Virus record (IMG/VR): IMGVR_UViG_2630968639_000008
Reading direction: 5' to 3' (one strand)
DNA: 33,922 nt
Source: a virus
Lineage: Duplodnaviria > Heunggongvirae > Uroviricota > Caudoviricetes
In this document: in pieces, positions 1 through 33,922 of the stretch
Layout of the letters: each line of letters opens with the position of its first letter
Position numbering within the stretch: the first letter of the stretch is position 1
The notes under the pieces: generated by a model
Told to the model about the DNA's origin: nothing
Databases searched by the model: none
What the model saw: the letters and a program-made list of their open reading frames with translations, nothing else
Translations under genes and position numbers: made by a program

Positions 1-990
1 GGTCAGGTACGCATTACAGGCGATGCGCGGCTCCGTGCCGCCAAAGCCGTCCGGCACCGACTGGTCGCAATTCTGGCCGATGACATACAGCGCCCATTTA
101 TCCACATCCGCCGCACCAAGACGTTTCCCCATGCCGTAGCGCGGATGGGTCAGCATATCCCACAGACACCAGGCCATGTTGTTGCTGTATGCCGGTTTTA
201 ACGTTCCGTCCCAGATACCGCTGTATTGCCGCGTCTGCGGGTTATAGTTCGACGGCACCTGCAGAATGCGCCCGCGCAGATGATAATTACGGCTCACCTG
301 CTGGCTGCCGAACTGCTCCGAATCCACCTGCACGCCGACCAGTGCCGTGTTCGGGTAGCACTGTTTCACATCGATGATTTCGGTGTATGACGACCAGAGC
401 GTTTTGTTCTGCAGCTGGTCTGTGGTGCTGTCCGGCGTCATCCTGCGCATCCGTATATTGAACGGGCGCGGCGGCAGGTTATCCACCACCACCGAGGCCA
501 GATACTGCGAGGTGGTTTTGCCCTTAATGGTGATGTCTTTTTCCGTCACCCAGCCACCATTACGCTGTATCTGAACCAGCAGGCGGACTTCCGACGGATT
601 CCGGTCCCCCTTTGAGGTGGTTTCCACCAGTGCCTGTACACCGAAGGTAAAGCGCAGACGGTCGATGTTTGCCGACGTGATGGTCCGGGTGATCGGCGTG
701 TCATATTTCACTTCCGTACCCAGCACCGTCTCGGAGCCGGAGGATTCAAATCCCTCCGGCGGTGACTGCTCCTGCTCACCGGCCCGGAACACCACCGTGA
801 CGCCGGAGATGTTGGTATTCCCCTCACTGTCCAGCACCGGCGTACTGTTCAGCAGCACGCTTTTTAATCCGTCCACCGGACCTTCAACCGGCCCTTCGCT
901 GATGGCATCGATCACACTCAGCAGCTGCGTGGACTTCAGGTTGTCCTTCGCTTCGCGCGGGGTATGCCCCTTACTGCTGCCTTTACCCAT
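1..990 (-). CDS. J: Tail tip / host-specificity protein J, N-terminal 330 codons (partial; continues past window start)
   Basis: Minus-strand ATG at 990..988 just downstream of I; hand translation gives MGKGSSKGHTPREAKDNLKST... and ...SVPDGFGGTEPRIACNAYLT at the window edge in the same frame; matches recalled lambda J N-terminus. No complete ORF in the track because the stop lies outside the window. Confidence 0.85.
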   Translation of the reverse strand, partial: MGKGSSKGHTPREAKDNLKSTQLLSVIDAISEGPVEGPVDGLKSVLLNSTPVLDSEGNTNISGVTVVFRAGEQEQSPPEGFESSGSETVLGTEVKYDTPITRTITSANIDRLRFTFGVQALVETTSKGDRNPSEVRLLVQIQRNGGWVTEKDITIKGKTTSQYLASVVVDNLPPRPFNIRMRRMTPDSTTDQLQNKTLWSSYTEIIDVKQCYPNTALVGVQVDSEQFGSQQVSRNYHLRGRILQVPSNYNPQTRQYSGIWDGTLKPAYSNNMAWCLWDMLTHPRYGMGKRLGAADVDKWALYVIGQNCDQSVPDGFGGTEPRIACNAYLT

Positions 991-1012
991 TCCTCACGCT
1001 CCATAAACGACA

Positions 1013-1032
1013 AAACCGCCCGCAGGCGGTTT
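1013..1032 (-). other. 8-bp stem hairpin (AAACCGCC / GGCGGTTT) between I stop and J start
   Basis: Perfect inverted repeat seen in sequence, followed on the minus strand by a T-containing tract and the J ribosome-binding site; possible attenuator or RNA stability element. Confidence 0.35.
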
Positions 1033-1050
1033 CACATAAAACATTTTGCA

Positions 1051-1722
1051 TCAGCGACCAATCACCACAACCTGACCACCATCCCCTTCGTCTGCCGTGC
1101 TGATCTCCTGAGAAACCACGCGTGACCCCACGCGCATTTCCCCGTACAGAACAGGCAGAACATTGCCCTGGGCAACCATGTTATCCAGTGAGGAGAAATA
1201 GGTGTTCTGCTTACCGTTATCCGTTGTCTGTGTACGGGGAGTTCTGGCTTTCGGTGCCAGCATCTGCGCCACACCACCGAGCACCATACTGGCACCGAGA
1301 GAAAACAGGATGCCGGTCATACCACCGGCCCCAATGGCTGCCCCCCATGCTGCAAGGGTGGCTCCGGCGGTAAAGAATGATCCGGCAATGGCGGCAGCCC
1401 CCAGGACAATCTGGAATACGCCACCTGACTTGGCCCCGGCGACTCTGGGAACAATATGAATCACAGCGCCATCAGGCAGAGTCTCATGTAACTGCGCCGT
1501 TAACCCGGACGTGCTGACGTCCCGCCCGGCAATCCGTACCTGATACCAGCCGTCGCTCAGTTTCTGACGAAACGCCGGGAGCTGTGTGGCCAGTGCCCGG
1601 ATGGCTTCAGCCCCCGTTTTCACACGAAGGTCGATGCGGCGACCAAATCGTTGTAAATCCCCGTAAAGGCAGATGCGCGCCATGCCCGGTGACGCCAGAG
1701 GGAGTGTGTGCGTCGCTGCCAT
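1051..1722 (-). CDS. I: Tail assembly protein I
   Basis: 223-aa ORF with the same length and recalled sequence as lambda gpI; sits between K and J in lambda order. Confidence 0.9.
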   Translation of the reverse strand: MAATHTLPLASPGMARICLYGDLQRFGRRIDLRVKTGAEAIRALATQLPAFRQKLSDGWYQVRIAGRDVSTSGLTAQLHETLPDGAVIHIVPRVAGAKSGGVFQIVLGAAAIAGSFFTAGATLAAWGAAIGAGGMTGILFSLGASMVLGGVAQMLAPKARTPRTQTTDNGKQNTYFSSLDNMVAQGNVLPVLYGEMRVGSRVVSQEISTADEGDGGQVVVIGR

Positions 1723-2372
1723 TTGTCGGTGTACCTCTCTCGTTTGCTCAGTTGTTCAGGAATATGGTGCAGCAGCTCGCCGTCGCCGCAGTAAATTGCG
1801 GCGTGATTCGGCACCGATGAACCAAAACAGCACAGCAGCACATCGCCCGGCTGTGCCGCTGACAACGGCACCTGATACAGCCCCGTCGCCTCCAGATTAT
1901 CCAGATAGAGATTCTGGCCGTTACGCCACCAGTCATCCTCACGATGAAAGTCCGGCATCTCAATCCCCGCCAGATGATAAGCATCCCGGAACAGTGTGTA
2001 ACAGTCCGTCACACCGTGCTCAAAGCGCCGCCAGGTGAGATGCGGCACACAGCGGAACTTATGAATCGTCCCCCGGCAGACCAGCCACCACGGCAAATCA
2101 CTCTGCACCTGCAGCCGCCGGTCGGCCTCACTCAGCCAGGGCAGACCACCGGGATGGCTGTGGACCAGCGCCACAATCTCACCCTGCATTTCTGCCTGCA
2201 GCCAGTCTTCCGGCGACATCCGGAAATAATCCTCCGGCTCACCGGAGATATTCACGCAGGGAAAATATCTTTCCCCCTCCGGTGTTCTCACCACGAAGCC
2301 GCACGACTCCGCTGGCGCACATCGCCGGGCGTGCGCCAGAATCGCTGATTCTGTCTGTGTCATGGGATTCAC
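1620..2372 (-). CDS. K: Tail tip assembly protein K (JAB/MPN plus NlpC/P60-like)
   Basis: ORF contains HSHPGG...SEAD (JAMM-like) and a DCYTLF Cys motif; ATGA overlap with the L stop at 2369-2372. The true start may be the internal Met at 2219, giving 199 aa as I recall for lambda K. Confidence 0.8.
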   Translation of the reverse strand: MNPMTQTESAILAHARRCAPAESCGFVVRTPEGERYFPCVNISGEPEDYFRMSPEDWLQAEMQGEIVALVHSHPGGLPWLSEADRRLQVQSDLPWWLVCRGTIHKFRCVPHLTWRRFEHGVTDCYTLFRDAYHLAGIEMPDFHREDDWWRNGQNLYLDNLEATGLYQVPLSAAQPGDVLLCCFGSSVPNHAAIYCGDGELLHHIPEQLSKRERYTDKWQRRTHSLWRHRAWRASAFTGIYNDLVAASTFV

Positions 2373-3067
2373 TGCGAAAGTTTGTTAATGGAAAGGAAGC
2401 CGCCAAAGTTGCCGACGTTATTGCGAAACTTACAGCCGCTCAGGCATTTGCTGCATTTATCCTTCGTGATATCGGACGTCGGCTGATCATATTCATCCGC
2501 AACTGCCGGACCGTGATAACCGCACTCATCACCGCGATAGGTCCAGGTGCAGGTGTTGGCCAGCATGATACGTCCCGGAAAAACAGCGCCATCCGTTTCC
2601 GTCGGCGTGGACAGTACAAAGGAGGCACTCACCGCGCTCAGTTCGCTGCACTGCTCGATGCGCCAGCGGCTGATCACCTCCTGCTCCGGATCGGCGTCAC
2701 TGTTTCCGTTGATGAAGCTCACCGCATCCAGAAAACGGGCGTAAACCTTACGCCGGACCACCGTTCCGCCGACCAGACTCTGCAGATCTTCCGCCATCCC
2801 GGTGACCATACCGTACAGGTTAGAAACCGTCAGCGTGGGGCGCGTACTGGTGCCTTTGCCATTCAGTTCAAAACCACTCCCCTGAATGGGATACGGCTGA
2901 TACTGTCGCCGCTGCCAGGTGACCGGCTCACCTTTTTCGTTCTGCTCATTACAGAAAAAATAACGTTCTCCACCGACCTCTGTCAGGTCGATTTCCCAGA
3001 GCACCACGCTGGCCGACTGCTCCGCACGGGTGCATTCATTCAGTGTTTCCTGCCGGATATCCTGCAT
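2369..3067 (-). CDS. L: Tail tip assembly protein L (C-terminal Cys cluster)
   Basis: 232-aa ORF ending in CSKCLSGCKFRNN; length and order match lambda L. Confidence 0.9.
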   Translation of the reverse strand: MQDIRQETLNECTRAEQSASVVLWEIDLTEVGGERYFFCNEQNEKGEPVTWQRRQYQPYPIQGSGFELNGKGTSTRPTLTVSNLYGMVTGMAEDLQSLVGGTVVRRKVYARFLDAVSFINGNSDADPEQEVISRWRIEQCSELSAVSASFVLSTPTETDGAVFPGRIMLANTCTWTYRGDECGYHGPAVADEYDQPTSDITKDKCSKCLSGCKFRNNVGNFGGFLSINKLSQ

Positions 3068-3396
3068 CAGTTCACCACCTGTTCAAACTCTGCGCTGAAC
3101 TCAACACGCAGCATACTGACCCGCGACGACCATTTTGCGCAGGTCACCTTTATCTGCCTGTAACCATAAGGCGGCGTCCACAGAAAGGCCTTCCAGCCCC
3201 CGTGCTCAGCCAGAAACAACTCCAGCGCCGTGGCCTCCTCACGGGAGGCAGACAGCGTCACGCTGTACGTTTTCAGGTCAGCGTTCAGCCCGGCAGGCGC
3301 ACGCTGGGAATAGCCATCACCAAAGCGCACCTTTCTTACAGAAGGGGCCGAAGCCACATCCATACCGGGTTTCACTTTCCAGCGGAAGGTTTTCAT
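3067..3396 (-). CDS. M: Tail assembly protein M
   Basis: 109-aa ORF, same length and position as lambda M; 4-nt overlap with H. Confidence 0.9.
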   Translation of the reverse strand: MKTFRWKVKPGMDVASAPSVRKVRFGDGYSQRAPAGLNADLKTYSVTLSASREEATALELFLAEHGGWKAFLWTPPYGYRQIKVTCAKWSSRVSMLRVEFSAEFEQVVN

Positions 3397-5972
3397 CGTC
3401 CACCTCCGGAGAACAGGCCACCATCACGCATCTGTGTCTGAATTTCATCACGGGCACCCTTGCGGGCCATGTCATACACTGCCTTCATCATCTGTGGACC
3501 TGGCAGACCATTCGTACCGTCGTTCTGAATCACCACGTGATTGTTCTGATTAAAATTAATGCCTTCAGCCCGCCGCATCTGCGCCGGACTTCCGGCACCG
3601 CCCACATAACCACCTTCCGCATAGCCCCGCATCAGGCGGTACAGGTTGCCGACACCAATCCGGCTGGTTGCCTCCTTCGTGAAGACAAATTCACCACGGT
3701 GAACAATCCCCGCTGGCTCATATTTGCCGCCGGTTCCCGTAAATCCCCCGGTCGCAAAATGGAATTTCGCCGCAGCTGCCTGAATGGCTGTACCGCCTGA
3801 CGCGGATGCGCCGCCACCAACAGCCCCGCCAATGGCGCTGCCGATACTCCCGACAATCCCCACCATTGCCTGCTTAAGCAGAATTTCTGTCATCATGGAC
3901 AGCACGGAACGGGTGAAGCTGCGCCAGTTCTGCTCACTGCCGGTCAGCATCGCCGCCATATTCTGTGCAATACCATCAAAGGTCTGCGTGGCAGCACTTT
4001 TAACCTGCGACATACTGTCCGTGGCGCTCTCTTCCCACTCACTCCAGCCGGACTTCAGGCCTGCCATCCAGCTCCCGCGAAGCTGGTCTTCAGCCGCCCA
4101 GGTCTTTTTCTGCTCTGACATGACGTTATTCAGCGCCAGCGGATTATCGCCATACTGTTCCTTCAGGCGCTGTTCCGTGGCTTCCCGTTCTGCCTGCCGG
4201 TCAGTCAGCCCCCGGCTTTTCGCATCAATGGCGGCCCGTTTTGCCCGTTGCTGCTGTGCGAATTTATCCGCCTGCTGCGCCAGCGCGTTCAGGCGCTCCT
4301 GATACGTAACCTTGTCGCCAAGTGCAGCCAGCTGGCGTTTGTACTCCAGCGTCTCATCTTTATGCGCCAGCAGGGATTTCTCCTGTGCAGACAGCTGGCG
4401 ACGTTGCGCCGCCTCCTCCAGTACCGCGAACTGACTCTCCGCCTTCCACAAATCCCGGAGCTGCTGGCTGATTTTCTCATTTGCTCCGGCATGCCTCTCC
4501 AGCGTCCGGAGTTCAGCCTGAAGCGTCAGCAGGGCAGCATGAGCACTGTCTTCCTGACGATCGCCCGCAGACACCTTCACGCCGGACTGTTTCGGCTTTT
4601 TCAGCGTCGCTTCATAATCCTTTTTCGCTGCCGCCATCAGCGTGTTGTAATCTGCCTGCAGGATTTTTCCGTCTTTCAGTGCCTTGTTCAGTTCTTCCTG
4701 ACGGGCGGTATATTTCTCCAGCGGAGTCTGCAGACGTTCGTAAGCCTTCTGCGCCTCTTCGGTATATTTCAGCCGTGATGCCTCAGACTCAGCACGATCT
4801 TTTGCTGCCATCTCACTGGCCTTTTCAAGATCTGCCTGCAATGTGGCGGCTGAAAGACCAAGTTGCGCATTCGCCCTGTCCTCCCATGCGCCACGGAGAT
4901 TGGCAAGAAATGCTGAGGTTTTACCACGCCGGTGGCTCCGGCTCTGATACCACTGCCATTTCTTGTCCGCTTCATCAAAAGCCTTTTCTGCTTTCTCCAG
5001 CATTTCCCGGGCAGTGTCCGGGCGACCAATATCCAGCACCGAATCCCACATGGATTTAAATGCCCGTGCTGTCTTATCTGCCCAGGTCTCCAGCGTGCCC
5101 ATGTTATCTTTCAGGCGGCGGGTCTGGTCATCAAACCCTTTCCTTGCGGCCTCGTTCGCCGCCTGCAATGCCCCGGCTTCATCGCCGGAACGCTGCAACT
5201 GAGCAACATACGCAATCTGCTCCGCTGTCACGTTATGGAACTGGCGCGCCATCGCCGTCAGCCCCGACGTCGGGTCTGTGGTCAGCTTCCCGAAGGCTTC
5301 AGCAACCTTGTCCACCTCCACGCCCGATGCAGAGGAGAAACGCGCCACACTCTGGCTGATCGCCTCAAACTGCTCACCACCACGCACACCGGCATTCACC
5401 AGCGCCGTCAGAGACTCGCTGGTCTGGTTAAACGTCAGCCCTGCCGCCTGCCCGGCTCTGGACAGGACCAGCATACGATCTGCCGTCAGTCCCGCCTGAT
5501 TGCCGGAAAGGACCAGCGTTTTGTTGAAATCGGACAGGGTTGAGTTGCCCTGATACCAGGCATACGCCAGCGCACCGGTCGCCACCGCCAGCGAGGTGGC
5601 CCCCACCATCGGCAGGGTGATCGCACCGGCAAGCCCCCTGAACATGGGGATCATCCCGCCGAAGGAGTCCTTAACCTGACCACCCTGTTGCAGCAGGATC
5701 AGCCACGGACTTTGCCCGCCTGCAAGCTGCGTGGCCACGTCGGTGAACTGTGCAGGCAGCATACGCATGGCGGCTTTATACTGCCCGACGGAAATCCCCG
5801 CTTTCTGTGCAGCCAGCGCCTGTCGGCTCAGCGACTGTTCAACGACTGCCGCTGTTTTTTTCGCATCACTTTCCGTACCGGAAAAATGACGCCTGACTCT
5901 GGCCATCTGCTCGTCAAATCTGGCCGCATCCAGACTCAAATCAACGACCAGATCGCCTACCGGTTCAGCCAT
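3393..5972 (-). CDS. H: Tail tape measure protein H
   Basis: 859-aa ORF, coiled-coil rich with a Gly-rich C-terminal region; N- and C-terminal stretches match recalled lambda H. Numerous antisense ORFs inside it are treated as spurious. Confidence 0.9.
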   Translation of the reverse strand: MAEPVGDLVVDLSLDAARFDEQMARVRRHFSGTESDAKKTAAVVEQSLSRQALAAQKAGISVGQYKAAMRMLPAQFTDVATQLAGGQSPWLILLQQGGQVKDSFGGMIPMFRGLAGAITLPMVGATSLAVATGALAYAWYQGNSTLSDFNKTLVLSGNQAGLTADRMLVLSRAGQAAGLTFNQTSESLTALVNAGVRGGEQFEAISQSVARFSSASGVEVDKVAEAFGKLTTDPTSGLTAMARQFHNVTAEQIAYVAQLQRSGDEAGALQAANEAARKGFDDQTRRLKDNMGTLETWADKTARAFKSMWDSVLDIGRPDTAREMLEKAEKAFDEADKKWQWYQSRSHRRGKTSAFLANLRGAWEDRANAQLGLSAATLQADLEKASEMAAKDRAESEASRLKYTEEAQKAYERLQTPLEKYTARQEELNKALKDGKILQADYNTLMAAAKKDYEATLKKPKQSGVKVSAGDRQEDSAHAALLTLQAELRTLERHAGANEKISQQLRDLWKAESQFAVLEEAAQRRQLSAQEKSLLAHKDETLEYKRQLAALGDKVTYQERLNALAQQADKFAQQQRAKRAAIDAKSRGLTDRQAEREATEQRLKEQYGDNPLALNNVMSEQKKTWAAEDQLRGSWMAGLKSGWSEWEESATDSMSQVKSAATQTFDGIAQNMAAMLTGSEQNWRSFTRSVLSMMTEILLKQAMVGIVGSIGSAIGGAVGGGASASGGTAIQAAAAKFHFATGGFTGTGGKYEPAGIVHRGEFVFTKEATSRIGVGNLYRLMRGYAEGGYVGGAGSPAQMRRAEGINFNQNNHVVIQNDGTNGLPGPQMMKAVYDMARKGARDEIQTQMRDGGLFSGGGR

Positions 5973-6803
5973 ACCGGACTCCTCCTGCGATCCCTTCTGA
6001 TACTGTCATCAGCATTACGTCATCCTCCGTCATGTCCGCCACATCCGGGGAAGCGGGGATAACTTCATTCCCGTCCGGGCCAAAACGAACGCCTCCGGCA
6101 AGCCCTGCCGCTTTCTGCATCAGCACATCATCTTCAGGCTCTTCGTCAGCCTCGCGCCGGTTCAGCAGACTGAAATCCAGCGGATGCATCTCCGGATCGC
6201 TGAAAAACAGGCTGAGCACGGTGTACGTCAGCCCGGAAAAGTGCATATCCAGCAGAACATCATGAAAATAATGGGTACTGTAAAAGCGGTGCCAGTCGGC
6301 ATACTCCGTGGATGACATCCCGGCAAGCATGGCGCGCCAGTCGGGTCGCCCCATCTCACGCGCCAGTTTCAGGGCAAAACTCAGCTCACCGTCGAACACT
6401 TTCCCGCAGAAACAGGCTCTGCAGGCCCGGCGTCCTCTGCCTGTTCAGGAGCATCATTCACCACAAACTCATACATACCGGACAGCCGGTACACCACGTT
6501 TTCAGCATGAGAAATTGCCTCTGTGGGCCAGGTGGTAAGCACTTCCTGCTCAATCTGTTTAACGGCTTCATTCATGGAAGGCAGCTTTGTCTTCTTCGGA
6601 TGGTTATGCCACAGGGACATCGCCACCAGAAACGCGCCGGTTCTGATGGCGTCTTCCACAGTAAACTTCCGGTTGCTGTCTGACTCCGCCTGTTCTGCCT
6701 GCCGTTTCATCAGGTCGAGATGCTCAATACGCTGCAGGGCTGACAGTTCAGAAAGCGTGACGGTCACACCGTTATGTTCAAATGATTCGGTTTTCAGGAA
6801 CAT
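5965..6803 (-). CDS. T: Tail assembly chaperone G-T fusion made by programmed -1 ribosomal frameshift
   Basis: The -1 frame ORF 5965..6399 overlaps the 3' end of G; slippery heptamer GGGAAAG lies at minus-strand 6405..6399, 16 nt before the G stop; the -1 reading continues as ...FDGELSFALKLAREMG (the T domain). Confidence 0.8.
6381..6803 (-). CDS. G: Tail assembly chaperone G
   Basis: 140-aa ORF MFLKTESFEHNGVTVTLSEL...SAGKCSTVS, matching lambda G in length and sequence. Confidence 0.9.
   Translation of the reverse strand: MFLKTESFEHNGVTVTLSELSALQRIEHLDLMKRQAEQAESDSNRKFTVEDAIRTGAFLVAMSLWHNHPKKTKLPSMNEAVKQIEQEVLTTWPTEAISHAENVVYRLSGMYEFVVNDAPEQAEDAGPAEPVSAGKCSTVS
6399..6405 (-). other. Slippery heptamer G_GGA_AAG for the G/G-T -1 frameshift
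   Basis: Plus strand reads CTTTCCC at 6399-6405, i.e. GGGAAAG on the coding strand, in the 0 frame as G GGA AAG. Confidence 0.8.
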
Positions 6804-6818
6804 CGCTGACTCTCCGGA

Positions 6819-7559
6819 TTAACTGGCGGTGACGTTGATTTCTGCAACCGCAGCAAACTCACCATTACCAGATACGACCGGAATGTTGACCTTGCCTGCA
6901 GCAACACCTTTCACGGTGATGGTCATACCACTGACCGACACGGTGGCTTTTGTTTTATCCGCAGACACCGCACGGAAGCTCTTGTCGGTTGCGCCATCCG
7001 GCTGGAATGCCACGGTCAGCGTGGTGCTCTGCCCTTTCACTACGGAAGCACTGGCGGGTGTCACCGTCATGCCGGTCGTCGCCGTCACCGTGCTGCGATC
7101 TTCTGCCATCGACGGACGTCCCACATTGGTGACCTTCACCGTGCGGGTAATCACTTCCTTCGCCGTCACCGCCTTACCGATACTGCTGACCCAGCCACGG
7201 AACACATCGACCGTGCCGTTCGGGAAGCGGATTTTATAGGCACGGGTATCACCTTCATTAAACCACGCCAGCAGCGCCTGCTGCCCCTGCTCTCCGGGCA
7301 TCCACGCCAGCGTGAAGCTGGTATCTCCGGCAGATTTCTGCCCCTGCCCGGTCGCAGTCCAGTCTGCATCTTCATCATCGAGATAGCTGTCGTCATAGGA
7401 CTCAGCGGTCAGTTCGCCGGGCGTCAGGTCTTTAACTTTTGCCAGACGCGACCAGTCAACGTCTGAAAGCGGATTCGCATAAGGGTCACCGCTTCCCTTA
7501 TAAACCCACAGGGTGGTCCCGGCACCTTTCACCGGCATTACAGGATTTGGTACAGGCAT
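6819..7559 (-). CDS. V: Major tail tube protein V
   Basis: Track ORF trimmed to ATG at 7559 ([16 protein letters not shown]...), 246 aa as in lambda V; C-terminal Ig-like region present. Confidence 0.9.
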
Positions 7560-7566
7560 AGCGTCC

Positions 7567-7962
7567 TCACATTTCATAGGTAATGACATAAGTCAGATCG
7601 GCTGAACTCCACAGGCCCGCATCATCGTCGCGCCGGTAGTCATAGCCGCTGGCCACCATACTGGTGATCAAATCTGACAGTGCCGGGATATCGCTCATCA
7701 CCGGATAAATCCGGGACTCCATCCACGCATCCAGCTCTGAATCCGGCACCTGAGCAGGCAGGAAAACTTCAATATGCAGCTCCGCCTGCCAGGTATCGCT
7801 GTCCAGCTCTTCGCCCGTGTATTCAGCGCCGGTGAGATAAACGGCAATTGCCGGAAAATCTTCCTCATCAAAAACAGCGGGGCGACCATCAAAAAGCGTC
7901 GCCCCGGTGTCATGCTTCTCCAGTGCATCCAGTACGGCTGCACGGAGTTCAGTATGTTTCAT
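7567..7962 (-). CDS. U: Tail terminator protein U
   Basis: 131-aa ORF matching lambda U in length and position. Confidence 0.9.
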
Positions 7963-8537
7963 CGCTTTATTACCATTCTCAGTTGATGCTGCAGCGCATA
8001 GCCCAGCTCTTTCGGAAGACGTTCACGCCGTATCCGTTCAATATTTTGTTTAAACGCCGTGGTCAGCGGTACCGCCATCGGGATTTTCACCACATCAATG
8101 GGGTAACGGTTTTTCCCGGCCACACGCTGCATAACATGCCACCGGCCGTTTTTCAGTTGCTGAATAAACGCGCCGGGAATACGACGGTTACCCACCACAA
8201 GCACGCTGCCGCCACCTTTCAGGGATGAACGCTGCCCCTTTTTACGACGCCTGCGGCGGGACAGGACAACCCGCGCATTACCCAGCTTGATTACGGGCAA
8301 ATCCCCCCGGTTAACTTTGATTCTGGCCTGCGGATTTTTGACCGTGGCCCTTTTCAGCCTGGCCCTTTCCTTTACCAGTTTCCGGCGTACCTTTGTCTCA
8401 CGGGCAACCTGTGACGCAGACTGCGATATCGCGGATGAAGCAACGCGGTTAATGGCCATTGCGGCGGCACCGGGCACCGCCGTTTTGCTGATACGGCTGA
8501 GGTTTTCAACGGCCTGCTCAAGACCTTTTATGGCCAT
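7959..8537 (-). CDS. Z: Tail completion protein Z
   Basis: 192-aa basic ORF matching lambda Z. Confidence 0.9.
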   Translation of the reverse strand: MAIKGLEQAVENLSRISKTAVPGAAAMAINRVASSAISQSASQVARETKVRRKLVKERARLKRATVKNPQARIKVNRGDLPVIKLGNARVVLSRRRRRKKGQRSSLKGGGSVLVVGNRRIPGAFIQQLKNGRWHVMQRVAGKNRYPIDVVKIPMAVPLTTAFKQNIERIRRERLPKELGYALQHQLRMVIKR

Positions 8538-8548
8538 ACATCCCCCTT

Positions 8549-8902
8549 TCAGCGGCGACGGTTAACGGCAGGCGGTACGCCCCGTCCAAGCCAGAGATGA
8601 CAACTTCCGCCATCATCCGGCGAAACCCGATCTACCCAGAAATTTTCCTCACCGATGGTCAGCGTGTCTCCACGCCGCAGCTGCCGCACCTCATCAGTCC
8701 GGACAAACAGGGACGGGCTGGAGCCTTCAACGCGCACGCCCTGTCCGGCATAGCTGATATTTTCAGGGTCATCAAAAACACTACGTATCACAGCACCGGA
8801 CTGCTCACCGGATGTCATGGTGGCTGACGTTCCCATGTACCCGCGTATCGTTTCATCGGCGCGGGCAATGGCAGCATCGAACAGGTTATCGAAATCAGCC
8901 AC
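8549..8902 (-). CDS. FII: Head-tail joining protein FII
   Basis: 117-aa ORF MADFDNLFDAAIARADETIRGYMG..., matching lambda FII. Confidence 0.9.
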   Translation of the reverse strand: MADFDNLFDAAIARADETIRGYMGTSATMTSGEQSGAVIRSVFDDPENISYAGQGVRVEGSSPSLFVRTDEVRQLRRGDTLTIGEENFWVDRVSPDDGGSCHLWLGRGVPPAVNRRR

Positions 8903-8913
8903 AGCGCCTCCCG

Positions 8914-9312
8914 TTATTGCATTCTGGCCAGGCCGCGCGCTGTCATTTCAGCTGACACACCGGCAGAGACACGAAACGCCGTTCCCGGCAGCACAAATGC
9001 CACAGGTTCATCCCGCGTGGCGTGAAGTGCATCAGTATGCAGCGTCACCAGTGCCACGACCGTGACCAGTTCAGACGTATCCAGAATCACGGTATCCGGC
9101 TGCGCTGATCCCACCTCATTTTCATGTCCGGTCAGCACATTTTCCCGGCTGAGAGGGGTGTCCTGACCGGCAGTTTCATCCGTGTCATCAAGCTCCTCTT
9201 CCAGCTCTGCCACACGGAGCGCCAGTTCTTCTTTCGTCCCCGTCAGGCTGACATCACGGTTCAGTTGTTCACCCAGCGAGCGGAGACGGGCAATCAGTTC
9301 ATCTTTCGTCAT
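8914..9312 (-). CDS. FI: DNA packaging protein FI
   Basis: Track ORF trimmed to ATG at 9312 (MTKDELIARLRSLGEQ...), 132 aa; GGAGGAG lies just upstream. Confidence 0.85.
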   Translation of the reverse strand: MTKDELIARLRSLGEQLNRDVSLTGTKEELALRVAELEEELDDTDETAGQDTPLSRENVLTGHENEVGSAQPDTVILDTSELVTVVALVTLHTDALHATRDEPVAFVLPGTAFRVSAGVSAEMTARGLARMQ

Positions 9313-9353
9313 GGACTCCTCCACAGAGAGAAAATGGCCCCGAAGGGCCATGA

Positions 9354-10379
9354 TTACGCCAGTTGAACGGCCACGAACTCATCAGGATCAGCCAGCAGCA
9401 TCAGCGGTGCTGACTGAATCATGGTGAACTCTCGCGCCGGATCGCCGGATGTCTTCCAGTTTTTCGGATAACGGGGAGACGCATTAATACCCTCACTCAA
9501 TGCATCCGCATCCTGAATACAGCCATAGGTGCGCAGACCGCGTGCCTGAGTGTTCCCCAGCACCATCGTGTTGTCCGGCAGGAAGTTCTTTTTGACGCCG
9601 TTTTCCACGTACTGTCCGGAATACACGACGATGGCCACATCGCCATACATCCCCTTATAGGACACCGCTTTACCCAGGTCTTTCACCGCTGTCTCCAGCT
9701 CGGAATGAGAGCCACGACGGGTATCCAGCTTCTCCCTGACGGCTTTGAAGGAACGGAACAGCGCCCAGCCTTTCGGATCGAACACGATGATATTCACCAC
9801 ACCGCTGGCGTTCAGCGCGTAGGCTTCGATATCGTCGGTCGGGTCATACGTGGACTTGTCACGCTTGCTCCACTCCGTGCCGCCGGACTGCGTGATGTTA
9901 TTCTCCTCACTGCGGCCCATATCCACCTCAACCGGATCGAAGGCTTCACCGGTCATGGTGTATTTGCCCTTAAGCACGGCAGAAACTGCCTGCATCTCTT
10001 CGACCTGAGCAATGGCCAGCTCTTCGTCACGCATGTTCTGCATGATGATGCGACGGCGGCGGTAAGCCGGGTCCGCCAGATTCTGCGGATCTTCATCCGG
10101 CAGGCGACGCAGGGTCATCTGCGGATTCACTTCATGCTTCGGCTTGACATATCCCGGCGTAAATTCAGAGGTGGAGCCGCCACGGGAACGGATAACCTCA
10201 CCGGAAACAATCGGCGAAACGTACAGCGCCATGTTTACCAGTCCCGGAATTTGTGAGAGATAGACTTTCTCCGTGGTGAAGGGATAGCTCTCACGGAAAA
10301 AGAGACGCAGAAACAGCGGATCAAACTTAAATTTCTGCTCATTTGCCGCCAGCAGCTGGGCGGTTGTGTACATCGACAT
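9354..10379 (-). CDS. E: Major capsid protein E
   Basis: Trimmed to ATG at 10379 (MSMYTTAQLLAANEQKF...), 341 aa, matching lambda E. Confidence 0.9.
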   Translation of the reverse strand: MSMYTTAQLLAANEQKFKFDPLFLRLFFRESYPFTTEKVYLSQIPGLVNMALYVSPIVSGEVIRSRGGSTSEFTPGYVKPKHEVNPQMTLRRLPDEDPQNLADPAYRRRRIIMQNMRDEELAIAQVEEMQAVSAVLKGKYTMTGEAFDPVEVDMGRSEENNITQSGGTEWSKRDKSTYDPTDDIEAYALNASGVVNIIVFDPKGWALFRSFKAVREKLDTRRGSHSELETAVKDLGKAVSYKGMYGDVAIVVYSGQYVENGVKKNFLPDNTMVLGNTQARGLRTYGCIQDADALSEGINASPRYPKNWKTSGDPAREFTMIQSAPLMLLADPDEFVAVQLA

Positions 10380-10434
10380 AAAAAAATCCCGTAAAAAAAG
10401 CCGCACAGGCGGCCTTTAGTGATGAAGGGTAAAG

Positions 10435-10767
10435 TTAAACGATGCTGATTGCCGTTCCGGCAAACGCGGTCCGTTTTTTCGTCTCGTCGCTGGCAGCCTC
10501 CGGCCAGAGCACATCCTCATAACGGAACGTGCCGGACTTGTAGAACGTCAGTGTGGTGCTGGTCTGGTCAGCAGCAACTGCAAGAATGCCAACGGCAGCA
10601 CCGTCGGTGGTGCCATCCCACGCAACCAGCTTACGGGTGGAGGTGTCCAGCATCAGCGGGGTCATTGCAGGCGCTTTCGCACTCAATCCGCCGGGCGCGG
10701 TTGCGGTATGAGCCGGGTCACTGTTGCCCAGCGGCTGGTAATGGGTAAAGGTTTCTTTGCTCGTCAT
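10435..10767 (-). CDS. D: Head decoration protein D
   Basis: Trimmed to ATG at 10767 ([12 protein letters not shown]...), 110 aa, matching lambda D. Confidence 0.9.
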
Positions 10768-10776
10768 AAACATCCC

Positions 10777-12076
10777 TTACACTGGTGTGTTCAGCAAATC
10801 GTTAACGGCATCAGATGCCGGGTTACCTGCAGCCAGCGGTGCCGGTGCCCCCTGCATCAGACGATCCAGCGCAGTGTCACTGCGCGCCTGTGCACTCTGT
10901 GGTGCTGCGGCCAGAATGCGGCGGGCCGTTTCCACGGTCATACCGGGGGTTTCTGCCAGCACGCGGGCCTGTTCTTCGCGTCCGTGAGCCTCCTCACAGT
11001 TGAGGATCCCCATAATGCGGCTGTTTTCTGCCGCAACCGCTGCGGTGATCTGCGCGTTCACGTCCGGCTGCGCCGCGCTGGCGTTTTCGCCCTCCGTCGC
11101 TGGCACCACGTCAGTAACGTCAGCCTACGAAGCAGTGGCTGAAACAGTTGTTGATTGAGTCTCTTTGGTCATTCGCCCTCCTGAGAGACGGGATTTACGT
11201 GCATCCAGTGCATCACGCATGACGGTGATCGCATCGGTGCTGTTAACAAGTTCATCAGCCAGTCCGGCATCAATGGCCTCCTGACCGCTGTACACTGCAG
11301 CCTCGGTATCCAGCACAGCCTGCACGGACAGGCCGGTATATGCCGACACCTTCTGCGCAAACATCCGGCGGGTTGCATCCATCCGGGACTGCAGTGTCTC
11401 CCGGACGTCATCCGGAAGATGGCTGTAGGGGTTGCCATCCACCTTATGGCTGCCGCTGTAAATCAGCGTGATTTCCACGCCCTGTTTCTCCAGCGCAGCA
11501 CCGTAATTACTGTGAGCCATCATGACGCCGATGGAGCCTGTCCGGGCGGTCTGCGTGACCAGACGCCGGGAGGCGGCGCTGGCAAGCAGCTGACCTGCAC
11601 TGCAGTTCATGTCGTTGGCCAGCGCCCATACCGGTTTTATGTCTCGCACACGGGCGATGATGTCAGCACAGTCAAATGCTCCCGCCACCATCCCGCCCGG
11701 TGTGTCCATATCGAGCAGAATGCCGTCCACCATCGGATCGCTGGCAGCCTGTTGCAGACGGGCGATAATGCCGTTGTAACCGGTCATTCCCGAATACGGC
11801 TGCAGCGCCCGCGTCCGGCTGACCAGCGTACCGGACACCGGCAGCACGGCGATGCCGTTCATGACCTGATAACTGCGGGCCTGTCGTGGTCCGTCATCAT
11901 CACCGGATAACGCCAGCGCCGCGGGTGCCTCTCCGGCAGTCAGGCTGTCGCCGGACACCGCATCCGTCAGGCGACTGATCCCAAGCTGGCCTGCAAGCGC
12001 ACAAAAGAAAATCCGCGCATAGGCGGGTTCAAGCATCAGCGGCTCATTAAAAGCCATGCTGGCAATATGCGGGAGA

Positions 12077-12096
<20 letters not shown>
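10777..12096 (-). pseudogene. C: Prohead protease/scaffold gene C with nested Nu3, interrupted by a single in-frame TAG at 11127..11125
   Basis: GTG start at 12096..12094 preceded by GGAGGAG; the frame is otherwise continuous to the stop at 10777 (439 codons, lambda C length). Reading across the TAG gives ...TVSATAS*ADVTDVVPATEGE... Uninterrupted segments are 11125..12096 and 10777..11109. Would be functional only with amber suppression. Confidence 0.75.
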
Positions 12097-15777
<3,681 letters not shown>

Positions 15778-15803
<26 letters not shown>

Positions 15804-16323
15804 TCAGCAACCCCGGTATCAGTTCATCCAGCGCGGCTGCTTTGTTCATGGCTTTGATGATATCCCGTTTCAGGAAATCAACATGTCGGTTTTCCAGTTC
15901 CGGAAAACGCCGCTGCACCGACAGGGGGATCCCGTCGAGAATACTGGCAATTTCACCTGCGATCCGCGACAGCACGAAAGTACAGAATGCGGTTTCCACC
16001 ACTTCAGCTGAGTCTCTGGCATTCTTCAGTTCCTGTGCGTCGGCCTGCGCACGCGTAAGTCGATGGCGTTCGTACTCAATAGTCCCTGGCTGGAGATCTG
16101 CCTCGCTGGCCTGGCGCAGTTCTTCAACCTCCCGGCGCAGCTTTTCGTTCTCAATTTCAGCATCCCTTTCGGCATACCATTTTATAACGGCGGCAGAGTC
16201 ATAAAGCACCTCATTACCCTTGCCACCGCCTCGCAGAACGGGCATTCCCTGTTCCTGCCAGTTCTGAATGGTACGGATACTCGCACCGAAAATGTCAGCC
16301 AGCTGCTTTTTGTTGACTTCCAT
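15778..16323 (-). CDS. nu1: Terminase small subunit Nu1
   Basis: 181-aa ORF MEVNKKQLADIFGASIRTIQNWQEQGMPVLRGGGKGNEV..., matching lambda Nu1; first gene after cos. Confidence 0.92.
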
Positions 16324-16560
16324 TGTTCATTCCACGGACAAAAACAGAGAAAGGAAACGACAAAGGCCCAAAAGTTCGTTTTCAGCACCTGTCGTTTCCT
16401 TTCTTTTCAGGGGGTATTTTAAATAAAAACATTAAGTTACGACGAAGAAGAACGGAAACGCCTTAAACCGGAAAATTTTCATAAATAGCGAAAACCCGCG
16501 AGGTCGCCGCCCCGTAACCTGTCGGATCACCGGAAAGGACCCGTAAAGCGATAATGATTA
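16324..16560 (-). other. cos region: cosN 12-nt cohesive-end sequence at 16501-16512, cosB between cosN and Nu1, cosQ side at 16513-16560
   Basis: Plus strand reads AGGTCGCCGCCC at 16501-16512, the reverse complement of the lambda cohesive end GGGCGGCGACCT; flanking sequence matches the recalled lambda right end (...GTTACGGGGCGGCGACCTCG). Confidence 0.85.
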
Positions 16561-16711
16561 TCATCTACATATCACAACGTGCGTGGAGGCCATCAAACCA
16601 CGTCAAATAATCAATTATGACGCAGGTATCGTATTAATTGATCTGCATCAACTTAACGTAAAGACAACTTCAGACAATACAAATCAGCGACACTGAATAC
16701 AGGGCAACCTC

Positions 16712-16906
16712 ATGTCAACGAAGAACAGAACCCGCAGAACAACAACCCGCAACATCCGCTTTCCTAACCAAATGATTGAACAAATTAACATCGCTCTTGT
16801 TCAAAAAGGGTCCGGGAATTTCTCAGCCTGGGTCATTGAAGCCTGCCGTCGGAGACTAACGTCAGAAAAGAGAGCATATACATCAATCCAAAGTGATGAT
16901 GGATGA
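16712..16906 (+). CDS. Hypothetical small protein with ribbon-helix-helix-like pattern (possible DNA-binding protein)
   Basis: 64-aa ORF; RNIRFP strand-like segment followed by two short helices (NQMIEQINIALVQKG, NFSAWVIEACRRRL) resembles the Arc/CopG fold; same strand as bor. Weak RBS. Confidence 0.35.
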   Translation: MSTKNRTRRTTTRNIRFPNQMIEQINIALVQKGSGNFSAWVIEACRRRLTSEKRAYTSIQSDDG

Positions 16907-17268
16907 ACATCCCGGTTTCTTCCACCATCGCACCGGAAAAGCGACTATGAGGGTAACCCTGCGTCTGTCAGCACAGTAAAACCCGGTGTGCATCGTTTTT
17001 GATTATTCCCGCACACTCACGCAGAAGGAATTCCCCGTCGGGCTACGGTCATGGTTAATGCGGGAATACGGCGACGATACAGCGCAGCTAAAAGGGTAAT
17101 AGACGGATAGACCGATTTATTTCATTCCACAGGATTCTGAGTGTCCCCAACTTCCTCCAATAGTCTGAGCGTACACCTATATAGTTTTAATTTTCATCAA
17201 TCCATTTAACTATCGTTTAATTGTTGTCACATAGGATTCTGCCGTTTTTAACAATGCAGGATAATAAG

Positions 17269-17562
17269 ATGAAAAAAATGTTGTTTTCTGCCGCTCTGGC
17301 AATGCTTATTACAGGATGTGCTCAACAGACGTTTACTGTTGGAAACAAACCTACAGCAGTAACACCAAAGGAAACCATCACCCATCATTTCTTCGTTTCG
17401 GGAATTGGACAGGAGAAAACTGTTGATGCAGCCAAAATTTGTGGCGGCGCAGAAAATGTTGTTAAAACAGAAACCCAGCAAACATTCGTAAATGGATTTC
17501 TCGGTTTTATTACTTTAGGCATTTATACTCCGCTGGAAGCGCGTGTGTATTGCTCACAATAA
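17269..17562 (+). CDS. bor: Bor lipoprotein (serum-resistance type lysogenic-conversion protein)
   Basis: Track ORF trimmed to ATG at 17269: MKKMLFSAALAMLITGCAQQ... has a signal peptide and lipobox (LITGC); 97 aa; antisense to the lysis genes as in lambda. Confidence 0.85.
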   Translation: MKKMLFSAALAMLITGCAQQTFTVGNKPTAVTPKETITHHFFVSGIGQEKTVDAAKICGGAENVVKTETQQTFVNGFLGFITLGIYTPLEARVYCSQ

Positions 17563-17593
17563 TTGCATGAGTTGCCCATCGATATGGGCAGCT

Positions 17594-18055
17594 CTATCTG
17601 CACTGCTCATTAATATACTTCTGGGTTCCTTCCAGTTGTTTTTGCATAGTGATCAGCCTCTCTCTGAGGGTGAAATAATCCCATTCAGCGGTGTCTGCCA
17701 GTCGGGGGGAGGCTGCATTATCCACGCCGGAGGCGGTGGTGGCTTCACGCACTGACTGACAGACTGCTTTGATGTGCAACCGACGACGACCAGCGGCAAC
17801 ATCATCACGCAGAGCATCATTTTCAGCTTTCGCATTAGCTAACTCCTTCGTGTATTTTTCATCCAGTGCAGCAACATCACGCTGGCGCATCTGCATGTCA
17901 GTAATTGCCGCGTTCGCCAGCTTCAGTTCTCTGGCATTTTTGTCGCGCTGGGCTTTGTAGGTAATGGCGTTATCACGGTAATGATTAACAGCCCATGACA
18001 GGCAGACGATGATGCAGATAACCAGAGCGGAGATAATCGCGGTTACTCTGTTCAT
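17594..18055 (-). CDS. Rz: Spanin inner-membrane subunit Rz
   Basis: 153-aa ORF with an N-terminal TM segment and coiled coil; matches lambda Rz; ATGA overlap with R. Confidence 0.9.
17653..17835 (-). CDS. Rz1: Spanin outer-membrane lipoprotein Rz1 (embedded in the +1 frame of Rz)
   Basis: 60-aa [26 protein letters not shown]... with lipobox (VVGC) and a proline-rich stretch, lying wholly inside Rz. Confidence 0.85.
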
Positions 18056-18549
18056 TGCTTACCCCACAAACAGATTTCACGCTCAATCTCACGACGAGTC
18101 ATGAGACCTTTCCATTGCTTACCGCCAGCATATGTCCAGCGACGTAGCTGATCACATGCGCCTTTGATATCACCCTGGTTTATTTTGCGAAGAAGCGTCG
18201 ATATTCTGAAATTGCCAGCACCCACGTTGTAGACGAACGAGTAAAGAGCGCCGCGCGTTGTTTCCGGTATATCGACTTTGATGTACGGGTTAATTTGTCT
18301 GGCGACAGTGGCAAGGTCTTTATTCAGGAGGGCTTTGCATTCTGCTTCGGTATACGTTTTACCGGGAATGATGTCTTTTCCTGTATGCCCGTGACATACA
18401 GTCCATACGCCAACGATATCTTTATATGGTATGTAGCTGACACCTTCCAGACCATCGTCACCACTCGGACCAGTGATGAGCACAGACGCTATGGCAACAG
18501 CCCCACCACCAATAGCAGCTGCTACAGCCTTGCGTAATGATGGCGACAT
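18052..18549 (-). CDS. R: SAR endolysin (phage 21 R-type lysozyme)
   Basis: 165 aa; N-terminal Gly/Ala-rich weakly hydrophobic segment ([20 protein letters not shown]) typical of a signal-anchor-release domain, followed by a lysozyme core with the E...D...T motif region ([24 protein letters not shown]). Not the lambda R transglycosylase. Confidence 0.85.
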
Positions 18550-18764
18550 TATTCACCTCTCGCAGCCTTACGCTTATCTTCTTTAATCTTGAAATAAAGG
18601 TTTGTCAGGTACGTCAGCAGGCCAAATACCAGGCTACCCAGCACTCCAATTGCCGCCCACTGTGAGGGCGTGACTTTATCTAGCAGCTGTAAAAACCAGT
18701 ACCCGGCACTACCTGCTGAGGTGCCATAGGCGACACCCGTTGTTAACTTATCCATGGATTTCAT
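18549..18764 (-). CDS. S: Pinholin (phage 21 S-type), dual-start motif MKSM
   Basis: 71 aa with two TM segments and Met1/Met4 dual start (holin/antiholin); immediately upstream of the SAR endolysin. Confidence 0.85.
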
Positions 18765-18874
18765 AACCCCACCTCGCAGACAAAGCGGGTGTAAATTGAG
18801 GGAATACTACGAAACGTAACAGACTCGGAGTCAGTGAATAACTCAGGTATTGGGTTATCAGCTAATATCGAGAC

Positions 18875-18909
18875 TCAAAAAATGGAAAAACCCGCTCGAC
18901 GGCGGGTTT
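18875..18909 (-). terminator. Candidate intrinsic terminator or attenuator upstream of S on the late strand
   Basis: Stem AAACCCGC / GCGGGTTT (18888-18895, 18902-18909), loop TCGACG, followed on the minus strand by TTTCCATTTTTT. Confidence 0.4.
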
Positions 18910-19336
18910 AAGCTGTGTGACGAAGTAACCACTCTTAACAGCATAACCAATTTTTTACGTACGTAAACCACTAAATGATATTTGCGAGAATGCTACCGAG
19001 TATTGAAAACACCACTACAAATACATAAGCAAATCTCAACAAATAACCAACAAATAATTTCCAGTGTTATTTTCAGCCGGTTTAAATTGAACCTTCAAAT
19101 TATAGAGCACTTATAAATAACAGCCGTTAATATAAATTGGCTAATAGATTTATTTTTATTCAGCCAAGAGCCATGAATAGGATTCGATAGAAAAAAGTTC
19201 AGATAAAAATAGAGATCTACTTCACAAATCAAACGAGAAACCAAAACTTACATCTTGAAATAATCACATTGATTAGATGAATATTTATCGCGCAGTGACA
19301 TCATTTTTTAATAATAGTTCAAAAAAAGGGCTCACG

Positions 19337-20434
19337 ATGAAAAAATTAACAGTGGCAATTTCTGCTGTAGCTGCATCAGTACTGATGGCGATGTCTGCTC
19401 AGGCAGCTGAAATTTATAATAAAGACAGTAACAAGCTGGATCTGTACGGGAAAGTTAATGCTAAGCACTACTTCTCCTCTAATGATGCAGATGATGGTGA
19501 TACTACTTATGCCCGTCTTGGCTTCAAAGGTGAAACCCAAATCAACGATCAACTGACTGGTTTCGGTCAGTGGGAATATGAATTCAAAGGCAACCGCGCT
19601 GAATCTCAAGGTTCCTCCAAAGATAAAACCCGTCTTGCCTTCGCTGGCCTGAAATTCGGTGACTACGGCTCCATCGATTACGGCCGTAACTACGGTGTAG
19701 CATACGACATCGGTGCGTGGACTGACGTCCTGCCAGAATTCGGTGGTGACACTTGGACTCAAACCGACGTGTTCATGACTCAACGTGCAACTGGTGTTGC
19801 AACCTATCGTAACAACGACTTCTTTGGTCTGGTTGATGGTCTGAATTTTGCTGCTCAGTACCAAGGCAAAAACGATCGTAGCGATTTCGATAACTACACT
19901 GAAGGTAACGGTGATGGCTTCGGTTTCTCTGCTACCTATGAATACGAAGGATTCGGTATCGGTGCAACTTATGCGAAATCTGATCGTACCGACACTCAAG
20001 TTAATGCAGGGAAAGTTCTTCCTGAAGTATTTGCTTCCGGTAAAAATGCAGAAGTTTGGGCCGCAGGTCTGAAATATGACGCTAACAACATTTACCTGGC
20101 CACTACCTATTCTGAAACCCAGAATATGACTGTATTTGCTGATCACTTCGTTGCTAATAAAGCCCAAAACTTCGAAGCTGTTGCACAATATCAGTTCGAT
20201 TTCGGTCTGCGTCCGTCCGTTGCTTACCTGCAATCTAAAGGTAAGGATCTTGGAGTATGGGGCGATCAGGACTTAGTCAAATATGTTGATGTAGGTGCAA
20301 CCTATTACTTCAACAAAAATATGTCTACTTTCGTTGATTACAAAATCAACCTGCTTGACAAAAATGACTTCACTAAAGCACTCGGTGTAAGCACTGATGA
20401 CATCGTTGCTGTAGGTCTGGTTTACCAGTTCTAA
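19337..20434 (+). CDS. OmpC/OmpF-family general porin (prophage NmpC/Lc-type), apparently intact
   Basis: 365 aa from ATG 19337 (track ORF starts upstream): signal peptide [29 protein letters not shown], porin beta-barrel hallmarks, C-terminal ...VGLVYQF; long AT-rich promoter region upstream; antisense to Q and S as in DLP12 nmpC. Confidence 0.85.
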
Positions 20435-20571
20435 TCTGATTACGAAAAAGATATGTTGCGGGAGACGTTGCCTCCCCAACATATAAGTGGCTCCCTCAAG
20501 CCACTTCCTTTAGAAGCACAACCTTGCTTCTAACTATATAAACCTTCTGTTATATATTACCCTTTATTTTT

Positions 20572-20606
20572 GGGGGCGTCTCAACGCCCCATTTTTAATA
20601 ATTTTT
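20572..20606 (+). terminator. Rho-independent terminator downstream of the porin gene
   Basis: Stem GGGGCG / CGCCCC (20573-20578, 20585-20590) followed by ATTTTTAATAATTTTT. Confidence 0.55.
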
Positions 20607-20623
20607 AGTAAACAATTGGCATA

Positions 20624-21007
20624 TTAATTAGAGTTATTAACAACGATATCCATCTCTAACCGGATATCTAATGCCATTAACATCCCTTCAATTATGCCCT
20701 CAGCCTTCTGTAACCTTTTCCCGATATAACCATCAGAGCAGCAATGCTTACCTGCCAGTGACATGAATGTCATACCGACTACATAATAATCTACTAATAA
20801 ATCGTGCAAATCGCTGTTGTTCTTTTTCAGACGGGCCATGCACCCGCAAATGATCATCGCGTCATCGTCACAACATTGCGGGCGAGATTTTACTTTTGAA
20901 GTAATTAATCCCTTAAAACCGGCGGCAATGGACGACCAGGTCACATCTTCATGATTATTAGCCGCCCACGCTCCCCAACGCTCAAGAACCATCTGAATAT
21001 CACGCAT
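20624..21007 (-). CDS. Q: Late-gene antiterminator Q (phage 82 / DLP12 QuuD-like)
   Basis: Trimmed to ATG 21007 ([21 protein letters not shown]...), 127 aa, Cys-rich ([27 protein letters not shown]); upstream of the lysis cassette on the same strand. Confidence 0.7.
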
Positions 21008-21229
21008 CAACTTACTCCACAAAAATCAGACCAGAACGCCAATTACAAGCAAAAATCAATAAAACAGTATTAGTTGATTGTTATCTCTGACTTCATACTC
21101 CTGCTCCTGTCAGGGTTTTGGCGTAATTCCTCAGTATTCGGTAATCGGTCAAAACAGAACTGGGGAAACGATATAAGCGCAGGCGCATCCAGCGGTGGCG
21201 AAGAAGTTCTGCCATATAAAACTCAAACA

Positions 21230-21592
21230 TCATTCATCTCCCAGTTCAGTGATGGTCAGCTCCAGCTTTCCACCTTTGACAACCGGCATCTTCACAACGC
21301 GGTAATCAACGATCTGAGCATCATCCAGCCAGAAACCTGCTTTGGTGAGTGCGTCAAAAGAGGCTTTTTGTAGATTATCCAGGTCACGGCGACGGCGATC
21401 CGGCATGTGGCACTCAATGCGGATTTTCACAGGCATAGCCAGACCGATATCCAGCATTGAGCCTTTAATGATTCGGGCGACGTTATCGCGGTATGCCTGC
21501 CCTTCTGCGCTGATGTGCGTGCGCCCTCGATTATGGCGGTAGTAGCGGTTATTGCTCGGCGGCCAGGGTAGTGTGATGTGGTAAGTATTCAC
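21230..21592 (-). CDS. rusA: Holliday junction resolvase RusA
   Basis: 120-aa [29 protein letters not shown]... with the acidic catalytic region ([10 protein letters not shown]); matches recalled DLP12 RusA. Confidence 0.85.
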
Positions 21593-21879
21593 GCCTTAAT
21601 TACCCCCTCTTTCAGCCAGATAACCTGCGTTCTCGCCATACCTTCCAGCGCGCATTCTTTTGCATATCCAGCGTCAACAAAATGCGTGCGGCGGTCGATT
21701 TCGTCGTGGCAGGCAGAACATGCAATGGTGGCAATCAGGTCTGGCGGTTTCGTACCGGTGCCGCACAATCCAGTCAGCCGGATATGTGCCAGTACAGACG
21801 TTTCAGGGTTGCCATTACATACGCCAGGGATTCTTACCTGGCATTCCCGACCACGCGCTGCTTTTCTCAAATCAGCCAT
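21589..21879 (-). CDS. ybcO: YbcO-like nin-region protein (Cys-rich, putative nuclease)
   Basis: Trimmed to ATG 21879 with GGAGGAG upstream; 96 aa; CxxC...CxxC pattern; ATGA-type coupling with rusA. Confidence 0.6.
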
Positions 21880-22042
21880 GACTCCTCCTTGCTGCCAGTC
21901 GCAACCATTTTTTATCAACCAAGCTGGCGGTATATCCGAGCAGTGTTGGTATTTCGGATGGCTTCAGCTCAGGCTTACGCTTACGACGATTTGGTACTCT
22001 GTAGATGTGTCCGTTCATGACACGAATAAGCGGTGTAGCCAT
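21872..22042 (-). CDS. ninE: NinE-like small basic protein
   Basis: 56-aa reading from ATG 22042 (overlapping the ybcN stop as TAATG); C-terminal [10 protein letters not shown] resembles lambda NinE. Confidence 0.5.
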   Translation of the reverse strand: MATPLIRVMNGHIYRVPNRRKRKPELKPSEIPTLLGYTASLVDKKWLRLAARRSHG

Positions 22043-22497
22043 TACGCCTCCTGCTTGTCGCGGAGCTGCTGGAACTCGCAGCTCTGCGGAATAGTCAGAT
22101 GGCAACCAATATTCATCGCCCAGGCTTCAACCTTACACAGGAAGACATACATCTCTCCGGTATCAAGATCGGAGGTATGGCGTAACGACTGGATAGTGGT
22201 GATATCACCGGTTACGACATCAACCAGGTCTTTGGTTTCATAACCGAGATATGTGTGTTTGAGAGCATCTTTTACCCAAGCTGGAGTGGCGAACGTTTTA
22301 CCCTTGCTGATGAGGTATTCACTGATTTCGCTGTACCACATGTGGCTGAGTGCATTCTGGGAAAGACTGCGTCTCTCGCGCCACGGTTTAAGCACCATGC
22401 GAAAGCATTTGCCGTCCTCCAGATAAGGCTGGATCTGCTGGCCGATAGCGGTGAAGTTGCCGCGATGTAATTTGATGCCGTCTTGTGAAAGGTTCAC
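22042..22497 (-). CDS. ybcN: NinB / YbcN-family protein
   Basis: 151-aa ORF with the RSLSQN motif, as in the NinB family; first conserved gene right of the AT-rich island. Confidence 0.6.
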
Positions 22498-22616
22498 GCT
22501 TCACCTCCGCAGAGGTCAAACGCTGGATGCAAAGAATTGCAGGTGCATTTCTGCATCTGTGAAGGGAGAAGAGAGTTTGGATTGTATGTGCGCATAAACG
22601 TCCCCGTTTAGCGCAG

Positions 22617-22649
22617 AAGTCACCGGAGGAGTTCAAACTCCGGTGACTT
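22617..22649. repeat. Perfect 12-bp inverted repeat (AAGTCACCGGAG ... CTCCGGTGACTT) with a 9-nt loop
   Basis: Seen directly; lies at the junction between the nin genes and the AT-rich cargo; no clean U-tract on either strand. Confidence 0.7.
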
Positions 22650-22718
22650 AATTATGACAAGTTGATTATTGAAAATCAAAAGTCATTTAAACAATAATGA
22701 TACCCCGCAAGAGATTTC

Positions 22719-23120
22719 TTATTTTAACTCATAGATCAGACAGTCAACGATTTCTAAACCATTTACCATAGAATTAGAAACGCGAACTTTACCATCGTTG
22801 ACTCTAGCAAATCCTTTTAACATTTTATAAATAAAAGCTGAATCCCCCTTAGCCTCAATTGCTTCTAATGGTATCGGCTTATACTTTTTTGATATGCTAT
22901 TTCTATTTATCTCACTGATTTTTCTATATATTTCTGCCGGTCCACGTTCTGAGAAGTCACTGATAACTAAAATATATCTCCAAGATAGATCTGGGTAATA
23001 AAACCACATTGCAGCATCAATAGTTAAATTCTGTAACTTGAGTTTTTTTAATAAAAATTGACCTGAGAATTCCATATCTTTTGTCAACTCTCTGCCGATT
23101 ACCAGTGTGCTTTTACCCAT
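22719..23120 (-). CDS. Hypothetical protein, downstream partner of the HEPN-like gene (overlapping, translationally coupled)
   Basis: 133-aa ORF; ATG at 23120 with GGAG 9 nt upstream; overlaps the upstream gene by 22 nt; AT-rich codon usage; no motif recognised. Confidence 0.5.
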   Translation of the reverse strand: MGKSTLVIGRELTKDMEFSGQFLLKKLKLQNLTIDAAMWFYYPDLSWRYILVISDFSERGPAEIYRKISEINRNSISKKYKPIPLEAIEAKGDSAFIYKMLKGFARVNDGKVRVSNSMVNGLEIVDCLIYELK

Positions 23121-23515
23121 TTCAAAACTCCAGAATTTTGGTCACCTACAGCATCAAACAATTGTTCGGCCATAGCTTTACTTATGTTATTGTCGTATCT
23201 AAATTGCTCGCTCCAGTCTTTAACGACCGACCAGTTAATCTCCAACGAAACATCATTTTTTGCGTCAGCAATCAAAATTTGATGTAAGTTGGCAATTTTG
23301 AGAAGTTGCGACAAATCATGAGTATATGAATCATTTACGACTTTTTTGTTTGGAAACTCATGTTGTAAAAATGACTTGGCAATACAGGCCTTCAATGCAC
23401 ATTCAACTGCATACCCACAAAGATAATATGCACCATGAAAAAAGCCATGATCAAGCAAGCATTTGGCCTCATTAAGCCTAGTGTCAGATAATGCTTCAAG
23501 GTCGTTTTTATTCAT
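23099..23515 (-). CDS. HEPN-domain-like protein (candidate toxin or abortive-infection nuclease)
   Basis: 138-aa ORF; helical pattern GAYYLCGYAVECALKACIAKSF, THDLSQLL and C-terminal RYDNN resemble HEPN four-helix-bundle proteins; AT-rich; TATAAT sits immediately upstream of the ATG. Confidence 0.55.
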   Translation of the reverse strand: MNKNDLEALSDTRLNEAKCLLDHGFFHGAYYLCGYAVECALKACIAKSFLQHEFPNKKVVNDSYTHDLSQLLKIANLHQILIADAKNDVSLEINWSVVKDWSEQFRYDNNISKAMAEQLFDAVGDQNSGVLKWVKAHW

Positions 23516-23934
23516 ACAATTATAACTTGAATTATCCTAATTTTTATGATTATACCCTTATCAGGTATGATGTAGGAACTGAAAACAATATTGGATATCA
23601 TTTTCGGTATTTCTCTGCAAATTCCAGCCCACAGGATCTCGGTGTACAATCTGTCGCTGATCGCGCAAATTTAGGGTCAATCACTTCATTTTTTGCATCA
23701 AACCCTCACTAACATCGAACGATTATAGTACAAGTAGTGTTCTTGACTTCTCATTAAACCGTCAGCATTCAATTAATTACAAAATACTAGCGGCATTTCT
23801 CTCCCGCAACTTTATTACAGCCGTTCAGAACGTAAATGCGTCAATACTCGAATCAACTGATCATCCTGCCACGACTGAAATCTCAAATAGGCCGTTTCTC
23901 AAGTAAGAGATTTTGAATGCATTATTGGCTACTG

Positions 23935-23962
23935 AAATAAAAAACCCAGCGCCAACTGGGTT
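23935..23962 (-). terminator. Rho-independent terminator after the secreted-protein gene
   Basis: Minus strand: stem AACCCAG / CTGGGTT with loop TTGGCG, followed by TTTTTTATTT; 17 nt downstream of the stop at 23980. Confidence 0.6.
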
Positions 23963-23979
23963 CATATGAAATTTTTTTG

Positions 23980-24474
23980 TCATTTCCAATTGCAAGACTG
24001 TGAAATTTTTTCCACAACCTTATCAATCTCAGACAAGTCAAACTCAACTACTTGCATAGTTGATCCATAAGGTTCAAACCCAAAAATAGCTTTTTTATGC
24101 TTAGCCAAGGTCTTTATAAATTGTATTGGTTGTGGAGCAAATGCAGAATCACCGCCTTCCCCACCACCCCAAACACTCTTGACCGGCTTTCCGCCATCTA
24201 ACCGCACTGTAATTCTTGGGTTGTCCGAACCCATATAATCATTGAATGATAAATAGGCATCTGTTTTGTTATCACTACAACGCAACACCAGTGAAGTTGC
24301 ACGATCAGTACCTGCTTTGTTATATGAATCTGGTGATAAATTAAGAGCCACAAAGTCAGTCTGGTCAGTCATTTTATTTATCTCAGACTTTGTTATCCAC
24401 GGCCCTAACTTCTCTACACCAGCATTTGCTGTAAACGAGGCACTTATGACAAAGGCTAAAATAAATTTTCTCAT
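23980..24474 (-). CDS. Hypothetical secreted/periplasmic protein (moron)
   Basis: 164-aa ORF with a signal peptide (MRKFILAFVISASFTANA/GVEK), AGGAGA RBS 8 nt upstream, own terminator; AT-rich. Confidence 0.6.
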   Translation of the reverse strand: MRKFILAFVISASFTANAGVEKLGPWITKSEINKMTDQTDFVALNLSPDSYNKAGTDRATSLVLRCSDNKTDAYLSFNDYMGSDNPRITVRLDGGKPVKSVWGGGEGGDSAFAPQPIQFIKTLAKHKKAIFGFEPYGSTMQVVEFDLSEIDKVVEKISQSCNWK

Positions 24475-24620
24475 AACCCTATCTCCTTGGCTTCAAAGAA
24501 CTAAATATTATCAAGTCTCTTGCCACTAGAAAACCCACTTTATTTCCAAACTCTGATGGCATTCCTGAAAATCCGCTTCATACTCACTTGCCCCGCCCTA
24601 TCATCCTGAGTAGCTAACCG

Positions 24621-24794
24621 TTAAACAAACGTTCGCCAGACCTTACCATCAATGACCAGGATTCCTGCACGCGCCATTTTAGCTGCTGCCTGATTTATGC
24701 AGGTTACTGTCACACCTGTTGCCGCAGCAACGTCCTGCGCACAGAAGCTCTTATGCGTCCCCAGGTAATAAATAATTGCCTCTTTGCCCGTCAT
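24621..24794 (-). pseudogene. ren: Truncated ren-like gene (57 codons)
   Basis: ATG at 24794 overlapping the P stop; hand translation MTGKEAIIYYLGTHKSFCAQDVAAATGVTVTCINQAAAKMARAGILVIDGKVWRTFV then stop; matches the N-terminal part of lambda Ren as I recall it (full length about 96 aa). Below the track length cutoff. Confidence 0.5.
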
Positions 24795-25492
24795 ACACTT
24801 GCTCCTTTCAGCCCAAACTTAGCTTTGATTTCTGCGATCTTCGCCAGAGCCTGTGCACGATTTAGAGGTCTACCGCCCATGACAGGAAGCTGTTTTACTG
24901 GTTCAGGTATCGCCTCACCACGGTTAATTCGCGCGGTCATACAGGACAGTTCATCGGCAGCCTTGCGCCGTAATTCCGCATCAGGAAGCGCATTGGCCCG
25001 CATGTTCTGGTACAGGTTGGTAACCAGCCAGTAGTGCGCGTTTGATTTCCATGGATAAGACTCTGCGTCCGGATACAGGCCACGCTTCCGGCAATACTCG
25101 TAAACCATATCAACCAGCTCGCTGGCGTTTGGCAGCCCGGCGGTAACGGATGCTTCTTCCCGGCACCAGGCAACAAACTGCCCGGGTGATGGCAGGAATG
25201 GTCGATTCTGCCGACGGGCTACGCGCATTCCTGCGTTAACCTGTTCCATTGTGGTGATCCCGTTTTCCCGGAAAGCCAGAACCCACTGGCGGCGGATTTC
25301 GTTCAGTTCGTTCTGATCCCGGTTAGCCAGGCTCGCAGGGAAAGTTGCCAGTAACTGGCTGAACACACCGTTGATGATCTGCGCTACCTGCTGTACCTGC
25401 GGCTTTTCGTCGTACTGTTCCGGCATATTGTTGGCGATCCGGCGCATCTGCTCACGGTCAAAGTTAACCATCTGTGCGGCGATGTTTTTCAT
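24791..25492 (-). CDS. P: Replication protein P (DnaB helicase loader)
   Basis: 233-aa ORF matching lambda P in length and sequence. Confidence 0.92.
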   Translation of the reverse strand: MKNIAAQMVNFDREQMRRIANNMPEQYDEKPQVQQVAQIINGVFSQLLATFPASLANRDQNELNEIRRQWVLAFRENGITTMEQVNAGMRVARRQNRPFLPSPGQFVAWCREEASVTAGLPNASELVDMVYEYCRKRGLYPDAESYPWKSNAHYWLVTNLYQNMRANALPDAELRRKAADELSCMTARINRGEAIPEPVKQLPVMGGRPLNRAQALAKIAEIKAKFGLKGASV

Positions 25493-26418
25493 AAATCCAC
25501 CCCGTAAATCCAGTCAGTGTTCGTCAGGTCGAGTTTTGGTTTGCCGGCTGTCACGCCAGCCTGTTGCTTGTTTCGGTTGATTTCGAGCTGGGTCCACTTG
25601 TCGCGGAGTTTGGCCGGACTCAGCACGTTACCGGACCAGAAGTTGTCCTGGCATGCCCAGCGGAACAGCACGCACATGTCGCGGTGGTTACGTCCGTCAC
25701 GTTCACGCATCAGGCGGATATCGTTAGCCCACCCTGCAAAATTCGGTTTTCTGGCTGATGGCGCGATGGTCTTCACCATGTCAAACATCCACTCTGCGGC
25801 GGTCAGGTCTTCTGCTGTCCCCCACTTGCTGCCACTCTGAATTGCAGCATCCGGTTTCACCACAGGAAGGTCGTTTTCTGGCTGGTCAGAGGATTCGCCA
25901 GAATTCTCGGACGAAAAAGGTTTTATATTGTCTTTTGTTAGTTTGTCTTTTGTGTTTACCTGATTCGGGTAAACGCCTTTACCTGATTTGGGTAAACTTT
26001 TCTTACCTGATTCAGGTAAATTTACCTCTTTCAGGTAAACTTTATTTTTCTTACCTGATTCGGGTAATGTTGACCATTCACTGACCACATTATTAATGCC
26101 GATATTTCGCCCGCTCTGAATAAGAATCCCACGCTTTACCAGAACGCTTTTTGCAGCAGAACACTTGTGCGGCAATATCCCGGTCAATTCGGAAAGTTGC
26201 TCGTTGCTCACCCAATCCAGTCTTTTATTAAAGCCATATGTTTTGCGCATGACAGCCAGGAAGACCAGAAGCTGGTGCTGTGTTAATCCGGCCAGCATCA
26301 CAGCTTCCAGCAACTCATTTGCAATGCGCGTATAACCATCGTCGAGATCTGCCACGCGCCGCTCCTTTTGTGCCACATCCGGCACTGGAAAATTGAATAT
26401 CTCAGCAGTGTTTGCCAT
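25489..26418 (-). CDS. O: Replication initiator O (lambda-like C-terminal domain, divergent N-terminal origin-binding domain)
   Basis: Trimmed to ATG 26418 (GGAGG upstream): MANTAEIFNF...; C-terminal ...KWGTAEDLTAAEWMFDMVKTIAPSARKPNFAGWANDIRLMRERDG...TNTDWIYGVDL matches lambda O; iterons lie inside the coding region. Confidence 0.85.
   Translation of the reverse strand: MANTAEIFNFPVPDVAQKERRVADLDDGYTRIANELLEAVMLAGLTQHQLLVFLAVMRKTYGFNKRLDWVSNEQLSELTGILPHKCSAAKSVLVKRGILIQSGRNIGINNVVSEWSTLPESGKKNKVYLKEVNLPESGKKSLPKSGKGVYPNQVNTKDKLTKDNIKPFSSENSGESSDQPENDLPVVKPDAAIQSGSKWGTAEDLTAAEWMFDMVKTIAPSARKPNFAGWANDIRLMRERDGRNHRDMCVLFRWACQDNFWSGNVLSPAKLRDKWTQLEINRNKQQAGVTAGKPKLDLTNTDWIYGVDL
25956..26067. repeat. 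Origin of replication: five 17-bp palindromic iterons (TTACC-N7-GGTAA) with adjacent AT-rich region 25921-25955
   Basis: Iterons at 25956-25972, 25979-25995, 26003-26019, 26022-26038, 26051-26067, inside O; an AT-rich tract follows in the O reading direction, as in ori-lambda. Confidence 0.75.
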
Positions 26419-26504
26419 AATTCCTCCCGCAATGAGTGTGTTACGATTTGCACCTGAAAGTCGGTTCTGTTCGCGCAGACCGGCTTTCGCCATTTCCGAA
26501 CCTG

Positions 26505-27050
26505 TCATATTGCCCCCAGCATGGTGGTGACCATCGCCATCAGTGGACCAGCCAAATCCGGGTCCACACGAAACATCGACACAATGCCTTCACTCATCTC
26601 CTTCAGTTTCTGGTGGCGTGGTGCGTTGAGAATGACAGCCTGTTTTGCCTCACTGAGTTCCTTTTCCATTTCAGCCAGCCGAGCCATGTAGCTATCCTGC
26701 TCAACCAGGTGGCCGCGATATTCCAGCGGTAGTACCGCCAGAATTGCCGGGGTCAGTTCACGCACGTTATTTCGGTATTTTTCAGAATCGAATTTGTTAT
26801 CGAGGAAGCGGAACAGCTTCTGGCGTGCACGGCTGACATCATCAGGGAAATCGATGGTGCCGCCGCCCTGCTCCCGATACTCATTCACAATGAGTGCGGC
26901 AACAACATCCTGATTATCTGCAGCCGACCAGGCGCGAACGGCATCACGGATTTTTTCGTGGCCTGGCGCCTGTTTTGTTTGAGAACGATTTATCACCGCA
27001 GTCGGGCTAAATCCGCTAGTCTGTTGGTATGTAAGTGGTTGCATAGTCAT
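26505..27050 (-). CDS. Hypothetical protein in the cII position (possibly YdaT-family)
   Basis: 181-aa ORF between cro and O on the early-right strand; not lambda CII-like in size or sequence; family assignment is a tentative recollection. Confidence 0.4.
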   Translation of the reverse strand: MTMQPLTYQQTSGFSPTAVINRSQTKQAPGHEKIRDAVRAWSAADNQDVVAALIVNEYREQGGGTIDFPDDVSRARQKLFRFLDNKFDSEKYRNNVRELTPAILAVLPLEYRGHLVEQDSYMARLAEMEKELSEAKQAVILNAPRHQKLKEMSEGIVSMFRVDPDLAGPLMAMVTTMLGAI

Positions 27051-27074
27051 TGCCTTATCAGTTAACGCCGCAGT

Positions 27075-27302
27075 TTAGGCGGCAGAATTACTCGCGTTAA
27101 ACAATGGTGCGAGGTCGGGACGAATATCTGCTGGTTTAATCTTTCCACCAGTGGCTGAGACAATTTTCATTACATAGCGGGCATCAATTCCGCCACCGTG
27201 TAGCCAACGCCAAACTGTGGGTTGGGCTACACCGCATAGATCTGCCAGTCGTTTTTGACTACCTGTAATACTGATTGCGAGTTGAATGGTTTGATTTGTC
27301 AT
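27075..27302 (-). CDS. cro: Cro-like HTH repressor (YdaS/Cro family)
   Basis: 75 aa from ATG 27302; HTH region QKRLADLCGVAQPTVWRWL; divergent from cI across the operator region. Confidence 0.7.
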   Translation of the reverse strand: MTNQTIQLAISITGSQKRLADLCGVAQPTVWRWLHGGGIDARYVMKIVSATGGKIKPADIRPDLAPLFNASNSAA

Positions 27303-27412
27303 TATCAATTCCTATTGGTATTGCAATGAATAAATAATAGCAATGCGTATTAACCCAAGCAATAGCAAAACGTGTTTTGACCATCAATACGCAAGCGTAT
27401 AAATTAAAACTT
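27303..27412. promoter_or_regulatory. Right operator/promoter region (OR): three related 14-bp operator sites with candidate pR and pRM
   Basis: Sites ATAGCAATGCGTAT (27337-27350), ATAGCAAAACGTGT (27362-27375), ATACGCAAGCGTAT (27387-27400, perfect palindrome), spaced 25 bp. Candidate pR on minus strand: -35 TTGCTT (27362..27357), 17-bp spacer, -10 TATTAT (27339..27334). Candidate pRM on plus strand: -35 TTGACC (27377-27382), -10 TAAATT (27400-27405), placing the start near the cI ATG. Confidence 0.6.
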
Positions 27413-28105
27413 ATGAAAAAAGAAACTCTTGCTGATCGCTTAAACCTAGCGATGGAACAATCTGGAATGTCTCAAGGCGCTCTTGCAAAGGCGTCTGGCG
27501 TAGCTCAACCCACAATCTGGAGACTGACAAGCGGCAACGCGCGCGGCTCAACAAAAATTGTTGAAATAGCTAATGCATTGGGTGTTCGAACAGAATGGCT
27601 CTCATCAGGCATAGGCCCGATGAGAAATGACGGTCAACAATCAGGGAAGCCTGCTGTCAGCCATTCAAAATACTTCAAGATTGACGTTCTTGATATAGAA
27701 GTCAGTGCCGGACCGGGTGTCATCAACCGTGAGTTTGTGGAAGTTCTACGCTCGGTTGAGTACTCGTTTGACGATGCTCGTCACATGTTCGATGGCAGGA
27801 AGGCGGAAAATATCCGCATTATTAACGTGCGCGGTGACAGCATGTCAGGGACGATCGAACCAGGTGACCTGCTGTTCGTTGATATCACTGTTAAATCTTT
27901 CGACGGTGATGGCATCTATGCGTTTCTGTACGACGACACTGCCCATGTAAAACGTCTTCAAATGATGAAGGATAAGCTGCTGGTTATCTCTGATAACAAG
28001 AGCTACTCGCCGTGGGACCCGATCGAGAAAGACGAGATGAACCGGGTGTTCATATTCGGTAAGGTCATTGGAAGCATGCCGCAGACGTACAGGAAGCATG
28101 GTTAA
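27413..28105 (+). CDS. cI: CI-type prophage repressor (HTH plus S24 LexA-like autopeptidase domain)
   Basis: 230 aa from ATG 27413; N-terminal HTH (MSQGALAKASGVAQPTIWRL); Ala-Gly cleavage site (EVSAGPGV), Ser in RGDSMSG and Lys in HVKRLQ; divergent from cro. Confidence 0.85.
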   Translation: MKKETLADRLNLAMEQSGMSQGALAKASGVAQPTIWRLTSGNARGSTKIVEIANALGVRTEWLSSGIGPMRNDGQQSGKPAVSHSKYFKIDVLDIEVSAGPGVINREFVEVLRSVEYSFDDARHMFDGRKAENIRIINVRGDSMSGTIEPGDLLFVDITVKSFDGDGIYAFLYDDTAHVKRLQMMKDKLLVISDNKSYSPWDPIEKDEMNRVFIFGKVIGSMPQTYRKHG

Positions 28106-28334
28106 TTTATCTACGACTTAAGGGAGCGAAGGTTAAGGTTTATACCACTCGGATTAGATATTGCACTAAATTCTCTATAAGAACGCCAAATCTGTTTGCA
28201 TATTTCAGTAAATATTCTCGTTGTTAGCTGAGATTTGTTGCTACTGTCAGCAAAATGTCCCCCTATCTCGTAGCGGTTTTTATTTCGAATCATTATGTTA
28301 AGATGTTTCTGATTATAATGAATGGAAACATAAA

Positions 28335-28715
28335 ATGAGAAAAATCCTAATCGCTGCCATGATGGCATCTCTATTGGCTGGGTGTGCTTCTTCAGGCAAC
28401 CAGCAACTCAAAAATGAAACTGAAACTAGTGTCCAGTCTAAACTTCAGGAAGGTAAAACAACCAAGAATGAGGTTAAATCTTACTTTGGTTCTCCTGATG
28501 CTGTTTCATATACTGACAGTGGAAACGAGATCTGGAAGTACGCCTTTGCAAAAGTAAAAGTTAATGGCACCACTTTTATTCCATTCTATGGATTATTCCA
28601 TAATGGAACGAACGGTACGAAAAAAGAACTTACTATTCTTTTTAACGATGACACGATTAAGAAATACACAATGTCAGAAACCCAAATAAACTCGAAATCA
28701 GGTTGGGCTGACTGA
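28335..28715 (+). CDS. Hypothetical lipoprotein downstream of cI (rex-position moron)
   Basis: 126 aa; signal peptide and lipobox (LLAGC); AT-rich; same strand as cI; followed by a terminator; mid-region resembles a BamE/SmpA_OmlA-like fold only loosely. Confidence 0.6.
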   Translation: MRKILIAAMMASLLAGCASSGNQQLKNETETSVQSKLQEGKTTKNEVKSYFGSPDAVSYTDSGNEIWKYAFAKVKVNGTTFIPFYGLFHNGTNGTKKELTILFNDDTIKKYTMSETQINSKSGWAD

Positions 28716-28723
28716 TAATCATA

Positions 28724-28750
28724 CCCGGCAACCGCGCCGGGTTTTCTTTT
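28724..28750 (+). terminator. Rho-independent terminator after the lipoprotein gene
   Basis: Stem CCCGGC / GCCGGG (28724-28729, 28736-28741) followed by TTTTCTTTT. Confidence 0.65.
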
Positions 28751-28832
28751 CCTCCCCCTCATAACTCATACCGTCCAAAAAACCACCACACCTCACTTCA
28801 GTTATCGCTATGCGATTCAAGTCACAAAATTA

Positions 28833-28918
28833 ATTCTTTTTGCTATCAAACATTTAATATCAAAACACATCAACTAATAGCAATAAGTATTGATATCACC
28901 AATAGCAATAGCTATTAT
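28833..28918. promoter_or_regulatory. Left operator/promoter region (OL) with candidate pL
   Basis: Operator-like sites ATAGCAATAAGTAT (28877-28890) and ATAGCAATAGCTAT (28902-28915), 25 bp apart, plus an inverted copy ATAGCAAAAAGAAT (minus, 28846..28833). Candidate pL: -35 TTGATA (28890-28895), 17-bp spacer, -10 TATTAT (28913-28918), overlapping the operators. Confidence 0.55.
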
Positions 28919-29024
28919 CACCATATCGCAACAACACAACGATACGGCAACCACCTGATTCACCGTTGCGATGACCGCTTAGATCCGCAGCTTGAATTTC
29001 AGCTGGCTTCGGGGAGTGCGAGGG

Positions 29025-29402
29025 ATGAAACGGACGCGTGAACGTCGGTGTGACCAGCTGAAATCAACTCAACATTTCATACCTCAGTCGCTTCAACGAG
29101 GCGGCTTAGTTATGACAACCGGCGGCCATCCACCGCCTGAATACGCGCAGAAGTCTCTATATGTTCAGCAGCCCAGCTTACGGGCAGGAGTTTTTATGGT
29201 TCATCAACATTACGGAACACAGACCGTTAATCGCGGCGCGGTCATGCCAGGAATGCTGGTCAAACACAAAGATGGTACCTGGACTGCATCAGCTAATTTA
29301 CGCGGACGGCTTTATCTGCATCGCGGCATCGAGCGCACTTATACCCGTGATTTGCTCGTGGAAGTTTTTCTCGACGGACGCGGTAACGGCCTGAATCACT
29401 AA
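29025..29402 (+). CDS. Hypothetical first protein of the early-left operon (N position; not clearly N-like)
   Basis: The track ORF begins at TTG 28992; first ATG is 29025 (MKRTRERRCDQ...), Arg-rich N-terminus but the rest does not resemble N; the stop is immediately upstream of the gam leader. Confidence 0.35.
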   Translation: MKRTRERRCDQLKSTQHFIPQSLQRGGLVMTTGGHPPPEYAQKSLYVQQPSLRAGVFMVHQHYGTQTVNRGAVMPGMLVKHKDGTWTASANLRGRLYLHRGIERTYTRDLLVEVFLDGRGNGLNH

Positions 29403-29478
29403 CCCCCCTTTCCTGTTTTCCTAATCAGCCTGGCATTTCGCGGGCGATATTTTCACAGCCATTTTCAGGAGTTCAGCC

Positions 29479-29775
29479 ATGAACGCTTATTACATTCAGG
29501 ATCGTCTTGAGGCTCAGAGCTGGGCGCGTCACTACCAGCAGCTCGCCCGTGAAGAGAAAGAGGCAGAACTGGCAGACGACATGGAAAAAAGCCTGCCCCA
29601 GCACCTGTTTGAATCGCTATGCATCGATCATTTGCAACGCCACGGGGCCAGCAAAAAAGCCATTACCCGTGCGTTCGATGACGATGTTGAGTTTCAGGAG
29701 CGCATGGCAGAACACATCCGGTACATGGTTGAAACCATTGCTCACCATCAGGTTGATATTGATTCAGAGGTATAA
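29479..29775 (+). CDS. gam: Gam (RecBCD inhibitor), 98-aa GamS form
   Basis: [37 protein letters not shown]...; matches lambda Gam. Confidence 0.9.
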
Positions 29776-29780
29776 AACGG

Positions 29781-30566
29781 ATGAGTACAGCACTCGCAAC
29801 GCTGGCAGGGAAGCTGGCTGAACGTGTCGGCATGGATTCTGTCGACCCACAGGAACTGATCACCACTCTTCGCCAGACGGCATTTAAAGGTGATGCCAGC
29901 GATGCGCAGTTCATCGCATTGTTGATCGTCGCCAACCAGTACGGCCTTAATCCGTGGACGAAAGAAATTTACGCCTTCCCTGATAAGCAGAACGGCATCG
30001 TTCCGGTGGTGGGCGTTGATGGCTGGTCCCGCATCATCAATGAAAACCAGCAGTTTGATGGCATGGACTTTGAGCAGGACAATGAATCCTGTACATGCCG
30101 GATTTACCGCAAGGACCGCAATCATCCGATCTGCGTTACCGAGTGGATGGATGAATGCCGCCGCGAACCATTCAAAACCCGCGAAGGCAGAGAAATCACG
30201 GGGCCGTGGCAGTCGCATCCCAAACGGATGTTACGGCATAAAGCCATGATTCAGTGTGCCCGTCTGGCCTTCGGATTTGCTGGTATCTATGACAAGGATG
30301 AAGCCGAGCGCATTGTCGAAAATACTGCATACACTGCAGAACGTCAGCCGGAACGCGACATCACTCCGGTTAACGATGAAACCATGCAGGAGATTAACAC
30401 TCTGCTGATCGCCCTGGATAAAACATGGGATGACGACTTATTGCCGCTCTGTTCCCAGATATTTCGCCGCGACATTCGCGCATCGTCAGAACTGACACAG
30501 GCCGAAGCAGTGAAAGCTCTTGGATTCCTGAAACAGAAAGCCACTGAGCAGAAGGTGGCAGCATGA
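29781..30566 (+). CDS. bet: Bet (Red-beta single-strand annealing protein)
   Basis: 261-aa ORF matching lambda Bet. Confidence 0.92.
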
Positions 30567-31243
30567 TACCGGACATTATCCTGCAGCGTACCGGGATCGA
30601 CGTGAGAGCTGTCGAACAGGGGGATGATGCATGGCACAAATTACGGCTCGGCGTCATCACCGCTTCAGAAGTTCACAACGTGATAGCAAAGCCCCGCTCA
30701 GGAAAGAAGTGGCCTGACATGAAAATGTCCTACTTCCACACCCTGCTGGCTGAGGTTTGCACCGGTGTGGCTCCGGAAGTTAATGCTAAGGCGCTGGCCT
30801 GGGGAAAACAGTACGAGAACGACGCCAGAACCCTGTTTGAATTCACTTCCGGCGTGAATGTTACTGAATCCCCGATCATCTATCGCGACGAAAGTATGCG
30901 CACCGCCTGCTCTCCCGATGGTTTATGCAGTGACGGCAACGGCCTTGAACTGAAATGCCCGTTTACCTCCCGGGATTTCATGAAATTCCGGCTCGGTGGT
31001 TTCGAGGCCATAAAGTCGGCTTACATGGCCCAGGTGCAGTACAGCATGTGGGTGACGCGAAAAGATGCCTGGTACTTTGCCAACTATGACCCACGAATGA
31101 AGCGTGAAGGCCTGCATTATGTCGTGGTTGAGCGGGATGAAAATTACATGGCGAGTTTTGACGAGATGGTGCCGGAGTTCATCGAAAAAATGGACGAGGC
31201 ACTGGCTGAAATTGGTTTTGTATTTGGGGAGCAATGGCGATGA
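30563..31243 (+). CDS. exo: Exo (Red-alpha 5'-3' exonuclease)
   Basis: 226-aa ORF matching lambda Exo; ATGA overlap with bet. Confidence 0.92.
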
Positions 31244-31422
31244 AGCATCCTCACGATAATATCCGGGTAGGTGCGATCACTTTCGTCTACTCCGTTACAA
31301 AGCGAGGCTGGGTATTTCCCGGCCTTTCTGTTATCCAAAATCCACTGAAAGCCCAGCGGCTGGCTGAGGAGATAAATAATAAACGAGGGGCTGTATGCAC
31401 AAAGCATCTCCTGTTGAGTTAA
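31234..31422 (+). CDS. Small early-left accessory ORF (lambda orf60a-like)
   Basis: 62-aa ORF immediately after exo, as in lambda; function unknown. Confidence 0.5.
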
Positions 31423-31586
31423 GAACGAGCATTGAGATGGCACATAGCCTTGCTCAAATTGGAGTCAGGTTTGTGCCAATACCAGTAGAAACAGACGAAG
31501 AATTTCATACGTTAGCCGCATCCCTTTCACAAAAGCTGGAAATGATGGTGGCGAAAGCAGAAGCAGATGAGAGAGACCAGGTATGA
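31395..31586 (+). CDS. Small early-left accessory ORF (lambda orf63-like)
   Basis: 63-aa ORF, acidic C-terminus; position as in lambda. Confidence 0.5.
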   Translation: MHKASPVELRTSIEMAHSLAQIGVRFVPIPVETDEEFHTLAASLSQKLEMMVAKAEADERDQV

Positions 31587-31662
31587 CAACCACTGAATGC
31601 ATTTTTCTGGCAGCGGGCTTCATATTCTGTGTGCTTATGCTTGCCGACATGGGACTTGTTCA

Positions 31663-31878
31663 ATGACACCTCAGCAGGAAAACGCCCTTCGCAGTATTGC
31701 CCGTCAGGCTAATTCTGAAATCAAAAAAGCCAGACAGCAGTTTCCGGATAAAAACGTCGATGACATTTGCCGTAGCGTACTGAAGAAGCACCGCGAAACG
31801 GTAACGCTGATGGGATTCACACCGACTCATTTAAGCCTGGCGATCGGCATGTTAAACGGCGTCTTTAAGGAACGGTGA
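31663..31878 (+). CDS. Small early-left accessory ORF (lambda orf61-like)
   Basis: Track ORF trimmed to ATG 31663 (MTPQQENALRSIARQ...); start uncertain. Confidence 0.4.
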   Translation: MTPQQENALRSIARQANSEIKKARQQFPDKNVDDICRSVLKKHRETVTLMGFTPTHLSLAIGMLNGVFKER

Positions 31879-31976
31879 GCATGAAAAACAAAATCATCAT
31901 GGAGCTACAGGCTCCTTTTTTATTATTCGCATTCACCCTCAAGCGTATTAACCAACAATTCATGGATTAATGAAAG

Positions 31977-32198
31977 ATGGCAGACATCATTGATTCAGCA
32001 TCAGAAATTGAAGAATTACAGCGCAACACAGCAATAAAAATGCGCCGCCTGAACCACCAGGCTATATCTGCCACTCATTGTTGTGAGTGTGGCGATCCGA
32101 TAGATGAACGAAGACGCCTGGCCGTTCAGGGTTGTCGGACTTGTGCAAGTTGCCAGGAGGATCTGGAACTTATCAGTAAACAGAGAGGTTCGAAGTGA
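31977..32198 (+). CDS. TraR/DksA-type C4 zinc-finger protein (lambda orf73-like)
   Basis: 73 aa with CxxC-(17)-CxxC (CECGDPIDERRRLAVQGCRTCASC). Confidence 0.6.
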   Translation: MADIIDSASEIEELQRNTAIKMRRLNHQAISATHCCECGDPIDERRRLAVQGCRTCASCQEDLELISKQRGSK

Positions 32199-32408
32199 GC
32201 GAAATTAACTAGAAGCCAAAGATAAAATCATCGCTGAGCAGGAGAAAATCGCTAACGGAGAAAAGACAGTAAGTCAGTATATGAAAACCGCATGATATCA
32301 TCAGATAAAAATCGATCGTAAAGCGAAATATTCATACCAGAATAAACGAGTCGAGGTAAATTATATTACCTCGATAAATTAACTAAAACTTGCCCGCTAT
32401 ATACTATC

Positions 32409-33011
32409 TCATTCAGTATCATCACGCGCGGTCTGTGCATATGTCACTACCGCACCTAATGTATTAATTTTCTTTTCAACATAGATAATATTATCGTACT
32501 CATAATTGCCATACGGATAGCAAATGCGAATATTCTCATGTAGATCGGGGTCATCCACCTCAGCTCCAGAACAACTTTTTGAACTACCGGAAGTATACCG
32601 ATACGGTGCAACATAAGACGATGTCTCTCCAGGCAAAAAATAAGTTAGTGTTGTAAGGGGTATAATCAGAAAAAATCCAGAAAATATGCATATCCCTGCA
32701 TAAACCTTAAGGTATGCTGACAGACTCTTCCAGCCGCTTTGTTTTACTATCCCCTTCTTAACCCAAAACAGAGATAACAGAAAAGCTATTCCCATGCTAA
32801 ACAGAATGTAATAGTGGGATATACTCTGATTAAGAAACGTGACCCTGTAGATATCTGCCCGCCACCAGAAGAAAAGGAAAATAAAGATCAGCCCTGAAAC
32901 TGTCATGCAAATCAAATAAGGATACGAATCTTTTTTCATGTTTAGCGCCCATAAAATTTTTCCTGCCCCGGACAAATTTACCATCCATTTTTTGCGCAGA
33001 AAATAGCTCAT
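32409..33011 (-). CDS. Hypothetical multi-pass inner-membrane protein (moron, opposite to the early-left operon)
   Basis: 200-aa ORF with about four hydrophobic helices and a Cys/Tyr-rich C-terminal soluble part; AT-rich; start codon uncertain (candidates at 33011, 32984, 32939). Confidence 0.55.
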   Translation of the reverse strand: MSYFLRKKWMVNLSGAGKILWALNMKKDSYPYLICMTVSGLIFIFLFFWWRADIYRVTFLNQSISHYYILFSMGIAFLLSLFWVKKGIVKQSGWKSLSAYLKVYAGICIFSGFFLIIPLTTLTYFLPGETSSYVAPYRYTSGSSKSCSGAEVDDPDLHENIRICYPYGNYEYDNIIYVEKKINTLGAVVTYAQTARDDTE

Positions 33012-33253
33012 TACTTACTGCACAATAATACACAAAATTGCGTAAATTTTTTGCATGGATTTTAGCTCTTTCAGCCGACGTTTAAGGGGTAAATAGCATT
33101 TCCTAAAAGCAACTGCACCAACCCAACAGAATGAGCTACCGCTTACGTTGAGAGCAAAAAAGTGTATAGCAGCAATGAACAGCATCCTCGCACTGACGGG
33201 GATTTCTTTTATCTGAGCTCGCTACGGCGAGTTTTGTTTTATGGAGACAAGAA

Positions 33254-33598
33254 ATGTCAGATTTGGCTATGAAGGTTTTGAAATGGCAATCAACTGGCGA
33301 TGTCGGCATCAGTAGCGCAACTCTTGCCTCAATCGCATGTGGCCTGAAAAAGAATATCTATGGTCATCACTTCGGCGCTCCCCATGACGCAGCAGACTTT
33401 CGGCGATGCGTTGCACTTGTTGAGCAGATTCCAGAAATCAGAGATTCATTCGACAAGGTTGCAAAGCGCGTTCCGGCATTCAAAGGAATCCTCAACGAAT
33501 GGGATTCACTCGTTGCTCTGTTGAAGTCTGAAATGAAGGCGTACGGGAACAAAGCACCAGAGACTTACAGAAGAATCAGCGAGCTACGCAAGGACTAA
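33254..33598 (+). CDS. Hypothetical protein upstream of xis
   Basis: 114-aa ORF, no motif recognised; followed by two hairpin terminators. Confidence 0.4.
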   Translation: MSDLAMKVLKWQSTGDVGISSATLASIACGLKKNIYGHHFGAPHDAADFRRCVALVEQIPEIRDSFDKVAKRVPAFKGILNEWDSLVALLKSEMKAYGNKAPETYRRISELRKD

Positions 33599-33601
33599 CC
33601 C

Positions 33602-33676
33602 GCCTCACACTCGATGAGGCATTTTCATTTATCAAGATATCCAGACCTACCATCGCCGCATCAATGCGGTTTTTTT
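33602..33676 (+). terminator. Tandem rho-independent terminator hairpins
   Basis: GCCTCA / TGAGGC (33602-33607, 33615-33620) followed by ATTTTCATTT; CCGCA / TGCGG (33656-33660, 33665-33669) followed by TTTTTTT. Confidence 0.55.
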
Positions 33677-33721
33677 ATTACCTGATTTGCAGGTTCGATT
33701 CCATATTCGGAGATAGCACTC

Positions 33722-33922
33722 ATGCAACACGAACTACAACCTGATTCACTGGTTGATTTGAAATTCATCATGGCTGATACTGGCTTTGGTAAAACCTTCA
33801 TCTATGACCGGATTAAGTCCGGCGACCTGCCAAAAGCCAAAGTTATCCACGGGCGAGCAAGATGGTTATATCGTGACCATTGTGAATTCAAAAATAAGCT
33901 CTTAAGCCGCGCCAATGGGTAA
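33722..33922 (+). CDS. xis: AlpA/Xis-type excisionase or transcriptional regulator
   Basis: 66-aa ORF with an AlpA-like HTH (GFGKTFIYDRIKSGDLPKAKVIHGRARWLYRD); stop is the last codon of the window; an integrase is expected just beyond. Confidence 0.6.
   Translation: MQHELQPDSLVDLKFIMADTGFGKTFIYDRIKSGDLPKAKVIHGRARWLYRDHCEFKNKLLSRANG

Follow-up and report, generated by a model that had tools for sequence, protein, structure and literature searches.

A YdaT-family relative of phi80 CII in the cII slot of a lambdoid prophage, and the conserved inverted repeats predicted to serve it

The gene lying between the Cro-like gene and the replication gene O of a lambdoid prophage (IMG/VR record IMGVR_UViG_2630968639_000008; "the window" is the whole stretch of 33,922 nucleotides analysed here) is, by its sequence, a member of the YdaT family and, within it, of the phi80-CII subfamily, whose job would be like that of lambda CII although the two families are unrelated. 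We place the probability that its product is the CII-equivalent lysogeny regulator of this prophage at roughly 0.85. The identity of the gene and the function of its family are already known, since isolated phages carry identical genes under the name cII and published work covers the function of the family. What the computational analysis adds is modest, namely an embedded-promoter geometry and a regulon with three classes of sites, for which no prior account in the phi80 subfamily was found in a literature search that stopped short of the phi80 genome paper. Family membership, genomic position, and the presence, conservation and geometry of the motif are established here. The comparative sites offer testable targets in a family known so far from studies of just two distant members, and they overturn nothing known.

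YdaS and YdaT in the literature

The toxin-antitoxin (TA) label carried by YdaS/YdaT is the product of a prediction algorithm, and a study from 2010 found no evidence for it (reported in PMC5917428). In CP-933P, Jurenas et al. showed the pair not to be a TA system, YdaT to be non-toxic, and the two proteins to be analogues of Cro and CII: YdaS and the repressor compete for the operators, while YdaT activates PRE933P, a promoter located between ydaS and ydaT that is silent without it. The same authors remarked that this YdaT is homologous to phi80 CII (PMC8630535). Structural work by Prolic-Kalinsek et al. described YdaT as a tetramer made of a POU-like HTH domain and a long, tetramerising C-terminal helix, and the footprinted site reads 5'-TTGATT-N6-AATCAA-3' (PMC9986795). 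Wons et al. located the box of Rac YdaT, ATGATTCATGAAAATCAA, over the ydaT start codon and reported that binding to it activates racR; they also reported that, at an identity of only 30%, the Rac and CP-933P proteins each recognise the box of the other (PMC11879457).

The cII-slot gene and its relatives

The initial annotation had described a 181-aa ORF devoid of CII-like sequence in the cII slot, preceded by a YdaS-like Cro. The ORF is present on the minus strand, with its start now corrected (Table 1). The 179-aa version is the more likely one: its ATG at 27044 has, as read from the sequence, the better Shine-Dalgarno spacing (AAGG, 8 nt), and RefSeq places the start at this second ATG in the DNA of E. 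coli STEC409 which, like that of ETEC1746, is 100% identical to the region. Residue 17, where the codon is one for M, V or L, was rejected as a start, since no Shine-Dalgarno sequence is found there whereas the upstream ATG has a conserved one (6/6 phages), and no shorter in-frame start gives the short CII-like protein that a mis-called start might have concealed. Regarding lambda CII itself, Pfam Phage_CII gives no match at E ≤ 0.1 and BLASTP none at E ≤ 100, the lambda CII query being confirmed by 100% tblastn matches; the original observation is thus confirmed, the protein being without similarity to lambda CII and outside its family.

The profile search proposed at that stage for the YdaT and CII families matched the former and not a conventional CII. 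Pfam PF06254 (YdaT) scores 102 bits for a cut-off of 21 (E 2.4e-29), and PHROG 163, "CII-like transcriptional activator", is covered over 163 of its 168 profile positions (E 7.4e-67); RefSeq names the product "toxin YdaT domain-containing protein". The Cro-like protein matches Pfam YdaS_toxin (E 1e-14), P22_Cro only weakly (0.004), and PHROG 35, transcriptional repressor. The suspected YdaS/YdaT pair therefore stands, both Pfam families lying above their gathering cut-offs. The replication genes O (Phage_rep_O, 4e-34) and P (4e-61) are recognised by Pfam in the flank, as is the CI-like repressor (Peptidase_S24, 1.5e-18, plus HTH_3). The gene is consequently found where YdaT-family genes are expected, 3' of a YdaS/Cro-like gene, 5' of the replication genes and opposite the repressor.

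In phage genomes searched by tblastn, the cII of Escherichia phage PhiR70_1 is 100% identical, and the annotated cII of 4A7, Lambda_4C10, D2, 3W, 1W and others 95-99% identical. Identity falls to 73% for Enterobacter phage CobraSix, 67% for phi80 cII, 66% for the "CII protein" of mEp237, and 53% for HK639 and HK225, while Rac-type YdaT is a distant relative with about 34-36% identity over the HTH domain. The lysis-lysogeny decision of this prophage had been called unclear, a view that is difficult to maintain for a protein 67% identical to phi80 cII and 95-100% identical to the cII of viable lambdoid phages. A large-database search retrieved 711 relatives across Enterobacteriaceae, all with PF06254, and the 3.5-kb region (at least 80% of its length) is present in 762 complete E. 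coli genomes.

Table 1. Coordinates of the features of the immunity region and of the nin leader discussed in the text
Feature	Position	Strand	Description	Basis
cII-slot ORF	26505..27050	-	181 aa	mechanical ORF listing
phi80-type CII/YdaT-family factor	26505..27044	-	179 aa, ATG at 27044	RefSeq WP_001182882.1
Cro analogue, YdaS-family HTH	27075..27302 (or ..27308)	-	75-77 aa	Pfam, PHROG, RefSeq
CI-like repressor, HTH + S24 autopeptidase	27413..28105	+	divergent from cro	Pfam, RefSeq start 27413
Degenerate YdaT box GTGATAAATCGTTCTCAA (minus-strand reading)	26979..26996	.	+48 from cII ATG	
-10-like hexamer TAGTCT of predicted PRE-like promoter	27017..27022	+	20 nt from +48 box	
Perfect YdaT box TTGATTATTGAAAATCAA	22662..22679	.	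182 nt upstream of ybcN (ninB slot)	
Sigma-70-like promoter TTGATT-17-CATAAT, TG-extended	22651..22679	-	toward ybcN..Q; overlapped by box	
Two-hairpin leader RNA	22591..22649	-	directly downstream of nin promoter; loops conserved, stems vary	
Exact TTGATW-N6-WATCAA box	27291..27308	.	cro start codon in its spacer; putative extra operator	
Three 18-nt operator-like repeats, 25 bp apart	27336..27403	.	cro-cI intergenic	
PRM-like promoter TTGACC-17-TAAATT	27377-27405		start essentially at cI ATG (27413)	
Hairpin antisense to cII 3' end	26456..26488	+	position of phi80 M3 RNA, lambda oop	z -2.5

HTH domain and predicted structure

With the single sequence as query, phmmer against the YdaT entries of the PDB detects CP-933P YdaT (8bt1, E 1.9e-4) and 3c4r (E 3.3e-4), and a profile of 36 family members detects them at 1.9e-8 and 2.1e-7, respectively, over residues 24-106, i.e. 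the HTH domain. By this profile homology, the protein would carry an N-terminal POU-like HTH homologous to the solved structures 8bt1 and 3c4r. R72, Q75, K76 and R79, invariant in the 36-sequence alignment, align with the R-x-x-Q-K-x-x-R of the CP-933P recognition helix, R79 corresponding to the conserved arginine R60. The AlphaFold2 model built from the same alignment is of low confidence (pLDDT 63); it predicts residues 1-28 as disordered, helices at 29-40, 45-58, 70-83, 88-104 and 107-110, an 11-residue loop (59-69) between the second and third of them, and a long helix (119-138) followed by two helices that are absent from the 141-aa YdaT proteins. An unusually long loop between HTH helices alpha2 and alpha3 is a mark of the YdaT family. 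Foldseek of this model against the PDB gave no match at E ≤ 0.001, so that confirmation at the level of the fold failed and the assignment relies on sequence and profile homology. As a point against the model proposed below, the protein shares only about 30% identity with the two YdaT proteins of known specificity.

Inverted repeats in the window and in related loci

It had been proposed to look for the lambda CII motif TTGC-N6-TTGC upstream of cI and int. The 33.9-kb window contains no such site, for 2.6 expected by chance, and the cognate motif would instead be the YdaT inverted repeat, of which a putative copy lies near the 5' end of the ydaT-type gene. Exact TTGATW-N6-WATCAA occurs twice in the window for 0.03 expected, a number reached in 1 of 100 shuffles. 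The loci compared were 80 IMG/VR loci with a near-identical cII, 80 centred on YbcN, 80 with a lambda-type CII, and 61 from genomes of different species with a cII of 40-75% identity, to which phi80, HK639, mEp237, CobraSix and PHB10 were added. In the 57 usable species-level loci (988 kb), 25 exact boxes and 79 with at most one mismatch were counted, compared to 0.3 and 7.2 in shuffles, and they fall into three positional classes: A, in the nin leader; B, at +48 in cII; and C, at xis-int.

The class B box of the window departs from the ideal palindrome by 2 mismatches, while it is exact or has a single mismatch in mEp237 and in the loci L260/262/265 and L282-287. In 54 of 54 distinct relatives, nTGATW-N6-nnTCAn is near-invariant at +48, and an antisense TAnnnT lies exactly 20 nt from it, for a background of 0.9%. 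Box and hexamer are kept by synonymous choice: isoleucine is encoded by ATA 44 times, by ATT 10 times and never by ATC, codon 9, the source of the hexamer's first T, reads NNT in every case, whichever of Asn, Ser, Asp or Gly it encodes, and the codon supplying box position 15 ends in T in all. The same arrangement is seen in Rac-SA53, with TTGATTCATGAAAATCAG and TAGCCT 20 nt away. A box 20 nt from a -10 hexamer would therefore centre the bound protein near -41.5 of a leftward promoter which, since it reads through antisense cro into cI, would be an analogue of PRE; its start is predicted at about 27029 on the plus strand. On these grounds, the box at +48 is probably a PRE-like site aimed at cI.

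Class A boxes are located 3-9 kb downstream of cII, about 177-183 nt 5' of identified ybcN/ninB-type genes, and this position is occupied in 61 of 62 close loci and in most of the 57 distant ones. The left half-site doubles as the -35 of a promoter whose CATAAT lies 17 bp downstream, 5 nt past the box in nearly all variants. Boxes at the same position in phi80, HK639 and CobraSix have conserved half-sites and different spacers, those of class A including TTCAAT, TTCCAT, TTCTGG, AAACAC, ATGAAT, TTGGGA, TGCGAT and others, and homology among mosaic variants stops exactly at the upstream edge of the box. The exact box is found in 50/62 YdaT-type loci versus 0/47 lambda-CII-type loci; in the YbcN-centred set, the box is present in 44/50 YdaT-type loci (six being without a strict box) and in 1/5 lambda-type ones. 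The whole leader module is nevertheless itself linked to the YdaT-type cII (62/62 versus 1/47 lambda-CII-type loci), and shared ancestry could therefore explain the association of the box. A box centred near -26 has what looks like the geometry of a repressor site, and no leftward promoter at the 20-nt geometry is present beside it. Repression of the nin-leader promoter by the CII-like protein is accordingly proposed with some reserve, at slightly less than even odds; as a counterpoint, a promoter ahead of Q repressed only by CII raises the question of how it is silenced in the lysogen.

Two hairpins follow this promoter, with conserved loops, CUGAACA (CCUGAACAA/C) and GGGGAC, and stems that differ between phages and species (other copies at L002 38747-38810 and L163 11925-11985); a terminator-like hairpin comes next (22538-22555). 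They emerge from per-sequence folding, while RNAalifold returned no consensus structure for the leader because of alignment indels, and Rfam at gathering thresholds reports no family anywhere in the window. A role of the leader hairpin as a nut or put site was rejected, as it resembles neither the phi80 nutL core nor the putL-like RNA of HK639. The replication genes are separated from the nin leader by an inserted AT-rich cassette of two genes (22719-23515, minus strand), in which a HEPN-domain protein (138 aa, Pfam 3e-6) overlaps a 133-aa protein for which Pfam gives nothing; the cassette may represent a HEPN/MNT-like toxin-antitoxin or a defence moron.

Class C boxes lie 5.5-8.9 kb upstream of cII, directly 5' of a DUF1233 excisionase and a tyrosine integrase, and are followed at 20 nt by TATACT or TATAAT. 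L283 (2399-2442) provides an example, the others being L258, L261, L262, L263, L266, L268, L269, L271, L277, L280, L289 and L307, all in related prophages of other Enterobacteriaceae. Standing directly before xis-int, such a box would mark an analogue of pI. The absence of a class C site from the window is explained by its torI/KplE1-type integrase module. The window ends exactly at torI, the KplE1-type excisionase, next to dsdC (33722-33922), so that the integrase lies beyond it, at the opposite end of the prophage; the Rac locus, guessed from the chromosomal coordinate as the prophage site, was discarded as the prophage ends at torI beside dsdC.

The other exact box of the window covers the start of cro, roughly at positions +25 to +42 of the transcript predicted from PR, and might allow PR or cro to be blocked by the CII-like protein. 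Being tied to this one cro allele, with a similar box in just 1 of the 57 species-level loci, it offers no measure of its conservation.

Prophage context

The PRM-like promoter would give, by its position, a near-leaderless cI mRNA, as in lambda and CP-933P. Gene O is probably called 30 codons too long: an RBS and ATG at 26418 align with the phi80 O start, which leaves an 86-nt gap after cII that holds the antisense hairpin, itself without a good T-tract. The annotation of the interval from cI to kil (28106-29400) contains neither an N-like nor a cIII-like gene. Cargo genes include a BamE-like lipoprotein just downstream of cI, in the rex position (28335-28715, plus strand), a secreted protein annotated TagO (23980-24474, minus strand), a porin between Q and the lysis genes (19277-20434, plus strand) and an Iss/Bor-type lipoprotein (17221-17562, plus strand). 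The head protease/scaffold gene (S49 peptidase; 10777-12231, minus strand) is split by an internal stop, and ren (24526-24794, minus strand) is frameshifted in the identical STEC409 copy, so that this otherwise complete-looking prophage may be defective.

Proposed mechanism and alternatives

In the model favoured here, the protein would be made from PR after infection, its gene lying 3' of that of the Cro-like YdaS, and would by homology form tetramers that bind TTGATW-N6-WATCAA inverted repeats. The YdaT-type site within the first 66 nt of cII itself (26979-26996) would recruit RNA polymerase to the PRE-like promoter, which would fire back through cro into cI and thereby yield cI mRNA and antisense cro RNA, leading to lysogeny. 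The perfect site at 22662-22679, the second of the scheme, overlies both the -35 and the spacer of the conserved promoter heading ninB-Q, and binding there would most simply mean repression, with a delay of Q and of late-gene expression. In related prophages, a third site with PRE geometry before xis-int would activate these two genes. We infer the binding of the sites by this particular protein, the direction of regulation and the tetramerisation. The complete scheme, in which one box serves in two geometries, activating at -41.5 (PRE in the first 22 codons; xis-int) and repressing at about -26 the constitutive-looking promoter of the structured two-hairpin ninB-Q leader, is put forward tentatively, as it is somewhat more likely to fail than to hold.

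The toxin-antitoxin-like reading given in the initial annotation would make YdaT a toxin, or part of an atypical TA or toxin-repressor module with YdaS and the repressor, with growth arrest as its role. It draws on the Pfam names YdaT_toxin and YdaS_toxin, on the RefSeq product name, and on the filamentation and death caused by overexpressed Rac YdaT (PMC11879457). Against it stand the algorithmic origin of the TA prediction, for which a 2010 study found no evidence (reported in PMC5917428), and the experimental contradiction in CP-933P, where YdaT is non-toxic and the pair was shown to consist of regulators (PMC8630535); overproduced lambda CII is toxic as well (PMC5917428), the domain is by sequence and profile a DNA-binding HTH, and viable phages carry the gene in their cII slot. 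With YdaT now described as a CII-equivalent DNA-binding factor (PMC9986795; for Rac, PMC11879457), this reading is outdated and very improbable, and the annotation "toxin YdaT domain-containing protein" of RefSeq and Pfam is misleading for a CII-equivalent lysogeny regulator found in thousands of enterobacterial prophages. The protein might also be a YdaT-family DNA binder whose main role lies with host genes, with replication or with nin only, cI being established by another route. Rac YdaT does regulate host rcsA (PMC11879457), and the window has its only perfect palindromic boxes at the nin leader and at the start of cro, with none at the PRE position. Yet the +48 box/-10 geometry is aimed at cI in 54 of 54 relatives, the same geometry recurs before xis-int, and the named homologue is phi80 cII, which makes such a role unlikely.

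Scarcely more likely is that the TTGATW-N6-WATCAA elements are not YdaT sites at all, the nin copy being a promoter with an inherited spacer and the +48 copy a run of conserved codons. TTGATT resembles a -35 and has CATAAT 17 bp on, the nin box and the leader are inherited as a single module, and the +48 box overlaps the conserved peptide M/V-I-N-R-x-Q. A mere promoter, however, would not account for a right half-site that is kept while the 6-nt spacer is free to vary, nor conserved codons for third positions that are fixed across different amino acids and for the preference of the rare ATA over an ATC that is never used; moreover, the YdaT box footprinted for two homologues is this very motif (PMC9986795, PMC11879457). 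Recognition of these boxes by the CII-like protein is thus retained as the preferred reading.

Comparison with known systems

The closest system is that of phi80, whose CII (NC_021190 gp48, "CII-like transcriptional activator") is of the same family, has 179-180 aa and occupies the slot between cro and O. Phages of the phi80/PhiR70_1 type share with the prophage the oop/M3-like hairpin after cII and the box about 180 nt upstream of the ybcN/ninB gene, while their immunity (cI/cro) alleles differ from those of the prophage. In addition, phi80 has the other int orientation, its own annotated pI and no class C box.

The YdaT proteins of CP-933P (8bt1) and Rac belong to the same Pfam family, with a homologous POU-like HTH and the conserved recognition-helix arginine, and their genes show the same ydaS-ydaT-replication order opposite the repressor. 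They have TTGATT-N6-AATCAA at the 5' end of the gene and are CII-like activators of a repressor-directed promoter (PMC9986795, PMC8630535, PMC11879457). Their identity to the present protein is, however, only about 30-35%, and they lack its N-terminal extension of about 28 residues, which is predicted to be disordered and in whose coding sequence the -10 hexamer and the box are embedded, as well as its about 40 extra C-terminal residues, modelled as two helices. As a counterpoint to the -41.5 geometry inferred here, in Rac the distance between the box and the mapped YdaT-activated promoter is about 190 bp (PMC11879457). Finally, CP-933P and Rac are cryptic remnants, whereas this prophage has full sets of structural and lysis genes.

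Lambda CII occupies the same slot and would follow the same logic, an activator site taking the place of the -35 at a PRE that lies over the start of its own gene. Nevertheless, it has 97 aa versus 179 aa here, without sequence similarity, and its site is the direct repeat TTGC-N6-TTGC whereas that of YdaT is an inverted repeat. The int promoter target of lambda CII is matched only in relatives of the prophage, and while lambda pI starts inside xis, a class C pI-like promoter would transcribe both xis and int. The lambda oop RNA has its positional analogue in the antisense hairpin. The third lambda target is the antisense promoter PaQ inside Q, in place of which the prophage seems to use direct promoter occlusion ahead of nin-Q; if the three-site regulon is true, late genes would be delayed by that occlusion and not, as in lambda, by the PaQ antisense RNA.

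Follow-up and report, generated by a model that had tools for sequence, protein, structure and literature searches.

The cro-cI intergenic region and its neighbors

Positions 27303 to 27412 of the window (the whole 33.9-kb stretch of DNA analyzed; 33,922 nucleotides) separate two divergent regulatory genes, cro and cI. The initial annotation put this gap at 110 bp, which direct reading and the list of open reading frames bear out if cro starts at the ATG at 27302 (minus strand) and cI at the ATG at 27413 (plus strand). The CI protein matches Pfam HTH_3 (E 1.8e-6) and Peptidase_S24 (E 1.3e-18), and it carries a single Ala99-Gly100, Ser143 in a GDSM sequence and Lys180 as self-cleavage motifs. 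The nearest PDB entries to its N-terminal domain are those of the 434 repressor (1sq8, 2r63, and 1per; E 1.6e-5 to 6.8e-5; residues 6-67; ~30% identity). Cro is itself related to this domain (BLASTP, 32% identity; E 4e-9), and the two recognition helices are near-identical, GVAQPTIWR in CI and GVAQPTVWR in Cro; the Cro helix, GVAQPTVWRWLHG, is conserved in all relatives with the same operators. The CII equivalent belongs to the YdaT family (PF06254, E 2.4e-29; PDB 8bt1, E 2e-4), and the gene 3' of cI encodes a BamE-like lipoprotein. Rfam returned zero family matches anywhere in the window.

The features of the locus are collected in Table 1. The three related 14-bp sites that had been proposed with starts at 27337, 27362, and 27387 are present on direct reading, and an independent repeat search returned one three-copy family (27336, 27361, and 27386) with start-to-start distances of 25 and 25 bp, the spacing originally given. 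Their consensus, ATA(G/C)-N6-(G/C)TAT, is 14 bp long and two-fold symmetric, with ATAGCAA as the preferred half-site; the right half of operator 2 (GTGT) is imperfect yet conserved. The candidate pR, TTGCTT-17-TATTAT (27362-27334, minus strand), overlaps operators 1 and 2, whereas pRM, TTGACC-17-TAAATT (27377-27405), encloses operator 3.

Table 1. Features of the OR and OL regions, with positions in the window
Feature	Position	Strand	Remarks
cro, 75 aa	27075-27302	-	YdaS-family helix-turn-helix; Pfam PF15943, E 9.6e-15
cro 5' leader (predicted)	27303-27327	-	Shine-Dalgarno AGGA at 27310-27313, 7 nt before ATG
Candidate fourth, weaker operator	27308-27321		ATTCCTATTGGTAT (reverse complement ATACCAATAGGAAT); +7 to +20 of the predicted pR transcript, over the cro Shine-Dalgarno
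pR -10, TATTAT	27339-27334	-	Extended -10 TG at 27342-27341 (TGcTATTAT); overlaps operator 1 by 3 bp; conserved in relatives
Operator 1 (OR1 equivalent)	27337-27350		ATAGCAATGCGTAT; in pR spacer and -10; 12/14 columns invariant in 11 sequences, variation confined to central positions 9-10
pR -35, TTGCTT	27357-27362	-	Overlaps operator 2 by 1 bp; visible in the sequence
Operator 2 (OR2 equivalent)	27362-27375		ATAGCAAAACGTGT; adjoins pR -35, 1 bp from pRM -35; 13/14 columns invariant
pRM -35, TTGACC	27377-27382	+	Promoter scan; invariant in 11 relatives
Operator 3 (OR3 equivalent)	27387-27400		ATACGCAAGCGTAT; inside pRM spacer, 1-bp overlap with pRM -10; 13/14 columns invariant
pRM -10, TAAATT	27400-27405	+	17 bp from -35; promoter scan; invariant in relatives
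cI repressor, 230 aa	27413-28105	+	N-terminal 434-like helix-turn-helix, C-terminal S24 self-cleaving domain
Distal OL site	28833-28846		ATTCTTTTTGCTAT (reverse complement ATAGCAAAAAGAAT); 44 bp upstream of OL2
Weak site at OL3 position	28857-28870		ATATCAAAACACAT; good operator in Klebsiella and Kluyvera relatives, degenerate here
OL2	28877-28890		ATAGCAATAAGTAT; adjoins pL -35
pL, TTGATA-17-TATTAT	28890-28918	+	Promoter scan, 10/12; conserved in relatives
OL1	28902-28915		ATAGCAATAGCTAT; in pL spacer and -10, 3-bp overlap like OR1/pR

The motif search suggested in the initial annotation, across the window and related prophages, found matches clustered at OR and OL and the sites kept in relatives. 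Within the window, six matches to ATAGCAANNCGTAT occur with at most two mismatches, all at OR (27337 and 27362) or OL (28833, 28877, 28883, and 28902). This number is only modestly unusual, since 2 of 100 shuffled sequences contained at least six matches (mean, 1.95). The striking feature is rather the clustering of the matches into two promoter regions, and it is on this clustering and on conservation that the case rests. The recurrence of the same half-site type at OL likewise held up, at 28877 and 28902, around the pL promoter. The OL1/OL2 pair is 25 bp apart, like the OR sites, and OL may comprise up to four sites; the arrangement of the pR -10 and operator 1 is the mirror image of that of pL and OL1. 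An overlapping register for OL2 (28883-28896) gives a better match in the Klebsiella relatives. Every relative has an equivalent OL cluster, with a 25-bp pair and pL, 1.4 to 2.9 kb from the cI start.

Conservation of the operators and their link to the CI DNA-binding domain

We compared the intergenic region in 11 sequences from six enterobacterial genera. The three operators are its most conserved part, with 38 of 42 columns invariant compared with 19 of 40 in the remainder of the region (Fisher p = 2.8e-5 for these 11 sequences); only 7 of 30 third-codon positions of cI are invariant in the same comparison. Judged from these sequences, the conservation of the operators is not due to chance. 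Where relatives do vary within sites, it is at the central positions of OR1 and OL1. OL1 itself is flipped in relatives from Salmonella, Klebsiella, and Kluyvera. This speaks for symmetric binding by a dimer, and on this ground we rejected a reading of the sites as direct repeats recognized asymmetrically. We also compared 83 E. coli loci without gaps, but a haplotype carrying a 1-bp insertion confounded this analysis, and only the common polymorphisms were drawn upon, in a qualitative way.

Two natural domain swaps are informative. In locus L013, the N-terminal domain of CI is kept (67/70 identical) while the C-terminal domain is unrelated (54/130), and the operators are unchanged. Conversely, locus L012 keeps the C-terminal domain (121/132) but differs in the N-terminal domain (37/69) and in the Cro helix, and its operators differ as well (AAAAC/ACAAC-N4-GTTGT). 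Through both swaps, the site set tracks the N-terminal helix-turn-helix domain of the repressor, which neatly illustrates how operator specificity moves with this domain.

These observations bear on whether the repeats might be something other than repressor operators, that is, incidental promoter sequence or sites for a host protein or for the YdaT-type CII. Parts of the sites do coincide with promoter elements, namely, the TGcTAT of the extended pR -10 and the TAT of the pRM and pL -10 hexamers. Promoter spacers, however, are normally unconserved, and operators 1 and 3 fill spacers yet are almost invariant. Moreover, in L012 the motif differs along with the recognition helices of CI and Cro, and in L013 it is retained with the N-terminal domain. 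The sole experimentally determined YdaT site, bound by the CP-933P protein, reads differently (TTGATTN6AATCAA; Prolic-Kalinsek et al. 2023, PMC9986795). We therefore regard such a non-operator origin of the repeats as highly improbable. No part of the region is more conserved than the sites, which overlap back-to-back promoters, recur at pL, and co-vary with the CI DNA-binding domain and the Cro helix. Together, this supports the overall interpretation first put forward, and the region is very probably the right operator (OR) of a lambda-like prophage immunity switch under the control of CI and Cro.

Promoters, the start of cI, and possible additional sites

The promoter toward cro had been described as a good sigma70 promoter overlapping the first two sites. 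The overlap stands, and the -10 is extended by a TG. The -35, in contrast, matches the consensus at only 3/6 positions, and pR was therefore not called by our promoter scan, which demanded 4/6 in each hexamer. Among relatives, this -35 varies (TTGCTA, TTGTTA, TTGCCT, and TTGATT), with only TTG kept. From the position of the -10, the cro transcript is predicted to start at about 27327, the seventh base, an A after a C. The proposal that pRM is the weaker of the two promoters is not borne out by agreement with the consensus, which is 9/12 for pRM versus 8/12 plus the TG for pR.

The placement of the pRM -10 directly before the cI ATG did prove correct: the A of the ATG is the eighth base after the hexamer. 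This distance, together with the lack of an upstream Shine-Dalgarno sequence, makes a leaderless cI mRNA likely. The 7 bases between TAAATT and the ATG are fixed in length in the relatives, with only one of the seven invariant in sequence; a pyrimidine-pyrimidine-A(TG) context at the start is conserved, and L012 has the same geometry.

Conceivably, the operators are as described while cI is not leaderless, with translation starting at the in-frame TTG at 27377 or transcription starting further upstream to give a leadered mRNA. The longer, 242-aa open reading frame from this TTG, whose product would begin with MTINTQ instead of MKKETL, is the one annotated in the public records of PhiR30_1 and BTP1, no stop codon interrupts the frame between 27377 and 27413 in any relative, and an alternative -10, TATAAA (27398-27403), would give a leader of 3 to 4 nt. 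However, the TTG opens the invariant -35 hexamer of pRM and lacks a Shine-Dalgarno sequence, and the alternative -10 is separated from TTGACC by a spacer of only 15 bp. In addition, the sequence of the 7 bases preceding the ATG varies freely and nonconservatively (encoding KLKL, KFEI, KLNI, or KLKT), whereas the N-terminal domain that follows is 86 to 100% conserved. The alignment with the 434 repressor starts at residue 6 of the ATG-initiated CI, so helix 1 is complete without the TTG extension, and the ATG was also the choice of the curators of the Perceval record. A cI that is not leaderless seems unlikely. Writing down the operators would also correct the start codon given for the repressor in certain public records. 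In S. Typhimurium D23580, for example, the BTP1 cI is annotated from the TTG at 378838-379563 (minus strand), which places its ATG at 379527.

All three operators first described are real, but three probably undercounts them, given a candidate fourth, weaker site that is conserved in the cro leader. In a position-weight-matrix scan (68 kb of scanned strand, training sites set apart), the two best nontraining matches, at 28833 and 27308, adjoin the OL and OR clusters, respectively. The distal OL site is the best such match in the window (15.1 bits) and is kept as ATTCnTTTnGCTAT in all relatives; the cro leader site is second (13.7 bits). It is therefore possible, although we consider the three-site arrangement the better account, that OR is a four-site operator in which the cro leader site also binds CI and/or Cro as an extra block downstream of the pR start, with OL likewise having four sites. 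Across the 11 relatives, ATTCC and GTAT of the leader site do not change, but its 5 central bases do. The conservation of ATTCC is partly explained by the ribosome-binding site of cro, but that of GTAT is not explicable by the Shine-Dalgarno sequence. The distal OL site is also conserved and has the unusual GAAT half-site in common with the leader site. In L012, the equivalent position of the cro leader holds a site matching that relative's own specificity, ACAACCTCCGTAGT (an argument made post hoc, after the data had been seen), and in CP-933P, four repeats occupy the 97-bp region of the switch (PMC8630535). On the other hand, one half of the leader site is imperfect, and its spacing to operator 1 neither keeps to the 25-bp register nor is constant, being 29 bp here but 28 bp in Kluyvera and Citrobacter. 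A more far-reaching proposal, a four-plus-four-site switch of purely repressive, looped design with an intrinsically strong pRM (TTGACC) that needs no activation by CI, strikes us as rather unlikely. Such a design is possibly typical of switches with a YdaS-type Cro, by analogy with CP-933P and its four repeats.

Returning to the three-site switch, we infer from the arrangement of sites and domains how it might operate. In a lysogen, CI dimers, through their 434-like N-terminal domain, would bind operator 1 in the spacer and -10 of pR and operator 2 at its -35, turning pR off, and would turn pL off from the mirror-image OL1 and OL2, ~1.5 kb away; a particular order of occupancy, cooperativity, and OL-OR looping may contribute. 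pRM would drive cI, its transcript beginning at the AUG or within 1 to 2 bases of it and being translated without a leader. Given the position of operator 3 within the pRM spacer, CI in excess would be expected to repress cI. Upon DNA damage, RecA-stimulated self-cleavage of CI would occur at Ala99-Gly100 by means of Ser143 and Lys180, after which pR would produce Cro, predicted to bind the sites of CI via its near-identical recognition helix and to turn pRM off.

The least certain step is a stimulation of pRM by CI bound at operator 2, 1 bp from the pRM -35. Such activation is doubtful, because the -35 (TTGACC) is already near consensus, unlike the weak -35 of lambda pRM; because the center of operator 2 lies ~2.5 bp further upstream than that of lambda (-44.5 versus -42); and because helix 2 of CI (SQGALAKASG) is without the acidic residues used by lambda CI, which are known from lambda positive-control mutants to mediate activation. 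For the related BTP1 prophage, a single transcription start site of cI-bstA and high expression of CI in lysogens have been described (Owen et al. 2020, PMC7067206).

Relationship to other immunity switches

The switch is of a textbook lambdoid type and conceptually adds nothing to the lambda paradigm; what is new is the sequence of its sites, which had not been written down before. As in lambda, cI and cro diverge from a regulatory gap of ~100 bp (100 bp in lambda and 110 bp here), three tandem symmetric operators at 23 to 25 bp start to start cover the pR spacer and -10, both -35 regions, and pRM in back-to-back promoters, and a second cluster of the same specificity lies at pL. The OR geometry is nearly superimposable on the annotated lambda OR. 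Both repressors combine a helix-turn-helix with an S24 self-cleaving domain, and both cI genes have their ATG immediately after the pRM -10. Unlike in lambda, where operators are 17 bp, the sites here are 14 bp and unrelated in sequence, Cro and CII are of the YdaS and YdaT families, respectively, pL is not followed by an N-like gene, and the cro leader probably contains an additional site. The region had been called compact, but with gaps of 100 bp in lambda and 97 bp in CP-933P (PMC8630535), its length is not unusual.

Phage 434 resembles the present switch in having 14-bp operators with the outer 4 bp conserved and the central 6 bp variable, in a homologous CI N-terminal domain, and in the near-identical recognition helices of its repressor and Cro. 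In contrast, the outer bases are ATA(G/C) here but ACAA in 434 (ACAA-N6-TTGT), and the recognition helix reads QPTIWR here but QQSIEQ in 434. By these sequences, the immunity differs from that of 434.

The CP-933P prophage of E. coli O157:H7 shares the YdaS-family Cro, the YdaT-family CII, the short intergenic region, and similar repressor N termini (MQKKE in CP-933P versus MKKET here). Its paaR2 is leaderless by 5' RACE and N-terminal sequencing, a precedent for the leaderless reading of cI, and its operators recur at the pL equivalent (Jurenas et al. 2021, PMC8630535). However, whereas PaaR2 is ~15 kDa, is followed by a toxin-antitoxin pair, and is associated with four 18-bp palindromes of the GTTTAGTAA type (PMC8630535), the repressor here has 230 aa and an S24 domain, a lipoprotein gene comes next, and the repeats differ from the GTTTAGTAA type. 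The YdaT proteins are only distantly related. A candidate YdaT operator, TTGATTTGTCATTATCAA (27291-27308, spanning the cro ATG), has one mismatch to the CP-933P site; we rejected it in view of this distant relationship and of its absence from Kluyvera and Citrobacter relatives that have YdaT. An exact match to the CP-933P YdaT site is present at 22662-22679.

The ST104/BTP1/SE1/ST160 type of Salmonella P22-like phages has a CI that is 86% identical (63/70 in the N-terminal domain), with an identical recognition helix. Operators 2 and 3 of ST104 are identical to those here, operator 3 of BTP1 carries a single central change, and in both phages operator 1 differs only at central positions 9 and 10; pRM and the distance from its -10 to the ATG are as here. 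With matching DNA-binding domains and operators, this prophage is predicted to share immunity with ST104/BTP1-type phages. These differ otherwise in having P22-like podovirus virions, a lambda/P22-type C1/CII instead of YdaT, and another cro leader. ST104 has been listed as a repressor type of its own without experimental specificity (Villafane et al. 2008, PMC2629481), and its record describes cI and cro as similar to those of HK022. We rejected an HK022 immunity: HK022 CI is a lambda-like repressor, 40% identical over its full length, and the HK022 immunity region has no ATAGCAA-type sites, so the similarity in the record is, on sequence grounds, distant homology only. Neither HK022 similarity nor an element common to both leaders was found when we looked for HK022-type put RNA or nut sites 3' of pL and pR. 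For HK022 CI, cooperative binding and OL-OR looping have been shown, according to Carlson and Little 1993 as presented in PMC8053113.

In the searchable literature, queries with the 14-mers and with ATAGCAA combined with operator, repressor, or lambdoid retrieved nothing relevant, and no report of binding, footprinting, or transcript mapping was found for phages with these operators; Perceval and Bievrevirus retrieved heart-valve papers only, none on the phage. Perceval carries these same sites, as do ST104 and BTP1.

The module of operators and N-terminal domain is present in 13% of complete E. coli genomes (719 of 5,426), nearly always in one copy. It is also carried by P22-like phages of Salmonella, among them BTP1 of epidemic ST313, and by prophages of Klebsiella, Kluyvera, Citrobacter, and Raoultella. 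With the operator consensus in writing, it can be predicted which prophages share immunity, and the pair adds another orthogonal repressor and operator for synthetic circuits.

Operator sites and promoters

The three 14-bp sites that the initial annotation placed between cro and cI (operators 1 to 3, starting at 27337, 27362, and 27387) can be read directly in the sequence, and a repeat search groups them as one three-copy family, 25 and 25 bp apart. At up to two mismatches, ATAGCAANNCGTAT matches the 33.9-kb window six times, each time either within the cro-cI gap or in an approximately 85-bp segment downstream of cI. The count by itself is modest evidence, because shuffled sequence gave a mean of 1.95 matches and reached six in 2 of 100 shuffles; the real signal is the clustering. 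When both strands were scored with a position matrix trained on five sites, the top two nontraining positions, 28833 and 27308 (both minus), each adjoined an operator cluster. The predicted operator consensus is ATA(G/C)-N6-(G/C)TAT, with the ATAGCAA half favored.

The promoter scan missed pR, since its -35 matches at just 3 of 6 positions; pR does have an extended -10, and it overlaps the first two sites as proposed (-10 over OR1, -35 over OR2). The pR/OR1/OR2 and pL/OL1/OL2 layouts are exact mirrors; in both, the -10 and the proximal site share 3 bp, and the -35 and the next site share 1 bp. From the predicted pR start, the A at 27327, cro would have a 25-nt leader with AGGA 7 nt ahead of its ATG. 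Although pRM had been described as weaker, it scores 9/12 by consensus versus 8/12 plus TG for pR and is not weaker. Nor is the switch distinguished by being compact, the cro-cI gap being 110 bp here versus 100 bp in lambda. The whole is almost superimposable on the annotated OR of lambda, where, however, the operators are spaced 23 and 24 bp apart.

Features of the switch and its surroundings (window coordinates)
Feature	Position	Strand or direction	Remarks
Q antiterminator	20624-21022	minus	
nin-region genes	between Q and P		
P	24791-25492	minus	
O	25489-26508	minus	
YdaT-family "CII"	26505-27050	minus	181 aa
cro	27075-27302	minus	
Candidate fourth OR site	27308-27321		ATTCCTATTGGTAT; weaker; +7 to +20 of pR transcript, over cro Shine-Dalgarno
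pR	-35, 27362-27357; -10, 27342-27334	towards cro	TTGCTT-17-TGcTATTAT; read from sequence
pRM	27377-27405	cI strand	TTGACC-17-TAAATT; promoter scan
cI	27413-28105	plus	
Lipoprotein gene	28335-28715	plus	
OL/pL cluster	~28833-28918		
Distal OL site	28833-28846		ATTCTTTTTGCTAT; upstream of OL2; conserved in all relatives
Additional OL position	28857-28870		upstream of OL2; good operator in Klebsiella/Kluyvera relatives, degenerate here
pL	28890-28918		TTGATA-17-TATTAT; promoter scan
kil, gam, bet, exo	beyond OL/pL cluster		

Conservation and natural domain swaps

From 93 related loci, conservation was counted on 11 nonredundant sequences spanning Escherichia, Salmonella, Klebsiella, Kluyvera, Citrobacter, and Raoultella. 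Invariant columns make up 38/42 in the operators versus 19/40 in the rest of the intergenic region (Fisher p = 2.8e-5), the latter 19 being mostly promoter hexamers; just 7/30 third-codon positions at the cI start are invariant. Both the operator 1-2 spacer (3/11 positions invariant) and the stretch from the pRM -10 to the ATG (1/7) vary freely in sequence but are constant in length among these 11 sequences. Operator 1 and OL1 vary at central positions only. The proposed recurrence of the motif at OL extends to every relative, complete with pL and the 25-bp pair; the cluster lies 1.4 to 2.9 kb from the cI start, a distance that varies because the cargo in the cI-OL slot differs. In Salmonella, Klebsiella, and Kluyvera, OL1 is inverted relative to E. 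coli, an arrangement that favors symmetric binding by a dimer over a reading as directional repeats.

CI carries HTH_3 and Peptidase_S24 domains, a single Ala-Gly (99-100), Ser143 in GDSM, and Lys180. The solved structure nearest to its N-terminal domain is the 434 repressor (E about 2e-5), whose operators are likewise 14 bp long and conserved in their outer quartets. Cro, of the YdaS family, is 32% identical to this domain, and a block common to both proteins, GVAQPT(I/V)WR, extending from the turn into helix 3, is kept in all relatives carrying these operators. Two natural swaps are, at the sequence level, decisive for the predicted operator assignment. A Kluyvera georgiana locus (L013; cI at about 3001-3700) has a nearly identical N-terminal domain (67/70), an unrelated C-terminal domain (41% identity), and the same operators as the window. 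In a Klebsiella grimontii locus (L012; cI at about 3001-3700), the C-terminal domain is retained (121/132), the N-terminal domain is 54% identical, and the CI and Cro helices both differ; its 14-bp operators differ as well (AAAAC/ACAAC-N4-GTTGT type), with the TAAATT-then-ATG geometry kept.

Among known systems, 434 is the nearest by class of protein and operator, but the immunity here is not that of 434; nor is it that of CP-933P, and HK022 immunity is ruled out at 40% identity. Salmonella phages ST104, SE1, ST160, and BTP1 have a matching repressor and matching operators; the ST104-type repressor has been described as a separate, unstudied specificity type (Villafane et al. 2008; PMC2629481). 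The operator sequences do not occur in the searchable literature, and the switch type is present, in single copy, in 13% of complete E. coli genomes. It is a widespread, so far unstudied example of a type of system that is itself thoroughly known, and site location, spacing, conservation, and OL recurrence support the initial interpretation in its essentials.

The cI start and the proposed switch

The annotated cI start differs among public records: PhiR30_1 and BTP1 use a TTG (27377), which would add 12 residues, and Perceval uses the ATG (27413). The positions concerned are 27377 and 27413 in the window, 3378 in locus L001, and 2546 in locus L005. Substitutions 5' of the ATG look noncoding, and we think that the TTG is an annotation error, since it belongs to the invariant pRM -35. 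Transcription from pRM is predicted to begin at the ATG itself, on its A, which is the eighth base past the -10, follows TT, and has no Shine-Dalgarno sequence. A leaderless cI mRNA, as originally suggested, is therefore likely given this geometry, the conserved pyrimidine-pyrimidine-ATG context, the noncoding substitution pattern, and the experimental precedent of the CP-933P YdaS/YdaT-type switch (PMC8630535). For BTP1 lysogens, a cI-bstA operon with a single start site has been reported (PMC7067206).

The region is best read from its architecture as a standard bistable switch working as in lambda. CI on operators 1 and 2 and on OL1 and OL2 would repress pR and pL, operator 3, within the pRM spacer, would mediate negative autoregulation, and RecA-stimulated CI self-cleavage would cause induction, after which Cro would act at the same sites. 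Activation of pRM by CI on operator 2 is uncertain, because the pRM -35 is already near consensus, the operator 2 center lies at about -44.5 rather than -42, and the acidic residues that lambda uses are absent from CI helix 2.

The candidate fourth OR site is possibly functional, though we rather doubt it. In the 11 relatives, only its ATTCC and GTAT are invariant and the center varies; at the corresponding position (L012:2901-2914), L012 carries a site that fits its own operator type. The candidate site of the window has an odd GAAT half-site in common with the distal OL site. At OL2, a second register (28883-28896) overlaps the first and is the better match in Klebsiella. An inverted repeat, TTGATTTGTCATTATCAA (27291-27308), is centered on the cro start codon and differs by one mismatch from the CP-933P YdaT operator, TTGATTN6AATCAA; an exact match to that operator (22662-22679) falls between ninB and a moron gene. 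Kluyvera and Citrobacter relatives carrying YdaT do not conserve the repeat at the cro start, and YdaT here is only a distant relative of the CP-933P protein.

Prophage setting and minor observations

Gene order is that of a lambda-like prophage in reversed orientation. Over 1.2 kb around the switch, chromosomal prophages of E. coli STEC409 and ETEC1746 are 100% identical, and phages PhiR30_1, Perceval, 4A7, Lambda_4C10, D2, 1W, and 3W are 95 to 98% identical. The cI-OL slot holds a BamE-like lipoprotein gene (PHROG 3135; 28335-28742 region) with a terminator-like hairpin 3' of it (28723-28742); among relatives, BTP1 has bstA there, a Klebsiella phage has a ParA-like gene, and others have different cargo. 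No N-like antiterminator gene separates pL from the recombination genes (28919-29402), and this stretch neither matched Rfam nor resembled the HK022 put region; the first open reading frame (ORF) past pL (29025-29402) matches Kil over residues 49-125. A hairpin, GCCGC-N7-GCGGC (27067-27083), overlaps the cro stop ahead of the YdaT-type cII, placed like the lambda nutR/tR1 region but with a loop unlike boxB.

E. coli prophages with identical cI (IMG/VR loci L080, L055 group, L087, L060, L088, and L047) show variants that may be operator mutations of decaying prophages: a 26-bp operator 1-2 spacing (L080), single-base changes in operator 2 (ATAGCCAAACGTGT, ATAGTAAAACGTGT, and ATAGCAAAACGCGT) and operator 3 (ATACGCGAGCGTAT), and a pRM -35 of TTGACT. 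In the nin region, an ORF with a HEPN domain (23099-23515, minus) overlaps a 133-aa ORF without a match in a Pfam search (22719-23120, minus), a pair that may be a toxin-antitoxin or defense moron.

Follow-up and report, generated by a model that had tools for sequence, protein, structure and literature searches.

The window, a stretch of 33,922 nucleotides of viral DNA (IMGVR_UViG_2630968639_000008), very probably carries a moron that encodes an outer-membrane lipoprotein with the BamE fold. The cassette appears to be self-contained, consisting of a putative promoter/5'UTR element, the lipoprotein gene and a terminator, and it is mobile between two phage hot spots, one located after cI and the other before the tape-measure gene. 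It represents what appears to be an uncharacterised family of envelope morons that are predicted to be expressed in lysogens, and this family is common in the prophages of Escherichia, Citrobacter, Enterobacter, Salmonella, Klebsiella and their relatives.

The prophage cargo that a lysogen expresses influences the ability of a strain to survive particular phages, colicins and stresses, and to our knowledge few cargo proteins that act at the envelope (Cor, Llp, gp15, SieA, Bor and Lom) have been studied. A literature search on phage BamE-like/SmpA/OmlA lipoproteins, on PhiR26 and on the receptors of Salmonella phages S107, S135 and S137 found no paper on the lipoprotein family PHROG 3135, to which the protein belongs, and no link between a BamE/BLIP-type fold and phage exclusion was found in the papers and libraries searched. 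Should the lipoprotein turn out to exclude phages, this repertoire would gain a novel fold and probably also a novel target, and the result would matter for the prediction of host range in phage therapy. Because PhiR26_1, a phage active on E. coli K-12, carries a protein 98.4% identical to it, the function of the lipoprotein is directly testable by standard genetics.

The lipoprotein gene and the immunity region

The features of the immunity region and of the cassette, in coordinates of the whole window, are as follows.

27075-27308, minus strand: YdaS-like cro, divergent from cI
27332..27384, no strand assigned: oR operator region in the cI-cro gap, direct repeat family D1
27416..28105, plus strand: cI-type repressor with HTH and S24 autopeptidase domains (Pfam, PHROG), upstream of the cassette
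28106..28295, plus strand: AT-rich spacer, present only in the E. coli version of the cassette (blastn, tblastx)
28289..28334, plus strand: conserved 46-nt 5' element, putative promoter/5'UTR (alignment A4; identity to 8 loci)
28296..28304, plus strand: extended -10-like motif TGTTAAGAT, with TG at 28296-28297 and the hexamer TAAGAT at 28299-28304
28335..28715, plus strand: lipoprotein ORF, 126 aa (translation)
28335..28382, plus strand: lipoprotein signal peptide, residues 1-16, with the lipobox LLAG at its end (translation)
28383..28715, plus strand: mature lipoprotein, Cys17-Asp126 and stop, with a predicted BamE/BLIP-like fold of two helices and three strands
28575..28607, plus strand: insertion FIPFYGLFHNG, residues 81-91, in the beta1-beta2 hairpin (hhalign against BamE)
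28723..28750, plus strand: intrinsic terminator, ACCCGGC-AACCGC-GCCGGGT then TTTTCTTTT (terminator scan, fold)
28872..28924, no strand assigned: oL operators, direct repeat D1, 72% identical to oR over 53 nt
28890..28918, plus strand: predicted pL promoter, TTGATA-17-TATTAT, facing kil-gam-bet-exo (promoter scan)
29196-29402: kil (NCBIfam FtsZ inhibitor, E 9e-17; phrog_294), with gam, bet and exo next

The first-pass annotation had described an AT-rich gene for a 126-aa lipoprotein with the lipobox LLAGC, co-oriented with cI in the slot equivalent to that of rexAB and equipped with its own terminator, and all of these points were borne out. Translation of the ORF gives a product that begins with MRKILIAAMMASLLAGC and continues as ASSGN, and its signal peptide consists of two basic n-region residues, a hydrophobic core and the lipobox L-A-G-C, in which the lipidation residue, Cys17, is encoded by the TGT codon at 28383-28385. 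The G+C content of the gene is 0.383 (GC3 0.354), compared with 0.511 for the whole window, 0.483 (GC3 0.513) for cI and 0.521 for the kil-exo (kil-gam-bet-exo) block. The gene is not a chance reading frame, because it has large sets of homologues (228 in a word-index search and 1380 cluster representatives at E<=1e-3 in an exhaustive search), a low ratio of nonsynonymous to synonymous change, and a full-length match to PHROG 3135 (E 8.3e-48; residues 1-124 aligned to all 114 profile positions), a phage protein family of unassigned function. An antisense ORF of 85 aa (28111..28368) was also considered and rejected, as the spacer at that location has no relatives outside the E. coli group.

The residues that follow Cys17 are Ala at +2 and Ser at +3. 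According to the Lol sorting rule, this combination directs a lipoprotein to the outer membrane instead of causing its retention at the inner membrane, and the outer-membrane destination of the protein is predicted from its Ala at +2 by this rule. Outer-membrane lipoproteins face the periplasm by default. The lipoprotein thus probably sits on the periplasmic side of the outer membrane, and the sorting signal gives no indication of the surface exposure implied by the earlier description.

The repressor gene upstream of the cassette has Pfam matches to Peptidase_S24 (E 1.5e-18) and HTH_3 (E 1.5e-6) and matches phrog_4 'transcriptional repressor' (E 9e-70), and its counterpart in phage PhiR26_1 is annotated as cI. 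Beyond the YdaS-like cro gene lie a YdaT-like cII gene and then O and P. The 53-nt repeat shared by oR and oL, together with the location of pL, places the lipoprotein gene inside the immunity region of a lambda-like prophage, between cI (which ends at 28105 on the same strand) and oL/pL downstream.

The slot between cI and oL is a cargo site that holds interchangeable genes. The MB15 prophage, which has an identical cI protein (WP_001295669.1), carries three unrelated genes there, a prophage of an E. coli O170:H18 strain carries a Ser/Thr kinase and a PP2C phosphatase, and other related E. coli prophages carry an ASCH protein, a DUF6932 protein or nothing. Lambda rexAB and the Ser/Thr kinases of the 933W type occupy the same slot in the same orientation, after cI and before the terminator that precedes oL. 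However, RexA/RexB and the kinases are unrelated to the lipoprotein in sequence and mechanism, and they act in the cytoplasm or inner membrane, whereas the lipoprotein is predicted to be exported to the envelope.

An AT-rich stretch that follows the cI stop codon (G+C content 0.34 over 28106-28334) is absent from the MB15 prophage despite its having the same cI, which indicates that the cassette starts essentially at the end of cI. No similarity to the spacer 28106..28295 was found by blastn or tblastx outside the E. coli/PhiR26_1 group. The spacer contains, at about 28270-28287, a decayed terminator-like stretch that includes GTAGCGGTTTTTATTT and aligns with intact terminators preceding the cassette in three other loci (L016, L021 and L004). 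Neither folding nor a terminator scan found a convincing terminator between cI and the lipoprotein gene in the window, and read-through from pRM is therefore also possible. On the 3' side of the gene, both methods identified the terminator, with a stem of seven pairs (28723..28742), six of them G-C, followed by the T-run; it would stop transcripts from the cI side, including any pRM read-through, before oL.

Distribution and signals of the cassette

The lipoprotein gene is present in 78 of 5426 complete E. coli genomes, always on the chromosome and within a prophage in each copy examined, and 69 of the 78 carriers have the whole arrangement from cI to kil. In phage PhiR26_1 (PV340555), where the gene is annotated 'putative lipoprotein', the locus is 99.7% identical at the DNA level. 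Citrobacter, Enterobacter, Cronobacter, Kluyvera and Leclercia are among the genera with homologues of 70-98% identity. Rac-like prophages of five Citrobacter genomes carry the gene after cI or after cI and one or two other cargo genes, with kilR and recET following it. The Salmonella phages S107, S135 and S137 have the order cI, two ORFs, lipoprotein gene, a small convergent ORF and N.

A second location recurs among the relatives. In Klebsiella phage RAH1 the gene lies just 5' of the tape-measure gene, and among 18 loci of GTDB species representatives, seven are in a siphovirus tail operon (tail terminator, Big_2 major tail protein, DUF6246 protein and TMP_3 tape-measure protein) by the tape-measure gene and five are of the immunity-region type. 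Similarly, 80 viral contigs from IMG/VR comprise 48 with the gene after a cI-type repressor, these repressors belonging to at least three different families, 25 of the tail-operon type, in which an unrelated siphovirus tail module has the gene inserted between those for the DUF6246 protein and the tape measure, and seven that were unclassified. Homologues at a greater distance (38-47% identity), from Gilliamella, Oceanicola and a metagenomic lineage, stand alone on the chromosome in housekeeping or other non-phage surroundings, and no conserved gene partner of these chromosomal copies was found: an EamA transporter gene adjoins two of the loci and not the others. The picture that these comparisons suggest is that of a host lipoprotein family, one branch of which was captured and spread by phages.

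The 46 nt that precede the start codon (28289-28334) share 70-83% identity with eight loci, which represent all three contexts; in the same gene pairs the four-fold degenerate sites are saturated (0.26-0.34 identity), and sequences farther upstream align at background level (0.49-0.62). The most constant portion of this 5' element is TGTTA(A/G)GAT. Of the 46 distinct upstream regions, 27 have TGnTA[AGC]GAT at 39-46 nt 5' of the start codon (about 36-46 nt for the form TGnTARGAT), and TARGAT alone is present in seven more, and this extended -10-like motif occurs in immunity-region, tail-module and chromosomal copies. It predicts a transcription start near 28311 and a leader of ~24 nt with the ribosome-binding site GGAAA, and the 5' element may thus act as the gene's own promoter. 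Two observations count against such independent expression: a scan for the sigma-70 consensus called no plus-strand site upstream of the lipoprotein gene, and the -35 region of the extended -10 motif is poor.

Other signals were considered for the upstream region. A minus-strand sigma-70 site (28341..28312) was rejected, as it relies on a TATAAT that is peculiar to the E. coli copy and not conserved. The sequence TAAGATGTTTCCGA, located 23-36 nt from the ATG, fits about 10 of the 14 positions of the RcsB-box consensus, but the extended -10 reading is preferred because an RcsB box at this distance would leave no space for a downstream core promoter. By eye, none of the motifs for sigma-E, sigma-54, sigma-28, Fur, PhoP or LexA fits the upstream region. 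A search of Rfam over 26500-30000 gave nothing credible, the sole match being psRNA6 with 16 bits against a gathering score of 60.

Of 46 distinct relatives, 30 have a hairpin with a T-run 3' of the gene, some of them within tail operons, and in most of the others the hairpin is followed by a weaker T-tract. Several loci also have an intrinsic terminator immediately 5' of the conserved element. In copies that lack the -10-like motif, the gene begins about 47-60 nt past the cI stop codon with no terminator between them, and this short gap suggests that these copies form an operon with cI. By one route or the other, expression of the lipoprotein gene in the lysogen is likely.

HK97 gene 15, which encodes a superinfection exclusion protein, was the first moron to be described (PMC3594210). 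In the definition of Juhala and Hendrix, a moron deviates in composition, brings a promoter and a terminator of its own, is expressed while the prophage is repressed, and is patchily present among phages (PMC3594210). The lipoprotein gene deviates in its G+C content, possesses a terminator, and is present in some and absent from other similar phages, as the same cI and flanks occur with other cargo or none and the gene is found at two unrelated sites. [quoted passage not shown] In contrast, gp15, a member of the YebO family, is small and resides in the inner membrane, and is not an outer-membrane lipoprotein with a BamE-like fold, and an exclusion phenotype has been demonstrated for gp15, whereas it is hypothesised for the lipoprotein. 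The HK97 gp15 moron was reportedly the subject of a study by Cumby et al. in 2012.

Constraint, fold and possible action at the envelope

Pairwise dN/dS has a median of 0.024 over the mature part of the protein (codons 18-126) and of 0.277 over the signal peptide; homologues vary in the signal peptide and are conserved in the mature part. These values point to very strong purifying selection on the mature domain. An AlphaFold2 model made with 74 diverse relatives (pLDDT 86.6, pTM 0.74) has two helices on a three-stranded sheet, with a short strand right after the lipidated cysteine. Its nearest structural neighbours are BamE, BLIP-like proteins and the type VI secretion (T6SS) immunity protein BtiO, which are small secreted or membrane-anchored proteins.

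The most conserved motif of the family is FIPFYGLFHNG, yet it has the lowest confidence in the model (pLDDT 54-73) and is the most flexible portion of it. It is part of an insertion of 12 residues relative to BamE (hhalign). Residues F81, I82, P83, Y85, G86, F88, H89, N90 and G91 are invariant among close homologues, P83 and F88 are nearly invariant in close and mid-distance relatives (alignment A3), and P83 is nearly invariant among 74 distant ones as well (alignment A2). The C-terminus has the conserved sequence GWAD.

A profile and structure search of the mature protein, which the first-pass annotation had recommended as a check, produced the BamE/BLIP-like fold and nothing to support kinship with Cor or Llp. 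Cor (phi80, N15, T1 and HK022) and Llp (T5) are outer-membrane lipoproteins that mask receptors, acting on an outer-membrane protein from the periplasmic side, as Llp reportedly does on FhuA. The lipoprotein is similar to them in being a small phage-encoded lipoprotein with an outer-membrane sorting signal, but its fold is unrelated to theirs. The Cor family phrog_1119 matched residues 1-29 only, which is the signal peptide (E 0.022), and no Cor or Llp entries were among the structural matches listed. Receptor blocking of the Cor/Llp kind would therefore be an analogy to which homology lends no support. A PDB search with the single protein sequence returned nothing useful, a PDB search with a profile returned weak matches to BamE only (E about 0.02-0.07), and no family among the PADLOC-DB 2.0 models of defence proteins matched at E<=0.01. 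A match to the NCBIfam model 'Ag473 lipoprotein' (E 2.9e-6; 28 bits, the cut-off being 100) was set aside, as it spans residues 1-75 only; it presumably reflects similarity of the signal peptide and of low-complexity sequence.

The function proposed here as a best guess, and held weakly, is exclusion at the level of the envelope. The lipoprotein would be made in the lysogen from its own promoter of the extended -10 type, probably also by pRM read-through, and at the outer membrane it would fold into a BamE/BLIP-like domain kept near the membrane. The conserved hydrophobic hairpin might then bind a conserved component of the envelope from the periplasmic side, and the lysogen might become refractory to attack on the envelope: most likely to superinfecting phages at the stage of adsorption or DNA entry, and possibly to colicins. 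The logic would be that of Cor, Llp and HK97 gp15, with an unrelated fold. Exclusion is favoured because of the two sites of insertion, the precedents of gp15, Cor and Llp, and a fold that is shared with BamE, BLIP-like proteins and BtiO.

There is also evidence on the other side. The lipoprotein accompanies at least three different tail types, and if it does exclude phages it is probably not tied to the receptor of its own carrier phage. Proteins engaged in an arms race seldom show very strong purifying selection, and the dN/dS of the mature domain counts against exclusion in this respect; moreover, the existence of the distant homologues as lone chromosomal genes fits a general role in the envelope at least as well. 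It is possible, and on the doubtful side, that the lipoprotein is the founding member of a new class of exclusion proteins, in which a BamE-fold lipoprotein engages, from the periplasm, a conserved outer-membrane protein or complex through its conserved hydrophobic hairpin and blocks heterologous phages and possibly colicins. Such a class would act across many Enterobacteriaceae and would be encoded by a portable cassette that hops between the cI-oL and the chaperone/tape-measure slots.

A role in lysogenic conversion, in which the lipoprotein stabilises or modifies the outer membrane as a useful host gene carried by phages, is judged unlikely, and it is the best of the alternatives to exclusion. 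Tolerance of osmotic stress, detergents, serum or antimicrobial peptides would come under this role. A function of this kind is ascribed to Bor, to Lom and to the OsmE family, which is related in structure, and PhiR26_1 also has Bor, Lom, a porin and an omptin; the chromosomal relatives and the extreme conservation of the mature domain are likewise in keeping with a fitness function. However, no stress-related regulatory site was identified, no conserved neighbour indicates a pathway, and the recurrent insertion at two known sites of exclusion genes hints at conflict between phages.

There is a small probability that the lipoprotein is an orphan immunity protein, in the manner of BLIP, which inhibits beta-lactamases, and of BtiO, which protects against a T6SS effector. 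As such it would inhibit, in the periplasm, an incoming toxin that targets the envelope (a T6SS effector, or a colicin M-like or lipid-targeting toxin) or a cell-wall hydrolase brought by a phage. Membrane-anchored BamE-like immunity proteins of polymorphic toxin systems have been described, and these evolve rapidly (PMC12419801), in contrast to the constraint on the mature domain here. The lipoprotein also differs from the BLIP-like proteins and BtiO in having a single domain and not a tandem, with an identity of 11-19%, and no toxin or enzyme gene adjoins it in the prophage or chromosomal contexts examined.

Relation to BamE

Profile comparison with E. coli BamE by hhalign gave a probability of 92% and an identity of 26% over 90 columns. 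The Pfam family BamE (PF04355) matched with 22.0 bits (E 1.4e-4), below its gathering score of 23.2, and no NCBIfam BamE model was among the matches at E<=1. The alpha-alpha-beta-beta-beta fold of SmpA/OmlA is present in the lipoprotein, according to the AlphaFold2 model and structure comparison, and the two proteins, which appear to be remote homologues with the same fold, are both outer-membrane lipoproteins of about 110-125 residues. Unlike BamE, the phage lipoprotein has the conserved hydrophobic insertion and is extended at its C-terminus to end in GWAD, and its N-terminal tether is shorter. BamE is encoded by a core gene, whereas the lipoprotein gene, being found in so small a part of the complete E. 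coli genomes, is accessory and phage-borne.

Residues Y28, Y37, M64 and D66 of BamE, as well as its N-terminal extension, were reported to be needed for interaction with BamA and BamD (bioRxiv 10.1101/2024.10.31.621230). In the register of the hhalign alignment, at 26% identity, these four residues correspond to L25, N27, A56 and S58 of the lipoprotein, and the BamE cross-link sites L63, F68 and R78 correspond to D55, S62 and A72. Within the N-terminal extension, P30-N36 falls in an alignment gap and is absent from the lipoprotein. Clear homology to a housekeeping lipoprotein of unrelated function, which the first-pass annotation had held to be incompatible with its proposal, was in substance not found, BamE being a remote relative whose mapped contacts with BamA and BamD are lost.

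These comparisons bear on two further alternatives to exclusion. There is a slight chance that the lipoprotein is a mimic of BamE, which docks on BamA/BamD instead of or beside BamE and changes the conformation of the BAM complex; it would then either aid the assembly of outer-membrane proteins of the phage (porin, Lom, omptin) or alter the surface loops of BamA, which are the receptor for some phages and for contact-dependent toxins. The replacement of all the residues reported to be important, the missing P30-N36 segment, the sub-threshold Pfam score and the lack of an NCBIfam BamE match argue against mimicry, and many carriers, such as the Citrobacter Rac-like prophages and the tail-module phages, have no porin nearby. 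That the lipoprotein is the housekeeping BamE itself, or a decaying copy of it, is next to impossible despite the product name 'outer membrane protein assembly factor BamE' that PGAP gives it in nearly all of the listed E. coli carriers, as the gene is accessory and prophage-borne in the copies examined, its scores are below the cut-off and the key residues are replaced, and the dN/dS excludes decay. The RefSeq name is an over-annotation, because the score is sub-threshold, the gene is accessory, the contacts are lost and the protein has an insertion of its own. Even if the lipoprotein is a factor of envelope fitness and not of exclusion, this widespread error of annotation would still be corrected. 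Pseudomonas phages PP9W2 and B3 likewise carry lipoproteins of the SmpA/OmlA type.

Contents and boundaries of the cI-oL slot

Interchangeable cargo occupies the slot between cI and oL in the prophage family of the window, as seen in two loci and two E. coli search matches:

L119, 2048-3513: cargo region of the cI-oL slot
L120, 2538-3740: cargo region of the cI-oL slot
H38 and H41 (E. coli): cargo regions of the cI-oL slot

Outside the window, the slot contains, for example, a Ser/Thr kinase with a PP2C phosphatase, three hypothetical proteins, an ASCH protein or a DUF6932 protein, and it could be a hunting ground for defence genes expressed in the lysogen. The terminator on the 3' side of the lipoprotein gene (window 28723-28742) is 95.7% identical over 23 nt to a terminator of Scandinavium (L016, 4940-4962), which is located upstream of the cassette, unlike the window copy downstream of the gene. 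Similar hairpins are found on the 5' side of the cassette in Citrobacter, and the upstream regions of loci L021 and L004 were also compared with the window terminator. These terminators may mark the boundaries of cassette recombination.

Many relatives possess an opposite-strand gene of 65-97 amino acids, convergent to the lipoprotein gene and absent from the window, which lies 57 to 60 nt past the lipoprotein gene in most immunity-type loci (those following a cI-type repressor gene) outside E. coli. It is orf56 of Salmonella phage S107, and its proteins had no matches in Pfam or PADLOC. One example is:

L003, 8413-8619, minus strand: small gene convergent to the lipoprotein gene

Possible regulatory sites around the lipoprotein gene

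A promoter-like site reaches into the 5' end of the lipoprotein gene:

Window 28312-28341, minus strand: TTCTCA-18-TATAAT

Its -10 element rests on a TATAAT that is unique to the E. coli copy, the other copies having TTGCAAT; if active, the site would produce an antisense transcript towards cI. Between pL and kil, the window has only a leader of approximately 280 nt (28925-29195), in which neither an N-like antiterminator open reading frame nor any Rfam match was found. At the equivalent position, the related Salmonella phage S107 encodes N.

Other possible envelope-related genes

Small proteins consisting of the TolA C-terminal domain alone are encoded next to or near lipoprotein homologues in Buttiauxella and Serratia, and may be another envelope-directed cargo, for instance a decoy that Tol-dependent colicins or filamentous phages would bind:

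L022, 6578-6952, minus strand: TolA C-terminal-domain protein
L117, 1227-1679, plus strand: TolA C-terminal-domain protein

The window itself has another candidate, with the Q/lysis region on one side and the replication genes on the other:

Window 19277-20434, plus strand: open reading frame of 385 amino acids

This is probably a phage-borne porin, annotated as OmpD in PhiR26_1, a phage with a near-identical locus whose genome also encodes Bor, Lom, an omptin and, for defence, PD-lambda-1.

Annotation and chromosomal homologues of the lipoprotein gene

In E. coli RefSeq genomes, PGAP names the prophage lipoprotein gene "outer membrane protein assembly factor BamE" (e.g., NZ_CP041422.1, 1373522-1373902), with a sole "BamD" label in NZ_CP074001.1; this naming is systematic over-annotation. 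The chromosomal homologues of Gilliamella and Oceanicola, a pair of very distant bacteria, are each followed by a convergent gene:

L008, 7550-8443, minus strand: EamA-family transporter
L011, 7385-8269, minus strand: EamA-family transporter

This neighbour was not seen at the other homologue loci examined, and its common presence in the two genera may be a coincidence.

Follow-up and report, generated by a model that had tools for sequence, protein, structure and literature searches.

How is the early-left operon of a lambda-like prophage transcribed when almost no room is left between its leftward promoter and its recombination genes? The window analysed here, the whole 33,922-nt stretch of the IMG/VR virus record IMGVR_UViG_2630968639_000008, raises this question. 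Its pL, recognized by promoter scan as TTGATA-17-TATTAT at 28890-28918 (-35 at 28890-28895, -10 at 28913-28918), lies only about 560 bp from the start of gam at 29479, which bears out the short early-left region reported in a preliminary description of this DNA, and the gap is filled by a single ORF running from TTG 28992 or ATG 29025 to 29402. That description saw in the ORF an unknown protein in the N position, perhaps a very divergent N, with a nut-like site just upstream of it, and offered as a second alternative that early-left antitermination works differently in this phage.

The window is a lambda-like prophage in which replication, Q, lysis and morphogenesis genes are all present. On the minus strand, cII is followed by O, P, ninB, rusA, Q, the lysis genes and the morphogenesis genes; on the plus strand, homologues of lambda orf60a/63/61, a DksA-like gene and xis lie 3' of exo (Table 1). 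The 53-nt operator-bearing repeat that holds pL matches OR at 27332-27384. The pL transcript should start near 28925, and it is here, at the pL start, that homology to prophages of other immunity types breaks off. The comparisons show the order of the region to be pL, a 271-nt untranslated leader, kil and gam-bet-exo. Between cI and OL sits a lipoprotein moron, in the position that rexAB has in lambda; its product gives a weak BamE-domain match (E 1.4e-4), and relatives carry other cargo in this slot, for example a SIR2-family gene in locus L006.

Such a compact region could also be the scar of a deletion that removed N, cIII and their neighbours from a now defective prophage, a possibility raised in the preliminary description, and the mosaic junction in the leader does fall exactly where relatives carry a terminator hairpin with its T-run. 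We nevertheless regard a scar as very improbable. The leader-kil-gam module occurs in 2210 of 5426 complete E. coli genomes (41%), joined to various immunity regions, including those of O104:H4 and O157:H7 strains, and the identical layout is found in isolated, propagating phages (Perceval, 4A7, the PhiR series and Turner), with 96% identity across the region in PhiR70_1, 4A7, Lambda_4C10 and Perceval (genus Bievrevirus); the layout is therefore no one-off scar. Against it stand also the full replication, Q, lysis and morphogenesis gene set of the window and the finding, developed below, that the sequence preceding the junction forms a separate module.

Table 1. Features of the window discussed in the text (positions in the 33,922-nt stretch)
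Feature	Position	Strand	Basis or remarks
Q	20624-21022	-	
Strong intrinsic terminator, pR operon	23942-23963	-	Terminator scan; before ninB...Q
cII, YdaT-type	27050-26505	-	
cro, YdaS-type	27308-27075	-	
cI	27377-28105	+	S24 peptidase plus HTH
Lipoprotein moron	28335-28715	+	Own terminator 28723-28742; between cI and OL
OL operators with pL	28872-28924	+	Direct repeat with OR; promoter scan
CA-rich pL-proximal leader, lineage-specific	28925-28972	+	Only in close relatives
Conserved 91-nt RNA cassette, candidate cis-acting antitermination element	28973-29063	+	Covariance model; two clades
Stem-loop I	28976-29020	+	Core helix P1: CCGCAGC 28985-28991 paired with GCTTCGG 29006-29012
Hairpin CAGCT-N8-AGCTG of the preliminary description	28988-29005	+	One base from the earlier placement; inside stem-loop I
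Spurious 5' extension of the kil frame, no gene	28992-29195	+	No family match; RefSeq blank
Stem-loop II	29021-29059	+	Core helix P2: ACGGACG 29030-29036 paired with CGTCGGT 29043-29049
Mosaic junction	29064-29077	+	ATCAACTCAACA then TTT; in relatives, an intrinsic terminator hairpin plus T-run
Conserved “post-tL1” block	29078-29195	+	CATACC, hairpin A, TTATGA, hairpin B, GCGCAGAAGTCT, small hairpin, kil Shine-Dalgarno sequence
Hairpin A	29086-29106	+	AGTCGCTTC-AAC-GAGGCGGCT
Hairpin B	29121-29137	+	GGCGG-CCATCCA-CCGCC, invariant
Conserved GCGCAGAAGTCT	29145-29156	+	In different reading frames in different copies
kil, 68-aa KilR/phi80-type FtsZ (cell division) inhibitor	29196-29402	+	phrog_294, NF008465, RefSeq
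gam	29479-29775	+	Pfam Gam, E 4e-64
bet	29781-30566	+	ORF list; Perceval annotation
exo	30563-31243	+	ORF list; Perceval annotation
First terminator-like hairpin with full T-run in the pL operon	31901-31915	+	GGAGCTACAGGCTCC TTTTTTATTA; terminator scan
Second pL-operon terminator, before xis	33655-33670	+	Terminator scan

The reading frame and the hairpin in the N position

Profile searches place the supposedly unknown protein in a known family that is not N. The PHROGs family phrog_294 (“Kil protein for bacterial septation inhibition”) matches it with E 2.4e-38, over residues 60-136 only of the 136-aa frame, and the 68-aa product that begins at ATG 29196 aligns from residue 1 to residue 68 with positions 1-70 of the NCBIfam profile NF008465 (FtsZ inhibitor, KilR; E 1.8e-17). 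Kil is the sole match in Pfam, PHROGs and NCBIfam, which show no membership of an N family, and the upstream 68 codons of the frame match no family in these three collections. Conservation of the ORF is limited to its last 68 codons, the internal ATG is preceded by a strong Shine-Dalgarno sequence (AGGAG, 29186-29190), and RefSeq annotates a 207-nt CDS, a “phage encoded cell division inhibitor”, with the upstream part left unannotated. Judged by these alignments, the gene is almost certainly kil with its start at ATG 29196. It resembles KilR of the Rac prophage and Kil of phi80 in its length, in its full-length match to both families and in its location just 5' of recombination genes; it is 41% identical to phi80 Kil, scores under the curated cut-off of the KilR subfamily (63 versus 92 bits), and on these figures belongs to a related subfamily. 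The 47-aa Kil of lambda is unrelated to it.

The part of the frame upstream of the ATG follows a different pattern. Klebsiella homologues of Kil begin MVHQHY or MVSHHY, and those of Enterobacter and Salmonella have a short unrelated sequence 5' of the conserved core. Phage Turner has a 1-nt deletion just before the start codon of kil, which puts the upstream codons out of phase but leaves kil itself intact; more generally, the link between the two runs via a small upstream ORF (uORF), whose frame is shifted by length differences in other copies, again with kil intact. The extension starts with GTG in most relatives and with GTG TAA in a sister clade of the leader. The Arg-rich N-terminus that had been noticed is indeed encoded in the window, but it arises because the CG-rich arms of an RNA hairpin are read as codons (CGG ACG CGT GAA CGT CGG comprises both arms), and the motif is missing or different in homologues, with the stop codon in its place in the sister clade.

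These comparative data refute the reading of ORF 29025-29402 as a strongly diverged N, with an Arg-rich N-terminus that would bind the hairpin upstream of it, and we give that reading next to no credence. MKRTRERR is loosely like the arginine-rich motif of lambda N, yet residues 69-136 of the same frame are Kil, the extension is blank in RefSeq and absent from distant homologues, its start is GTG or GTG-TAA in relatives, its only link to kil is a uORF frame broken there by indels, and relatives do not preserve the proposed hairpin. The question of the ORF thus has an ordinary answer, a known gene with a false start in a layout that is common and already annotated. Several deposited records (PV340577, OV696612, NC_049946, PP925837 and others) call Kil at 93-139 aa, or name it “membrane carboxypeptidase” or “hypothetical”. 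These calls are over-extensions of a conserved 68-aa gene, and the correction of the 125-139-aa Kil or hypothetical calls is useful whatever the leader proves to do.

The elements that had suggested a nut-like site are not borne out either. The boxA-like CGCTTAG, which lies at 28976-28982, one base from its earlier placement, occurs once in the window against 2.9 occurrences expected by chance. On the transcribed strands of 26400-29600 there is no consensus boxA (YGCTCTTWA, at most one mismatch) near pL or after cro, and the nut-site boxA consensus CGCTCTTA / TGCTCTTTAACAA is absent from both the pL and the pR transcripts in this interval. The accompanying hairpin, CAGCT-N8-AGCTG, does not form in the minimum-energy structure predicted for the leader. 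Its middle pair needs T at 29004; 17 of 19 distinct relatives have A there and cannot form it, and in the sister clade another of its pairs is also broken. A pattern scan with CTTGAATTTCAGCVGG, meant to leave out the window clade, showed that most of that clade has A against the window's T. This T creates the palindrome, together with a perfect 9-bp helix with 29055-29063, and shifts the predicted minimum-energy fold; it is found in the window and in locus L086, about 95% of relatives having A. BLAST finds no twin of the leader in the rest of the window, and neither BLAST nor a covariance model of the leader element finds one after cro, in the place of nutR. Rfam yields chance matches only, for the whole window at gathering thresholds and for 26400-29600 at E up to 10.

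With the N/nutL-nutR systems of lambda and phi80, then, the leader element shares a position downstream of pL, and with phi80 also the pL-proximal flank that sister-clade loci have and the block 5' of kil described below. The window differs in having no N gene, no boxA, no boxB-type hairpin and no matching site after cro, and we conclude that both an N gene and a nut site are very probably absent.

A leader built from two transferable modules

Alignment of the leader shows a mosaic of two transferable modules, a 91-nt cassette and a block at 29078-29195, preceded by a CA-rich stretch specific to the lineage. This stretch is the most variable part of the leader, a figure inflated by loci that have the immunity junction inside it.

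The cassette occupies about +48 to +140 of the transcript and is present in a single copy in the window (covariance model match, E 4.6e-29). It is 91 nt long in both clades in which it is found, aligns without gaps save for a 1-nt insertion in locus L030, and ends in a conserved tail, GTGTGACCAGCTGAAA. From the alignment alone, RNAalifold predicts two extended stem-loops (columns 4-48 and 49-87). P1, the core helix of the first, is paired in 100% of cells, one position being a conserved mismatch, and has two doubly compensated pairs between the clades (A-U to C-G and G-C to A-U); P2, the core helix of the second, has one. Single-sided changes in the two helices are all wobbles or fall at conserved mismatch positions, and a tentative loop-tail helix has one pair-breaking change. 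All three compensatory pairs come from one two-clade split, so that the covariation amounts to one event. The two-stem-loop fold is the minimum-energy structure for the majority window-clade sequence and for the sister-clade copy in locus L112, but not for the window's own sequence, in which T 29004 favours an alternative long-range helix, nor for an L170-type variant of the sister clade, and folding energies are no better than those of shuffled sequences (z -0.06 to -1.5). Within the window clade, variable columns make up 15 of 94 (16%) in the cassette versus 28 of 68 (41%) at third-codon positions of kil, and 26 of 76 positions vary in the kil-gam spacer; the low variation of the cassette is consistent with constraint on a non-coding element.

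A second line of evidence comes from where the cassette occurs. The copy in L112 is 81% identical and lies far from the counterpart of the 29078-29195 block. A targeted scan brings this sister clade up to 13 loci with at least three downstream contexts and identical 5' and 3' limits, and the boundaries of the cassette are exact in at least four flanking contexts. In the sister clade it precedes unrelated genes, an HNH gene among others, away from kil, and so is not tied to kil. Further pattern scans found no third clade, one pattern giving nothing and another only the sister clade; the covariance model R1, run on 200 of 224 other loci, retrieved only IS-split or truncated copies, and none in the right arms; and a scan of genome contigs with the 14-mer GGGGAGTGCGAGGG gave only random matches in unrelated phyla, the loci from it (L210-L329) being disregarded. 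In one E. coli prophage an IS3-family element (L007, 3108-4415) lies inside the cassette and splits stem-loop II. On balance, we think it probable that 28973-29063 is a discrete structured cassette.

The second module begins beyond the mosaic junction, which we read from alignments A1 and A2 and 100 unique copies. The block is represented by 207 copies, 82 of them unique, at about 200 IMG/VR loci, and a 60-nt stretch of it is common to phi80, HK225, HK639, Klebsiella KO-TP1, Enterobacter CobraSix and the P22-like Salmonella S9-5. In these six phages it lies directly 3' of an intrinsic terminator, which in phi80 is tL1A, immediately 3' of N; the genes that come after the block are of many kinds, and the terminator before it is absent only in the window clade and a few put-type loci (such as L024 and L192). 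These occurrences show that in other lambdoid phages the block follows a terminator located after N or after morons.

By recurring between varied genes in phages of Escherichia, Klebsiella, Enterobacter and Salmonella, the block resembles the mosaic “boundary” sequences of lambdoid phages. It differs from them in that hairpin A has at least eight alleles with compensatory changes and hairpin B is invariant, and because of this combination the hairpins point to a function at the RNA level over a mere recombination substrate. Between them lies an invariant TTATGA that includes the ATG (29112) of the uORF. We considered its product, MTTGGHPPP, as a conserved leader peptide and rejected it: four variants with 1-nt indels change the frame, and the conserved GCGCAGAAGTCT 3' of the uORF is read in differing frames, so that the peptide is not the main constraint, an argument weakened by the selection of the uORF frame sample by nucleotide pattern. 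Whatever their roles, the recognition of two discrete, widely shared non-coding modules in the pL operon is useful in itself.

The put/nut slot and possible roles of the cassette

What might the cassette do? In the sister clade it lies between AAGTGGAG and CGAGTTACCAGCAGCTCTTTGCGAGGGGCTGACGG, which also enclose the annotated “putL-like antiterminator RNA” of HK639, whose put was reportedly first described by King et al. in 2011; in phi80 it is the nutL boxA that follows the 5' flank AAGTGGAG. The 119 copies of this flank comprise 51 of boxA type, 42 of put type, 24 others (mostly boxA variants) and 2 of window type. The L112 operon runs from pL through the cassette to an HNH-orf and small ORFs, followed by at least three strong intrinsic terminators before kil/gam/recT, with neither an N-like ORF nor a boxA; in L170 an intrinsic terminator follows two ORFs. 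In the window, as in L112 and L170, no N-like ORF comes ahead of the first terminator. Because put, nut and the cassette alternate at one site just after pL, and because terminators lie downstream with no N-like ORF in L112 and L170, we tentatively suggest, at somewhat less than even confidence, that it may be a cis-acting antitermination RNA.

We envisage that the cassette, once in the nascent pL transcript, would serve as a processive antitermination element, in function the counterpart of put RNA in HK022 and HK639. Most likely it would need no phage protein for its action on RNA polymerase. Transcription from pL would then pass the two terminators downstream of exo in the window (Table 1) and the three or more that precede kil/gam/recT in the sister clade. 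In the window, no terminator precedes kil, gam, bet and exo, and their expression would call for no antitermination.

The put element is a precedent: about 70 nt long, with two stem-loops and with putL just downstream of PL, it acts alone on RNA polymerase via the beta' zinc-binding domain (PMC9378689). The cassette is of comparable size, is likewise predicted to form two stem-loops, sits in the pL leader of an N-less lambdoid phage with intrinsic terminators downstream and, in the sister clade, fills the HK639 putL slot between identical flanks. In sequence the two show no detectable similarity: comparison of the cassette with HK022 putL and putR and with HK639 putL gives scores of 19-23 against a null of 20-22 (put versus put, 52-74), and the core motif of the put consensus (GAACGGCGCG...GCGTCGG...CAGGAnGAnCGGCAAT) is absent from the window. 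A further difference is that HK022 has putR, whereas the window has no second copy of the element downstream of pR. The HK639 record annotates putL only, along with an unrelated “M3-like RNA” that finds no match in the window.

Several observations speak against antitermination and for another role, and the comparison behind the inference has little depth. The terminator scan of the window finds no terminator between pL and exo, so nothing before exo needs antitermination in the window clade. The cassette is single-copy, while the pR operon has a strong terminator before Q, following P and a moron for a secreted protein with a signal peptide (23980-24474); the covariance model finds no copy upstream of that terminator, and BLAST and the model with filters off find no twin anywhere on the pR-transcribed strand of the window, for whose right operon no antitermination element was detected. 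The cassette could instead be a 5'-UTR module, concerned with mRNA stability or processing, with control of kil translation or with sRNA/Hfq targeting, that travels by mosaic recombination merely as a neighbour of pL. The absence of similarity to put or nut and the non-significant fold z-scores fit this account, and Kil is toxic, which makes control at the leader level plausible. Yet sister-clade loci carry the cassette in place of put, with the junctions unchanged, and it stands there before unrelated genes and several strong terminators, away from kil; we judge the account without antitermination unlikely, though clearly not negligible.

Quite unlikely, in our view, is a nut-like site at which the cassette would recruit a protein, be it an unrecognised phage antiterminator from another locus or the host Nus complex. 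The cassette shares the phi80 nutL slot and has long invariant single-stranded stretches, GGAGTGCGAGGG and TTGAATTTC, that are possible protein-binding sites; moreover, a perfect boxA, CGCTCTTTAACAA, lies just after cro in 21 of 82 cassette-bearing loci, which have another cro type. This post-cro boxA hints at Nus-dependent signals in the group and keeps a factor-dependent reading alive. Against such a site, the cassette itself contains no boxA, the loci examined have no N-like ORF ahead of the first terminator, and in the window the gap between cro and cII is only 24 nt, without a boxA after cro. The loci with CGCTCTTTAACAA are N-less prophages of another immunity type, such as that of E. coli O104:H4 2009EL-2071, and no boxB-like hairpin lies 3' of the motif in them; in L005 (1600-1650, minus strand) it directly follows the cro stop, before a YdaT-type cII. 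In the window a hairpin, GCCGC-CTAAACT-GCGGC (27067-27083, minus strand), spans the cro stop in the tR1/nutR position; it is similar to GCCGCCTAACCAGCGGC, the common tL1 hairpin, but lacks a T-run.

The second alternative of the preliminary description, that early-left antitermination works differently in this phage, is plausible. It gains indirect support from a cassette that overlaps the position of the proposed nut-like site and in related phages occupies the put/nut slot; the caveat is that the shared slot is an argument from position, and that the region is highly mosaic. We infer that a discrete, structured 91-nt cassette in that slot is a testable candidate for such a mechanism. To our knowledge, put is the only RNA-only processive antiterminator family known in phages. 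A bolder and rather doubtful proposal is that the cassette founds a third kind of lambdoid early antitermination device, put-like in being protein-independent, unrelated to put in sequence, and carried just after pL by prophages in about 41% of complete E. coli genomes. Should the inference of antitermination hold, the cassette would join put as another, unrelated RNA able to modify RNA polymerase and would offer an independent handle on the control of elongation by nascent RNA, and it would explain how the early-left operon, xis and int included, operates without N in a very common type of E. coli prophage.

The early-left operon of L112 has two further features, a second, diverged terminator-plus-block unit (reverse strand, about 2100-2500) and a tRNA-like 3' fragment (GGTTCGAATCCGGAGCACTCCACCA).

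Follow-up and report, generated by a model that had tools for sequence, protein, structure and literature searches.

The segment at 32211-33157 of the DNA analysed here (the window, 33,922 nucleotides from a lambdoid prophage) is very probably a mobile cargo unit with a single gene, which encodes an inner-membrane protein with its N-terminus inside, three transmembrane (TM) helices and a periplasmic domain that carries a pair of cysteines. The unit would be self-contained, consisting of a promoter, one gene and a hairpin. Its protein belongs to a new, unnamed family within a familiar class, the membrane proteins carried as prophage cargo.

Table 1. Positions of the cargo unit, its features and related elements in the window
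Feature	Position	Strand	Remarks
Conserved coding sequence	32409..32939	-	176 aa plus stop; start at Met25, common to the aligned homologues
24-codon in-frame extension completing the 200-aa ORF	32940..33011	-	Lambdoid lineage only
Candidate promoter	32975..33003	-	-35-like TTTTCT (33003-32998), 17-nt spacer, TG (32983-32982), -10 TAAATT (32980-32975)
Terminator-like hairpin	32341..32374	-	9-bp stem and 6-nt loop (32374-32351), then CTCGTTTATT; 34 nt past the stop codon
Terminator-like hairpins in the pL direction	33184-33203 (434 tL4, annotated in M60848); 33215-33234	+	Terminator scan; lambdoid backbone, outside the cargo unit
TM1	aa 8-28 (32918-32856)	-	Predicted
TM2	aa 42-60 (32816-32760)	-	Predicted
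TM3	aa 78-101 (32708-32637)	-	Predicted
Periplasmic beta domain	aa 102-176 (32636-32412)	-	Predicted
Invariant Cys123	32573-32571	-	Alignment column
Invariant Cys140	32522-32520	-	Alignment column
ea22 remnant	32196..32301	+	First five codons (32196-32210), then non-lambda sequence; left edge of the replaced segment
P2-like (P88-type) cos-proximal backbone fossil	33019..33162	-	Local alignments to L017, L113 (phage P88) and L005; BLAST
Further cargo genes	22719-23515; 23980-24474; 19337-20434; 17269-17562	-; -; +; +	RefSeq-annotated

The gene and its expression signals

The initial annotation had described a 200-aa gene on the minus strand. An ORF of 200 codons was present at 32409..33011 in the ORF list, which held no plus-strand ORF of 40 aa or more within 32199-33253. 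The ORF is thus real, but the length did not stand, since the conserved protein has 176 aa and starts at Met25. The homologues, 169-180 aa long in Salmonella, Klebsiella, Enterobacter, Cedecea and Citrobacter, began at the position of Met25 (32939).

The 24 codons in front of Met25 were open in the lambdoid lineage only, and in-frame stops closed them in the P2-borne copies examined. A Salmonella P2 copy (locus L004) had ATG TAG where the window has Met1, and an E. coli P2 copy (locus L017) had an in-frame TAA four codons before Met25. The extension contained three variable sites, without third-position bias. Judged from these alignments, it is probably untranslated.

The 176-codon frame was intact in 70 of the 71 near-identical copies, as well as in most of the distant ones. 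Third codon positions held 14 of the 25 variable coding sites in the close copies, and homologues of 43-78% identity were found in other genera. On these three grounds we interpreted 32409-32939 as a real gene. The Shine-Dalgarno sequence before Met25 was weak in the window lineage and good in the Salmonella copies.

Two other annotations touch the 5' part of the gene. An overlapping ORF of 40 codons (32950-32830, minus strand; start ATG at 32952; frame +1 relative to the gene) is the "ORF-22+" of the old 434 record M60848. This frame occurred in the E. coli lineages only; it is probably meaningless, because its ATG is missing from the Salmonella copies. A 112-aa annotation (protein P0141) with an internal GTG start was found on at least 1,000 contigs and was common among the E. 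coli P2-type copies. It may mean that 5' disruption is frequent among the E. coli P2-type alleles.

The promoter had initially been sought at 33012-33250. That region is AT-rich as described, but it did not qualify as a promoter: the consensus scan gave no sigma-70 site in it, and it consists of P2-like backbone and two plus-strand terminators. The same scan also missed the site that appears from the alignment to be the likeliest promoter, 32975-33003, which lies inside the 200-aa ORF. There, TGnTAA(A/T/G)TT with a TTTTCT or TTTCCA box 17-18 nt upstream was found at a fixed distance to the ATG in seven of eight lineages, including the lambdoid lineage, three P2 types, Cedecea and Citrobacter. 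The predicted transcription start is near 32967. Transcripts beginning there would lack Met1, Met10 and the TTG that the 434 record uses as its start, so that Met25 would come first among the start codons.

On the other side of the gene, the inverted repeat noted in the initial annotation, TCGAGGTAA (32351-32359) and TTACCTCGA (32366-32374), was present, and the terminator scan scored it on the minus strand. The 76-nt region around the hairpin folded more stably than its shuffles (z = -2.2). The hairpin was kept in the E. coli P2-borne copies, with one compensatory change of a pair from A-T to G-C, and was absent from the Salmonella P2 copies.

Since the gene opposes pL, it should be expressible in the lysogen, where pL is repressed and transcription would come from its own promoter. 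After induction, convergent read-through from pL would oppose and dampen it.

Context, distribution and origin of the segment

The window was identical (100% match) to a lambdoid prophage that E. coli STEC409 carries at its dsdC site. On its plus strand lie gam, bet, exo, an orf60a-like gene, an orf63-like gene and a gene for a 73-aa TraR/DksA zinc-finger protein (orf73-like), followed by ORF114 and a TorI-type excisionase gene. The antisense orientation reported for the minus-strand gene was confirmed by this arrangement, with gam, bet, exo, the orf73-like gene and the excisionase gene all on the plus strand. The gene does not adjoin xis, contrary to the initial description: ORF114 (33254-33598) intervenes, and the excisionase is of the TorI type. 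The PHROGs that ORF114 matched all have unknown function.

At the fifth codon of ea22 (32210/32211) the homology to lambda, 933W and many others stopped. The backbone common to Stx phages resumed at about 33158, and these phages share 33158-33247. The intervening 32211-33157 (about 950 bp) stands in place of lambda ea22-ea8.5, a replacement and not a simple insertion. The 27-aa ea22 remnant had no other match elsewhere. Positions 32209-32252 weakly resembled (77% over 44 nt) the ead/Ea22-like pseudogene that adjoins the gene in an E. coli P2-like prophage; E. coli prophages of this kind carry such a pseudogene next to the unit (L116 5275-5645).

A moron is an independent cargo unit in a phage genome (Juhala/Hendrix, summarised in PMC3594210). 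Lambda, 933W and many others share the flanks and lack 32211-33157. The base composition deviates, with a GC content of 0.36-0.40 across 32250-33299 against 0.44-0.54 for the gam-bet-exo block at 29000-32100, in agreement with the AT-rich character noted before. A terminator of its own, a hairpin with a T-rich tail after the stop codon, is predicted on the strand of the gene. The cargo status is well supported. The earlier moron reading was borne out by this composition, the antisense position in the pL operon, the terminator-like hairpin, the promoter-like element that travels with the gene, and the occurrence of the gene in the cargo hotspot of unrelated P2-like phages. The positional analogy drawn with sieB also held, lambda sieB being likewise inverted within the pL operon.

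The stretch 32200-33247 was 99% identical to phages 434, 434B, 2B8 and mEp332, which are the only GenBank phage records with the gene. Among 5,426 complete E. coli genomes, 905 (about one in six) had at least 80% of 32300-33250. The O157:H7 and O104:H4 examples carried the gene in a prophage at the lambda attachment site, and O103 strains were also carriers.

Identity to 434 ended at 33247, with ORF114 directly after (33247-33254); the window is without ORF55 of 434, a homologue of lambda p35 (L001 4055-4222). The 434 annotation includes a second "putative membrane protein", CPT_434_35, an ORF of 56 aa at 33015-33185 on the minus strand. This ORF runs across the point where lambdoid backbone meets P2-derived DNA and also overlaps the tL4 hairpin, so it is unlikely to be a gene. 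Another AT-rich patch (GC 0.36-0.42) separates the repressor gene from kil, at about the N/sieB position in lambda. It holds a 126-aa lipoprotein gene (28335-28715, plus strand) with a BamE-like annotation and the lipobox LLAGC, likely another cargo gene. Other cargo in this prophage, by RefSeq annotation, comprises a HEPN-domain gene with a 133-aa partner, a TagO-annotated gene, a porin and iss/bor.

Homologues were found in three settings: the lambdoid exo-xis region, the Q-A interval of P2-like prophages, and non-prophage chromosomal loci. No neighbour gene was conserved across the lambdoid, P2 and chromosomal contexts. The Q-A interval lies between the portal gene Q and the replication gene A, next to cos, and is the cos-adjacent locus of old and tin in P2. 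Homologues in E. coli (78-80% identity), Salmonella (58-70%) and Klebsiella (57%) lay there, and those for which the location between Q and A was checked had 56-78% identity. The gene always pointed away from Q, and its neighbours varied. The chromosomal homologues, of 43-47% identity, were in Enterobacter, Klebsiella sp. and Cedecea. In Enterobacter the gene started 16 nt after a LysR-type regulator gene, and the same layout was seen in several contigs.

The homologues in this interval share the locus of the old-tin cargo of P2 and its orientation, away from cos, and the window copy keeps flanking DNA of the P2 type. On the other hand, the window copy sits in a lambdoid prophage, and the hotspot is defined by position and not by mechanism. 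The Q-A interval was found by experiment to be rich in anti-phage systems, and it also holds non-defence cargo, including partition systems and toxins (PMC9122126). In the text of that paper, the gene matched none of the systems tested.

The P2-type flank was recognised as a backbone fossil (Table 1), in which the P2-like patch gave an alignment score of 23 against a shuffle maximum of 15. Phage P88 aligned at 33162-33019, yet it lacks the gene. About 88 nt of the P2-like phages are deleted within window 33019-33162. The P2-like backbone ends in ATTGTGCA repeats spaced by 10 bp, two of which survive at 33018-33035 on the minus strand, their TTGTG motifs at 33035-33021. In P2-like phages without the gene, the match to the flank of locus L005 ended right after the last repeat. 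The E. coli P2-borne copies shared the window DNA from 33076 to 32302, hairpin included.

The simplest reading of these alignments is that the window copy originated in a P2-like hotspot and that a single crossover took place in ea22-like sequence. On this reading the unit would have been exchanged between P2-like phages, where it occupies the Q-A hotspot, and lambdoid phages, where it occupies the exo-xis region and, in the window and in 434, replaces ea22-ea8.5.

The ATTGTGCA repeats were present in two to four copies (window 33018-33035; L113 3612-3645; L005 5894-5923). In P88-type P2-like phages, including phages without the gene, they delimit the Q-A cargo hotspot on its cos side, and they could have a role as a packaging element, an activator site or a recombination border. 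The 434 record labels the TTGTG repeats a CII site. TTGTG-N5-TTGTG occurred once in the window and likewise in 16 of 100 shuffles, and the repeats belong to the P2-like backbone, which has no CII. For these reasons the CII-site label was not adopted, and a CII-dependent promoter is not supported.

The protein and its family

The AlphaFold2 model of the 176-aa protein, built on a 25-sequence alignment, had a pLDDT of 86.9 (90.3 for the C-domain alone). It contained helices at residues 5-29, 38-61 and 70-101, and a five-stranded beta domain at 105-171. In the 24 full-length members, the net charge was +1.3 for the N-terminus, +2.8 for the TM2-TM3 loop and -1.5 for the C-domain. This pattern of charge and hydropathy (positive-inside) predicted an N-in, C-out topology. 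The multi-pass membrane protein of the initial annotation was thus refined by topology and structure prediction to three TM helices, N-in, with a periplasmic beta domain. The short N-terminus (about 7 residues) and the TM2-TM3 loop (about 17 residues) would be cytoplasmic. The TM1-TM2 loop and a beta-barrel of about 75 aa, probably disulfide-bonded, would face the periplasm.

Identity to the window protein among the 24 full-length members was 62-64% in the periplasm-facing parts, versus 38-53% in the TM helices. Cys123 and Cys140 of the C-domain were the only residues invariant across the family, in an alignment that reached down to 18-30% identity. The pair fits a disulfide-bonded periplasmic domain. 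Some family members have a single TM helix, and these kept TM3 and the C-domain. A lipoprotein reading of LICM near the N-terminus was discarded, as that Cys varies among the homologues.

The homology search suggested at the outset produced homologues but no functional family match in Pfam, NCBIfam or PADLOC. Pfam and NCBIfam gave zero matches for the protein, Pfam scans of ten distant family members gave none above threshold, and the system-component profiles of PADLOC-DB v2 gave 0 families at E <= 0.1. There was no meaningful match in a sequence-profile search of the PDB, none at E <= 0.001 with Foldseek against viral structures, and none in Rfam within 31900-33922. The combination of an NfeD domain match with SPFH/stomatin gene pairing, looked for as the mark of an NfeD-like protein (TM helices and a C-terminal OB-fold), was not found. 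The hhalign probability was 0.1% against P22 SieA, 0.09% against lambda SieB and 0.16% against RexB. Homology to these three was ruled out at these values (<= 0.2%).

The only PHROG match was phrog_1416 (E = 2e-50), a phage family without functional information, and it covered residues 113-200 of the 200-aa ORF (TM3 and the periplasmic domain). Its profile has only 90 positions; the sequences behind it were apparently one-TM forms or gene calls that had been truncated. When 1.84 billion representative proteins were searched exhaustively with a HMMER profile, only 57 matched. The names in all database sources were "hypothetical" or "transmembrane protein", and the 434 record calls the gene product a "putative membrane protein". 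The 434 genome announcement does not mention the gene. Searches of the literature on exclusion by 434 lysogens and on exo-xis membrane proteins turned up no report on the gene and no experiment on the protein.

Proposed function and alternatives

We propose that the protein is an envelope factor of the superinfection-exclusion type, whose periplasmic domain would hinder incoming phages in delivering their genomes. We put the probability of such an envelope-level role at roughly 0.4. The targets could be incoming ejection or tape-measure proteins, or a host entry factor. Since hardly any of the protein is cytoplasmic and a partner gene is missing, sensing has to take place within the envelope. 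The exclusion role is favoured because the conserved surface is periplasmic, because the gene is phage cargo, including at a locus rich in anti-phage systems, and because the precedents, SieA and gp15, are entry blockers.

P22 SieA has three TM helices and 162-164 aa, and blocks DNA injection (PMC10883804). Like the window gene, sieA is a single prophage gene with its own promoter (a candidate one here), and its product is an inner-membrane protein of similar size (about 160-180 aa) with three predicted TM helices (PMC10883804). It differs in its motif FxRYPxEAxxFNK, predicted to be cytoplasmic and absent from the window protein, whereas the conserved part of the window protein is the periplasmic beta domain with two cysteines. 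Also, sieA has been reported in P22-like prophages only, between genes 16 and 9. HK97 gp15, the first moron described, is likewise a small inner-membrane protein and an independently transcribed cargo product in a lambdoid operon (PMC3594210; transcription of the window gene is predicted). Its homologues, the YebO relatives, are similarly confined to Enterobacteriaceae, and many of them are chromosomal (PMC3594210). However, gp15 has no PHROG or Pfam link to the window protein, its gene lies in the tail operon, and its function has been demonstrated, whereas that of the window protein is a proposal.

Several points stand against exclusion. The protein has no homology to known exclusion or defence families. 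The chromosomal homologues (Enterobacter, next to LysR-type regulators; Klebsiella; Cedecea) suggest a cellular role, and the Q-A cargo is mixed and includes non-defence genes (PMC9122126). Since the P2-type and lambda-type carriers differ in how they inject DNA, simple exclusion of the carrier's own kind cannot hold for both, and the protein would need to act on either a shared host factor or some heterologous phage. The Shine-Dalgarno sequence at Met25 is weak, the promoter is non-consensus, and alleles with the 112-aa annotation may be 5'-disrupted.

The protein may instead serve lysogenic conversion or the host envelope, with no connection to phage entry, and be carried for host fitness, a reading we consider somewhat unlikely. 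It could confer tolerance to envelope stress, a bacteriocin or an antimicrobial peptide, or modulate some host process in the periplasm or the inner membrane. The homologues at non-prophage loci agree with it, as do the partition systems and toxins in the Q-A hotspot (PMC9122126), the envelope cargo of the same prophage (iss/bor, the porin and the BamE-like lipoprotein) and the zero PADLOC matches. The chromosomal copies, however, do not decide the function, since HK97 gp15 is an exclusion protein and has chromosomal relatives (YebO) as well (PMC3594210). Moreover, no domain or fold tied the protein to a known envelope function, and phage accessory loci have captured it repeatedly, a pattern that agrees at least equally well with competition between phages.

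An abortive-infection effector of the SieB/RexB type, which would respond to a late phage signal by collapsing the membrane potential and aborting the infection, is improbable. The small multi-pass membrane protein encoded antisense in the pL operon does recall lambda sieB, SieB and RexB are prophage-expressed membrane proteins too, and membrane proteins are common effectors of defence systems (PMC9122126). But SieB and Rex abort infection from inside the cell, and RexB needs RexA, whereas the window protein has almost no cytoplasmic part, a periplasmic conserved surface and no partner or sensor gene, the neighbours being different in every context. By hhalign it has no similarity to SieB or RexB. 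In the modelled topology most of its mass is in the membrane or the periplasm, which suits a block of entry better than abortion of the SieB type.

Least probable, and by our estimate very unlikely, is that the gene has no function in the lysogen and is either a decaying passenger ORF or a lytic-cycle gene with an accessory part in lysis or DNA entry. In favour of this reading, lambda can grow without the exo-xis region, the window lineage has a weak ribosome-binding site, and some annotations are truncated. The intact frame in the 70 of 71 close copies and the preference of variable sites for third codon positions argue against decay, as does the conservation of cysteines and motifs down to 18-30% identity. 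The gene also runs counter to the early operon and is far removed from the lysis genes; a holin or lysis role was rejected because neither its position nor its strand suits one. Its site in P2-like phages is the locus for non-essential cargo (PMC9122126).

Returning to exclusion, a more specific version is tentative: the protein may be a new kind of envelope exclusion protein, in which the disulfide-bonded beta-barrel would block a delivery step that many phages share, for example a host entry factor of the periplasm or the inner membrane. If true, a block at a common step would explain its carriage by both P2-type and lambda-type phages and its chromosomal fixation in some Enterobacter, Klebsiella and Cedecea lineages.

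The gene has been present in 434, a founding model phage, without a name, a domain or a phenotype. The fossils at its flanks provide a concrete, datable case in which cargo has moved between the lambdoid exo-xis region and the P2 hotspot, and suggest that the former could be mined for cargo, as the P2/P4 hotspots were. If the protein is an entry blocker, it would be a widespread single-gene resistance determinant missed by current defence-finding tools, and would matter when phage host ranges are predicted and when E. coli and Salmonella are treated by phage therapy.
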